Source of the DNA: Octopus vulgaris
Taxonomy: Eukaryota
Reading direction: 5' to 3'
Length of the DNA: 64,000 bases
Assembly: GCA_951406725.2 (NCBI GenBank)
Contig: OX597817.1
Coordinates: 79,670,001 to 79,734,000 of the forward strand
The notes beneath the pieces are model-generated. The model worked only from the letters and a program-made list of their open reading frames with translations. It searched no databases and was not told the origin of the DNA. Below, one piece after another: positions 1 through 64,000 of this stretch. The position numbers and the translations under genes were made by a program. Every line of letters starts with the position of its first letter. The first letter of the stretch is position 1.

Positions 1-237
1 TACCTATTTCTTTACTACCCACAAGGGGCTACAGACAGAGAGGACAAACAAGGACAGACAAACGGATTAAGTCGATTATATCGACCCCAGTGCGTAACTG
101 GTACTTATTTAATCGACCCCGAAAGGGTGAAAGGCAAAGTCGACCTCGGCGGAATTTGAACTCAGAACGTAGCAGCAGACGAAATACTGCAAAGCATTTT
201 GGCCGGCGTGCTAACGTTTCTGCCAGCTCGCCACCTT
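1..237 (-). mobile_element. tRNA-derived SINE family A (head AGGCGGCGAGCTGGCAGAAACGTTAG) with tail T1 (...GCCCCTTGTGGGTAGTAAAGAAAT), cut by the window edge
   Basis: Reverse complement is nearly identical to copies at 13160, 41709 and 43997; A-box-like TGGCAGAAACG and B-box-like GAGTTCAAATTCC. Confidence 0.85.
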
Positions 238-351
238 AACAATTTATTTAATATCAAGAAGACAAAATACATAATAACAAAAAGAAATACTTCCAGCGAT
301 TTGAATAGTAATAGCAATATTTGTTACTCAAAATTTTATGGGTATAGGCTT

Positions 352-508
352 GACGGTTACATCGTCCTCGATGCTCAACTGGTACTTATTTTTCGTCCCT
401 GAAAAGAGGAAAGGGAAAGCCAACCTCAGTAGAATTTGAACTCAGAACGTAAAGCTGGAAGAAACATTTTGCCCGGTGCTGTAACGATTCTACCAGTTCG
501 CCGCCTTT
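352..508 (-). mobile_element. SINE family A, degenerate copy
   Basis: GAATTTGAACTCAGAACGT and CAGTTCGCCGCCTT match family A in reverse complement. Confidence 0.7.
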
Positions 509-774
509 ATACTACTGCCGACTCTCTCGGTTACGACAACGAGTTTTCCAGTTGATCCGAACAACGGAATAATATCATTATTTTCTATTGTCATTCCATA
601 GTGCTGGAACAATTCCCAGTGTATATAGGCCCAAACCCCATCATACCTGTGGATATATTCCAACTTATACAGAACTGGCTAGCCAGAGACAACATTACAC
701 TATTTGATGGTCGTTGATTCTCTTGATTTCATCCACCCTTTGAAGGATTTTACATTTCGTCGCGCAGGAGTTCA

Positions 775-1558
775 ATAAAGAAAGACAGTTGCAGCAAGTA
801 GTAGAAGTGAGACATGGCTATGGTTGCAGAAATGAAAGCTGAAAAGAGAGACAGAAAGTATGTTAGTAGTTGCACAAGATCAAGCATTAAGGATTAATTG
901 GATAAAAGGCAAGATAAACAAAAACCAAATGGATTCCCAATGTAGGTTATGTAAATCAAAAGAGTAAAGCATTACTCATATGGTAAGTGAATGTAATATG
1001 CTGACTCAGAAAGAATACAAGAAAAGACATGACAACCACTGAGAGTTATGTAGAAAGCAAGGATTTGAAAATACCAATAAATTATATGAACATGAACCTA
1101 GTAAAGTACTAGAAAGTAAGAAATACAAGATGTTGTGGGGACTTTAAAATTCAGACTGACAAAGTGAAAGAAGCTAGAAGGCCTGATTTAGTAGTAGGGG
1201 ATAAAGAGAATAGAAAGTGCAAGATAATTGACCCTATAGTCCCAAATGATGAAAACATCGATATGAGAAGTATAGAAAAAATATCGAAGTACAAGGACCT
1301 AGCTATTGAATTACAGAGACTATGGAAAGTGCGGGTAAAATGTATCCCAGTAGTTATATGGGCATTGAGAACTATCCCTAAAGAGAAAATAGGCATAAAA
1401 CCCAGTTTAGTACAGCTGCAGAAAACAGTGTTATTAGGAACAGTTAGGGTACTTTGGAGGGTTCTTTGCATCTAAGGTTACTTGTTGTAGCCCGATGTTA
1501 GGATTTTTTCTTTTCCGACTGTCCTTTCCACACAACAGTCTGTTGAAAATAATAATAA
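775..1558 (+). mobile_element. 3' fragment of an R4/Dong-type non-LTR retrotransposon (zinc knuckle + restriction-like endonuclease), disrupted
   Basis: Translates to VAQDQALR, CRLCK..H..SEC..L.QKEYKKRHD, RPDLVV.DK...CKIID..VP, EKISKYKDLAIELQRLW, IPVVI, LQKTVLLGT; ends in AATAATAATAAAT. Confidence 0.85.
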
Positions 1559-1574
1559 ATTTGAAGTAGGAGGC

Positions 1575-1783
1575 GAAGAAGGAGGAAGAGGAAGGGTATG
1601 TGGAGGAGGGGAAGGAGAGGGAGAAGAAGGAGGAAGAAAAGAAGGAGAAGAAGAAGAAGAAAAAGAAGAAGAAGAAGAAGAGGTAGAAGAAGAAGAAGAA
1701 GAAGAAGAAGAAGAAGAAGAGGTAGAAGAAGAAGAAGAAGAAGAAGAAGAAGAAGAAGAAGAAGAAGAAGAAGAAGAAGAAGA
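1575..1783 (+). repeat. (GAA)n/purine-rich microsatellite
   Basis: Direct reading of the sequence. Confidence 0.95.
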
Positions 1784-2001
1784 ATGAATGAATGAATTAG
1801 TTAATTAAATAATTAATGACGGAATGAATGAATGAGGAAGTAGAACAGGGTATATGTAAAATAGTTGCTCCAAATTTCTCTCCTGTAATAATATCAAATA
1901 TCAAATTAAAATTAAGGTAGATTTGAAACAATATGACCGCATGAAAGCCCACCAAACCACACGAACACAAACTTACATGCACAGGCACATATTTTTATGG
2001 A

Positions 2002-2032
<31 letters not shown>

Positions 2033-2124
2033 CTGTGTGTGTGTGTGCGTGTGTGTGTGTGTGTGCGCGTGTGTGTAGTTTTATGAAATTAGCTGTAAGT
2101 ATATATGGATATAAATTGTTTGTG

Positions 2125-2173
<49 letters not shown>

Positions 2174-2233
2174 GCATACATACATGTACGGAAGAATATA
2201 AGCATATATAAATATATATATATATATATACAT

Positions 2234-2278
<45 letters not shown>

Positions 2279-2417
2279 CATATACATGTATGTCTATAAT
2301 TTACATATAACTCCGTATATTTATATATACGTGTGCAATTATATGTAAATATATGCATATCATAATTTTATAATTATATAAAACTTTAGATAGATTTTAC
2401 AGAACTACTTTATATAA

Positions 2418-2471
<54 letters not shown>

Positions 2472-3311
2472 GTATGTATACATATATATACATATATATA
2501 TATACATATATATATTCATATATATATACATATCATATATATATATATATATATACGTATTTATAAAAATGTATGCATTTATGTATTGATGTATATCTAG
2601 ATCTATCTATTAATCTATCTATCTATATATATGTATATATATCTAAGTAAATGCGTGTATATCTATAGTTACATACGCACGCAACAACTCACTCATATAT
2701 GATAGCTGCATATGTGTGGTTGTCCCTGTACGTGTATGAATGGATGATACGAAGTATCCTAGATGGGTGCGTGTATGTCTACTTAGTACGAAATAAATTG
2801 AGCAAACACAAAAACAGTCACAAAAGAAAAACAAAATAACATTAAATATAATGATATAAAACATAGCCAAACTAAAGAAGATTCTAATACAGGTGGCGCT
2901 GTCGCTGATGACATGATTTGTGGGTAAATTTAGCAAATGGTAATGTAAACAGCAATTACAGATACACACCGTTACATGGAACAGCTAATGAAAACTATAG
3001 GAACAGTTTGGAAAATTAGCGAATATCATAGCAAAACAATGATTACATGCAAAGAAATAAGAAATCAACAATACGTATAAGTATATAAGTAATATAAGTA
3101 AGTGTGTATGATAGGTGCAGGTGAACATGTATGTATGCGCATTACATAGGCACAACTGGCAAGACACACACACGCATGCATACATACACTCACACATACA
3201 CACACACATGCACAAACATATACACAAACACAGACACACACACACAAAGGTATATATGTATCTACGTTCTTTAGTTTCATATATATATATGCGTTTGTAT
3301 TAGAGTATGTT

Positions 3312-3354
<43 letters not shown>

Positions 3355-3479
3355 TGTGTATGTATATATATATACATACATATTGTATATATGTTCGTAC
3401 ATATTTAGACTTATAGTTATATACATGTATAAACAGAGAATTATATAAGTATATACAGTTATATATGTATGTATGTATT

Positions 3480-3515
<36 letters not shown>

Positions 3516-5338
3516 CGTGCAAACATATATACATGTAAAGAAATATACTTATATACGTGCATATAAAGAGAATTATATAAGTAGATATGTGTGTATATGT
3601 TTATATGCATACATACGTACATATATATATATATACACACAGATTCACATATATTTCTATGTACGTATTTATGTATTTGTGTGTGTGTGTGTGTGTGTGC
3701 GTACACATGTATATTATGGGGAAATGTGAAAGAAGAAAACTAAAGTTAAACGATGAAGACACAAACAAAAGAAACAAGACCTACAACAGCAATAACAGCA
3801 GTAATAACTACAATACAATCAAGAGTTGTCCAATGTGAGTGTGTGTGGAGGTAGAAGGGATATTGAAAGTGATAGCGGTTGCCGTGGTGGTGAGGATTGT
3901 GGTGATATTGGTTGCAAAGCTTCATTGAAATTTTCCTTCAATTTTGTATAATAATAAGACAGTTGATGAAACCGAAATGATTTGTCAGGGAAGGAAGGGT
4001 GTGAGAGAATGAAGGTTGTGTTCGTTATTGAAATAAAATTAATTAAGATTGAATTAATTGCTTATGTTGTAGGAAATGTGGCAAAAACATACGAATAAAA
4101 GAGAAAAGACCCTTTTCCCTCGTCATCAGTACCTCTGCTACTACTGCAGCCGTTTCCAAAAATAATATGACACGCCACGGAGAGAGAACTGTAACATCAA
4201 CAGCAATAAACAAAAGTAATAACACACACTCACATACATACATATTTATTCACACATTTACATATATATATATATATGTATGTACATGTATAAGTTTATA
4301 TATGTATATATATGTATGTATGTGCGCGCGTGTGTGTGTATGTGTGTGTGAGTGGGAAAGAGAGTGAGAGTGCAAGCACTGTAGCAGATGCACGGCCAAG
4401 AACAATAAGAAAAAGAGCGATGATAGCAACAACAACTTCAACAACAGTAGCCAGAGTAACTCTAGATAGTGTTTTAAATTACAGTAATATAAAGAATGAA
4501 CTAATAATTATATGTGGTTGATTTTTTTATATATGTTTTTCTTTATTATAGACGGGAAAGTTCGACGGAGTTTGCATTTCGAGATGTTGGAAGGTGCGTG
4601 AAGCTATCATATTAACAAGTAAATTGAGTCTTGTCAAAGAGAGTGTATAAAGAAAAATTGCGATCTAATTTACAGGAATTGGTCAGAAGAACTTCAGCAA
4701 AATCAACAATAGAAATGAATAGTAATGTTGATGAAGTGAGAGAACGGAACTACAAAAAACAACGAAGACAAGAAATTAAGAAAATATAAACAACAAAACA
4801 GGATCATAAGCAAAACAACAACATTGACAAAAACAGAAATGCGGCAAGTATTTCACTCTAATATCCTGAGCAGAGAGCGTCTATGAGTACACACAAACAC
4901 CCCGCTCCTCCGCCACACACTCACACATACACAAACACAAACACATACACATTTATCTGTATGCATGCGTGCATTTAGTATTTATGGATGTGCATGTATA
5001 TACATATGTATATGTGTGTGTGCGTGCTAATGTGTGTGTGCGTGCTAATGTGTGTGTGTATTTATATATGTATGTCTGTATGTATGTACGTATATACGTG
5101 TGTATACATACATACATACATACATACATACATACATACATACATACATACATAGAGGGTGGGCCAAAAGCCACGCGCAAGACAAGTTTATTACGACCCC
5201 GAATTGACAGACATGCTTCAATTTCTCTAAAATAATAAAATAATAAAAAATACTCAAGTTCTTGTACATGAGGAACAAAATTAATAATAATATTGATAAC
5301 AACAACAGCAACAAAAACAGCAACAACAACAACAGCAA

Positions 5339-5369
<31 letters not shown>

Positions 5370-5479
5370 AACAACAATAATGATAATAATGGTGCCCCAG
5401 CATGGCCGCGGCCTTCGGGCTAATACATTTTAAGGATTTAATGATAATAATAGTAATAATAATAATAATAATAATGATG

Positions 5480-5512
<33 letters not shown>

Positions 5513-5514
<2 letters not shown>

Positions 5515-5810
5515 GGGTTTGAATAATTCACCTCTGGAAACATGGCTGGTTTTTTCAACATCCTTAAACAACCCTTATTCAGGGACCTTTTGAGCGGGAT
5601 GGGCTACCCAACCTGAAGAATATTCTAACTGGGCCCCACCTGCAAGGTCATGTGCTGTTTATCTTGATATGAGATCACCATGTCGCGCACATATGGTTGT
5701 GATGCATGTGCCTGGTGTACCCTTATCAGACGGGTAGTCATGATGGGTATATTGGGCTTCGTATATTTTACCCCAGTGTCACTTTGATGGCATGAACTGC
5801 TTTCTCACTC
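5513..5810 (+). mobile_element. 5'-truncated copy of a ~560-bp non-coding (TAA)n-associated repeat (family X)
   Basis: Matches 6134-6430 and the reverse complement of 37314-37610; ends CTCACTC followed by (AAT)n. Confidence 0.85.
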
Positions 5811-5869
<59 letters not shown>

Positions 5870-5871
<2 letters not shown>

Positions 5872-6430
5872 CACTGATGCAGTGCCAAGCAGTGGCTCTC
5901 ATGGCTTTTGAGCTAAACTGATTGGAAGTACAATCATGTACATGCTTTGTCTTAGTATAAAAGATGGGCTACCGCAAATATTCTCATCAATACCACAGAT
6001 TTGCTTGTCAGTTGCTTGAACTTAACCACTTCAGCATGTTATTTAGTGGCTGACGATATGTGCATATTTGTGATCACGGGCAGAAGTAGTGGGGGGTGGG
6101 GTATCATAGCCATGTGTTGAGAGGAATTCTTTTGGGTTTGAACATTTCACCTATGGAAACATGGGTGTTTCATTTATCATTCTTGAACAACTCTTATTCA
6201 AGGATCTTTTGAGCGGGATGGGCTACTCGACACGAACAAATTCTAACTGGGCCCCACTTGCAAGTTCATACGCTGTTTATCTTGATGTGATGAAATCAGA
6301 ATGTCGCGCACATATGGCTATGATGCTGTGCCTGGTGTACCCCTATCAGACAGTAGTCCTAATGGGCATATTGGGCTTCGTATATTAGTATCCCAGTGTC
6401 ACTTTGAAGGCATGCACTTCTCTCTCACTC
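5870..6430 (+). mobile_element. Apparently full-length family X element flanked by (AAT)n on both sides
   Basis: Colinear with the reverse complement of 37314-37870 over its whole length. Confidence 0.85.
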
Positions 6431-6482
6431 AATAATAATAACAATAATAATAATAACAATAATAACAATAATAATAATGATG

Positions 6483-6526
<44 letters not shown>

Positions 6527-6574
6527 TATTATTATTATTATTATTATTATGATTATTATTATTATTATTATTAT

Positions 6575-6646
<72 letters not shown>
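6431..6646. repeat. Head-to-head (AAT)n/(ATT)n microsatellite
   Basis: (AAT)n switches to (ATT)n at about 6527. Confidence 0.9.
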
Positions 6647-6649
<3 letters not shown>

Positions 6650-6746
6650 TAGTTTTATTTTTATAGCGTGCTTTCACTTCACTACCGAGCGCAGCTCTGT
6701 GTGCCTTGGGTATGTGCTGTGATTTGTTGTGATGCTCTGATGGTTT
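6647..6746 (-). mobile_element. Probable short retroelement 3' end inserted in (TAA)n
   Basis: 100-bp unique segment between two (TTA)n tracts; the minus strand ends ATAAAAATAAAACTACTG then (AAT)n. Confidence 0.5.
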
Positions 6747-6774
6747 ATTATTGTTATTATTATTATTATTATTA

Positions 6775-6808
<34 letters not shown>

Positions 6809-6809
<1 letters not shown>

Positions 6810-7650
6810 AAGGCAGAGAGCGAAGGCTTAAACAATGAAGCCAATGTGATGAAAAATTGTGTAGACTCAAAGTGTCGATACTGCAATGATTGGATAGAAA
6901 CAGTGAACCACTTAATCTCTGGATGTAAGCCCTTAGCACCTGTAGAGTACAAATCAAGACATGTCAGAGTAGGTCAATATCTACACTGGATAATGTGTCG
7001 GTATTATAAAATCAAAACTGCTGATAAATGGTACAAGCACCGCTCAGAGGGAGAAAATGTAACTATTCTTTGGGACTTCCCTGTATGTACAGACCGGACC
7101 ATCAAAGCAAACAAATCAGATATATTTGTGAAAGACCAAAACAATAAAATCTGTTTATTGATTAGCATGAGCATATCCTGTGACCATAATATCTCGACAA
7201 AAGTAAATGATAAGCTCAGAAAATATAAAGATTTGCTAATCGAAATTAAAAAGATGTGGCATCTCAAGAGGGTTACAATACCAGTGATTGTAGGAGCACT
7301 TGGAATTATCAAAAAAAGAAACTGAAAATTATTTAAGAATTATCCCTGGCTTACCATCCATACAGGAGGTGCAAAAGATTATCTTAACTGTTACGTCAGA
7401 CGTATTGAGAACAGCGTTGCCGCTGTGAATTTTCCTTCCCTTTTCCCCTTTATTTTCTTTGTTTACGCTTTTGTTTTTTTAAATTTTTTCTCTGTCTTTC
7501 TTCTTCTTTTTCTCTATCACATTACTTTGTAAATGGAAAAATTCGGTGTGTTTATTTCAATGGCCTACCAATGTATACAGTTCATTGTTATGCCCTAGAT
7601 GTCAGGAAGACACTCCGCGAGAAATGGAAACGGAATTGAAAGAAGATAAT
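6809..7650 (+). mobile_element. 3' fragment of an R4/Dong-type LINE (zinc knuckle + RLE, 3' UTR, (AAT)n tail)
   Basis: ORF 6846-7325: CRYC...ETVNHLISGC..LA..EYKSRH, ILWDFP..TDRTIKANKSDI, KLRKYKDLLIEI..MW, TIPVIVGALG; frameshift near 7320. Confidence 0.88.
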
Positions 7651-7656
7651 AATGAA

Positions 7657-7738
<82 letters not shown>

Positions 7739-7786
7739 TCTGTATCGTTCTTATTTTAGTATAAGTATTGTACTACTGATTGGCAC

Positions 7787-7859
<73 letters not shown>

Positions 7860-7881
7860 ATATATGTATATATATATATAT

Positions 7882-8811
7882 AATGTGGGATGTAGAACAT
7901 GCAAGATCAGGATGGAAGGAATACAGCCAGACGTAGAGGCGGTGTGGATAGTGGCAGCCATCCTCATTTATAATGAGGACAAAGTGGACATCCTTCAAGC
8001 CACGATAGCGGACGAAGGGAGATGGAGAGGAGGAACACTAGAGATGAGCATCCAGGCAGAAATAGAAGTACTGGAACGCTTGTCAGAAACAATTACAATG
8101 GGAGATATAAGCTTAAGAGCATGGGTGGAGGGCAGATCTCCTCAGTGTTTGAAATGTGGCCTGAAAGGCCACATAAGAGCTAGTTGCTCTCCACCAGTGA
8201 AGGAACCAATGAAGGAACCAGCAAAAGAGGTAGACGAACCCCAGGAAGAACAGAAAGAGGCAGAAGTGCAAAAGGAAAATATGGTTGAAGAAGAGGATCC
8301 AGCAGAATGGGAAACCAGTGGAAAAAGGAAGAAAAGAAAAAGAAAGAAGGCAAGCTATACTGAACCCCAACCCACCCCAGCACCACCCACACCCTTTTCG
8401 CCTCACCCTTCCTCTACAGACACTAACCCTCCCCGCTCCCCTCCAACAAGAAAACAGAAAACAGTCAAAAAGGGTAACTCACAAAATTCCCGTCCCGCAG
8501 ACCATTATGTAAATTTACTAGACAATGAAGATGAGGATTTATTAGAAATATTGCAGGATTGGGGAAAGGTTAAATTACCAGACAGCTGGGATGAGGATAG
8601 GGGTATGGAAGTAATATTAACAAGAAACCAAGGAAGAGAACTTAACAACGCCAATATGTTAGTAAGGAAGAGTATAAACTCAGGCAAGAGATATGAACTT
8701 GAGAAGCGGTATGGGGTGAAACTAGAGGACTACATAATTTTCGGAATACTGCAAGAGGAGGACATACGAGAAAGAAGGCAAGTAAGTGATGTTAACCGAT
8801 GGGACGATTAA
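7882..8811 (+). CDS. Gag-like ORF1 protein of a non-LTR retroelement (CCHC zinc knuckle, L1/Tx1-like architecture); true start unclear
   Basis: About 310 stop-free codons; EGRSPQCLKCGLKGHIRASC (CX2CX4HX4C), acidic linker, WETSGKRKKRKRKK basic patch, Pro-rich stretch; the first ~34 aa of the tracked ORF are (TA)n artefact. Confidence 0.75.
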   Translation, partial: NVGCRTCKIRMEGIQPDVEAVWIVAAILIYNEDKVDILQATIADEGRWRGGTLEMSIQAEIEVLERLSETITMGDISLRAWVEGRSPQCLKCGLKGHIRASCSPPVKEPMKEPAKEVDEPQEEQKEAEVQKENMVEEEDPAEWETSGKRKKRKRKKASYTEPQPTPAPPTPFSPHPSSTDTNPPRSPPTRKQKTVKKGNSQNSRPADHYVNLLDNEDEDLLEILQDWGKVKLPDSWDEDRGMEVILTRNQGRELNNANMLVRKSINSGKRYELEKRYGVKLEDYIIFGILQEEDIRERRQVSDVNRWDD

Positions 8812-8962
8812 CATCACATTCATTTTTCATTTTCACCCTTTCATCTTTTTAGCATACGATTATGTTTTTGTTTCAATTTCAATTTTAATTTTTGGTGTTT
8901 TGTGTGACAAATGTTTGGTGATGTCCCCCTCTATGTAAACCCTTTATGGGAAATAAAGAAAT
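7882..8962 (+). mobile_element. ORF1-only non-autonomous LINE derivative with T-rich 3' UTR ending AAATAAAGAAAT
   Basis: The ORF1 stop is followed by a 150-bp UTR and a tail resembling SINE tail T1; no ORF2 follows. Confidence 0.6.
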
Positions 8963-9128
8963 AGGTATTACATCTGTCATTACATTCTGAGTTTAAATTC
9001 CGCCGGGGTCGACTTTGCCTTTTATCCTTTCGGGGTTGATAAACTAAGTGCTAGTTTGCATATTGGTGTTGATCTAATTGACCGGCCCACTCCGCAAAGA
9101 TTTCGGGCCTTGTACATAGAGTAGAAAA
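8963..9128 (+). mobile_element. Headless SINE family A body with tail T2 (GGCCTTGT...AGTAGAAA)
   Basis: Begins AGGTATT..TCTGTC, the same position as the second units at 13354, 41941 and 44209. Confidence 0.8.
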
Positions 9129-9315
9129 GGACCTATGAGCTGGTTTGATTCTGGAGATGGTTTAAGGAAGTTAGGTCTTAGAAAACTCGATATACGGTTA
9201 ACAATGGGTTTTAAGACTATATCAAAAGAGTTACTTGGTCTACGTGTTTTACAGGACCGCATGCTACAATCAGTAGTAAATTGAAACATGTGATATATTA
9301 ATATATATTGAAGTT

Positions 9316-9520
9316 AAGGCGGCGAGCTAGCAGAATCGTTTCTGTGACGGTAAAAAATGCTTAGCGGCATTTCTTTCGACTTTACGTTCCGAGTTCAAAT
9401 GTCGCCGGCTTCGGGGGTCAATAAAATATTTAGTTGTTGAAAATTGGAGAGGGGGGAGTTACTTATCCCCTCAACCCCCACCCCACTGAAATTGCTGGCC
9501 CTCCTCCAAAATTTAAAACC
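9316..9520 (+). mobile_element. SINE family A monomer, degenerate
   Basis: AAGGCGGCGAGCTAGCAGAATCG head and GAGTTCAAAT box. Confidence 0.75.
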
Positions 9521-9776
9521 AATATATATCGACGTTGATCTTCACGCTTCTCTTTATAGTTTCACGCTTGTAGATTTTTGAGAGTCCATATTCAAATCCT
9601 GTTAAATTGTCCATTTACTTTTCCGCCAATATCAGCTTGGAAATATTTCAAGTTTCATATCTGAACGAGCAATAGCGAACGACGAACAATTTTGCTTCAC
9701 ACAACACGGTAGAGCTTGTAAGATTGTTTTCTCTTATATTCTAAATTCTTCGTCACATCGAATTGCTTACATAATT

Positions 9777-9945
9777 AATTGCTATGAAACTTATTGAATT
9801 CCAAATTTCGATCGTAATATTGCTATGAAATTTATTGAACATTTGAACTTTCATCATTTCTTATTGCTGTAAAACTTATGAAACATTTGATTTTAAACAT
9901 GTAATTTTGTTATAAAATCTATTGAATAATTGATTTTTGAGCGTA
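9777..9945 (+). repeat. Degenerate minisatellite, 4 units of about 42 bp
   Basis: TTGCTATGAAAC/TTTATTGAA recurs at about 9779, 9820, 9864 and 9907. Confidence 0.7.
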
Positions 9946-10225
9946 TATTATCGAAATAAAATTTTTCTTGTTCATTCTCTCCTGTTTAAAATTTCATCTT
10001 ATTTTCATACTACTTTTCTTTTCCATTGGAAAAACGAAACACAAAAAGAAAGTTTGAAACTGATATAGTATTTTAATAGATTAGAAAGATATTAAACAAC
10101 CATAATTCCTTTTAAGATCCAGATGCAAAGTCGAAGTAAAAAATAAGTTTCTTGTACATAGATAGACAGAGAGAGAAACAGGAAGAGAGATAAACTGAAA
10201 TACAGACAGACAACAGATAGTTGGA

Positions 10226-10282
<57 letters not shown>

Positions 10283-10375
10283 TCACATACATACAGAGAG
10301 ACAGACATTTATCTGCACGTATAAATGCATGTCTATATACGATATATGTAACATACATATATTAAGAATATATAA

Positions 10376-10424
<49 letters not shown>

Positions 10425-10455
10425 CCTGTGTGTGTGTATATGTATATATATATAT

Positions 10456-10540
<85 letters not shown>

Positions 10541-11289
10541 TACACACACATACACAAACACGTGTGTGAGCGTGTGTGTGTGTTGACTTTACAGTTCTAA
10601 CAAATTGTGGCTAAAATTTTGGCTAATTTTCGAAGAACTCTTTTGACCTTAAGAAACGGTAAATGTATTTAGCTGCCAGGTTGGAGAAAACCTTATTGCA
10701 TTCAAAACATGGAACTGTGTTCAATAATAAAGCAGTACATTTTTAGGGGGCGACGACTGACAGCTGGTCAAAGACTAGCTGATAAAGTGTGCTGTTTGGC
10801 ATGGCGTCCAATTGAGTTATCGTAGCCATATTTTTTCTTTTACGTTTAATGTACTTTTGTTAGATGTCCTTTTTTTTCTTTTGCTCTGCAGTTATTGGGA
10901 AATATTTTTCTGCTTTTCTGTTGTTTTTCTTCTCCGTTTATGCAAGAATTTCTGCGCATGTATAAATGCGTATATTTACGTGTATGCATATCTGTTTTTT
11001 GGGGTTTTTTCTTCTTTTTTTTTTTTTTGCTGAGTGTTCGTCTGGGTGAATGCATGGTACACAAACATGTATTTGTCACCGAAAGAACATTTGTATACAT
11101 ATTATTATATACATATATATTACTTTACACATATATATATATGTGTGTATATGTGTATGTGTGTGTATGTGTGTGTGTGAAAAAGACTATGCAACTATAA
11201 ACACGCACGCACACACAAACATATAAAAGATATGCATATGTATATATGAATATATATATATATATATATGTAATCTCTTGCAGGTATAT

Positions 11290-11377
<88 letters not shown>

Positions 11378-11764
11378 TAAATACACACGAACACACACAC
11401 ACATATATATATATATTCAATATTTACCTGCACACATATATACGAACGCTCACATAGTCACAAACAACCCTTTTATTTTTCTGATGGGTTTTCAAAATGC
11501 TTTCTTGGGTGTCTATATGTTTTCTATATGCTTTTGCCTGTGTGTATGTCGAGAAATATGTAGGTATTTCAGAAGGTTTCCGAGACTCTAATTGTGCTCT
11601 TTTTTTTTGTTGTTGAAGACATTTTTTTCTGCGTGAAATAAACGTCTCCGACAATGACATTGTGAAAGAAAAAAAAAATGTGCATTAACGTTACCATACT
11701 AAAGTGCATATGTAGGAATCCACGTATGCACATTGGACACGGTATATATTTATATCTTTTATCA

Positions 11765-11950
11765 TTTACTTGTTTCATTCATTAGACTGCGGCCATGCTG
11801 GGGCGCCGCCTTGAATATTTAGTCGAATGAATCGACCCAAGTATTTCAATTTTTTAAAGCCAGATACTTATTCTATCGATCGTTTTTGCCGAACCGCTAA
11901 GTTACGAGAATGCAAACACCTCAACAGCAGTTGTCAAGCGGTGGTGGAGC
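11765..11950 (-). mobile_element. 3' half of SINE family B
   Basis: Reverse complement of ...AACTTAGCGGTTCGGCAAAA...CCAGCATGGCCGCAGTCTAATGAATGAAACAAGTAAA. Confidence 0.8.
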
Positions 11951-12017
11951 AGAGAAATAGAGACATACACACATAGATAAACATAAATACATGCATACAT
12001 GCACATATACATAAATA

Positions 12018-12060
<43 letters not shown>

Positions 12061-12066
<6 letters not shown>

Positions 12067-12340
12067 ATCACGTGACCGACCAGACCATCAAATGTTGCTA
12101 CACATCGCTGGTCATAATGCGTTCGCATTGTTTTAGCCTACGAACGAGCAGGCCAACAGAAGAAAGAGTGAGAAAGAGTGGTGAATGAGTACAGCAGGGA
12201 TCACCACCCACTGCCGGGGCCTCGTGAAGCTTTTAGGTGTTTTCGCTCAATAAACACACACAACGCCCGGTCTGGGAATCGAAACCGTGATCCTCCGACC
12301 GCAAGTCCGCTGCCCTAACCACTGGGCCATTGCGCCTCCA
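12061..12340 (-). mobile_element. tRNA-derived SINE family C inserted in (TA)n
   Basis: Minus strand GGAGGCGCAATGGCCCAGTGGTTAGGGCAGCGGAC...GGTTTCGATTCCC (A and B boxes), followed by a non-tRNA body. Confidence 0.8.
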
Positions 12341-12341
12341 C

Positions 12342-12384
<43 letters not shown>

Positions 12385-12416
12385 CATACATACGTTTTAT
12401 ATAAAAAAAAAAAAAA

Positions 12417-12452
<36 letters not shown>

Positions 12453-12511
12453 GTACATACGTTTGTATATATATATATATATATATATATAAATATATAT
12501 GTATACATACG

Positions 12512-12554
<43 letters not shown>

Positions 12555-13159
12555 TACCATCTGCATCGGGTGAAAAATGTTCTATTTAGAGTTTGGTACT
12601 CACCTAATATTGTCTGAGGGAGCAAATAAGAAGATAATTGACCCAGTTATTTAAACATCTAACAATAGAGGAAGTATCGACTCCGGTCGTCTGGATTCTT
12701 ATCTCAAATAAGTTGTTTATGTGTACTGGTCAGTGGTGAGAGAAGCAATTAATGCCAGGCCAGCCTACCAAATTATCGAAAGGGATGGGACTTTATGTCG
12801 GCTTAATCTTCGCAAAACAGGCAAGGCATCGGGTAATAATAATGGATTGAGTGACAGGGAAGGGATTATAGTGAGAAGAAGTAAAATAGAGGAAGCTGAA
12901 TTTACTTAGATTCATTACCGTATTAGAGACCTTGAGAAATAATGGAACAAAACTCTGAAATATAATAAAATAGGGGTGGTAATCAGATTACAATAGAAAA
13001 AGAGGGGAACTATTACAATTTAGCATAGCTATAATGTTAAAGCGTTAAAATAAATTTAGAAATTAGATATATATAATAACGAATAAATTATATTAAAAAT
13101 TATCAGAAAGAGAATAAAAATTATTCAACAAATAATTCACTTAATATTGTTGATTTTGC

Positions 13160-13522
13160 AAGGCGGCGAGCTGGCAGAAACGTTAGCACACCGGACGAGA
13201 TGCTTAGGAGTATTTTGTCTGTCTTTACGTTCTGAGTTTAAACTCCGCCGCGGTCGACTTTCACCCTTTCGGGGTCGATAAATTAATCCGTTTGTCTATC
13301 ATTGTTTGTCCCCTCTGTGTTTAGCCCCTTGTGGGTAGTAAAGAAATAGAAATAGGTATTTCGTCTGTCTTTAGGTCCTGAGTTCAGTTTCCACCGAGGT
13401 CAACTTTGCCTTTCATCCTTTCGAGATTGATAAAGTAAGTACCAGTTGCGTACTGGAGTCGATCTAATCGACTGGGCCCCTCACCAAAAATTTCAGTCCT
13501 TGTGCCTAGAGTAGAAAAGAAT
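13160..13522 (+). mobile_element. SINE family A composite (head-body-T1 + headless body-T2)
   Basis: Junction AAAGAAATAGAAAT|AGGTATTTCG at about 13353. Confidence 0.85.
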
Positions 13523-13606
13523 ATTGTTGTGTATGCATGTTACCCAACCAATCCTACAAGGTGTCTCAATTTAAGTACCTAATTCAACTGAATCTTGTTT
13601 ACACTT

Positions 13607-13672
<66 letters not shown>

Positions 13673-13770
13673 CGGGAAGCTTTATGAAAATAGACAAAAG
13701 ACGAAGGCAGGTGGAAAACAAACAAACAATTGTATTAGTATGGCGCTCAGGAAATATAAATAAAACAAGT

Positions 13771-13806
13771 CTTTAACGTTTCGAGCCTACGCTCTTCAAC
13801 AGAAAG
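13771..13806 (-). ncRNA. Minimal hammerhead-like motif, variant core
   Basis: CTTT-CTGTTGAA-GAGC gtag GCTC-GAAAC-GTT-AAAG. Confidence 0.55.
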
Positions 13807-13974
13807 ATACACAGAGAGAAAAAAACACAGAAAGAAGGAGAGAAAAAAATGCGTGCAGTAACTAACGAACCAACATGGCGATCTGATTTCGCCCAGAAGT
13901 CAAAGATCAAACATGAGACGCGAGAGCGAAATTAGGGGAGATAATAGGGTTGAGTGACCAGCTCCAACATGAGG

Positions 13975-14305
13975 GTGTGTGTGTGTGTGTGTATGAGAGA
14001 GTATTAGTGCGTATGAAGGTCTGGACGTGTGTATGTATAGGGTTGGTGTATGTATTAGTATGTGTTAGTATGTATAAGGGTGTGTGTGTGTGTGTGTGTG
14101 TATGAGAGAGTATTAGTGCGTATGAGAGGTCTGGACGTGTGTATGTATAGGGTTGGTGTATGTATTAGTATGTATTAGTACGTATTAGTATGTATAAGGG
14201 TGTGTGTGTGTGTGTATGAGAGAGTATTAGTGCGTATGAGAGGTCTGGACGTGTGTATGTATAGGGTTGGTGTATGTATTAGTATGTATTAGTTGGTGTA
14301 TGTTT
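13975..14305. repeat. About 3 tandem units of ~115-125 bp inside the PLE
   Basis: GAGAGAGTATTAGTGCGTATGA..GGTCTGGACGTGTGTATGTATAGGGTTGGTG occurs three times. Confidence 0.9.
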
Positions 14306-14668
14306 AAGTATGGCACATCATATATGATGTGATGTGTAAAGTCGTGTGGTGTAGTGTGGAGAGAGGAGAAGAGGGGAGGGGAGGAGAGGGGGAGGAGAGG
14401 AGTGGGGAGAGGAGGGGGAGAGGGAAGGGGAGGAGGAGGGGAGGAGGAAGGAGGAAAGAGGGAGAGGGGAGAGAGAAGGGGAGTGAGGGAGCAGAGGGAA
14501 GGGGAAGAGGGAAGGAGGGAGGGAGAAAGAGGGAAGAAGGGAAGGGGAGTAGGGGTGAAAGGATGAAGGACTGAAGAAGTAGGAGTCGGGGGGAAGGTAG
14601 GTGAGGAGGGGGAGAGGGGGGTTAGATGAGGAGGGGGGAGAGTTGAGACCAAATGGCGTATAAGAGCG

Positions 14669-15054
14669 AAGGGTATCATTCTGTATTCTGGGAATGCAAT
14701 CTGTTGTCGATGCAGTGTGTATCTACGTCTGAGTGATAGTCTCGTGGACCCCACGTAGTTTTGGTGGCAGCCCGAGCATCTTATGACATAAATTATGTTT
14801 TCAGAAGCACAAGTAAAATTAGATTTGATCTTGAATTTTTGTCCCTCTTTGAAGAGGAATTCTGATCCTTCTAGAAGGTATAGGCATGTTGCGCAGTTTA
14901 GTCTACCACAATTTTTTACTTTTGCATCCGTAATTTCAGAAAGCAATTTTGCCTTTGTGAGAATCTTTTTAAGTGATTTAGGTTGTTTGTAGCTTTTAAT
15001 GATTTTATGTATGTTTAGAATTTCCTTTAATTTGGGGTCCTTATGAAGTATTGG
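14669..15054 (-). pseudogene. GIY-YIG endonuclease N-terminal half (PLE)
   Basis: ORF 14227-14946; only the part up to RQQIAFPEYRMIPF is protein-like, the rest is low complexity. Confidence 0.8.
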
Positions 15055-15280
15055 TCGACAACAGATTGCATTCCCAGAATACAGAATGATACTCTTTAGT
15101 GAGCATATTGAGAAATGCGCAATGCAACTACTACCACAATTTTTAATCTTTCCATTTTATCAATGTGCTATTGGAACACCAACACAAATTAGACTAAACA
15201 AGGAAACATTCTTCATTGAAAAATATAAGCCCAAACTTAACCACTCTAACATTCTTATACAGAGAAACTCACCCCATTAA
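15055..15280 (+). pseudogene. GIY-YIG endonuclease C-terminal half, inverted relative to the N-terminal half
   Basis: RQQIAFPEYRMILFSEHIEKC...RLNKETFFIEKYKPKLN; the first ~39 bp are an inverted duplicate of 14673-14710. Confidence 0.78.
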
Positions 15281-15522
15281 GTAAAAGAGAGAAGAAATCA
15301 CTTATTGCCTCCCCTTACCTGGAACTCTTCTTTACACTTCATAACGAAGTCATAACACGATGTTTTGAGAAATTTGAAAAGTTAACACGAGACCAGTAAT
15401 TTCTTCAAAAACTATGTCACTGTATGAAAAAATTTATAACATTCTTCTGACATAATGGCTCAAATATATTTTTTAACCTTTTAAAACAAGCCTTCTGTAG
15501 TTTTTTCACTTTTTACTATTTT

Positions 15523-15595
<73 letters not shown>

Positions 15596-16590
15596 TACAC
15601 ATATAATAAAAACACATATTGGATCTGCTAAAACAAATTAGAATAATGTCATGATATTTGCCAATTGTTTTGGTTTCGCGAATGTTGCTACGCTGGTGTC
15701 TCTGTTGCTACTCATGTTTATACATTTTTTTTTTGCAAAGCGAACACCTGATCCAGCTTTCTTCTTTAACATACAAAAAGAAACAAAGAAAAAAATTGAA
15801 AAAACATAAGATATTCAGCGGTGGCATGTTTCAAATTTGATCCCACGTTTCAACATATTTGGAAATGGTTTTCTACAATAGACTCACATTGACTCAAATT
15901 TAAGTCGTGAAAATGCGGATGAGGAAACTACGAGGAAGCATTTAGACTATGATGCGTAAAAGTTGAACTGAATCTGTCATCCGGTTTAAACACTCCACAC
16001 TGACCTTGTGAAACCTTAGCAGAGCTTGCTCTTGCCGCGAGTATTCCGATCAGTTCTCCAGCTTGAGAATGTCTTCTTGATATCTTGATGTGCAGCATTG
16101 TACATGAGCAAACAATAGCTGCAGTTCCTTCTTTTCTTTCTCCATTTGTCTAGGAGGCCTTGTTAAAGGTCATGGGTGCTGCTTGTCTACCACCCTCTCA
16201 TTAAGCCATACTAAATCAACAACAAAAAGCTAATGACATAGGATTGAATATACATATCCTTCCAAATCACCTCTGAGCAATAGGAACTGACACATCTATA
16301 TGTCTTAACGATGGAGATTTTTAAATTATATGCTAGCAGTGGATAGAAAATGAAGAAGTACATCCTGGAAATATATTTATTGATTCCTTTTTTTCCTCAA
16401 ACAACCTTTTCTTTTATTCAAAGTTCTTGTATTCCTCGTGGAACTTCGTCTTTCAATTTCCATTCTGTTTCTTCTAATTCTGCGTCTATTTTTTATTTAG
16501 CTCTCACACACACTCTCCCTCATTCTGTCTCTTTCTCTTTCTGTCTCTCTCTCTCCATCTATCTATTTATCTATCTATCTATCTATCTAC

Positions 16591-16657
<67 letters not shown>

Positions 16658-16771
16658 ACCATCTAACTATTTGTCAAAGTGTCTATTAGTTTTTTTAAAT
16701 CTACCTATTTTTCCTTCAGTGTAATTTATCTATCTATTTATCCATCTATCTTTTGCCTTCTGTCTCTCTAC

Positions 16772-16841
<70 letters not shown>

Positions 16842-17113
16842 CTCTCTATCTATCTATCAACATATCTATTTATTTACCTATCCACTTATTTATCTATCTT
16901 AACCATTTTGTCCTTTTCTTTCTATTCTTTTTCTAATACTAACAATGCCACCTCATCCATCTCATCCGTAGGTGAGGCAGGCATGTTTGGTTAAGTCACT
17001 TGCTTCACCAACACATGTTTCCACTTTTAAACTTTCGATCGTCTCGGACAAGCAAATATGTAGCAGGTAGTATTTGGTTTAAAACATTTCAGCGAAATGT
17101 ACTATATAGTGTG

Positions 17114-17204
<91 letters not shown>

Positions 17205-17384
17205 AATGTAGGATAAAAATTTTTTCGAAAAAAATTTTATCAATGGCCAGCATATTAAAATATACCTTTAAAGGTTAAATTTATTGCGTATTGTGAAAAA
17301 ATTATATGGCTGATGGACAATATGTCCTATTTTTCGACATATTTGGGATTAGAAATTTTTTCGTTTGCCCTTATTTATGAATTG

Positions 17385-17421
<37 letters not shown>

Positions 17422-17450
17422 GTATGTATGTATGTATGTATGTATGTATG

Positions 17451-17483
<33 letters not shown>

Positions 17484-17544
17484 GTGTGTATTTTCCTTTA
17501 TATGTTTCAGCCCTAGGGCATACATGTATGTATATATATATATG

Positions 17545-17850
17545 CGTGTGGTTAGGCTAATCAGCTCACGATCATAAGGTCGAGAGTTCGATTCCTGGTA
17601 GCGCGTTTTGTCCTTGAGCAAGACACTTTATTTCACGTTGCTCCATCCCACTCAGCTGGCAAAAATGAGTAGTACCTCTATTTCAAATAGACGGCTTTGT
17701 CACATTCTGTGTCATGCTCAATATCCCTGAGAACTACGTTAAAGGTACGCGTCTATGGAGTGTTCAGCCACTTGCGCGTTAATTCCAAGAGCTTGGTGAT
17801 CCTTGATCGGATCAACTGGAACCCTCGTCATCGTAACCGACAGAGTGCCG
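17545..17850 (+). mobile_element. tRNA-derived SINE family D with CORE-like central domain
   Basis: GAGTTCGATTCC box; TGTCCTTGAGCAAGACACTT...CACTCAGCTGGCAAAAATGAG; its 3' end recurs in reverse complement at about 515-570. Confidence 0.75.
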
Positions 17851-19709
17851 GGAACATATCTCTTATTATAATATATATATATAAATATATATAAAGGAAA
17901 CGTATGACGGACGGATATAGTAAGAATCTTTACTCAGCACGGCAATCGTTTCGACCCATCCTGTAACTGTTCCATAGGGGTAGGATATTGTGCATCTAGC
18001 TGTGTTGCATCAACCAGTGCAGGCTGTCTCACTCCAGATGCTTTGTGTATATTCCACTAGATATAATGAGTTCTCCTTGGCATGTTCTTTTCGCTCGTTG
18101 TACGCTGGCAGCCCAAATGGTGAATGAGCATTAATCGACATACTAATAGACATATACCCAAAGTCCAAATAATTACATATATATATATATATATATATAT
18201 TCAGATTTGTATACTATAATGTAAACTAATATTTTCTGCTGGTTTCTTTTTTATCTCAGTGTCACCCAATATCATAGTATTGTGCGAAAAAACAAAACAA
18301 AACAAAACAGATCTTAATTTTTTCGACTGTGGCATATTAATAGAAACTTACATAATACATACATACAAGCGCGCATTTGTTATGTGTATGTATTTGTGTA
18401 TGTGTGACAGAGAGAGAAAGCGAGGAAGAGAGACAGACGGAATGAGAGAGCATGCTACTTACCACACAGCCACACGACGGGCTTCTTTCAGTTTCCGTCT
18501 ACCACAACCGCTCACAAGGCTTTGGTCGGCCGACGGCTACATTAGTAAGACATTTGCCCAACGTGCCGCATAAAAAAGATAAATGTTAATACTTTTGGAG
18601 CGTGTTCATAATTCTTATTGATATTTGTTTTTGAAACGGAAAGTGAAACTCCTCAAAGCAGATCAATGTAAACGTTATTCTAATTGAAATATGCTATGTA
18701 AACATGACTTCATCATTATCATCATTTTAGGTTCACTTTCTCATGCTGGCATAGGTGGACGTGGGTTATTGAGGTAGATTTTCTATAGCTAGATGCATCT
18801 CTTCTGTTACCAACCCTATCCTGTATCCAAGCAAGGTAATATTTCGCCATGAGTAGAGATGTTTTCGCAGAATATTAAAATTGATTAACAATGATATATT
18901 TAAGACAGAGGCACTCACAACTAATGCGTGATGTAAAGACAAGATACAAAATATACACTTGCTCTCAAAACACATGCATCCACATATCTACATACATGTA
19001 TGTATATATATTAAATTCAACTTACGTTGAAAGTCAACAAACCAAGTTTGCATTTGAAGCGTTGAGTTGTATTGAAAGATACAGATAAGGAAATAATTTT
19101 ATTCTCAAATACAGGAAAATGCAAATAATATAGCATGAACGGGATAAACTATTCATATTTTGCAGAAAAAATCTATCGACGGCCAACTATGAGACTCAAA
19201 CTCACATCCCGGTGATTTGGCGTCAAATTCTTTACCATTAAGCTAAACTGCCCAAACGACAAATTCTTCGGCAAACTTAGGATATATAAATCTAGATTTG
19301 TAAGACGCTATTGTACGTTAAATTCAACTAACTGTAAAAATCAACAAACAAAGTTTGCTAAGAAAATAATTTAATTCTCAAACGCAGCGACCAGCATTGA
19401 GGCTCGAACTCACATCCTTGTAATTACGCATCAAGTGCTTATATATATATTTGAAAGAATGAGTAGAGATGGCTTTTTTGAGGGGACAATTTTTATTTTT
19501 ATCTTAATAATAACGTTTACAGTGAATTACTCTGATATCAGTTTCGAGCTTCAAGTAGCCGTTTTCAAGCTGAAAAATGTATGTTTTACTGGTTACTTAA
19601 ATAGCAAAAGATTAGTTTCTTACATGTATACATACAAAAATATGCACAAAAAGGGAAAAGAATATAGAACGAAATATTAGGAAAATATGTATATATTCTT
19701 TTATCTTTT

Positions 19710-19911
19710 TTTACTTGTTTCAGCCCTTTGATTGCGGCCATGCTGGAGCACCGTCTTTATTCTGGCAAATCGATCACAGAACTTATTCTTTGTAAGTCTA
19801 GTAATTATTCTATCGGTCTCTTTTGCCAAACCGCTAAGTTATGGGGTCGTAAACACACCAGCATCAGTTGTCAAGCGATGTTGGGGGGCAAACACAGACA
19901 CACAAACATAT

Positions 19912-19986
<75 letters not shown>

Positions 19987-20120
19987 CGACGATCTTCTTT
20001 CAGTTTCTGTCTGTCAAATCCACTCACAAGGCTTTGGTCAGCCCGAGGCTACAGTAGAAGACACTTGCCCATAGTGCCACGCAATGGGACTGAATCCGCA
20101 ACCATGTGGTTGGTAAGCAA
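19710..20120 (-). mobile_element. SINE family B (CORE-like, internal (TA)/(TG) tract)
   Basis: Reverse complement of the 22412-22825 copy. Confidence 0.85.
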
Positions 20121-20153
<33 letters not shown>

Positions 20154-21025
20154 GAATACAAAAGCTTGAGTGAAGAATAATAAAAAGAAGGAGGAGGAGG
20201 AAGAGGGGAGGAGGACGACGACAACAACAAGAAGGAAGGTGAAGAGCAAAGAAGGTGATGAAGGATGTTGTATTTTTCTCCTTCTTTTTCCTCTTGCTCG
20301 ACCCAGGAGCAAATGGAAGACACTTGCCCAAGACGCAACACTGTGGGACGGAAATTATATCGCTGGGAAGTTTAATTCTTAGCCATACAATTACGCATAT
20401 ACGATTAATGTGCATATTTATTTGAAATGTATGGGAATTCATATCTACTTCTTTCTGTAGCAGATAATATACAGCAAAGGCCACCAATAACATGAGATTT
20501 TTCACGCATTTCGGAATATTCATAAATATTTCTTCAAATACAAGAATTGTTTTTCTTTTCAGAAAATATGACGTAGTTCAATGTACAGATACCGTAGAGT
20601 GGAAAACCTTGATGTAATATTTCGTAGACCCTCACAACTAAATCTAACAACGTTATAGATCGTAATAAAAACATAATGTACCCGGGATACATATATATTT
20701 AGGCTGTATATTGAACATTAGCAGAATTTTCTTCATCAGGAAAACAAATAAATTGAAATCAGTTACACAGAGCACAATTGAAATCAGTTATATACATCAC
20801 TAAATTGTATATACAAAACAAGTAAGTTGGAATGTTTGTGAATATAAATCTCTTTTTCATTGGTCATAGATAACCTTCAGTAATTTTATTTAACAATTTC
20901 TTTTCAATTATAGCATATGGTTAGATATATAAATTGAAAACATCTGTATAACTATGTGAATATATATATGTATGTGAGTGTATTTTTGTGTATGAGATAT
21001 GGACTATTTCTAATATATATATATA

Positions 21026-21073
<48 letters not shown>

Positions 21074-21446
21074 AAGCTTTACAAAATAAAAGATATATCC
21101 GAATAAAGTTATATTTAATACACTCGAGTGTTTTCAGAATGACGCAGAAATGCATGCGTCCTACGATCTAATGACATCATTCACAGCCCCCGTAATATGT
21201 GTCCATACTAGTCTAAGTGGAGGATTTTTCTCAAGATTATCTTCGCAGCGAAAGGTTTTATCACATCGAAATACACTCAATTGTGATAAATATGATTTTA
21301 CAGCATTTTTTTTATTTTTGTATTCCGCGCTGCTTTGCTTAATTCCAACTTCACCAAAAATTTACACATTACAACAAACATTAAATGATGTTTAAACAAA
21401 AATAATAATTTCGAACATATTCGGGCAGTGAATAACAGATTCGACT

Positions 21447-21495
21447 ATCGTATCTGACGAAACCGAATGACGCCGAAACACAAGCGCCCTACGAT
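21447..21495 (+). ncRNA. Degenerate type I hammerhead motif
   Basis: ATCGTAT-CTGACGA-...-GAAAC ACAAGC GCC-CTACGAT; the sister copy at 21135-21167 keeps GAAATGCATGCGTC-CTACGAT. Confidence 0.5.
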
Positions 21496-21776
21496 TTAAT
21501 GACATTCGAAAACAGGTTTTTACACGAATACATGTTCTTTTCTGGGATTATCTCAGCCTACTGGAAATAAAATGTTACTGGTTTTTAAAACATTATAAAA
21601 GGTATACGAAGTTCAGGAAAATCAGAAAGCAACTGAAAAATTACACAATCGTTTGGTGAAAATGTTCAAGCAACTACCATAACACACAGAAACTCATAGA
21701 TGGAGATGGATATATTGATATATGTGTGTATGTGTATGTGCGTGTGTGAATATGTGTGTGTGTGAATGCATATTTC

Positions 21777-21837
<61 letters not shown>

Positions 21838-22048
21838 ACATACATTTATATACGTGATGTAGCACGAAGTTTTGTCAGTGAACAGGTCGGGGTCTCAAAA
21901 CGACGAAAATATTTTGACATATTAAATATAAATGTTGAAGTGAATTTAACGGTTTTTAAATGGCTTATAAACACCTTCCACGCTGCAATTGTTTTCGTTC
22001 CAGCACACGATCTCAGATCAGGTCACTTGCTATGCAAGTACATCTCCG

Positions 22049-22083
<35 letters not shown>

Positions 22084-22088
<5 letters not shown>

Positions 22089-22219
22089 ATATAGAAGGAG
22101 CTTCTACAGGACTAGAACTGTTTCATTCAAGAGAAGTCTTCAGGAAGCTCAGGAGCTTCCTGAAGATTTCTCTTGAATGAAACAGTTCTAGTCCTGTAGA
22201 AGCTCCTTCTATATAATAA
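22084..22219. repeat. Near-perfect 136-bp palindrome carrying a hammerhead motif on each strand
   Basis: 67-bp arms with one mismatch, 2-nt centre (AG at 22151-22152). Confidence 0.95.
22151..22207 (+). ncRNA. Type I hammerhead ribozyme motif, intact core
   Basis: AGGAGCTTC-CTGAAGA-tTTC tctt GAAt-GAA-ACAG ttctagtc CTGT-A-GAAGCTCCT: 9-bp helix I, 4-bp helix III, GUA site; mirror copy at 22096-22150 (-). Confidence 0.75.
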
Positions 22220-22321
22220 ATTAATTTTACTCTGCTATGTATTGAGTACTTTATTTACTGTGGTTAACCCCGAATCAACCCGGGACCTACATATATATAT
22301 ATATATATATATATGAGTGAA

Positions 22322-22378
<57 letters not shown>

Positions 22379-22411
22379 TATATATATATATATGTATACA
22401 TACTTATATAA

Positions 22412-22825
22412 GCGCAGGCCTGGCTGTGTGGTAAAAAGCTTGCTTGCCAACCACATGGTTCCGTGTTCAGTCCTACTGCTTAGCACTTTGGGCAACTTTC
22501 TTCTACTATAAACTCGAGCCGATTAAAGCCTGGTGAGTGGATTTGGTTGATAGAAACCGAAAGAAAGACGTCGTATATATTTTTATATGTGAATATATGC
22601 ATGTGTGTGTGCTTTTGTGTTTGTGTTTGTGTACCACCTCCCATCACCAATTAACAACAAGCGTTGGTGCGTTTTTGTCTCCGAAACTTAGCGGTTCGGC
22701 AAAAGAAGTCGATAGAATAGCTATTAGGCGTTAAGACAAATTACTTGGAGGGTCGATTTCCTCGACTAAAATCCTTCGAATGAGTGCTCCCCTATGGTTG
22801 CAGTCAAATGACTGAAACAAGTAAT
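22412..22825 (+). mobile_element. SINE family B, full length
   Basis: tRNA-like head GCGCAGGCCTGGCTGTGTGGTAA...GTTCAGTCC, CORE-like TTGGGCAA.T.TCTTCTAC, tail GCAGTCAAATGACTGAAACAAGTAA. Confidence 0.85.
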
Positions 22826-23739
22826 ATATATATATATATCGATTGTGTTATTTTAAAACAAATTTAGGATTACCAACAACTGTTAGGAGCACTCAATAAA
22901 GAGAGTAGAGTAAAACTTATAAAACAATTCAGGAATGATACTTTAAAAGTGATATCTGATTTCGTGTGTGAATGAGTGAGTGGGTAAGCGTGTATATTTC
23001 TACATAACTAAATACAACAACGTCATCCTCTATATACTTCTGCACTAAGAGTATATTGAGCAATGTCCTGACTTTGTAAATGCAACGGAAAAGAAATCAC
23101 CAAAAGTATTTATCTATGCAACTGTCGGTGTGCGTATTTCTGATCACGCATTCACGTATGTCTATATATATGCACACATACACACAAACGGACATACGCA
23201 CACATACATATATATGTATATCTGTGTGTGTATGTATACATGCATATACATATATAAACATATATATATATATGTACGTATATATATATGTATGTAAGTA
23301 TGTATACATATATGCACTTTCACTTAGACATACATGCATATGTATTTTTCTTTGGCCAACGCCTGGAGGGTTTCGGTGGGTTTATCTACAATTATGTACT
23401 TGACATTCAAGTCCTTTCGTAAACCACAAAGCTAATACTTGACATTTATATGCTATAACTTTGCTATAAGGAAAACATTCTCATGATTTTTGGCCTCTCA
23501 CTCCCTATCACTCTCTATATATGTATATATATATATATATATTTGTATATATATATAAACAAATATATATAAATACATATATGTATATATACACAAATCA
23601 ATGTACATATGCATATATATCCATATTATATATATATATATGTTTTTATGTCTTTGTACATGTATGTATATACATATATACATCTTAATAAATGCAAGTA
23701 CCTATACATATGAGTGTGTATACACACACACACACACAT

Positions 23740-23800
<61 letters not shown>

Positions 23801-23946
23801 TATACATATAAATTATACATATATATATGCATGCAATTACAAACATAGACATACATAGAGGTCTTTAGATATAATGTATACATGTGTGTATGAAATACAC
23901 GTGTGGTATGTCGATATGCACATGCATATATGCAAATATATATATA

Positions 23947-24015
<69 letters not shown>

Positions 24016-24606
24016 GTATGTATGTATCTAAGTATGGAGGTATGTATGTATGTATAGACATGCCTATATTTATATACTTTCGAGAGGCAAGTTATCTCAA
24101 AGGGGGTGCAAGCCGGGGTTCCTTTTCTGATGAATATCTGTACAATCTACATTCATTCACTCATTCGCTCTTTCATTGATGCACACATATATATATACAT
24201 TTATTCATTGATTCATTCAGAGCCACACCACTGTTAGGCTGGGTCAAATTTAAAGAAAATCGGAGCGGAAATCTTTTTCGGTGAAAACAACAAATCGAAG
24301 GCAAAAGTCAAATACAAAATGAGAAAATAACAACAAAAATAATGATAAATAAATAAAATAAAATAAAAATAAAAATAAAGAAATAAAAAAGAGTGAGATA
24401 GAGTAAGTGTTGTAACACACACGTTTATGTACATGCTTATAAATGTGTGCATATATATATATAAGTATATGAGTAATATATATGTATATGTGCGTGTATA
24501 TACATATATACATATATACATATATAAACATGTAAGTGTATATGTATATGTGTGTATGTGTGTGTGTAAATGTCGTGGGGTGTGTGTTTACATACACATA
24601 CACACA

Positions 24607-24642
<36 letters not shown>

Positions 24643-25179
24643 TGATGTGTATATGTAAGATAATAGACAATAAAGACTATTGCAATATAGAATTACCATA
24701 TTTTATAAAATGCCCATATGTACTCACACATACATACTTATATATGTAAAATATATACATAAAAAACTCACATGAATGCACACGCACTCATGTACAAACA
24801 CGCGATAAAGAAGAATATGCATACAGTCACAGACATTGCTGGAAAGAAAAAAACACTGAAATAAAAATACATGAACAAAACAAACACTTCAGCATAAACG
24901 AAACCACAACGAGAAGTGAAAGCGTACAAACATGAAATTGCACACATGCATATGTGTATATATGTGTTCAGACCCAAGTTCACACATATATAGAGATCGT
25001 TATACGCATATATAAGAGAGAAAAAAAGTACATACAAGTGTGGTCAATATTGAGATGAAAAAAAAACAAGAAATAACTATGAATATAAATGAAATACATT
25101 CAGATGTTGGTATGAAAAGACCAGGTTTAAGAAGTAAGCAGATATCATTTCATGATCCCTTATATATACGTAAATATAG

Positions 25180-25258
<79 letters not shown>

Positions 25259-25808
25259 CACCTATATATGTGTATACATATATATATATACATATATATA
25301 CATACATACATAAATATATATATACATATATACATACACACATGCACAATTGAATACGTATATATATATATACATACATAAATATATTTATACATATATA
25401 CGCACGTACATATGTATGAAGATACATAAATTTACGTACATTTTATACAAAATTATACACATATATGATATATATAAATATATAAATTCACACATACGCC
25501 CACACACATATACATAACTATATCTGCCTGTGTTTGTCTATTTGTGGGCATCTGTATGCATGTGTGAATATGTATATGTATATATATGTGTATGTGTGTG
25601 TGTGTGTGTGTGTATGTGTGTTTGTATGTATATGTATTTGTGTGTGTATGCGTATGTTGATTTTCTTACGGACGCACACTCTGCACGTATTCATAAACAT
25701 AGACTTGTTTACATATGTATACACACATTCCTGTGTGTCAAAGGAAAAATTATAGAAACATATTCAGATGTTGCTGACTCTGACATGTGTAGGTCAATTA
25801 TTTCACAT

Positions 25809-25843
<35 letters not shown>

Positions 25844-26252
25844 TTGTGCTATACATTGTGTTATAGTATATTATCTTTATAATATTATTTTGTTTCTTGA
25901 AGGTGAGAGAAAGCTAACCCAAGTAGCTAGTTAGCGCCGACATTATTGTAATGATATATGATTATATGTTTGTTGCTGTGTCTATATGTTTTTTTGTGTA
26001 TGTGCGTATGTGTGTGTGTGTGTGCGTGTGTGTCTCCTCTCTGTGTGTAAGTGTCTGTGTGTGAGCGTATGCACATTTGAGTGGGTGCATACACATACAT
26101 GCAAGCATTACGTCTTCTTTGCAGACTACTTAGCACAGTTATGCATTGGAAGTTATAGAAAACAAAACAAAAGAACAACATAAGTAAATAAATGAAACCA
26201 AAACAGCGTATGCGTGTGTGTATGTGTGTGCGTATATTTATATATGAGTGTA

Positions 26253-26309
<57 letters not shown>

Positions 26310-26378
26310 ATATATATGCGAATATGTATATATACTTATATACATAGATATGTACATATATATATATGCAATATATAC

Positions 26379-26537
<159 letters not shown>

Positions 26538-27333
26538 TATATATATATGAATACATATACAGATATATAATTGGAAACAAATAGAATTTATCTTTCTGGA
26601 TGATCACAAAGGAACTTCTACAGAAAGTGAAACATCTCCATTTCCCAAAAATCTGTCTGAAATGACCTGCAAACGATTCTCTGCTTTCAATAAAATATGT
26701 TACGAAATAAAATAAAGATAATACAGAAATAAAAAAAAGATGTATATAAAAAAGCATAAATAACTTAAAGATCTCTGCAAGAAAATAAAATAAAATATTA
26801 TAATAATACTAATGATAATAATATGAAAATGAAAGAGAAGAACCAGACGTCTTGTCTTGTCATAGAAAATAATAGAATAAATGATTTTTCATTCAGTTTT
26901 CATTCATATTTCATTCTTCATTACTGGACATGAATGAGATGTAAGAAAAGAAAGAAAAAGAAGTCTTTGAAAAGGTTTCTGCAACTCTATAATATATTTC
27001 CTCTGTTGGAGATATTGGTTAATGTGCTAGGTTTAGAATATGGAAGAGCTGGTCTAGTTCGATGTGAGAAAATGTCTGCTTCATTGGAAACCTTTTTCTC
27101 TTTCCTTTTTTGGTTTGCTTATATCGTCATAAGGATTTTTTTTTTATTTTTCATATATCAATTCGTGAACACTAGTGACGTAGATGGCATGTTTCTAACG
27201 GTGCAATCACTCATTCATGGTATTTTCAATAGCGAACAGAGGAAACAGAGCAAGGGTTTTTTTGAATTTTCATCGCCTCCCTTCGGTCTCTTCACCAAAG
27301 TATATTGATGAAATACATATATTCGCAAATATG

Positions 27334-27393
<60 letters not shown>

Positions 27394-28008
27394 TTTATGT
27401 GTGTGTGTACGTATGTGTATGTGTACGTGTATAAAACTAATGCTTAAAAGTATCACATTTATTAATTAGTTACGATCGTTTCAATAAGTGACAAGATTGT
27501 TATATCAATCAACATAGCGGAATATATGTGTGATATATGTATGTATGTATATATATATACACACACAAACAACAGGGATGTCACGAAGTTGAAGAAAAAT
27601 AGATAAGAATTTAAAACGAGAGGGAAGGGATAATAAATAAGCATTGGAATGAAAATTAAACCAATATTACCATTGTCTTGAAGCAGCTGCATATTATACA
27701 CATTATACGCTCATACTTTAAGTATTATCGAGATTAATTCTTCGCTAGAAGGTATTTTATGTGTGATTTCTATCTCTATAATCAAATAAAGACCACAGAG
27801 ACTAAATAGGCATTTATACACCTTAAGACACAAAACTTACTGAAATTAAATTCATAAAAGTATATAATACTCCCACACCGACATATACATATATATATAT
27901 ATATAGTCATGCATGTTCATATATATGTATACATATTTGTATGTGTGTATATAAATATACATATATGTATGTATGTATGTATGTATATATATATATATCT
28001 ATATCTAT

Positions 28009-28066
<58 letters not shown>

Positions 28067-29974
28067 ACATATATATAAAGGTGTGTATACATATGTGTGT
28101 GTATGGATATGGATATATATAGCATTCATATTCATGTATGCATCTATGAATACATCTTGAAAGTGATAGGGAAATAATAGGATGATAGGAAGATAAAATG
28201 ATTGATTGATTGAGAGAGAGAGAGCAGTAGTAATACTGAATATGTGAGTATTTGTTGAATGTGTGTGCGCGTGCGTGTATATGTATGGAGGGTGGGTATT
28301 TGTACACGAAGCCCCCTAATCAGATATTTGATCTCTAATCAAGATATGCTCAAGTTGATTCCCAAAAATTATTTAGTAATCTCTAGTATTATTATTTACT
28401 ACACTGATAACACTAATGATGCTGCTTTTTTCATTTCATCTTTATTCCATTTCACTTGCGCATTTATTTATTTATTCATTTATTTATTTATTTATATAGT
28501 TTATTTTTTATTCTCTTTATTTTTATTGCATTTTCGTTTTTGATTTCATTACATCTTGTTTTCTTGTATTTCACTTCACATTGTATGTTTTTCGTTCACT
28601 TTACCAATTTTTTAAGTTTTGCCCGACCCACCCATTCCTTTTGGTATTACTTGTTTGTTTGTATTCTTTTACAAACGTTAACTATTTTTTTACTATTTGT
28701 TCATTTTTGTTTCATTGACTATTGTTCTGTTTTTGTGTCTTCATATTTTTGTTCATCTTTCGAAAAATCATTAATCGTTTATTTCTATTGTTCCCTTTTA
28801 TTTACGTTTTCTTTTGTTCATTTTTAATTTTATTTTGTATCGTCTATCTTATGTTTCTTTCACCACATTCTGCTTTTATAAGTCAGAAGTAAAGAAGTAA
28901 TAAAGGCAACCCCAAAATTTATCTTGAGCAATACATCATAATTCTTTTAATTGTTCCTGTTAATGCTTTAATTTATTACGTTTTTCTTTTTTTTTTCTTT
29001 GTTATTCATGACATGAAAAGGCGGCGAACTAACAACAATTGTTAAAGATTTGGAAAAAAATGCCTTGTATTTCTTCAGATTCTCTCCATTCTAAGTTCTA
29101 ATTCTGCCGAAGTTAAATTTGCCTTTCGCGTCTCCGGCGTATATAAAATAAAGTAACTGCTAACAGCTGGGATACGTATTATTGATTAACTCCTTGGAAA
29201 ATTGTTGGGTTTGTGCCTAAATCAGAAAGAATTCTTCATCACTTTTATCGATGGTAGACTGCCACAAACGTTAGAGAGTCAGAAAACTTCAATGAGATAT
29301 TAATATTGTGGTCAAATCCCTCCAAGATTACCTTTGCTTTTCATCCTTTTCAGATGAATTAAACTGTGTCTCAGTCAAGTACTATTGGTCGACAAAATCG
29401 ACAAACTGGGCTCTGAATAGTGTTCCCTCAGACCGTACGACAAGTATTTTTTCGTTGACAGACTTCATCAGCTATGGACACCAGATCTGTAGTTCACAGC
29501 CCATAAAAAATCCCGGTCTTATATATAAACAGTAAATAACACATTTGCTCATGCATGCAAAGCATTGGCAAGTGGGTATTAATTCATTAGAAGCACAAAA
29601 AGTAACGTTGATTGCAATATAGCTGTGCACAATTATATTTCACAATTTCGTCTGAGAGAAAAAATTTTATTGACAATGTTTGTAAAAAAATAGAGAACTG
29701 GAACACAACATCACTAGACCGTATCACACATGTTTCTTCGTCGTTACATTTCATTAGCTACACATATAGAATCTTGTGTTCACAGTCCAATAAGGGCTAC
29801 AGTTCTTATATTAAAGCCACAAGTGAAACATATGTTGGTATGTGCGAAGCTTTGCCAGTCTGAAATTAAGTAGAGGCAGATTAAATTGCGCTTATTGAAA
29901 TATTGGAGTCTCAAATTCCCCTCGGAAGATTGAACACACGTCTTCAAAAGGGAGATAATCTTTCATGGCGAAAA

Positions 29975-30245
29975 AAATTTGAACTCAGAACGTAACGGCA
30001 GACAAAATATATCTTTCTTTACTACCCACAAGGGGCTAAACACAGAGAGGACAAACAAGGACAGACAAACTGATTAAGTCGATTACATCATCCCAAGTGC
30101 GTAACTGGTATTTATTTAATCGACTCCGAAAAGATGAAAAGCAAAGACGACCTCAGCGAAATTTGAACTCAGAACGTAACGGCAGACGAAATACGGCTAC
30201 GCATTTCGCACGGCGTGCTAACGTTTCTGTCACCTCGCCGCCTTC
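29975..30245 (-). mobile_element. SINE family A composite (T1 junction at about 30012)
   Basis: Reverse complement of head-body-T1 followed by the start of a second body. Confidence 0.85.
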
Positions 30246-30849
30246 GCCGCTTTACGTTATTGAAACAATATTGCTTTTTAGATGTTCAGATTTTTCTTCT
30301 TAGATGTTCTAGATAGATCTTTTTAAATCAAATACGATAAAGGAAAAAATATTAACAAGTGGCTCTTGGACTTTTGGATTATGTGTTTCACTGAGTAATT
30401 CATTAGTAAAGTAATTAATTGCTTACTGAGGTTAAATGAACTACAAGTAATTATGTAAAATAATCAAACATGTTCTGTTCGGTTTTTATTTTCCACCAGA
30501 TATTTGGCTTATACATATACATACACATAGGAACACAGACAGATCCATACACATGTATTAACGTGTATATGCAAATAGTTTTTCCTCCAATCATCCGTTG
30601 ATTTCTTAAGATATTAAAACTCTGAGTAACACAGGATATCCAATATTCTATCTTTTAATCCAGTTTTAGAGGCGCAGCTGTGTGTTAAGAAGCTTCTTTT
30701 CCAACCATGTAATCAAGGGTTCTTGCAATAGGTACAGACGTGACCGTGTGATTAACAAGCTTGCTTTCCAATAACGTATCTTCGCTTCAGTCCCACTGTG
30801 TAACACTTTCGGCGCAAGCTTGTCATGAATTCTTACATATATACAATAT

Positions 30850-31140
30850 GTATACAATATTCATGCATACATATATATGTAGCAATCTCTATTTGCATGT
30901 ACTCTTTTCTTGACATCATGTGATTGTTGTAAACGAGCTTCATTGTCATACTAGTGATGTAGTTCGTTGCCAGTTTTCCGTGAAAAAGCATGTGTGGCCA
31001 AGGCAAAGTATTACCTTGGTTGGAAACAGGTGAGGTTTGGCGACAGGAATATCATCTGGTCGTAGAAAATCTGCTTTCTCCAGTTCCTTTTAACCAATGT
31101 AGGCATGGAAGAGCGAGCCTCAACTGAAGATGATGATGAG
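30850..31140 (+). mobile_element. Dispersed repeat ending in a (GAT)n tail; partial reverse copy at about 18712-18860
   Basis: TTACCTTG.TTGGA.ACAGG, ..TAGAAAATCT.C and GCATG.GA motifs shared between the two copies. Confidence 0.55.
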
Positions 31141-32496
31141 GAGGATGAGGAAGAGGAGGAGGAGGAGGAGGAGGAGGGGGAGAAGGATATGCATGCATAC
31201 ATATAGATGTACGTAATGATTTAAAGCAACCACTCGTTTACAGACTACAATATATTGTGTACTGACTTCAAACTGAATATTATGTACATATTCATATTGC
31301 AACATATCGGTTCGCCATCACATGGCTTGTCAGATTATCCACTGTAAGATTTTACAATCTCAATTTAATATACTAAAACATAAGAATTTACTCTTGAAAA
31401 TTTCCCTTATAAACTCAATAACAACGTTTCAAAACTGTAATCAGTGATTATCGTTGGTTGATGCGATAGATGTGATTTTTGGTTGTAAAGTTTTATTATT
31501 TATGTGTGTGACGTTTTTATGGTAAATATGTAAATTTATTAAATATACTGCCTTAGTTTTATGGAAAACGACTGTAAACAGAGAATATTTTGTGTATCTT
31601 TATTATTTTATATTGAAAGAAATGGAGGATAAGTATATTAAATAAGATGTCACTAAAGCGATTATTTTATTTGGAAGTCGTTTAACCAAACTCAATTTGT
31701 AATTTAAACATAATTTAGAAATGAAACTTTCATATTTGAACATCACACAAAAACACTGAACGAGCAGAGTTAATTCCCCCTTGCCATCACATTTGTTGTT
31801 GTATGCTTAGGTAGTCACCAATGCAATCTTGAAGTTACATGATATTTAAAAGAGAAAACAATTTCAAATAATATAATACCTAACTATATTATCGATAAAA
31901 ACAAATTGTTTTAATATAGATATATACAAAATTGAACATAATTTTGCACTGAAAAGTCGATTTCCAAAGAGCATAAAGCTAATATCTAATAAATATATAC
32001 ATCATTTGCTCTAAAGCCTCAATCACACATGCATATATACCTCGTAATGGCAAACTAGTCACTTAAGTCTTCGCTGAGCATGCTAAAAATACAAAGCAAA
32101 ATCTCACCCTATGGGGTAAAGACATATTAGATAAAGTAGTTCTGGGTCTATCTATAAAATAACAGTATAGTTATGGATGGAATGCTTTTGATCACAAGTT
32201 TCATTAACGAAGGTTAATCTAGAGTTAGATAAAAATAGATAATGACAATCAGCGTTTAAAACTTTACAAGCGCAGATAAACAATTGTAAAAGTAATTTAA
32301 TAGTAAATAATACCATCTTTATATATTTTGATTAATTCATCATAGCACTTGCCATATTACCTAAAGAGCCATGTATGAGCGAAACGAATATGCAATACTC
32401 AGCGTCTAATAAACACTCTATCTATTTACCCACAAACTTGTCTATCTACCTATCTATGTCTCTCTCTCTCTCCCTCTCTCTCTCTATCTATCTATC

Positions 32497-32555
<59 letters not shown>

Positions 32556-32564
32556 TTATATATA

Positions 32565-32845
32565 TTCTTTTATTTGTTTCAGTCATTTAACAGCGGCCAT
32601 GCTGGTCCTTTAATCGAACAAATCGACCACCGGACTTATTCTTTGTAAGCCTATTTATTCTATCTTATTCTTATCGATCTCTTTTTGCCGAACCCCTAGT
32701 TTACAAGAACGTAAACACACCGAAATCTACCAAATCCACTCACATGGCTTTGTTCGGCCAGAGGCTATAGTAGAAGACACTTGCCCAAGGTGCCAAACAG
32801 TGGCACCGAACCCGAAACTATGTGGTTGGGAAGCAAACTACTTAC
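32565..32845 (-). mobile_element. SINE family B, internally deleted
   Basis: TAGTAGAAGACACTTGCCCAAGGTGCC and TGTTTCAGTCATTT motifs. Confidence 0.8.
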
Positions 32846-32859
32846 CACACAGACATGCC

Positions 32860-32916
<57 letters not shown>

Positions 32917-33084
32917 CCGTTAAAGTAGGATCAACAAAAACGTATTCCATCCAGTGGAAGATAAAAATCATTTAATGAACACAATATTAAATAAGAAATT
33001 ACTAATAGTTTCTTACTATAAAGACACTGTGACCAGACATGTTTAGGGAACGTGAGTTACATTAAGCACTCTTTCTATATATAT

Positions 33085-33300
33085 CTGGTAAGAAGCTTGC
33101 TTCCCAATTACATGGTTCCGGGTTCAGTCCAACTGCGTTGCACCGGGAGAAAGTGTCTCCTACTCGGGCTGACCAACGCCTTGTGAGCGGATTTGGTAGA
33201 CGGAAACTGAAAGAAATCCATCGTATATGTGTATACATATGTTTATTTATGTGTTGTGTCTGAGTTTCCCCCCCACCACCACCACCACCTGATGCTGCTG
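33085..33300 (+). mobile_element. SINE family B 5' part
   Basis: GGTAAGAAGCTTGCTTCCCAA...GATTTGGTAGACGGAAACTGAAAGAA. Confidence 0.8.
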
Positions 33301-33393
33301 TGTTTATTCATAGCATGCACTGAAGACATGACGTTTTTTTTTAGACAAATAAGTTTATATAAACAATGCAATCGAGGATAGAAAATATAGGTA

Positions 33394-33445
33394 ATGTGTG
33401 TATATGCATATTTCAAGAGTAATTGCTCTCTCGTCAGCAATACAT
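33394..33445 (-). ncRNA. Type I hammerhead motif, intact core
   Basis: ATGTATTG-CTGACGA-GAGAG caatta CTCTT-GAA-ATATGCATAT-A-CACACAT; palindromic helix III. Confidence 0.65.
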
Positions 33446-33529
33446 CCGACCCATAGATGAAACGTCGTTAACTTTCAGCGCTGATTCTGAATTCTATAGA
33501 AAAAAACTGTACAGATTAACTTTGTGTAC

Positions 33530-33561
<32 letters not shown>

Positions 33562-33679
33562 GTGTGTGTGTGTGTCTATTTTTTGATTTTTTAATTGTTT
33601 CAGTCATTTGTCTGCGGCAATGTATCAGTAGTATGATGTGATGAACTCAGCCAGTGTTCTTTTTCGTTTTATACATGTG

Positions 33680-33714
<35 letters not shown>

Positions 33715-34629
33715 GTATGTGTATTGTTGCATGTATGTATATATGTGTGTGCGCATGTGTGTGTGATAGAGAAAGAGAGAGGGGAGGGAGAGGAAGAAGA
33801 AGAAGAAGAAGAAGAAGAAGAAGAAGAAGAAGAAGAAGAAGAAGAAGAAGAAGAATGTGAAGAAGAAGGTATAAATGAGGTTAGTAAAACGTGGGTGTTT
33901 AGTATAAAAAACCAAAATAAAATTATATTGTATATTTACACTATGAATGTCAACTGAAGATGAAAGTGTAGTAAATGTTTGTAGGAAAAACATAGAAAAC
34001 ATGTTTTTAACCTCTTTTCATTTCCTTCCTTCTCCGTACATAAAACATACGTACATACAGTCAGTCAGTCAGAAAACCTGAAACAGATCGAGGTAGTAAA
34101 CATTCTCCGCCCTCTTTATAACATTAAAAACAAATATTTTGACAATAACAGTGTTTTTTATGCATCTACAATCAATATTTAAAGTTAAAATGAAAAGAAA
34201 AGAAAATCATAAACAAAAAAAATTTAAATAGACAAAATATAAAAATTCCTCGAAGGTTAAAGGTAGAAGCAAAAACAATAAAAACGAACAATATATGCTA
34301 AATTCAAATTTCTTTGTGTGAAGAAAACCTTTTCTGTGTTCATATTGATTCTTTTTTGTTTTGTTTTAGTGTTTATTACTCGTTTTATTATATTTGTAAT
34401 TTTATTATATTTTATATGTTCATTCATCTATTTTACTTTTTTATAGTATTTTTTCAAGATGTCTTTATTTTATTTGTATTTTTATTTAATTTTTCATTTT
34501 AGAGCATCTGGTTCAAGATATGTGTATTAAAACACAGCGGTATATATGTTTATATATATATATGCATGTGTGTGTATAATATATATATATATACATATAT
34601 ATATAAACATACACACATACACATATATA

Positions 34630-34689
<60 letters not shown>

Positions 34690-35172
34690 TATATGAACAG
34701 ACGCACATACATATATATATAAATTTATGATGTTTTTTGTATATATGTATATATAAGTCGCTATATTTGAAGAAAGATTTTCTCAGTAAGATATAAAAAC
34801 TATTTTATTAATATATAAAAAATATATAAAAACAGAATGACAGAAATGTATCTATGTATGTAATGTTACATGCACATAATTATGTATGTATGTATGTAAG
34901 TATGTATGTATGTATGTATGTATGTATGTATTTTTTACCTTGTCATTTGACTGCAACTATGTTGCGACACTTGAAGTATTTAACTGCTCAAATCGAACTC
35001 ATTACTTATTTAAGTGTTCTCTCACGCTGTGTGCTGAACTGCAAGGCTACGGAACTATAAACAAAGGGATTGTCAAAGGTGAGATACACCCATCAACACA
35101 CAGATGCACAAGTACACATATACATACATACATACATACATACATACATACATACATACATACATACATACA

Positions 35173-35203
<31 letters not shown>

Positions 35204-35224
35204 CATACATACACACACATATTG

Positions 35225-36415
35225 TTATTATTATTTTGGCTTAGTTCAGGTTCGGTCTTACTCCTGGTAGGTACTATCTGTAACCTTAGGTAACCACAAG
35301 TTTTCAGCTTCTTTCAAGTGCTTAGAACCCTCCTGATAATCTTTGCTGTCCCTAAGAGACAAATTTTCTGTAAGTGGGCCACCGGACATTCTATTCCAAT
35401 TTCCTTAAACCATTTGTCTATACCTTTGTTTACTGTTCCCAACTCACCGATTATTATAGGCACGACCTTTACCGTTCTCATGCTCCAAATTCTTCCCATT
35501 TCAGATTTTAAGGGGCTGTATTTTTTTGTTTTGATTTTGACCCTCTTTCTTTATGAACCTGGAATCAATCGGGTATGATGGGCCCTTCAGCAAGCAAGTC
35601 CGCTTTTCTTTATAATTGTTATGTCCGACCTATTATTTTCTAACTTCTTGTCCGTTTGAATAGGAATAGGAAAGTCCCTCAAAATCTTACATTTCTCCGA
35701 CTCCAGTACTCTTTCAACTCGGTGACTGTACCATGTGTTTCCAGCTTCAAATCCCCATTTCTGACATAGTTTCCAGTGTAAAACCTTTACAACCTGGTCG
35801 AGCCACCATTTCTTATATTCTTACTGTGCCAAATTGGGACATTCTGCCACGATGTATGCCATTATCTCGTTCCAAGTTCCACTGGCTCTCCATTTTGCTG
35901 ACACATTCTCTTCATATACATTTTTCTCAAGTTGTTTGTTTTTATCGCTTGATCATGGGCTGTGACAATTAGGCTCCCCATTTCTTTTTTTTTTTTTTCA
36001 TTACCCCCTTTCTAGCCAAGCCCAGGATTTTGCTCCACATATGTCTTCAGTGCCTCTCAAAAATTGGCCTTGCAAGGGTTTCTCTTCAATCTATCTGACG
36101 GGCTCTCTTATCCATTTCTCTTATCACGCACTTGATCACCTCTTCTATATTTAATGTCTTTAGTAGTTTTTCTATGCTGCTCTGTAAATACTCTACTAGG
36201 CTTTTTCTTTCCATCTGTACACATTCTTCTACTGCTATTTAAGCCTCTTCCACCCTGCTTTCTCCTCAAATACAACCAGTTGATATCAGCTTTCGGATAG
36301 TGGGCTCCGTTCACATTGCCAACACCTTTCTAGTTTTTCTGTCAAGTTTCTTCATATCGTTTTTTAGTCCATATCTGATTAAGGGTACTGCTCTTGAATT
36401 TATTGCTTCAATAAG

Positions 36416-36420
<5 letters not shown>
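35225..36420 (-). mobile_element. R4/Dong-type LINE 3' fragment (post-RT region, knuckle, RLE), disrupted
   Basis: AINSRAVPLIRYG, KLDRKTRK, LYLRRKQGGRGL, LHWKLCQK, QTDKKLENNRSDI, VVPIIIGELG, LQKICLLGTAKIIRRVLST*; (TAA)n at both ends. Confidence 0.88.
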
Positions 36421-36484
<64 letters not shown>

Positions 36485-36485
36485 T

Positions 36486-36695
36486 AAGGCGGTGAGCTGG
36501 CAGGTAAGCTGGCAGAATCGTTAGCACGACGGGTAAAATGCTTAGCAGTAATTTCGTCCGCCTTCACTTCTAAATTCAAATTCCGTCGAGAACGACTTTG
36601 CCTTTTATCTTTTCGGGATCGATGATATAAGTATTAGTTGAGATGTAATCGATTTCTCGCCTCCTCGAAATTTAAGGCCTTGTGCCTATAGTGGA

Positions 36696-36700
<5 letters not shown>
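36486..36700 (+). mobile_element. SINE family A monomer (T2 tail) between (TTA)n tracts
   Basis: AAGGCGGTGAGCTGGCAG head, GGCCTTGTGCCTATAGTGGAAAG tail. Confidence 0.8.
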
Positions 36701-36736
<36 letters not shown>

Positions 36737-36737
<1 letters not shown>

Positions 36738-36920
36738 TTTTTTTTTTTCTTCTTTCAAATTTTCTTCCATTTCTTGCCGAGTGTCTTCCCGACTCCTAGG
36801 GCAAAGAAACTCATAGTGTATATTGGTAGGCCATTAAACCAAACTCAGTAGTTCGTTCATTTCTTTTTTTTTTTTTTTAAGTTAAATTAAAATGCATGAG
36901 CAGCAACAGTTCTCACATCG
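36737..36920 (-). mobile_element. R4/Dong-type 3' UTR-only fragment
   Basis: CCTAGGAGTCGGGAAGACACTCGGCAAGAAATGGAAG matches the UTR motif at 7593-7645. Confidence 0.7.
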
Positions 36921-36979
<59 letters not shown>

Positions 36980-36980
<1 letters not shown>

Positions 36981-37292
36981 GTGTTTTTTCTTCTTTCTTC
37001 AAATTTTCTTCCGTTTCTTGCCGAGTGTTTTCCATACACCTAGGGCAGAGAAGCTCATTGTATGCATTCCCAGATTACACGCGTAAATTCACAGACAAAA
37101 TATGTATTTAAAAATTAATAAATAAATAAATTCATGGATGGATGTTGTTTTCACAGCGATAATGCCCTTCTCTGTGCATGAGCCGTTCCAGTTAATACGA
37201 TTCCTGTAGGAATAGTAAGCCTGGAATCATTTTCAAATAAGTTTCAGTACCTTTTTTATCATTCCTAGTGATCCTACAATCACTGGTACTGT
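36980..37292 (-). mobile_element. R4/Dong-type extreme 3' fragment
   Basis: TVPVIVGSLGMIKK...VLTGTAH..RRALSL*, same UTR motif, (AAT)n tail. Confidence 0.8.
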
Positions 37293-37313
37293 ATTATTAT
37301 TACTATTATAATT

Positions 37314-37870
37314 GAGTGAGAGAGCAGTGCATGCCATCAAAGTGACACTGGGGTAAAATATACGAAGCCCAATATACCCATCATGACTACCCGTCTGATA
37401 AGGGTACACCAGGCACATGCATCACAACCATATGTGCGCGACATGGTGACCTCATATCAAGATAAACAGCACATGACCTTGCAGGTGGGGCCCAGTTAGA
37501 AATTTCTTCAGGTTGAGTAGCCCATCCCGCTCAAAAGGTCCCTGAATAAGGGTTGTTTAAGGATGTTGAAAGAACCACCCATGTTTCCAGAGGTGAATTA
37601 TTCCAACCCCAAAGAATCCCTCTCAACACATGGCTATGATGCTCCCCCACTACTTCTACTTGTGATCAGAGATGCACATATCGTCAGCCACTAAGGGACA
37701 TGCTCAACTGGTTACGGTCAAACAACTGACAAGCAAATCTGTGGTATTGAGCAGAATATTTGCTGTAGCCCATCTTTTATACCAAGACAAAACAATGTAC
37801 ATGATAACACTTCCAATCAGTTAAGATCAGCAGCCATGAGAGCCACTGCCTGGTACTGCATCAGGGCATT
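37314..37870 (-). mobile_element. Full-length family X element in (TAA)n
   Basis: Reverse complement of 5870-6430; very close to the 5513-5810 copy. Confidence 0.88.
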
Positions 37871-37878
37871 TATTATTA

Positions 37879-37942
<64 letters not shown>

Positions 37943-37982
37943 GATTATTATGATTATTATTATTATTATTATTATTATTATT

Positions 37983-38410
37983 GGATACATACAGGCAGGA
38001 AAATAAACGATAACAGACCAGACATCGTCATCAAAAACCTAAAACAAACAAAAAAACACGCCTGTTAATTGATACAACAGTGGCTACTGATAGAAATATC
38101 TCAGCAAAGGGATTTGAAAAACTGTCGAATTATAAGGACCTTGAGACTGAGATACCTAGGACGTGAGAATTAAAAATCAAAAGCATCCCTGTTGCTGTAG
38201 GTACCATGCGAATGATCAAGAAATTTAGTGACAATTTTTTTTTACCAGATCCATGGGAAACCAACAATCTATGAGACTCAAAAAACTGTGTTGACATCAA
38301 CCATCCACATTCTCAGGAAGTTTCTCTCCATCTATATACATGCCGTAGGTATCTGGTTGAGACCTGGTCGAAAGATGAAATAAAACGCAAATCCATCAGA
38401 AAATAATAAA
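37983..38410 (+). mobile_element. R4/Dong-type RLE fragment, disrupted
   Basis: NRPDIVIK, LIDTTVATDRNISAK.FEKLSNYKDLETEI, IPVAVG, QKTVL. Confidence 0.8.
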
Positions 38411-38439
38411 AATAATAATCATTATTATAATAATGAGTT

Positions 38440-38632
38440 CAAACTTTGGCACAACGCCAGCAATTTCGAGAGAGGGGTTTAAATCGATAATATCGACACA
38501 AGCGTTCAACCGGTATTTATTTTGTCGACCCCGTCGACCTCCGCGGAATTTGAACTCAGAATGTAAAGACTGACAAAATACCGCCAAGCATTTTGTCCAG
38601 CGTGCTAACGATTCTACCAGCTCACCGCCTTT
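38440..38632 (-). mobile_element. SINE family A monomer
   Basis: CCAGCTCACCGCCTT and GAATTTGAACTCAGAA motifs. Confidence 0.8.
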
Positions 38633-38799
38633 GTAGCTTGAAATATTGCAATATATCTGCCCACAGTTCAAACAAAACAGAAAATAAAGTCACACACCTC
38701 ACATGGTAATCCAATTTTATTTTTAACCACAAAAACGTCAGAACCCGCCAAATGAATTCAAGGGGTTTGAACATGCGGTGATATTAATGGTGATGAAGA

Positions 38800-38853
38800 G
38801 GATCATGATGGATGATGATGACGATGGTGATGACGACGACCACGACGACGATA

Positions 38854-38890
<37 letters not shown>

Positions 38891-39057
38891 CGACGACGAC
38901 GACAATGATAAAATATAACATTGTCGATGAGAGCAGTAGCGGAGACGTCGACGACGACAATGGCGCTGAAGATGATGATGCTTATGATAATGATTATGCT
39001 GCTGACGAGGAAGTAAGAAAAGAAGAAGAAGAAGAAGAAGAAGAAGAACAACAACAA

Positions 39058-39092
<35 letters not shown>

Positions 39093-39625
39093 ATAACTAC
39101 AGCAGCAGCAACAGCAACAACACATGGAGGGAGGCAAAGATGATAATGACTCGGGCACTTATGATCAAAATGAAGACGATTTTGACTATGTGGTTGATGA
39201 TGACGATAAAGACGATGGTAACGATGATGATGGTAATGATGATGGTAATGCTGAGAGAATGCTGAGATGGTAATGATGATGAGAAGGAAGAGGAGGAGAA
39301 GGATGACGAAGACTATGACCACCACCATGACAACGGTGATGTCAATGACGAAGATGAATATAATAATGATGAAATTTCGTTCTACTATAGACACAAGATC
39401 TGAATTTTTGGTGAAAGGGCAACAGTGATGATGATGATGATGATGATGATGACGATGACGATATTGATGAAGATGATGATGATGATGACGATGATGCTGA
39501 TGCTGCTGCTGCTGATGATGATGATGAAGATGATATGACGATATTAATGATGATCATGATCATGATCGTGATAATCATGATGATCACAACGACGATGATG
39601 ATGATCACGAAGACGATGATGACGG
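38800..39625. repeat. Compound trinucleotide low-complexity region (GAT/GAC/GAA/CAA)
   Basis: Direct reading of the sequence. Confidence 0.9.
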
Positions 39626-40177
39626 CAGTGGTGTTGTTTTGTGTGTGGATGTATAGGCTGTTGGTATGATAAGGAGAACAATCTGTGAGTTAGAACCGAT
39701 GACGATGATGTAAACGCTGCGAGAAATACATCAAAGGAAAAAGGTCAGAAACAAAGAAAAATTGAAGAAAGACTAAATTTATTCCTTTGAAACTATGCGG
39801 ATATATTCAAACAGATGTTAAACGTGACAAAAATAGGTTTAAATGATTGAAAACACTGTCAAGAGACTGAGCGAAAATATTTTGTTAAATTCATCAAATT
39901 GATCTTCGTGATAAGTTAGCATCCCTGTGTCTCCTCTGTTTCGCTTTCGCTAGTTTTAGTTCATTGGACTGCGTTCAAGCTAGAGCATTATCGTTAACGA
40001 ATTTTACTCAGTTATTTTGACAGAGGTTTTTATTTAGAAGCATGGCATTTCTATGGGTCTGTATTGTCTTAGCTACGCTTCAGACAAACGTCATTTGACA
40101 TGATATTTATTGTGCATGCTTATGTACATATATATGCCTCTAATAAAAGAACGAATATTTGTTTGTTTATATTTACA

Positions 40178-40809
<632 letters not shown>

Positions 40810-40856
40810 TGTGTGTGTGTATATATATATATGTGTGTGTATGTATATATAGAGAG

Positions 40857-40915
<59 letters not shown>

Positions 40916-41400
40916 AAGATAGATAGATAGATCATAGTGATGATGATTGTATGCACGTGTATAAATGTATATATATTTACAAGCACAAGCATGCATGCAT
41001 GGATACATACACATGTACATACATACGCACATACATATAGAGATGGCGGCATGCATATACATTCATGCATATATACATGCATACACGCATACAGACAAAA
41101 ATATGTACATACATACACAAGATGTGCTGAGCAACCGAGAAGTGCTTTTGTATCGCACATCAGACGATTTTGCAAGTCCTCCATTTTCAAATTCGTTGTA
41201 ATTTATTTTTATCTTCAGAGTAATTGTTTCGGTTAATAAAGAACAAGCATTATTTTTAAGCTTTCAAGCTAACAGAATCATTACCACGAGATCAGAATGC
41301 TTAGTGGTATATTTTCTGGTTCGATGAACAAGTACCGTTCAAGTGCTGCAGTCAAGTGCTGCGCTTTCCCACAAAACTCCTGGCCAAAATTAGAAAAGAG

Positions 41401-41453
<53 letters not shown>

Positions 41454-41482
41454 CATCATCATCGTTATTATTATTATTATTT

Positions 41483-42103
41483 AGGCAGCGAGTTGGCAGA
41501 ATCGTTAGCACGCTGGACGAAATGCTTAGCAGTATTTCGCCCGACGCTACGTTCTGAGTTCAAATTCCGCCGAGGTCGACTTTGCCTTTCATCCTTTCGG
41601 GGTCGATAAATTAAGTACCAGCTACGTAACTGGGGTCGATGTAATCGACTTGATCCCTTCTCGTAAATTTGAGGCTTTGTGCCGATAGTAGAAAGTATTA
41701 TTATTATTAAGTCGGCGAGTTGGCAGAAACGTTAGCACGCCGGGCGAAATGCGTAGCCGTATTTCGTCTGCCGTTACATTCTGAGTTCAAATTCCACCGA
41801 GGTCGACTTTGCCTTTCATCCTTTCGGGGTCGATAAATTAAGTACCAGTTACGCACTGGGGTCGATATAATCGACTTAATCCGTTTGTCTGTCCTTGTTT
41901 GTCCGCTCTGTGTGAAGCCCCTTATGGGCAGCAAAGAAATAGGTCTTTCGTCCGTCTTTACATTCTGAGTCCAAATAGTGCAACGGTTGACTCTGCCTTT
42001 CATCCCTTCGAAGTTGTTTAAATATGTACAGTTACACACTGGAGTTGATGTAATCGACTTATCTCCTCCCGGAAATTGCTGGCCTTGTATCAAAATTTGA
42101 AAT
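41483..42103 (+). mobile_element. Tandem SINE family A cluster: monomer (41483-41697) + composite (41709-42103)
   Basis: Three bodies; T1 junction AAAGAAAT|AGGTCTTTCG at 41940. Confidence 0.88.
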
Positions 42104-42130
42104 CATTATTAATATTATTATTATTATTAT

Positions 42131-42183
<53 letters not shown>

Positions 42184-43037
42184 TAGTAGATGCAGGAGAA
42201 GGAGGGGTATGGGTAGAATGTATTGTATTTATATTTGCGTCAGTTTTATACATGCTCTGTGTTCAGATCCTACGGAAGTCAACATTGCTTTCCATCCTTT
42301 CATAAGTGATAAGTCAAACAAAAACAAAAGAAATGGGGCTGATTCTTGTTTTTCATTGTCTTTTCTTTATTTTATCTTCCCCTCCTCCTTGATCTCCTTC
42401 TTCTTTTTCTCGTCCTCTCCCCATCTCCCTTTCTTTCATTCCATAACTCTCCCTCTTCTCCCACTCACTGATTCAATTTCCTCAGCCACGAAAGACGATG
42501 TCTACTAAACCGTCTCCTGAATGAAGTTAACAAGAAACACCTTTGTATTCTCCTACGAAAATTCATTCACAAATACAATGCGTCTGTCCAGGAAGTCACC
42601 TTGAGGTCGTTCGCTGACCTTGTGGCACAAAGAAGGAAGGAAGTATTATCTCTTATGCTAATGCTACAATTACTGTTGCGTTTATTTCATTCATGTGCGG
42701 TGTGTAGGGTACGTTTAATTGTTGATTCAAACACACTGGGATGAATGACAATTACAAAGCAGCCAGGTTCGAAAGGAGGAGGAGGAGGAGGAGGAGTGGT
42801 CAGGATGTGATTCATATTGTAATTGTTTTTAAACTTTACGATTAGCATGATTAACTCTTGATTAACATAACATTTCTTCCTAGATGAGGTGGAGGGATAA
42901 TCGTTGTTCTACTCTGCCTCTCAAAATCAGTAGCTTCTATTTTCACTCCACTTTCAAAATTATGTATATATGTATGATGAGTGTGTGTGCATGCGAGCAA
43001 ACGTGCGTAGTTATCTATATCTATATATGTATGTATA

Positions 43038-43090
<53 letters not shown>

Positions 43091-43156
43091 ATGTGTGTGT
43101 ATATTATTTATTTTATATTTATATTTATATTTATTATAACTTAACATTTGTACTTT

Positions 43157-43285
43157 ATAATCTCTGACAAAGCGTAGAGATATATACAAGTACCTCATAT
43201 TCATTTACCTATTACCTCAATCCACTTGAGTAATAAAGGTAGAATGAGGTATTTTTATCTATTGGCTGAAACAGCTGTAAGTTAT
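43157..43285 (+). ncRNA. Hammerhead motif with long helix II and one core substitution
   Basis: ATAATCT-CTGACAAA-(~95-nt hairpin)-GAAAC AGCT GTA-AGTTAT. Confidence 0.55.
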
Positions 43286-43584
43286 TTTACAAATTTATAT
43301 CCATGTTTTTATAATAATTACTGATATATATTACTGATATATAATTACTGATATATATTACTATGTTTTATATCTTTTTCTTATATGTAAAGAATAATAT
43401 GTTATATGTGTGTATGTTATTGTAATTATCAGTTTAGTAAATAAATAAGTTAACATAATTTAATGTCTAAAAGTTGATGAACCACCTATTGTTCTCCTCT
43501 ATTTTCTTATTTGCTATATATATATATTCGTAAGGAGATAAAAAACCAAGGCTGTGTAGATTTTAGAACATTTATAGATAGATG

Positions 43585-43632
43585 GTCTTGCAGCTGTTTC
43601 CTGGATATCTAATATATCCCTTCGTCGAAGAC
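43585..43632 (-). ncRNA. Degenerate hammerhead motif
   Basis: GTCT-TCGACGAA-gGGATAT attag ATATCCag-GAAAC AGCT GCA-AGAC. Confidence 0.5.
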
Positions 43633-43996
43633 GGTGTGAGAGGGTGGTTAAGTAAAAGTTAATTAAGATAAGATACAAAATAGAGAGTGAGGTGGAGGAA
43701 AGAAAATAGATGAGATATATGTAGGGATAATGTATTTGTAGATATATTTCTTAGGAAAAATGGTATACATATAAGATTCCAATATGTTATGAGTAAAATC
43801 CAATAGTATTTAAAATTGCTCATTCCAAGTATAGTGTTATTGAATCAAGGGTTTTATTTATCTCAATGACGCCATTACCTCTCATAACCTATATACGCGC
43901 GCGTGTGTGTGTGTGTGTGTGTGTATGTGTGTGTGTGTGTGTGTGTGTGTACACAGAGAGAGATATTACTATGCATATATAGATTATTCATTAACA

Positions 43997-44357
43997 AGAT
44001 GGCGAGCTGGCAGAAACGTTAGCACGCCGAGCGAAATGCGTTAGGTTCTGAGTTCAAATTCCGCCGAGGTCGACTTTGCCTTTCATCCTTTCGGGGTTGA
44101 TAAATTCAGTACCAGTTAAGCACTGTGGTCGATATAATCGACTTAATCCGTCTGTCTGTCCTTGTTTGTCTCCTCTGTGTTTGGCCCCTTGTGGGTTGTA
44201 AAGAAAAAGGCATTTCGTCTGCCGCTACGTTCTGAGTTCAGATTCCGCCGCGGTCGACTTTACCTGTCATTCTTTCCGGATCAGCTGCATACTAGTGTCG
44301 ATCTAATCGACTGGCCCTCTCCCTAAAATTTCAGGCCTTGTGCCTAAAGTAGAAAAC
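43997..44357 (+). mobile_element. SINE family A composite
   Basis: Head-body-T1, then GGCATTTCGTCTG body-T2. Confidence 0.85.
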
Positions 44358-44717
44358 AATATATATTTCATTAAGAAGAACAGTATTGACAGTGGCTTTG
44401 AAGTTTCGGTCAGCTAAGATATCAAATTCTTAAAGATTGATAAATACACACTCCTACAAAAGTTTTGAGTAATCCTGCACTTTATGTAAAATTATTTTTA
44501 TTATAACATAAAAGCAAACATTACTGTATGTGGTCATTTCATCATACAGAAGCATTAATACCTATACATTTGTTTTTCTCTCCGTTCTCCTTTTTCTTTT
44601 TCTTTTTTTATTACGTTTTCACTCCGTGTTTTTCCTCTCAATAATTTCCTTCGAAGAGGGTACGTTTGAGATATGAAATACTTTTCCATTCTTCCGACTT
44701 TTGTTTCTGTAAATTTG

Positions 44718-46260
<1,543 letters not shown>

Positions 46261-46349
46261 TATTTATACTATAAAATTTGATTTAATCCTAAATCTAATT
46301 TTTCCCTGTAAGTTTGGATTTATTCCCTAATATTATTATTATTATATAT

Positions 46350-47063
46350 ATATGAATATATGAAAGAATGGAGTCGAACGAAAATGCTAACAAAATTCCT
46401 TTACTCTTGACATATGTTTCGAAGACATGTTTTCATTCCAAAGGAATTAAGGGTGCATTATGCAATCTTATCATCAGGAAAGAAAGGGGGCCTCTCTCGA
46501 CAACAAGACAAGGGTACGTTGTACTCATATAAATAATAACGTTAGTCACTGGGGTTTGAACCATTAGCTTTACATCCACCCCACTTCTATAGCGAAATTC
46601 TTTCCTAAGCCTTCGAACATTCTTTCAATCAACGTACCCTTCCCTCTCCACTTGTTCCCTACCTATTATTCCTTTAACCCTTCTCTTCCTACTATCTATC
46701 TTTGACGTCAATTCTTTTAACGGTTTTTTTAAAAAACACTCATTATCGTTTTGGTTACCATGTAGGCAGTCATCGAAATTTTTGATTGTCTTGTTGTCGA
46801 GAGAGGCTCCCTTTCTTTCCTGATGAGAAGATTGCATAATGCACCCTTTATTCCTTTGGAATGAAAACATGTTGTCTTCGAAACATATGTCGAGAGTAAA
46901 TGAATTTTGTTAACATCTTCGTTCGACTCCATTCTTTCATTTATTCATATACAACACACAAATTTTTGCACATGAATCCGGAGTTTCTACCCTTGGACAG
47001 GTCGCTTCAACCGTGTTTCTGACGTGAATTTGCTACTCAGGTTTCGGTTAAACGAATTTTCCA
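46350..47063. mobile_element. Inverted-repeat element family P (arms 46350-46511/46786-46951) with conserved 3' extension
   Basis: Shares GAATGGAGT.GAACG termini and CAACCGTG...TTTGCTAC.CAGGT.TCGGTTAAAC with 49933-50353 and 50985-51484. Confidence 0.8.
46816..46895 (+). ncRNA. Type I hammerhead ribozyme motif, canonical GUC site
   Basis: TTTC-CTGATGA-GAAGA...TCTTC-GAAAC ATAT GTC-GAGA; mirror copy at 46405-46481 (-). Confidence 0.8.
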
Positions 47064-47119
47064 TGCTGACGATAAACATAGGATAATTCATTCACCTATT
47101 TATATATATATATAATTAG

Positions 47120-47330
47120 AAAGTTTACGAAAATAAACAAAAGACGAAGGCAGGTGGAGTACAAACAAACAAATGTATTAGTATAGCGCTCAGGAATAGA
47201 AATAAAAAAAAGTCTTCTACGTTTCGAGCCTACGCTCTTCGACAGAAAGATATACAGAAAAAAACAAGGAGAGAAAAAAATGCGTGTAGGAGCTAACGAT
47301 CTATCATGGCGTCCTGACTACTAGCAGAGG
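47120..47330 (-). mobile_element. Solo PLE terminal repeat (same family as 13671-13880) with minimal hammerhead-like motif at 47214-47249
   Basis: CTTT-CTGTCGAA-GAGC gtag GCTC-GAAAC-GTA-GAAG; abuts (TA)n. Confidence 0.75.
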
Positions 47331-47448
47331 CACCCGGCGTTGCTCGGAAATGAAATTTTTCCTTATATATTGGAAGAAAAATGCAAAATATTTCGTTTTT
47401 GGATTTGGTTTGGAAGATTCTTTATATGAGTTCGTGTGCTGAAGCGTT

Positions 47449-47673
47449 TTCTGTTGTGTCTGGGGAGAGTCATTTTCTTTTTGTGCCTTATAATGTAACA
47501 CACTACCCGGTAAAATTTCCACTTATTTCTTATTTTTATTTTCCTAAAATTTTCGTTGCATCTTGAACGAAAATTTTAGGAAAATAAAAATAAGAAATAA
47601 GTGGAAATTTTATGGTGAGTGTGTTACATTATAAAGCACAAAAAGAAAATGACTCTCCCCAGACACAACAGAA
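47449..47673. repeat. Inverted repeat, ~108-bp arms, 7-nt spacer
   Basis: TTCTGTTGTGTCTGGGGAGAGTC...AATTTTCGTT / AACGAAAATT...GACTCTCCCCAGACACAACAGAA. Confidence 0.9.
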
Positions 47674-47776
47674 TACAAAATATATTGAATACAAATTATT
47701 CCAAATTCAATTTATTCTTCAATTGGGATACAATCTATTCTTCAATTGGGAAATCAATTCTGAATTCATAATGCAA

Positions 47777-47835
<59 letters not shown>

Positions 47836-47855
47836 TGATGATGATAATGATAGTG

Positions 47856-47886
<31 letters not shown>

Positions 47887-47899
47887 GAAGAAGAAGAAG

Positions 47900-47944
<45 letters not shown>

Positions 47945-47977
47945 AATAATAATAATAATAACAACAACAACAACAAC

Positions 47978-48076
<99 letters not shown>

Positions 48077-48092
48077 AAGAAGAATAATGATA

Positions 48093-48486
48093 ATAAAGAT
48101 CTGGAAATAGAAATCAGCAAAATGTGGAACCTGAAGACTAAAACAATACCTGTTGTCGTAGGTGCCCTGGGAATCATAGCAAAAGGGGCTGATTGCTACC
48201 TAACTCAGATACCAGGAAACCCCAAAATGGCAGAAATTCAAAAGATAGTGCTCATGGGAACTGCTCATATCCTACGCAAAATACATTCTTTGTAATCTCT
48301 AGTTTTAAAACAAACATAATTTTCGTATGTTTTTTTTAGGCATTCACTAGTACAACACTAAGTACAAAACCAAATATATGGCATCCTAGACATAACATCA
48401 ACATGAACTTCCAACTTGTTTCTCGTGAGGTCTCTGGGTGAGACTTGGAGCCAGCTTGTGCAAATGTAAAGCAAAAGTTAAACATA

Positions 48487-48488
<2 letters not shown>
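48093..48488 (+). mobile_element. R4/Dong-type LINE extreme 3' end inside an (AAT)n/(AAC)n/(AAG)n tract
   Basis: KDLEIEISKMWNLKTKTIPVVVGALG...IQKIVLMGTAHILRK; (AAT)n follows the UTR. Confidence 0.85.
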
Positions 48489-48540
<52 letters not shown>

Positions 48541-49104
48541 TAATAATAGTAAAAGGAAATACAAAATTTATCAAGTTTATGAAAGGAGATAAATTCTACC
48601 ACATATGTAGAAGGAAATTACGTAAGAACTTCTGGGTAAACAATAATCTTTATTTTCTGTCTTAGAGCATAGAAAAATAAGTGTTGCAAACTCCCTACCC
48701 TGGAGCAACCAACCTAAAGGTGGCTATGAGAAAAGGAAGCCAGTAGATTTCAAAGACTGATCTTGAGCTTTATTAATAGACATTGTAAAGCAAGGAATTG
48801 TGTTCGTTTGAACAAAAATGGCGTATCTATTGGTTTGATTGGAATTCTTAGAATGAAAGCTTCTTCCCCAGAGGCACATCCATAAGCTGAAAACCATAGG
48901 CAAATGCATAAATCCGAATTTTATAAGGCCTGAAGTTTTAAGGGCAGGAACAAGTTGAACACATCAACCTCAGTGTTCAGCTAGTACTTATTTTCTCCAT
49001 CAAGGATGAATGTCCTGTTTGACCTCAGTGAAATATGAACTCAGAATGTAATGACAGACAAACTGCCACTAAACATGTTGTTGATATGCTGCTAAGGATT
49101 AGCA

Positions 49105-49592
49105 AATCGATGACATCTCAGAATCGAGAAGGGAGGGTCAATATGCAATTGTCTTCCCAATAGCAACATATGGATGCGAGACCAGGACACTAAAGAAAGC
49201 TGACCAGAAGAGAAATAATGCATTCGAGCTTTGGTGTTGGAGAAGACTTTTACGGATTCCATGGACAGCGATGCTCACCAATGGAGAAGTTCTTAAGCAG
49301 ATCAGGCCGAAAATGTCGCTAGAAGCTAGGATCACCAAGCATAGATTGGCATATTTCGGTCATATTATGCGGAGAAAATCCCTGGAGAAGGACATCATGC
49401 TCGGAATGGTCAGTGGCAAGAGAGGAAGAGGCCGACCAAGAATCCGCTGGCTTCACACCATCAAGAGTGATACCGGAATGGACATAGCCAATCTGAAGGA
49501 AGCGGCCCAGGATAGAACTGACTGGAGGACACTGATCCAACGAGTAACCGAGAGTCGACTTCGACTGAGCGGATAGATAGATAGATAGATAG
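49105..49592 (+). mobile_element. RTE-clade (BovB-like) LINE 3' end with (TAGA)n tail
   Basis: VFPIATYGCE, AFELWCWRRLLRIPWTA, LAYFGHIMRR.SLEKDIMLG...GKRGRGRPRIRW, DRTDWR...VTESRLRL. Confidence 0.9.
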
Positions 49593-49610
49593 ACATGTAT
49601 ATATATACAT

Positions 49611-49797
49611 TTATAACAATAATTAAGGGTTTAGCAACAAGTTGCTTCACCACATGCCGAAAATTTAGAAATAGCAGCCAAAAGACCGTTATTTCTTTTT
49701 CCTACAAAAAAAGAAATAACGGTCTTTTGGCTGCTATTTCTAAATTTTCGGCATGTGGTGAAGCAACTTGTTGCTAAACCCTTAATTATTGTTATAA
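49611..49797. repeat. Perfect palindrome, ~89-bp arms
   Basis: TTATAACAATAATTAAGGG...GTTATTTCTTTTT cctacaa AAAAAGAAATAAC...CCCTTAATTATTGTTATAA. Confidence 0.95.
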
Positions 49798-49828
49798 TCA
49801 TACATAAAAAAAAACTTTCTGTATAAGC

Positions 49829-49875
49829 TTTTGCTGAATATGGTTCCTTTTCATACCGAAACTACTTGGTAAAAT
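49829..49875 (+). ncRNA. Degenerate hammerhead motif just downstream of the palindrome
   Basis: TTTTG-CTGAATA-tGGT...ACC-GAAAC TACTTG GTA-AAA (G8 changed to T). Confidence 0.45.
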
Positions 49876-49932
49876 TTATTAATTTATTAAATTAATAATT
49901 CTTTACCCTATATCTGTAATAATTTATATATA

Positions 49933-50353
49933 TATGAATAAATGAAAGAATGGAGTTGAACGACAAATTAACAAACTTCCTTTATTTTCGACATATGTTT
50001 CGAAGGCTGCATATTCCTAATTGTGAAGGAATAAGGAGTACATTATGCCGCTTTCTCATCAAGAAAAACAAGGAATTTATGTCAACATCAAGATTCACAA
50101 AACTTTTAGATGACTATAATGTACTCCTTATTCCTTCACAATTAGGAATATGCAGCCTTCGAACATATGTCGAAAATAAAGGAAGTTTGTTAATTTGTCG
50201 TTCAACTCCATTCTTTCATTTATTCATAAATTTTATAAAAATACAGACAAATTTCCACACGAAAACACGTAGTCTCTGCCCTAGGCACGTAACTTCAACC
50301 GTGTTATTTCTGATGTGAATTTGCTACCCAGGTATCGGTTAAACGAATTATCC
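49933..50353. mobile_element. Family P inverted-repeat element; hammerhead at 49985-50067 (-) with C3>T
   Basis: TTTTC-TTGATGA-GAAAGC...GCCTTC-GAAAC ATAT GTC-GAAAA; right arm truncated. Confidence 0.75.
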
Positions 50354-50984
50354 ATAAAAAGATATTTCATTTTTCTACTCAAATATATATATATATATTT
50401 ATATCGTGAAGTATATTTGCCACTTCAATGTGGCTAACCCATATGGGACGATGCTACTCTAGTTTATAGCCCCAGGAAGATATCTCCTCCAGCTGGCTAA
50501 CGACACACTGTCTGTGCCCGATCAGTATTTGCGAAGAAAAATCATCGTTCCCATTTCTAGCCTGACACACGGAACCGGGCTTCTGGGTATTAACCAGTTA
50601 TCAGCGTGTGACAATCACCGGTTAGAGATGAGAGGTGATTTCGCACGCAAAGACATATGCTTTTTCCAGTGACAAAACGTCGCTGATCCCGAAAAAAGAA
50701 AAACAAGCAATAATAAATCTCCGAACGAAATGTAGTAGCAGCAAGATGTATATGTATATGTATATACATACATGCATACATACATACATACATACACACA
50801 TACTTACATACATACATACATACTTACATACATACATTCATACACACATACACACACACATATATATATATATGCATATACATATATACATATATACATA
50901 CATACACATATATATATATATAAATTTATATACTCACACATATTTACGTATGTACATACATATATATATATATATATATATTAT

Positions 50985-51484
50985 TATTGAATGGAAGAAA
51001 TGGAGTTGAACGAAGATTGTACAGAATTCCTTTTATTACATTCTACACATGTTTCAAAGGCCACAAATTTCCAAATTCTGATTAAATAAGGGTACCATAT
51101 TGTGGCTTTCTCATCAGGAAAAAACAGGAATTCCGTTGACAGAACAAAACAGTTCAGCCATGGGCTCTTAAAGAGCCTCCTCGTTCGAATTGCTGCGCCT
51201 CTGTTCTGTTTTGTTCTGTCAACGGAATTCCTGTTTTTTCCTGATGAGAATGCCACAATATGGTACCCTTATTTAATCAGAATTTGGAAATTTGTGGCCT
51301 TTGAAACATGTGTAGAATGTAATAAAAGGAATTCTGTACAATCTTCGTTCAACTCCATTTCTTCCATTCAATGATAATATTAAACTTCAATTATCGCACC
51401 AACGCACGGTTGCAACACCAACTGGTCTTATCTCCAACCGTGTATTTTCTGCTGTGATTTTTGCTACCCAGGTATCGGTTAAAC
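50985..51484. mobile_element. Family P inverted-repeat element (arms 50985-51152/51206-51373, nearly identical)
   Basis: Mirror ORFs 50984-51256(-) and 51102-51374(+) in the track reflect the palindrome. Confidence 0.88.
51238..51317 (+). ncRNA. Type I hammerhead motif, intact core
   Basis: TTC-CTGATGA-GAAtGCCACA...TGTGGCcTTT-GAAAC ATGT GTA-GAA; mirror copy at 51041-51120 (-). Confidence 0.75.
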
Positions 51485-51524
51485 TTTTGAATAATCTGTA
51501 ACAAGAAAATTCATCTTTCTATTT

Positions 51525-51564
<40 letters not shown>

Positions 51565-51676
51565 TACATTCATATACACACACGCATATACGTATGTAGA
51601 TACATACATACACACATATGTATATATATATATCAAAATATATGCAATGAAGTTAATATTACAAATATACATAGAA

Positions 51677-51870
51677 AGATGAGCTGGCGGAATTCTTACC
51701 ACACCGCGAAAATGCTTAGCAGCATTTCGCCTGTCTTTAAGTTCTGAGCTTAAATGCTGCTGTGGTCAGCTTTGCCTTTCATCTTTTTAGGGTCGATAAA
51801 ATAAGTACATTATTAAGCCCCGAGGTCGATGTAATTGGCTTCAGCCCTCCTTCTAAATTGCTGTCCTTAC
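51677..51870 (+). mobile_element. SINE family A monomer, degenerate
   Basis: GAGCTGGCGGAA head, TTTGCCTTTCATC...GGGTCGATAAAATAAGTAC body. Confidence 0.7.
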
Positions 51871-51879
51871 ACATATATA

Positions 51880-52084
51880 CAAGGGGATGCTGAAAATTTC
51901 CTGTATCAAAGAGGATCGCGAAATACCTGGCTGAATTCTTTCACAGCACTTCAAAAAAAAAAAAAAAAAGAGACTGAAGGATCGCTGCAATAAAGGTGTG
52001 AATCAGAGAGAGGAGTGTATTTTATAAAATCATAATTGAGTGATCCTCCTGCATTTTCTTTTCTTTTCTTTTCAGCACCCCTCA
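51880..52084 (+). mobile_element. Mariner-derived MITE with TA at both flanks
   Basis: TIRs (TA)CAAGGGGATGCTGAAAA / TTTTCAGCACCCCTCA(TA); internal LKDRCNKGVNQR resembles a mariner transposase C-terminus. Confidence 0.65.
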
Positions 52085-52574
52085 TACAACAAAAGCTATA
52101 ACCAAATTAATACTAAAAATTTTATTATCATTTGAATGCCAGAGTGATCTTTCAGTCATTCTGCATAACGTCTACAGATTTCCTGCGCTTCAACTTTTCA
52201 TATGAAAACCATTATAACAACCAACGGTACCCTCATACAGCTTTGTTGACCCTCACCCATTTCTAGGAATCTAGATATTGAGCCAACAAGCTTTATACTG
52301 CTTGCCCCAAGCTCTATGCATAAAAAGTGGAGAGTAGTGTTTATAGAAATTATAAAGACCAGTTTGAGAAATAAGTGTTTTGTGAGGTGGTAAGATTATA
52401 TAATTTCATAGGCACATGCACTCTGGATTTAAGCATCAAGAGACTGCATGTTACAGCAGGACAATAAAAATGCATAGTATTTGAACTTGCATATCTACGA
52501 TGATATTCAGCAAGCACCTTCACACATCAATGATACATATGTATATATCTATATCTATATCCATATCTATCTGT

Positions 52575-52634
<60 letters not shown>

Positions 52635-52752
52635 ATGTATATCTGTGTATATGTAATATATTCATGCAAGTATGTATATCTATATATACACACACACACA
52701 CACATATATATATATTAAATATGTGCATATTTATGTATATATACGTATATTC

Positions 52753-52809
<57 letters not shown>

Positions 52810-52924
52810 TACAGACATTAACATGCGATATATTGACATGCGCACACGTACACTAATTTCTCATTGCATTTGCTCACATAAATATTCATGAATCGGTTAA
52901 TTGACTGAAAAGAGCTTCTTTAAG

Positions 52925-52967
<43 letters not shown>

Positions 52968-53100
52968 GCACATACATATATACATGTATATGTATATGTA
53001 TATGTAAATATATATGTATATATATTTATATGCCTATATATATGTATGTATTTATATACATACATACGTAATATATATATATATACACATGCATATATAT

Positions 53101-53150
<50 letters not shown>

Positions 53151-53851
53151 GCATATAGTTTTCTTGCTAAAATTCATGGAATACTTCTGCTAAATACTGC
53201 AGTCCCTTCTCTAAAAGCTACAGACAAATCCCTACACCCTCAAACTCACCCCCAACAAAAAGTGGAATGCCAGTGGGAAAAAAAGCCGGTAACCAGAACA
53301 AAAAATATCCTACCAGAAAAATAATATACATAGATCAGGACAGAAAACTTTAAAGTGAGAAGTGCAAGTGAGCGAGTGAGAGTGAGAGTGAAACTGAATG
53401 AGAGTAAGAGGGAGAGTGAAAGAGGAGCGAGTTACGGAAAATAATTAAATATATATATATATATATAACTTGTGAGTGTTTGCGTGCGCGCGCGCGTGTG
53501 TGTGTGTGTGTGTGTGTGTGCACGTGAATCTACGTGTTTGCTCGTGTCTGCTTGTACTTTCATAGTCTATTTCATTTCATTTTCATAGATAGCTATATAC
53601 ACATTCATACATATATACATACGCATACATACACATATATGCGTATAGTTACATCTGTATATAATATATAAATGCGTATGTATGTATGTATGTATGTACG
53701 TATGTATGTATAGATAGATCGATAGATAGACAGATATACATGTATATATACATATATACATATCTACATGCACACACATTTATATGTGTACATATATATC
53801 TATTCATGCTTCATATATGTAATTATATATATACGTACATATAATAATAGC

Positions 53852-53940
<89 letters not shown>

Positions 53941-54568
53941 CAACTACAACAACAACGACGATAAGAAAAACCATGGAAATTGTCGGACAAAACGAAAATA
54001 AAGTAATACGTTTTAAAAAAAAATGAGATGCATGACAAAGAAAAGACAGAAATATACATGTTAAATGATGTTTGTATTTGTGTCACTTTTTTTTTCTTTC
54101 CAGGGAAAAAAATAGAAAGAGAGAATAGGCGCAAGAGTTAATGTTGAAAAGTAATATAATATATTACTAATTAAACCGGTTTTTCCTTGCAAGCTTTCTT
54201 CGACCTACCTCAAGGGAAATGTTAATGAGAATAACATTGCACAAATGTATCTAAATTACTTGATGGGACAGTAATTTTACATAGGAGCCTTATTTCTAAT
54301 TTTCTGTTTTTCTATCTATCTTGCCTGTCTATGTATCTATGTAGTGGCCCTATCTATTTATCTATTTATCTGCAGCTCTGTATGTCTATCTATCGTTTTG
54401 CCATGCACCATCCACCTTTACATATAGCCCTCCATCCTCCACATTCTTCTCCTTTCTTATTCTTTGAAAGAAATCTATTTCTGTTCCCCTGCTAAAATTG
54501 TATTGTATCTTGCTTTCTATTCACTCCCTTTTGTGTATACACATGTATGTGCCCATATATGTATGTGC

Positions 54569-54633
<65 letters not shown>

Positions 54634-54820
54634 TATGCGTGCACTTATTTAATTAGCTATTTTGGGGTGGTATATCTTTTTCTTCTCAAGTTGCTTTATT
54701 TTCCATATTTTTGCAAGTTAATTATCTTGATAATTTTCTGAGGGTTTTTTAAAAGTATATTTTGTAATCATCAACAGCAGCAAGTTCATCCTCATCGTAA
54801 TTATCATCATCATCATCATC

Positions 54821-54851
<31 letters not shown>

Positions 54852-57748
54852 CTAGTCGCATATGGCAGAATCAGTAGAGCTGTGAGCAAATATCCCTGCA
54901 TCCCTGTACATTCTGAGACCAAATCTTACAAGTGAAAACTTTTCAGGCCTTAATAAAAAATATGTACCATTATATTACGAGCAGTAATATAATCTTCTGT
55001 TCCCTTCTCCCCAAATTACTGTATTTTGCCTTTTGCCCATCTTAAAACTCATTACACTTTATTCGAGTCCCTCATAAAGAGAACTGTGATAATACAGAGG
55101 AAAGCACTCTATCTAAATGTGAGTGGTGTAACTGAATGAACCTACAGTCAACTCTGTGGTTGTTGGCTGGCAGGAAGAACTAGAAGAAACTATATGCCTT
55201 TGATATGTTTCAGGATATGTCACGAAACACCCAATAAAGTTGTGCTTTCCATACTGAAGACTTGAAGATATTTTGTATCATTGATGATCCTTTGTTGAAC
55301 CTGTCTCTTTCCTCGTTGTAAATCCCTCAAATTTTAAACATGTTGAGTTGGTAAGTTACATACTGAGCAACAGTACATGCATCACAAGAATATAAACATT
55401 ATATCTCAAGATGTTCCAAAATATTCATTCTTGGCTTATTGATATTTTGAGATATGAGTTCAAACACATAGTAGGTGCGGAGTCAACGTGCAGTAACTTG
55501 TAGACACCTATGGTCTGCATGGATCTCTGGGTCCAGATGAATCTTCATGGCTCCAAAACCATATCGATAACTGTACCCCTTTCGATCAGGTTGGCAGTGC
55601 AGGGGAGGAAGTAAAGTTGTCAAATTGAAGGAGCGAAATGTACTAGAATTCCTTCAACTCTGAGAATTTAAAAAGACTAAAGAAAAAATAGCATCAAAAG
55701 CCTCAGGAACTGGAGGCTGTCATTTCAGCTACACCAACTGAAGCTTCAGTTTTACGAGATGGGAGAAAATCACCACACCTTCGTCCAAGGAGCTGTCAAG
55801 GTAGTCATGGGACCAAGCCATTTCTCTGGCCAAAATAAGAGATAATGAAGATAGAAGCCCAAATAACAGCCACATCTATTACTGTGTTTGTACTGATCTC
55901 ACGATACAGGAAACATCGAGTGACCAAAGACTAAAGGCAATATATAACAATCCAGAAGGTTGCCAAATGTGAAGAAAATACTTGGATTCATATCTATCTA
56001 CCATCAGAATCGGATAGGAACGTCATTACAATTCTAGTTGGTAGAAATGGTTACTCCAGATTTTCTTAGCACAGATGATTATTTTTGTTCCAAAGAAGAC
56101 GGAGATGGTCATTGAATATAAAAATATCAAATATTAAATTTGTGAAAAAAAAAAGATTTCTACCGACCAGAGAAGATGCTTCTAAGGATATTCTGAATGC
56201 TACAATCATAACAGCAGTCAAAAAAGAGAAAATGCTCTTAATCTAAGCAGTCTTCTGTTACAGGCATACAAACAAAACTTTGTGGAGAAATCTTAGCACT
56301 AGACCAAAGCAAAGAGAATTGCCTGAAAGTACAGAAATACACTCAGCATTGTCTGCTCACTTGAATAAGATACTGAATGATAACCAAAAGGAGTTGGAAA
56401 GAAGAGAGAATACAATTGTTGATAAAATGGAAGATGCGGGTCTGAGGAAACCAGAAAACTCACACCCATAATCTAAAGGTTTATCACCGACACGACAAAG
56501 AAAATATTCTGGCCAAACATACAAGTTATCAACAGGTATAAGAAACAAATGCACAACACAGTAGCTACAAAAAATAGCAACAGCCGCAGAAAAGCAGCGG
56601 CAGTTATAGTAAAACATGTTAGACAAAATGGAAGTGACATGGTAACAACAAAAGCAATTATGAAAAAACAGAAGCAGAAATATATTGGCAGTAGCAATAT
56701 CACCAAAATCAGGTCCTTAACTTCAACCTTCTCGTTACAGAAAAGTTAATGAGATTAAGGACAAAATCTTCAGTAAGCAAGGGGTTTAATGAAAATAAAA
56801 CACGTTTCATGTGAGAACATCAAGCAAGTGTAGATCGATGAAAAACTTGTTTCCGCATGATTTATGAGGTGTAAAACTATCATGGACGAGAAGATACTGG
56901 AGAGCCCGGTCAAAGATCAGGAAGAAAGATTTCCTTTAGATCAGAGTACTAGCATTCGTTTACATTTTTAGTTACTTTTCATCTCCATAACATGGCTATA
57001 TAAAAAAAAGCTTTACAAACACCTGAGACTTAGTATCACTGTAAAAGAAGAGAAATCTGTTCAGTGAATTGAAAACATAACATCTAAATGTAGTAGTCTT
57101 TAACTGGATCAGAATTTCTGAGGTGAAATCGAAAGCCGCCTCCAGAACGATTACTAGTTTTATGCCCATTTATGTTATTCTGGACCCGACAACATGACAG
57201 TGTATTTCAGAATAAGCTAGATTTAGAAGTAAACAAGATCTTCCTAGATATGGTTCGAAAACAAGAGTCCATGCTATCTACTGGCCGTGTATGTCCTGAC
57301 AGATACAGGAAAGCAACATTTCTTGGAACATATGGAAACATTCATAGGAACTTGATGTTAGTGAGTGGCTGGAATGGTGTGTTTGATGCACGCAGAGATT
57401 TACGAGGATTTAGTCAGTTGGAGAAATTAGTCAAAAAAATATTGAAAACCTCATCTGGAAATTTTGCCAAATACTTATTGCCTAGATTTTCTTATTGCAC
57501 TAATGGTGAAGAGTAGAAAGTAAATCTGGTCATCCAGGTTATAATAAGATGGGTCATAATTAAGCAATAAACAGAGTGTAAGCTGACCACTAATTCATTC
57601 TGTAATCTTAATTAGAATTATTTTTAGATTAATATCGTTAAGTGATGAAAAGAAGAACAGTGAAAATGAAATCCATCCTGTGATACACGGTTAATGTTTT
57701 CGATGAAGTTATATTCATGTGTATGTATACACGTTCATTCAAACGCCT

Positions 57749-57814
<66 letters not shown>

Positions 57815-57823
57815 ACATATATA

Positions 57824-57863
<40 letters not shown>

Positions 57864-59147
57864 CATACATACATTTATACTTATATCTACAAACCTCCGT
57901 ACATGCAGACGCACATATGTGTACATATCTATATAGAAATATGAATATAAATGTGTGTGCATGTGTGCATTTGCATATACATTCATACATAAATACATAT
58001 ATACGTATATATACATGTATGTATATATTTGTGTATATACAAATATATATTATATGTGTGTGTGCTAGTGCATATATGAGTGTGAGCGCGAGTGTGAGTG
58101 TGTATATTTGCATGTATGAATTAATAGATATATATGTATATATGTATACATATCTACACACATACATACATGCATGCATACACGCACAAATACACACGCA
58201 CACACATTAAAAAATTACAATCAATATATTGATAAAAAGAGAGATTTGTATTTTTGATATCACTTGTTCAGTAAAAACATCAAGAAGTAAAAAAAAAACA
58301 GGTAGCTGATAATATGGTACATATTTAAGCATACATCTTCTGATAAGTTCTCTACATAGCATGTAAATTGTTAATTGTCTGATAAGCTTTCACCACGAAA
58401 ATATTTTTCATTTCGTTTGTTTCCATTGTATTTCATTCATGCTTTATTTTTCTAAACTTGTTTTGCTAAATCTTATGATTAAATCACAATCAATTTCGAG
58501 AAGTATTTTCATTATCAAAAAATTTGTTTATCATATATTTTGAATAGATATTATAGCTTTGCTTTATTAATACATACGTATACATGTGTGTGTGTGTGTG
58601 TGTGTGTGTAAATGAATGTATAAATACGTATATATGAAAATTTAGGTATGTACATAGACTCAACATTATTTTATTTATAGTATTACTTAAGCATTTATCA
58701 ATGCTATTTAGTGCTTGACTAACCTGTCCCCAAGGCACTGCTTCAGCAGTGGAGCATATTCAAATATAAGATAAGTCGCAGACTGAGGCAAGTTATATAT
58801 ATATATATATACATTGCATATAGATATGTGTACATGTCCATATATCTTTTGTATGGATAAGTTTATATATGCTAGTATATATATACATATATATAAGTGT
58901 GTATCTGTGTAGGGTGGGGAGAGTTATATGCATTTATATATTTATACATTCGTGGTATATGTATGTACGTACAAACGTTTCTGTTTACAAACAGTGGGTA
59001 AAGATGATCAATACAGAATCAGAGCGTAAATATTTGTTCTAATGCTGAAATAATTTTCTGCTATTACTCAGAGTTTCAAAAATGTTGCTGATCATGTCAG
59101 TTGACGATATTTTAATTGGAACTTTCGGAAATTTGAGCACAACTATG

Positions 59148-59227
<80 letters not shown>

Positions 59228-59769
59228 GTTTGTGTGCGTGCATGCGTGCATGTGCCTACATGTACAATGATATTTATCACATTCGTGTACACTCGAACGT
59301 GGGAAGACCTTTCGCTGCGGAAATGATCCCTGAAGAAATTCCTCTTCTTTGGTTCCTTATTTGGAAAAGATACTGGTCTATGAACGATATCACTGGATCA
59401 TTATCAGCCATAGATACCAAATTCGCCCTTCATAGTTCTTTCTATAGAATAATTACCCTCTCTTTTTTTATATATATAGCAATTAATTTGCTGGATTTTG
59501 GGATCATTCAACTTTTTCTCTCTCCCTGTTACAGCAAATGATACGAGATGTGAGATTAATGCATTTCAAAATGTAACCACATATGAATCGTTGGCGATGT
59601 TTCTCCTCCGTATTCCTTTCCTATTGGACTTTCTTCTGTTTCTGAAGAACTTTGCTCAAAATGTAAAACCACCTTTCTTTCCTTCCCTGAGCATATGCTA
59701 ATACTTTACATGTACCACGTCCTCGCGTTGTTGTTTTTTGTCTTTGTTCTTTGTTTTTTTAGGGGGATT

Positions 59770-59826
<57 letters not shown>

Positions 59827-59878
59827 GTGTGTGTGTGTACACACTCATATATATCATATTTGTATTCATACATCTAAA

Positions 59879-59924
<46 letters not shown>

Positions 59925-60115
59925 CTTTTACTTGTTTCAGTCATTGTACTGTGGCCATGCTGGGGCACTACATTCAGGAATTTAGTTGAATGAATTGATC
60001 CCACTATATTGTTTTACGCCAGGTACTCATTCAATCGCCTTCATTTTACTGAGCTGCTATATTATAGGTACCTAACATACCGACACAGGTTGTTAAGTGG
60101 TGTGGGAGGACAAAT
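59925..60115 (-). mobile_element. SINE family B 3' half, degenerate
   Basis: TACTTGTTTCAGTCATTGTACTGTGGCCATGCTGGGGCAC. Confidence 0.7.
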
Positions 60116-60251
60116 ACAGATACAAGCACACATACATACTCAGATGTGTGTATATGTATGTATGTGTGTGTGTGTGTGTGTGTGTAAAATGTGTTATAAT
60201 TATAAACAGACCAAATTTTAGCCACTTCTCCACAGACTAAAAAAATGAACA

Positions 60252-60294
60252 ACCTTAATCGATTTTCGAACCTTATTGGGTTCTCATCAGATGC
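60252..60294 (-). ncRNA. Compact type I hammerhead motif, intact core, weak helix I
   Basis: GCAT-CTGATGA-GAACC caataa GGTTC-GAA-AATCGATT-A-AGGT. Confidence 0.6.
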
Positions 60295-60615
60295 GTCTAC
60301 ATTATTCTGACAGTCTCCAGAGAAACAAGCAGCCAAATTGTTTATATACTCAACAAATGCTGGAATCTCTAATTCACATACCAAAAGAGTTTAACACTAT
60401 AAATACCAGCCTTCTGTTAACGGGAATCTTAGTCCACACAGTATCAAGGTATGATATAATATATATGTAACATATGATATACAGTGTTTGACTAACCTGT
60501 CCCCAAGGCACTGTTTCAGCAGTGGAGCATATTCAAATATATGATATGGAGAAGGCAGGATCTTTGGTGATATGCAGCACTGTCCAGTCTGGTGGTCAGT
60601 ATAACTTTCAGTTAG

Positions 60616-60675
<60 letters not shown>

Positions 60676-60744
60676 GTTTTTCAGAAATGAGATTTAAAAA
60701 AACCAATGCTGCGAAGATTTTAGAGCATCTTAGAACACACACGC

Positions 60745-60910
60745 ACGTCGGGTTTCTTTCAGTGTCTGTCTACCAAATCCACCTAAAAGATTTTCATCGG
60801 CCCAAGGATATAGTAGAATACACTCGCCCACGATGCCATGCAGAGGGACTCAGCTCAGAACAGTGTGCTTAGGAAGCAAACGCCTTACCAGACAGCCACG
60901 CCTTTGCCTA
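60745..60910 (-). mobile_element. SINE family B 5' half, degenerate
   Basis: TTCTTTCAGTGTCTGTCTACCAAATCCAC...CAGCCACGCCT. Confidence 0.7.
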
Positions 60911-61036
60911 TGTGTGTATTCATGTATGCACGTATGTGTGCATATATATATACATAAATATATATATATATGTATATATTGCACATATATATATGCACAC
61001 ACACACACAAACACACACACATACATACATACATAC

Positions 61037-61083
<47 letters not shown>

Positions 61084-61096
61084 ATATATATATATA

Positions 61097-61161
<65 letters not shown>

Positions 61162-61649
61162 TCTCTATCTTAATATGTAGAGGTATATATCTAAATATAT
61201 ACATGCACACCTATATTGGCTTCAGGATATTCATGCAGACACAGGGACATCTCGTACATCAAACACTCAAAGGTATCACAAGTAAAATAAAAAGATATAA
61301 ATCTATATCATATTTCAAAAAAAAATTCTAGCTGTCTCTTGCCATTATCTAACTATATACTGTACCCACTGTCTGGCTATCACTTTAATTCAACCTCTAG
61401 CTACACGGACACCATCGTCAGCTGTGATCTATAATATACTAACACTATTCATAATACCTAAATGATGAGATAAACAGAAGATGGTGAGGTAGGAGTGAGT
61501 GTCATGAGTAAGAACACTGCTCCTTCGACTGTATCAATATTATGTGTCCCTTCACCTCTCATTACACCTCAATATCAGTCAGAAATATTAGGCACTTAGA
61601 TAAATCTATGATATACATGCTTATATATATATAAGCACGTAAACTTACA

Positions 61650-61745
<96 letters not shown>

Positions 61746-62175
61746 TGTATGTATGTATATACGTAAGTACATAATACCTACATACATACATATAAATAGT
61801 TATGCCTGTTGATTTATGAAGCTATGTTATTCCTGAAGTTAATGTGACAAAGTTTTGTCTATGTCCATATAAAAACATGTACATATATATATATATATAA
61901 ATATATAAACATGTATATATATATAAACATATATACATATATACATATATATTTATATATGTATGTGTATACATACATATATATATATGTACATATATAT
62001 TTATATATGTATGTCATATATATTTATATATGTATGTATATATACACATACCCAAGAGATTAAATGCAATGATACATGCAATCATACATTATGTGTGTGT
62101 ATGCATACATACATATATATATATATATATACATACATACACACACACATATATATATATACATACGCACACACT

Positions 62176-62213
<38 letters not shown>

Positions 62214-62474
62214 CATACGCACACACTTATATATATATATATATATATACTTATATATGCATATGAACACACGTATAAACTTACATGTTATGAATTATAC
62301 ATATATGTATATTTATATATATACTTATGTATAATAAGCGTGTGTATGTGCATCAGGGAGTGCACATAGGTATACACTGGTCTTTTAATTTACTTAATGA
62401 TGCTGTGACATCTAAACTTTGGACCATCTATATTCAGAACAGATGAAGCTTTTCTCTCTCAGATGCACACAAAT

Positions 62475-62529
<55 letters not shown>

Positions 62530-62640
62530 AATAAAGACAGAGAGAATGCTACATTAAATATAGACATATTAGCATACATAAACATATGCCTATGTATATA
62601 TATGTGTGTGTGTGTCTATATATATACATATGTATATATA

Positions 62641-62996
<356 letters not shown>

Positions 62997-63023
62997 AAAA
63001 TAAGCAACAAGAATGACTCTGGT

Positions 63024-63114
63024 AATTTGGTACAATTGTTTCGCACTACATCATTTTATTAAAAGTTGTAAGTATTACAGCAGATTTAAGATGCTGAGTG
63101 CTCATCAGCCAATT
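63024..63114 (-). ncRNA. Type I hammerhead ribozyme motif, fully canonical
   Basis: TTGG-CTGATGA-GCACT...AGTGC-GAAAC AATT GTA-CCAA; lies in inverted repeat 62995-63064/63120-63190 between (TA)n tracts. Confidence 0.82.
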
Positions 63115-63290
63115 ATATATTTTAATAAAATGATGTAGTGCGAAACAATTGTACCAAATTACCGGAGTCATTCTTGTTGCTTGTTTTTTATTATAATCAC
63201 CCCGTAAATTTTTATGGATAACACCATACAAAATTCTGGTGCATCTAAATTAAGTACCATATTCATTTGAATCCAAATTCTTGCTGAACT

Positions 63291-63349
<59 letters not shown>

Positions 63350-63369
63350 TTGTATATATACACATCTTT

Positions 63370-63695
63370 TCTTCTGTCTTTCACTTTTACTGGTTTCAGC
63401 AAGAATTTGAAGCCATGCTAGAACCCTGCATATCATTGTGATTAGGTTTCCTTTCTGTACTGTTTCTGGCGAAGTAACAAGTTGGACAGAAGTGCTCTTC
63501 TTTCTGCCTGGTGCCAAGATTTAGGTTCATCTTGTATCTCAAATATAAAATTTTCCAGACCCTCTTTGAAGCTCTCCACAACTAGACCTTGCAAATATTT
63601 GAGGCCATTTGGCAGAATGTTGAATAGTTGTAGACTCTTGGTACCCAATATGTTGCAGTACTGTCCAGTCTGGTGGTCAGCATAATTTTCAGTTC
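63370..63695 (-). mobile_element. CR1/L2-like LINE 3' end, degenerate
   Basis: QLFNILPNGLKYLQGLVVESFKEGLENFIFEIQDEP; tail GGTTCTAGCATGGCT...GCTGAAACCAGTAAAAG. Confidence 0.6.
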
Positions 63696-63714
63696 CACAT
63701 ATGTGTATGTGTGT

Positions 63715-63806
<92 letters not shown>

Positions 63807-64000
63807 TATCTTTGACTCTGTCTATTTGTCTTTCTTTCCCTTTGAATCTCTTTCTTGCTCTCGCTCTCTCGCTGTTTCTTTCTATATTTCTGTATATATA
63901 TATATATATATATGTGCGTGGAGGGTGTATGTATGTGTGAGGGTGTGTGGGTGTGGGTGTGAGTATTGTGATACCCTTGCCGGTGGCACATAAAAAGCAC

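What the first reader, a model, noticed from the sequence alone, without database searches (positions are those of the whole stretch)
46350..51484. Family P: three clustered, divergent inverted-repeat elements, each carrying hammerheads and a shared ~100-bp extension
Copies at 46350, 49933 and 50985 share terminal GAATGGAGT.GAACG, the hammerhead core, and a downstream CAACCGTG...TTTGCTAC.CAGGT.TCGGTTAAAC box. Helix II differs with compensatory changes (GAAGA/TCTTC, GAAAGC/GCCTTC, GAAAGCCACA/TGTGGCCTTT). The two arms within a copy are far more alike than copies are to each other, so the inversion appears to be made anew at each insertion or homogenised afterwards. None has coding capacity.
Basis: partly seen in the sequence, partly recalled or inferred. 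Interest (0 to 1): 0.75.

Follow-up and report, generated by a model that had tools for sequence, protein, structure and literature searches.

The report
Three truncated Penelope retrotransposon insertions
The three mirror-image repeats are short stubs of three related, abundant Penelope-type jumping genes whose full-length parents lie elsewhere in this genome, a known footprint, though each pairs one long-ended with one short-ended half so strictly that it hints at how these elements likely insert.

Summary
The repeats are real. They are 5'-truncated insertions of three subfamilies of a Penelope-like retrotransposon (PLE), not three copies of one non-coding family. Each has 95-99% identical relatives genome-wide. 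Full-length parents carry pLTR-ORF-pLTR. Their RT model's top ten fold hits are telomerases, and the C-terminal domain is GIY-YIG (Z 10.4). The type I hammerhead covaries, but only 3 of 6 arms keep it intact. The extension is the PLE tail, here 140-152 nt against 30-40 in print. Of 73 insertions sampled without regard to the tail, 43 join one long-ended and one short-ended arm; none is long/long or short/short. Arms share lineage variants (352 of 364 sites), and in 22 of 69 each arm holds sequence the other lacks. The inversion is therefore likely made at insertion, not homogenised later. The conserved box pairs with a sequence just before the ATG in full-length copies. The layout is published, and this scan had already noted such stubs in this genome and others. 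Verdict: new members of a known kind, with minor mechanistic interest.

The parts
46349..46512 (-). Copy 1 (subfamily F1): inverted arm ending at the short terminus, in a TA run; hammerhead damaged (core 46477-46471)
46515..47101 (+). Copy 1 direct arm: end of parent ORF, 3' UTR/pLTR, hammerhead and tail, ending at the long terminus; 93-97% identical to full-length L091/L095
46522..46536 (+). Last codons and stop (YSYK*) of the parent RT/GIY-YIG ORF
   Evidence: parent ORFs end HTFYSYK*
46815..46896 (+). Intact type I hammerhead motif: core CTGATGA at 46820, long helix II, palindromic helix III ACATATGT, predicted cut after 46891
   Evidence: cleavage not tested
46952..47101 (+). Copy 1 tail (150 nt) between the short and long termini; conserved box at 47008-47053
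49923..50115 (-). Copy 2 (subfamily F2): inverted short-ended arm; hammerhead with C3U core change (50062-50056)
50116..50383 (+). Copy 2 direct long-ended arm, truncated inside helix II; tail about 140 nt, box at 50296-50344; 98% identical to GIY-YIG-bearing L077/L087
50978..51152 (-). Copy 3 (subfamily F3): inverted short-ended arm with intact hammerhead motif (core 51117-51111); overlaps the direct arm by a 6-nt microhomology AAACAG
51147..51531 (+). Copy 3 direct long-ended arm: intact hammerhead motif (core 51241, predicted cut after 51314), tail 152 nt, box at 51435-51484; 98% identical to L038, 94% to full-length L160

Best explanation
Each repeat is a 5'-truncated insertion of a Penelope-like retrotransposon in a TA microsatellite, and its two arms were likely copied from the element's RNA during one insertion event. 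Shown: parent elements with telomerase-like RT and C-terminal GIY-YIG, two fixed 3' termini 140-152 nt apart, TA flanks, variable 5' breakpoints, and strict long+short pairing. Inferred from the PAc in vitro work (PMC11167929): the endonuclease nicks both strands of AT-rich DNA. One 3' end primes reverse transcription at the distal internal site and the other at the proximal site. Both cDNAs stall early and are joined head to head by microhomology or a few added bases. The conserved box is predicted to be one strand of a leader hairpin that closes just before the ATG and encloses the distal start site. The hammerhead is a passenger of the pLTR, predicted to work only as a dimer in tandem parent transcripts. 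In these stubs the two motifs lie on opposite strands, and a read-through RNA is predicted to fold into one long hairpin. Confidence is about 0.97 for the identity and about 0.6 for the two-site priming step.
For: Parents: L091 and L095 (F1), L160 (F3 lineage), and L156, a head-to-tail array with period 3624 nt and a stop-free 899-codon frame. RT model pLDDT 91, top ten PDB hits all TERT. EN best hit I-TevI, Z 10.4, rmsd 2.4 over 89 residues; ranks 1, 2, 4, 6 and 7 are GIY-YIG nucleases. F2 and F3 copies run into GIY-YIG sequence. Tail-independent sample: 43 of 73 long+short, 0 long/long, 0 short/short. Tail-selected sample: 69 of 76 adjacent inverted pieces start at the short end and none at the long end. 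In 22 of 69 each arm has sequence the other lacks. Arms agree at 352 of 364 lineage-diagnostic sites against 275 expected. TA-rich 3' flank in 98 of 115. Helix II: 7 of 12 pairs with two-sided change. Leader hairpin: 4 of 11 pairs.
Against: No activity was tested: no cleavage, priming or transposition data for these elements. Pfam found nothing on the octopus ORFs, PDB sequence searches were blank, and Foldseek E-values for the EN were weak, 0.16 at best. Rfam has no hammerhead hit, and monomer MFE folds give the hammerhead shape only for copy 1 right, with z -1.0. In 15 of 69 insertions the two breakpoints coincide within 10 nt, which fits a fold-back route. The leader-hairpin covariation comes from only two lineages among 7 rows, and F1 has a U-U mismatch in it. 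No full-length F2 parent was fetched. No contig in four public runs bridged copy 1's own junction.
Confidence: 0.9

Rival explanations
1. Same elements, but the inverted arm arises by self-priming or snap-back: one cDNA (or an antisense RNA, as proposed in PMC3846280) folds back and copies itself.
For: 15 of 69 insertions have both breakpoints within 10 nt, some at internal palindromes. In 32 of 69 the short arm lies wholly within the long arm, as in window copies 1 and 3. Shared lineage variants are also expected under this model.
Against: In 22 of 69 (14 of 18 in the pattern-picked subset) the short arm reaches further 5' than the long arm, by up to 1.1 kb, while the long arm has the tail, so neither can be a copy of the other. 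Window copy 2 is such a case.
Confidence: 0.2
2. A purpose-built non-autonomous fold-back element or retrozyme that spreads as a unit through a hairpin or circular RNA.
For: High copy number, no ORF in the window copies, and a type I hammerhead with palindromic helix III like those of retrozymes.
Against: No fixed unit: 5' ends and inversion points vary from insertion to insertion and run continuously into the ORF. No tandem short monomers were seen in the loci classified. Opposite-strand motifs cannot pair in cis, and the predicted fold is one long hairpin.
Confidence: 0.04
3. Arms were made alike after insertion by gene conversion or cruciform repair.
For: Arm-arm divergence (1.4-3.2%) is below arm-to-other-copy divergence (2.5-4.6%) in 54 of 62 insertions, and 16 shared variants are private to one locus.
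Against: 163 differences are unshared, and 63 of 79 shared variants recur in other copies, so they come from the source lineage. Conversion does not explain fixed termini or long+short pairing.
Confidence: 0.05
4. The inverted arms are assembly or library fold-back artefacts.
For: No public contig bridged copy 1's junction.
Against: Arms differ by up to 8 substitutions in 148 nt, always stop at a biological terminus and sit in TA runs. Contigs of public runs X2, X4 and X13 show opposite-strand joints in this family.
Confidence: 0.01

Closest known systems
EN+ Penelope-like element insertions with inverted 5'-truncated copy and one-sided tail (PMC8557442 Fig. 2 text; Pen2a_Av in PMC3846280)
   Same: pLTR-ORF-pLTR and tandem parents, telomerase-like RT with C-terminal GIY-YIG, inverted truncated copy at the 5' side, tail at one end, microsatellite targets, Asn-rich linker.
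   Different: Tail is 140-152 nt rather than 30-40. The hammerhead lies about 330-340 nt upstream of the ATG. No target-site duplication can be read because of the TA runs.
PAc (Poseidon of Anolis carolinensis; PMC11167929)
   Same: Two internal termini defining the tail, AT-rich targets, hammerhead in the pLTR, stem-loop predicted at a start site.
   Different: PAc starts reverse transcription inside the ORF (+111-118). Here both termini lie upstream of the ATG and are about four times further apart. PAc showed no strand difference in start site, whereas here the arms pair strictly long+short.
Neptune-type PLEs (Cys-rich RT-EN linker; PMC8557442, PMC3846280)
   Same: Closest protein homologs carry a Cys-rich linker (38 of 40 complete ones) and share the EN cysteine/histidine pattern.
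   Different: 0 of 11 complete octopus ORFs have that linker, yet they still insert into (TA)n. No named Neptune reference was in the tree.
Minimal type I hammerheads of PLE pLTRs (PMC4209133)
   Same: Short helix I, long helix II, palindromic helix III. That paper also notes dual motifs 100-700 bp apart on opposite strands.
   Different: Helix II closes a 30-35 nt loop, and no bulged base precedes helix II.
Non-LTR retrozymes (10.64898/2026.07.22.740005)
   Same: Non-coding, type I hammerhead, PLE-derived.
   Different: Retrozymes are tandem arrays of a fixed monomer; these are variable-length head-to-head stubs.

Membership tests
EN+ Penelope-like element | RT most similar to telomerase RT | tested here: met
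   Model pLDDT 91; Foldseek ranks 1-10 are TERT, best E 1.9e-10; atlas neighbours are RT clusters. Pfam blank on the octopus ORF; 3 of 50 homolog rows hit RVT_1.
EN+ Penelope-like element | C-terminal GIY-YIG endonuclease in the same ORF | tested here: met
   Single 895-aa ORF in L156; EN model matches I-TevI Z 10.4 and T4 EndoII Z 8.3.
EN+ Penelope-like element | pLTRs and tandem arrangement | tested here: met
   L091, L095, L160 and L171 pLTR-ORF-pLTR; L156 tandem, period 3624.
EN+ Penelope-like element | Inverted 5'-truncated copy and one-sided tail | tested here: met
   43 of 73 long+short pairs; tail longer than published.
EN+ Penelope-like element | Hammerhead in the pLTR | tested here: met
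EN+ Penelope-like element | Intron in the 5' leader (seen in some PLEs) | tested here: inconclusive
   A GT..AG candidate in F1 lacks its AG in F3/F4; no splice joint in four contig sets.
Neptune clade | Cys-rich Zn-finger linker between RT and EN | tested here: not met
   0 of 11 complete octopus ORFs against 38 of 40 homologs; 33 incomplete rows not scored.
Neptune clade | Placement with reference Neptune RTs | tested here: inconclusive
   Quick tree only, midpoint root, no named references; octopus rows group with linker-bearing P0001 at SH-aLRT 96.
Type I hammerhead ribozyme | CUGANGA and GAAA core, NUH cut site, three helices | tested here: met
   3 of 6 window arms intact. With the core 7-mer left free, 148 of 169 matches are CTGANGA, varying at N7. 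91% of cells paired against 40-49% for slid controls.
Type I hammerhead ribozyme | Match to an Rfam hammerhead model | tested here: inconclusive
   No hammerhead row at E<=10; the long helix II may defeat the models (inference).
Type I hammerhead ribozyme | Self-cleavage | not testable with these tools
   Only contigs were available, which cannot show RNA ends.
Non-LTR retrozyme | Tandem fixed-length monomers each with a hammerhead | tested here: not met
   Variable 5' ends, head-to-head layout, continuity with ORF.

The most novel reading that the evidence does not exclude
These octopus PLEs record an ordered two-primer insertion: each event uses the distal start site on one strand and the proximal site on the other, never the same site twice. 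The distal site is set by a covarying hairpin that forms only across the pLTR-ATG junction. The lineage has also lost the Zn-finger linker proposed to drive microsatellite targeting, yet keeps (TA)n targeting. The 150-nt tail and intact young parents make this a better test system for how PLEs build inverted ends than those described.
Probability: 0.45. Interest if true: 0.5.

Novelty: new member of a known kind. Interest (0 to 1): 0.27.

Why it matters
The structure itself is a published PLE footprint, so the finding as written is ordinary. PMC8557442 names the origin of PLE tandem/inverted structures and microsatellite bias as open. The strict long+short pairing, the independent templating of both arms, the leader hairpin and the missing linker give testable constraints, and intact tandem parents exist to test them. 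Practically, such stubs should be annotated as PLE ends, not as MITEs, miRNA hairpins or ribozyme switches.

Tried and rejected
Rfam: no hammerhead row among the 150 of 387 rows shown for the window or among all 68 for the region; the miRNA rows are hairpin or microsatellite noise below gathering score. Pfam on octopus ORFs and on P0001/P0002: nothing meaningful. PDB by sequence and profile: blank. The representative-protein search did not run, so homolog sampling rests. Fixed 600-nt SINE idea (many hits began at one point): rejected, that point was just copy 1's own truncation. Leader intron: not supported. Expression: no RNA holder listed on record; 'RNA?' runs are guesses and contigs only, so no conclusion. 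Copy 1's junction was not bridged in four runs, uninformative. tblastn of the intact ORF against the window: no hit, so no local parent. A-to-G hyperediting (lead from e1-8673030): not seen, A>G is 11 and T>C 33 of 169 arm differences and the window arms show no such run. Clustering as a special feature: uniform insertion predicts 0.01-1.7 triples within 5.2 kb for an assumed 2,000-10,000 insertions (the total is my assumption). Neighbours from other subfamilies also occur at L023, L039, L081 and L100, so a TA-rich hot spot plus selection of this window suffices. Core conservation in alignment A6 is by construction (rows picked by a core pattern) and is not used as evidence. Host genes around the site were not examined.
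Full report
Observation. The window lies in a 2.8-Gb, microsatellite-rich animal genome, an octopus by homolog names. Three fold-backs with a right-hand extension lie at 46349-47101, 49923-50383 and 50978-51531, each between TA-rich runs. Copies are 68-79% identical to each other. Arm differences over the overlap are 8 of 148, 0 of 102 and 1 of 161 nt. The extension is 150, about 140 and 152 nt. Its box has 902 exact genomic matches and the reversed control has 0.

Three subfamilies. Each copy retrieves its own set of 95-99% identical relatives. The best 40 candidates were scored of 2529, 2148 and 3202. So the gap between arm identity and copy identity mostly reflects three subfamilies (F1, F2, F3).

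Parents. Longer F1 copies run into an ORF ending HTFYSYK*, and copy 1 begins with its last codons. L091 and L095 are pLTR-ORF-pLTR elements with frameshifts. F2 loci L073, L077, L082 and L087 and F3 locus L038 carry the same C-terminal domain. An RT-core search scored 150 of 6912 candidates, many in 899-codon open frames. Of 20 regions fetched (the output was partly cut), L156 is a head-to-tail array with period 3624 nt, and L160 is a full-length element 94% identical to copy 3. No full-length F2 was fetched.

Protein identity. The RT was folded with 49 of 72 homologs (A4): pLDDT 91, and its ten best PDB matches are telomerases. The C-terminal 153 residues were folded with L002 and 40 homologs (A7). 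They match I-TevI at Z 10.4 and T4 EndoII at Z 8.3. Foldseek E-values for this domain were weak, and Pfam was blank on the octopus ORFs. This is an endonuclease-bearing PLE. The Cys-rich linker that defines Neptune/Nematis (PMC8557442, passages) is absent in 11 of 11 complete octopus ORFs and present in 38 of 40 complete homologs; 33 incomplete rows were not scored. I therefore do not file it as Neptune.

Hammerhead. It is type I: core CTGANGA, helix II of up to 12 pairs around a long loop, GAAAC, and an 8-nt helix III word. In 12 subfamily rows, 91% of cells pair against 40-49% for slid controls, and 7 of 12 helix II pairs change on both sides (rows are related, so this is not a p-value). With the core left free, 148 of 169 matches keep CTGANGA and vary at N7. 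Among those 169, the helix III word is ACATATGT in 97, ACATGTGT in 70 and ACACGTGT in 1. ACACGTGT is also the word in the L156-type subfamily. All three are self-complementary allowing G-U, which fits the dimer model of PMC4209133 (parts 1-2 of 4 read). Three of six window arms are intact. Rfam has no hit and cleavage is untested. A read-through RNA of any stub is predicted to form one long hairpin.

Two termini, strictly paired. Among 115 long-ended arms (13 duplicate records dropped), 76 have an adjacent inverted piece. Of these, 69 start at the short terminus, none at the long one, and 7 are internal fragments. To remove selection on the tail I sampled 90 loci by hammerhead-region patterns, the first 30 of 450, 370 and 112 matches. 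I dropped 17 as second arms of one insertion; one of these, L259, read short/short only because the locus edge cut its partner. Of the 73 left, 43 are long+short, 12 long alone, 10 short alone and 8 other, with no long/long or short/short. Partners beyond 1.5 kb are missed, so the 'alone' classes are inflated. Junctions differ per insertion: of 69, 31 overlap by 1-7 nt (short overlaps can be chance), 5 are blunt, 27 have 1-32 extra nt, and 6 have long overlaps at palindromes or from over-extended alignments. 3' flanks are TA-rich in 98 of 115.

Made at insertion. Arm-arm divergence (3.2, 1.5 and 1.4%) is below arm-to-other-copy divergence (4.6, 2.5 and 3.1%) in 54 of 62 insertions. Shared variants are mostly lineage variants (63 against 16 private), and 163 differences are unshared. 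Arms agree at 352 of 364 diagnostic sites, 275 expected. Both arms thus come from one source lineage and have since decayed largely independently; slight conversion is not excluded. In 22 of 69 the short arm reaches further 5' than the long arm, so neither was copied from the other. In 15 of 69 the breakpoints coincide, where fold-back joining (PMC3846280, passages and discussion read) may apply.

The box. In full-length leaders RNAalifold pairs the box GGTATCGGTTA with TAACCGATACC a few bases before the ATG, with the long terminus inside the loop. Four of 11 pairs change on both sides and 92% of cells pair against 18-43% slid. The changes come from two lineages only. The partner strand is absent from the window stubs. 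PMC11167929 (parts 1-2 of 4 read) shows for PAc that both strands are cut and extended, that reverse transcription starts at two internal sites at a stem-loop, and that the tail is the stretch between them. I infer the same here, with a longer tail.

Known versus new. The inverted truncated copy, the one-sided 30-40 bp tail and microsatellite bias are described in PMC8557442 (passages and section 15 read). Opposite-strand hammerhead pairs are in PMC4209133. Penelope-like families are annotated as recently active in Octopus vulgaris (PMC13282606, passages). For the retrozyme preprint I read part 1 of 5. Earlier scan notes reached a similar identity on other DNA, after I had stated my reading. 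I did not find the 150-nt tail, the strict pairing count, the leader hairpin or the linker loss in the passages read from six searches. Supplements and Repbase were not seen and may hold these families.

Verdict. Real, explained, a new member of a known kind. Interest 0.27.

Noticed in passing
window 47245 (-) and 13802 (-): A different, minimal hammerhead-like motif (4-bp helix II, no helix III loop, altered core) in a repeat; the 47245 copy lies just right of copy 1. Possibly another PLE family.
   Followed up: partly
window 62988-63195: TA-flanked fold-back with a hammerhead-like motif at 63108 (-) and palindromic helix III ACAATTGT; probably a stub of another PLE family.
   Followed up: no
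window 22084-22219, 47446-47676, 49611-49797: Further short fold-backs, 92-97% arm identity; origin not checked.
   Followed up: no
window 44797-46273: A 1.47-kb AT-rich inverted repeat directly left of copy 1; the sequence between it and copy 1 also flanks an F1 copy at L027.
   Followed up: no
window 49104-49574 and 48087-48290: 3' fragments resembling RTE-type and restriction-endonuclease-type non-LTR elements (labels recalled; Pfam blank for the first).
   Followed up: partly
L156 (G000:C1:119512500-119522400) and one search list: A young subfamily with many identical-scoring 899-codon ORFs and a three-unit tandem array, suggesting recent activity.
   Followed up: partly
L002, L157-L172 ORFs: Asn-rich low-complexity linker between RT and EN, as in Adineta Penelopes. 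Public fragments are misnamed 'GATA zinc finger' or 'myb-like' proteins in Octopus and Argonauta.
   Followed up: partly
L015, L016, L017; L057, L060; L065, L073: Insertions with shared flanks, i.e. segmental duplications; counted once.
   Followed up: no
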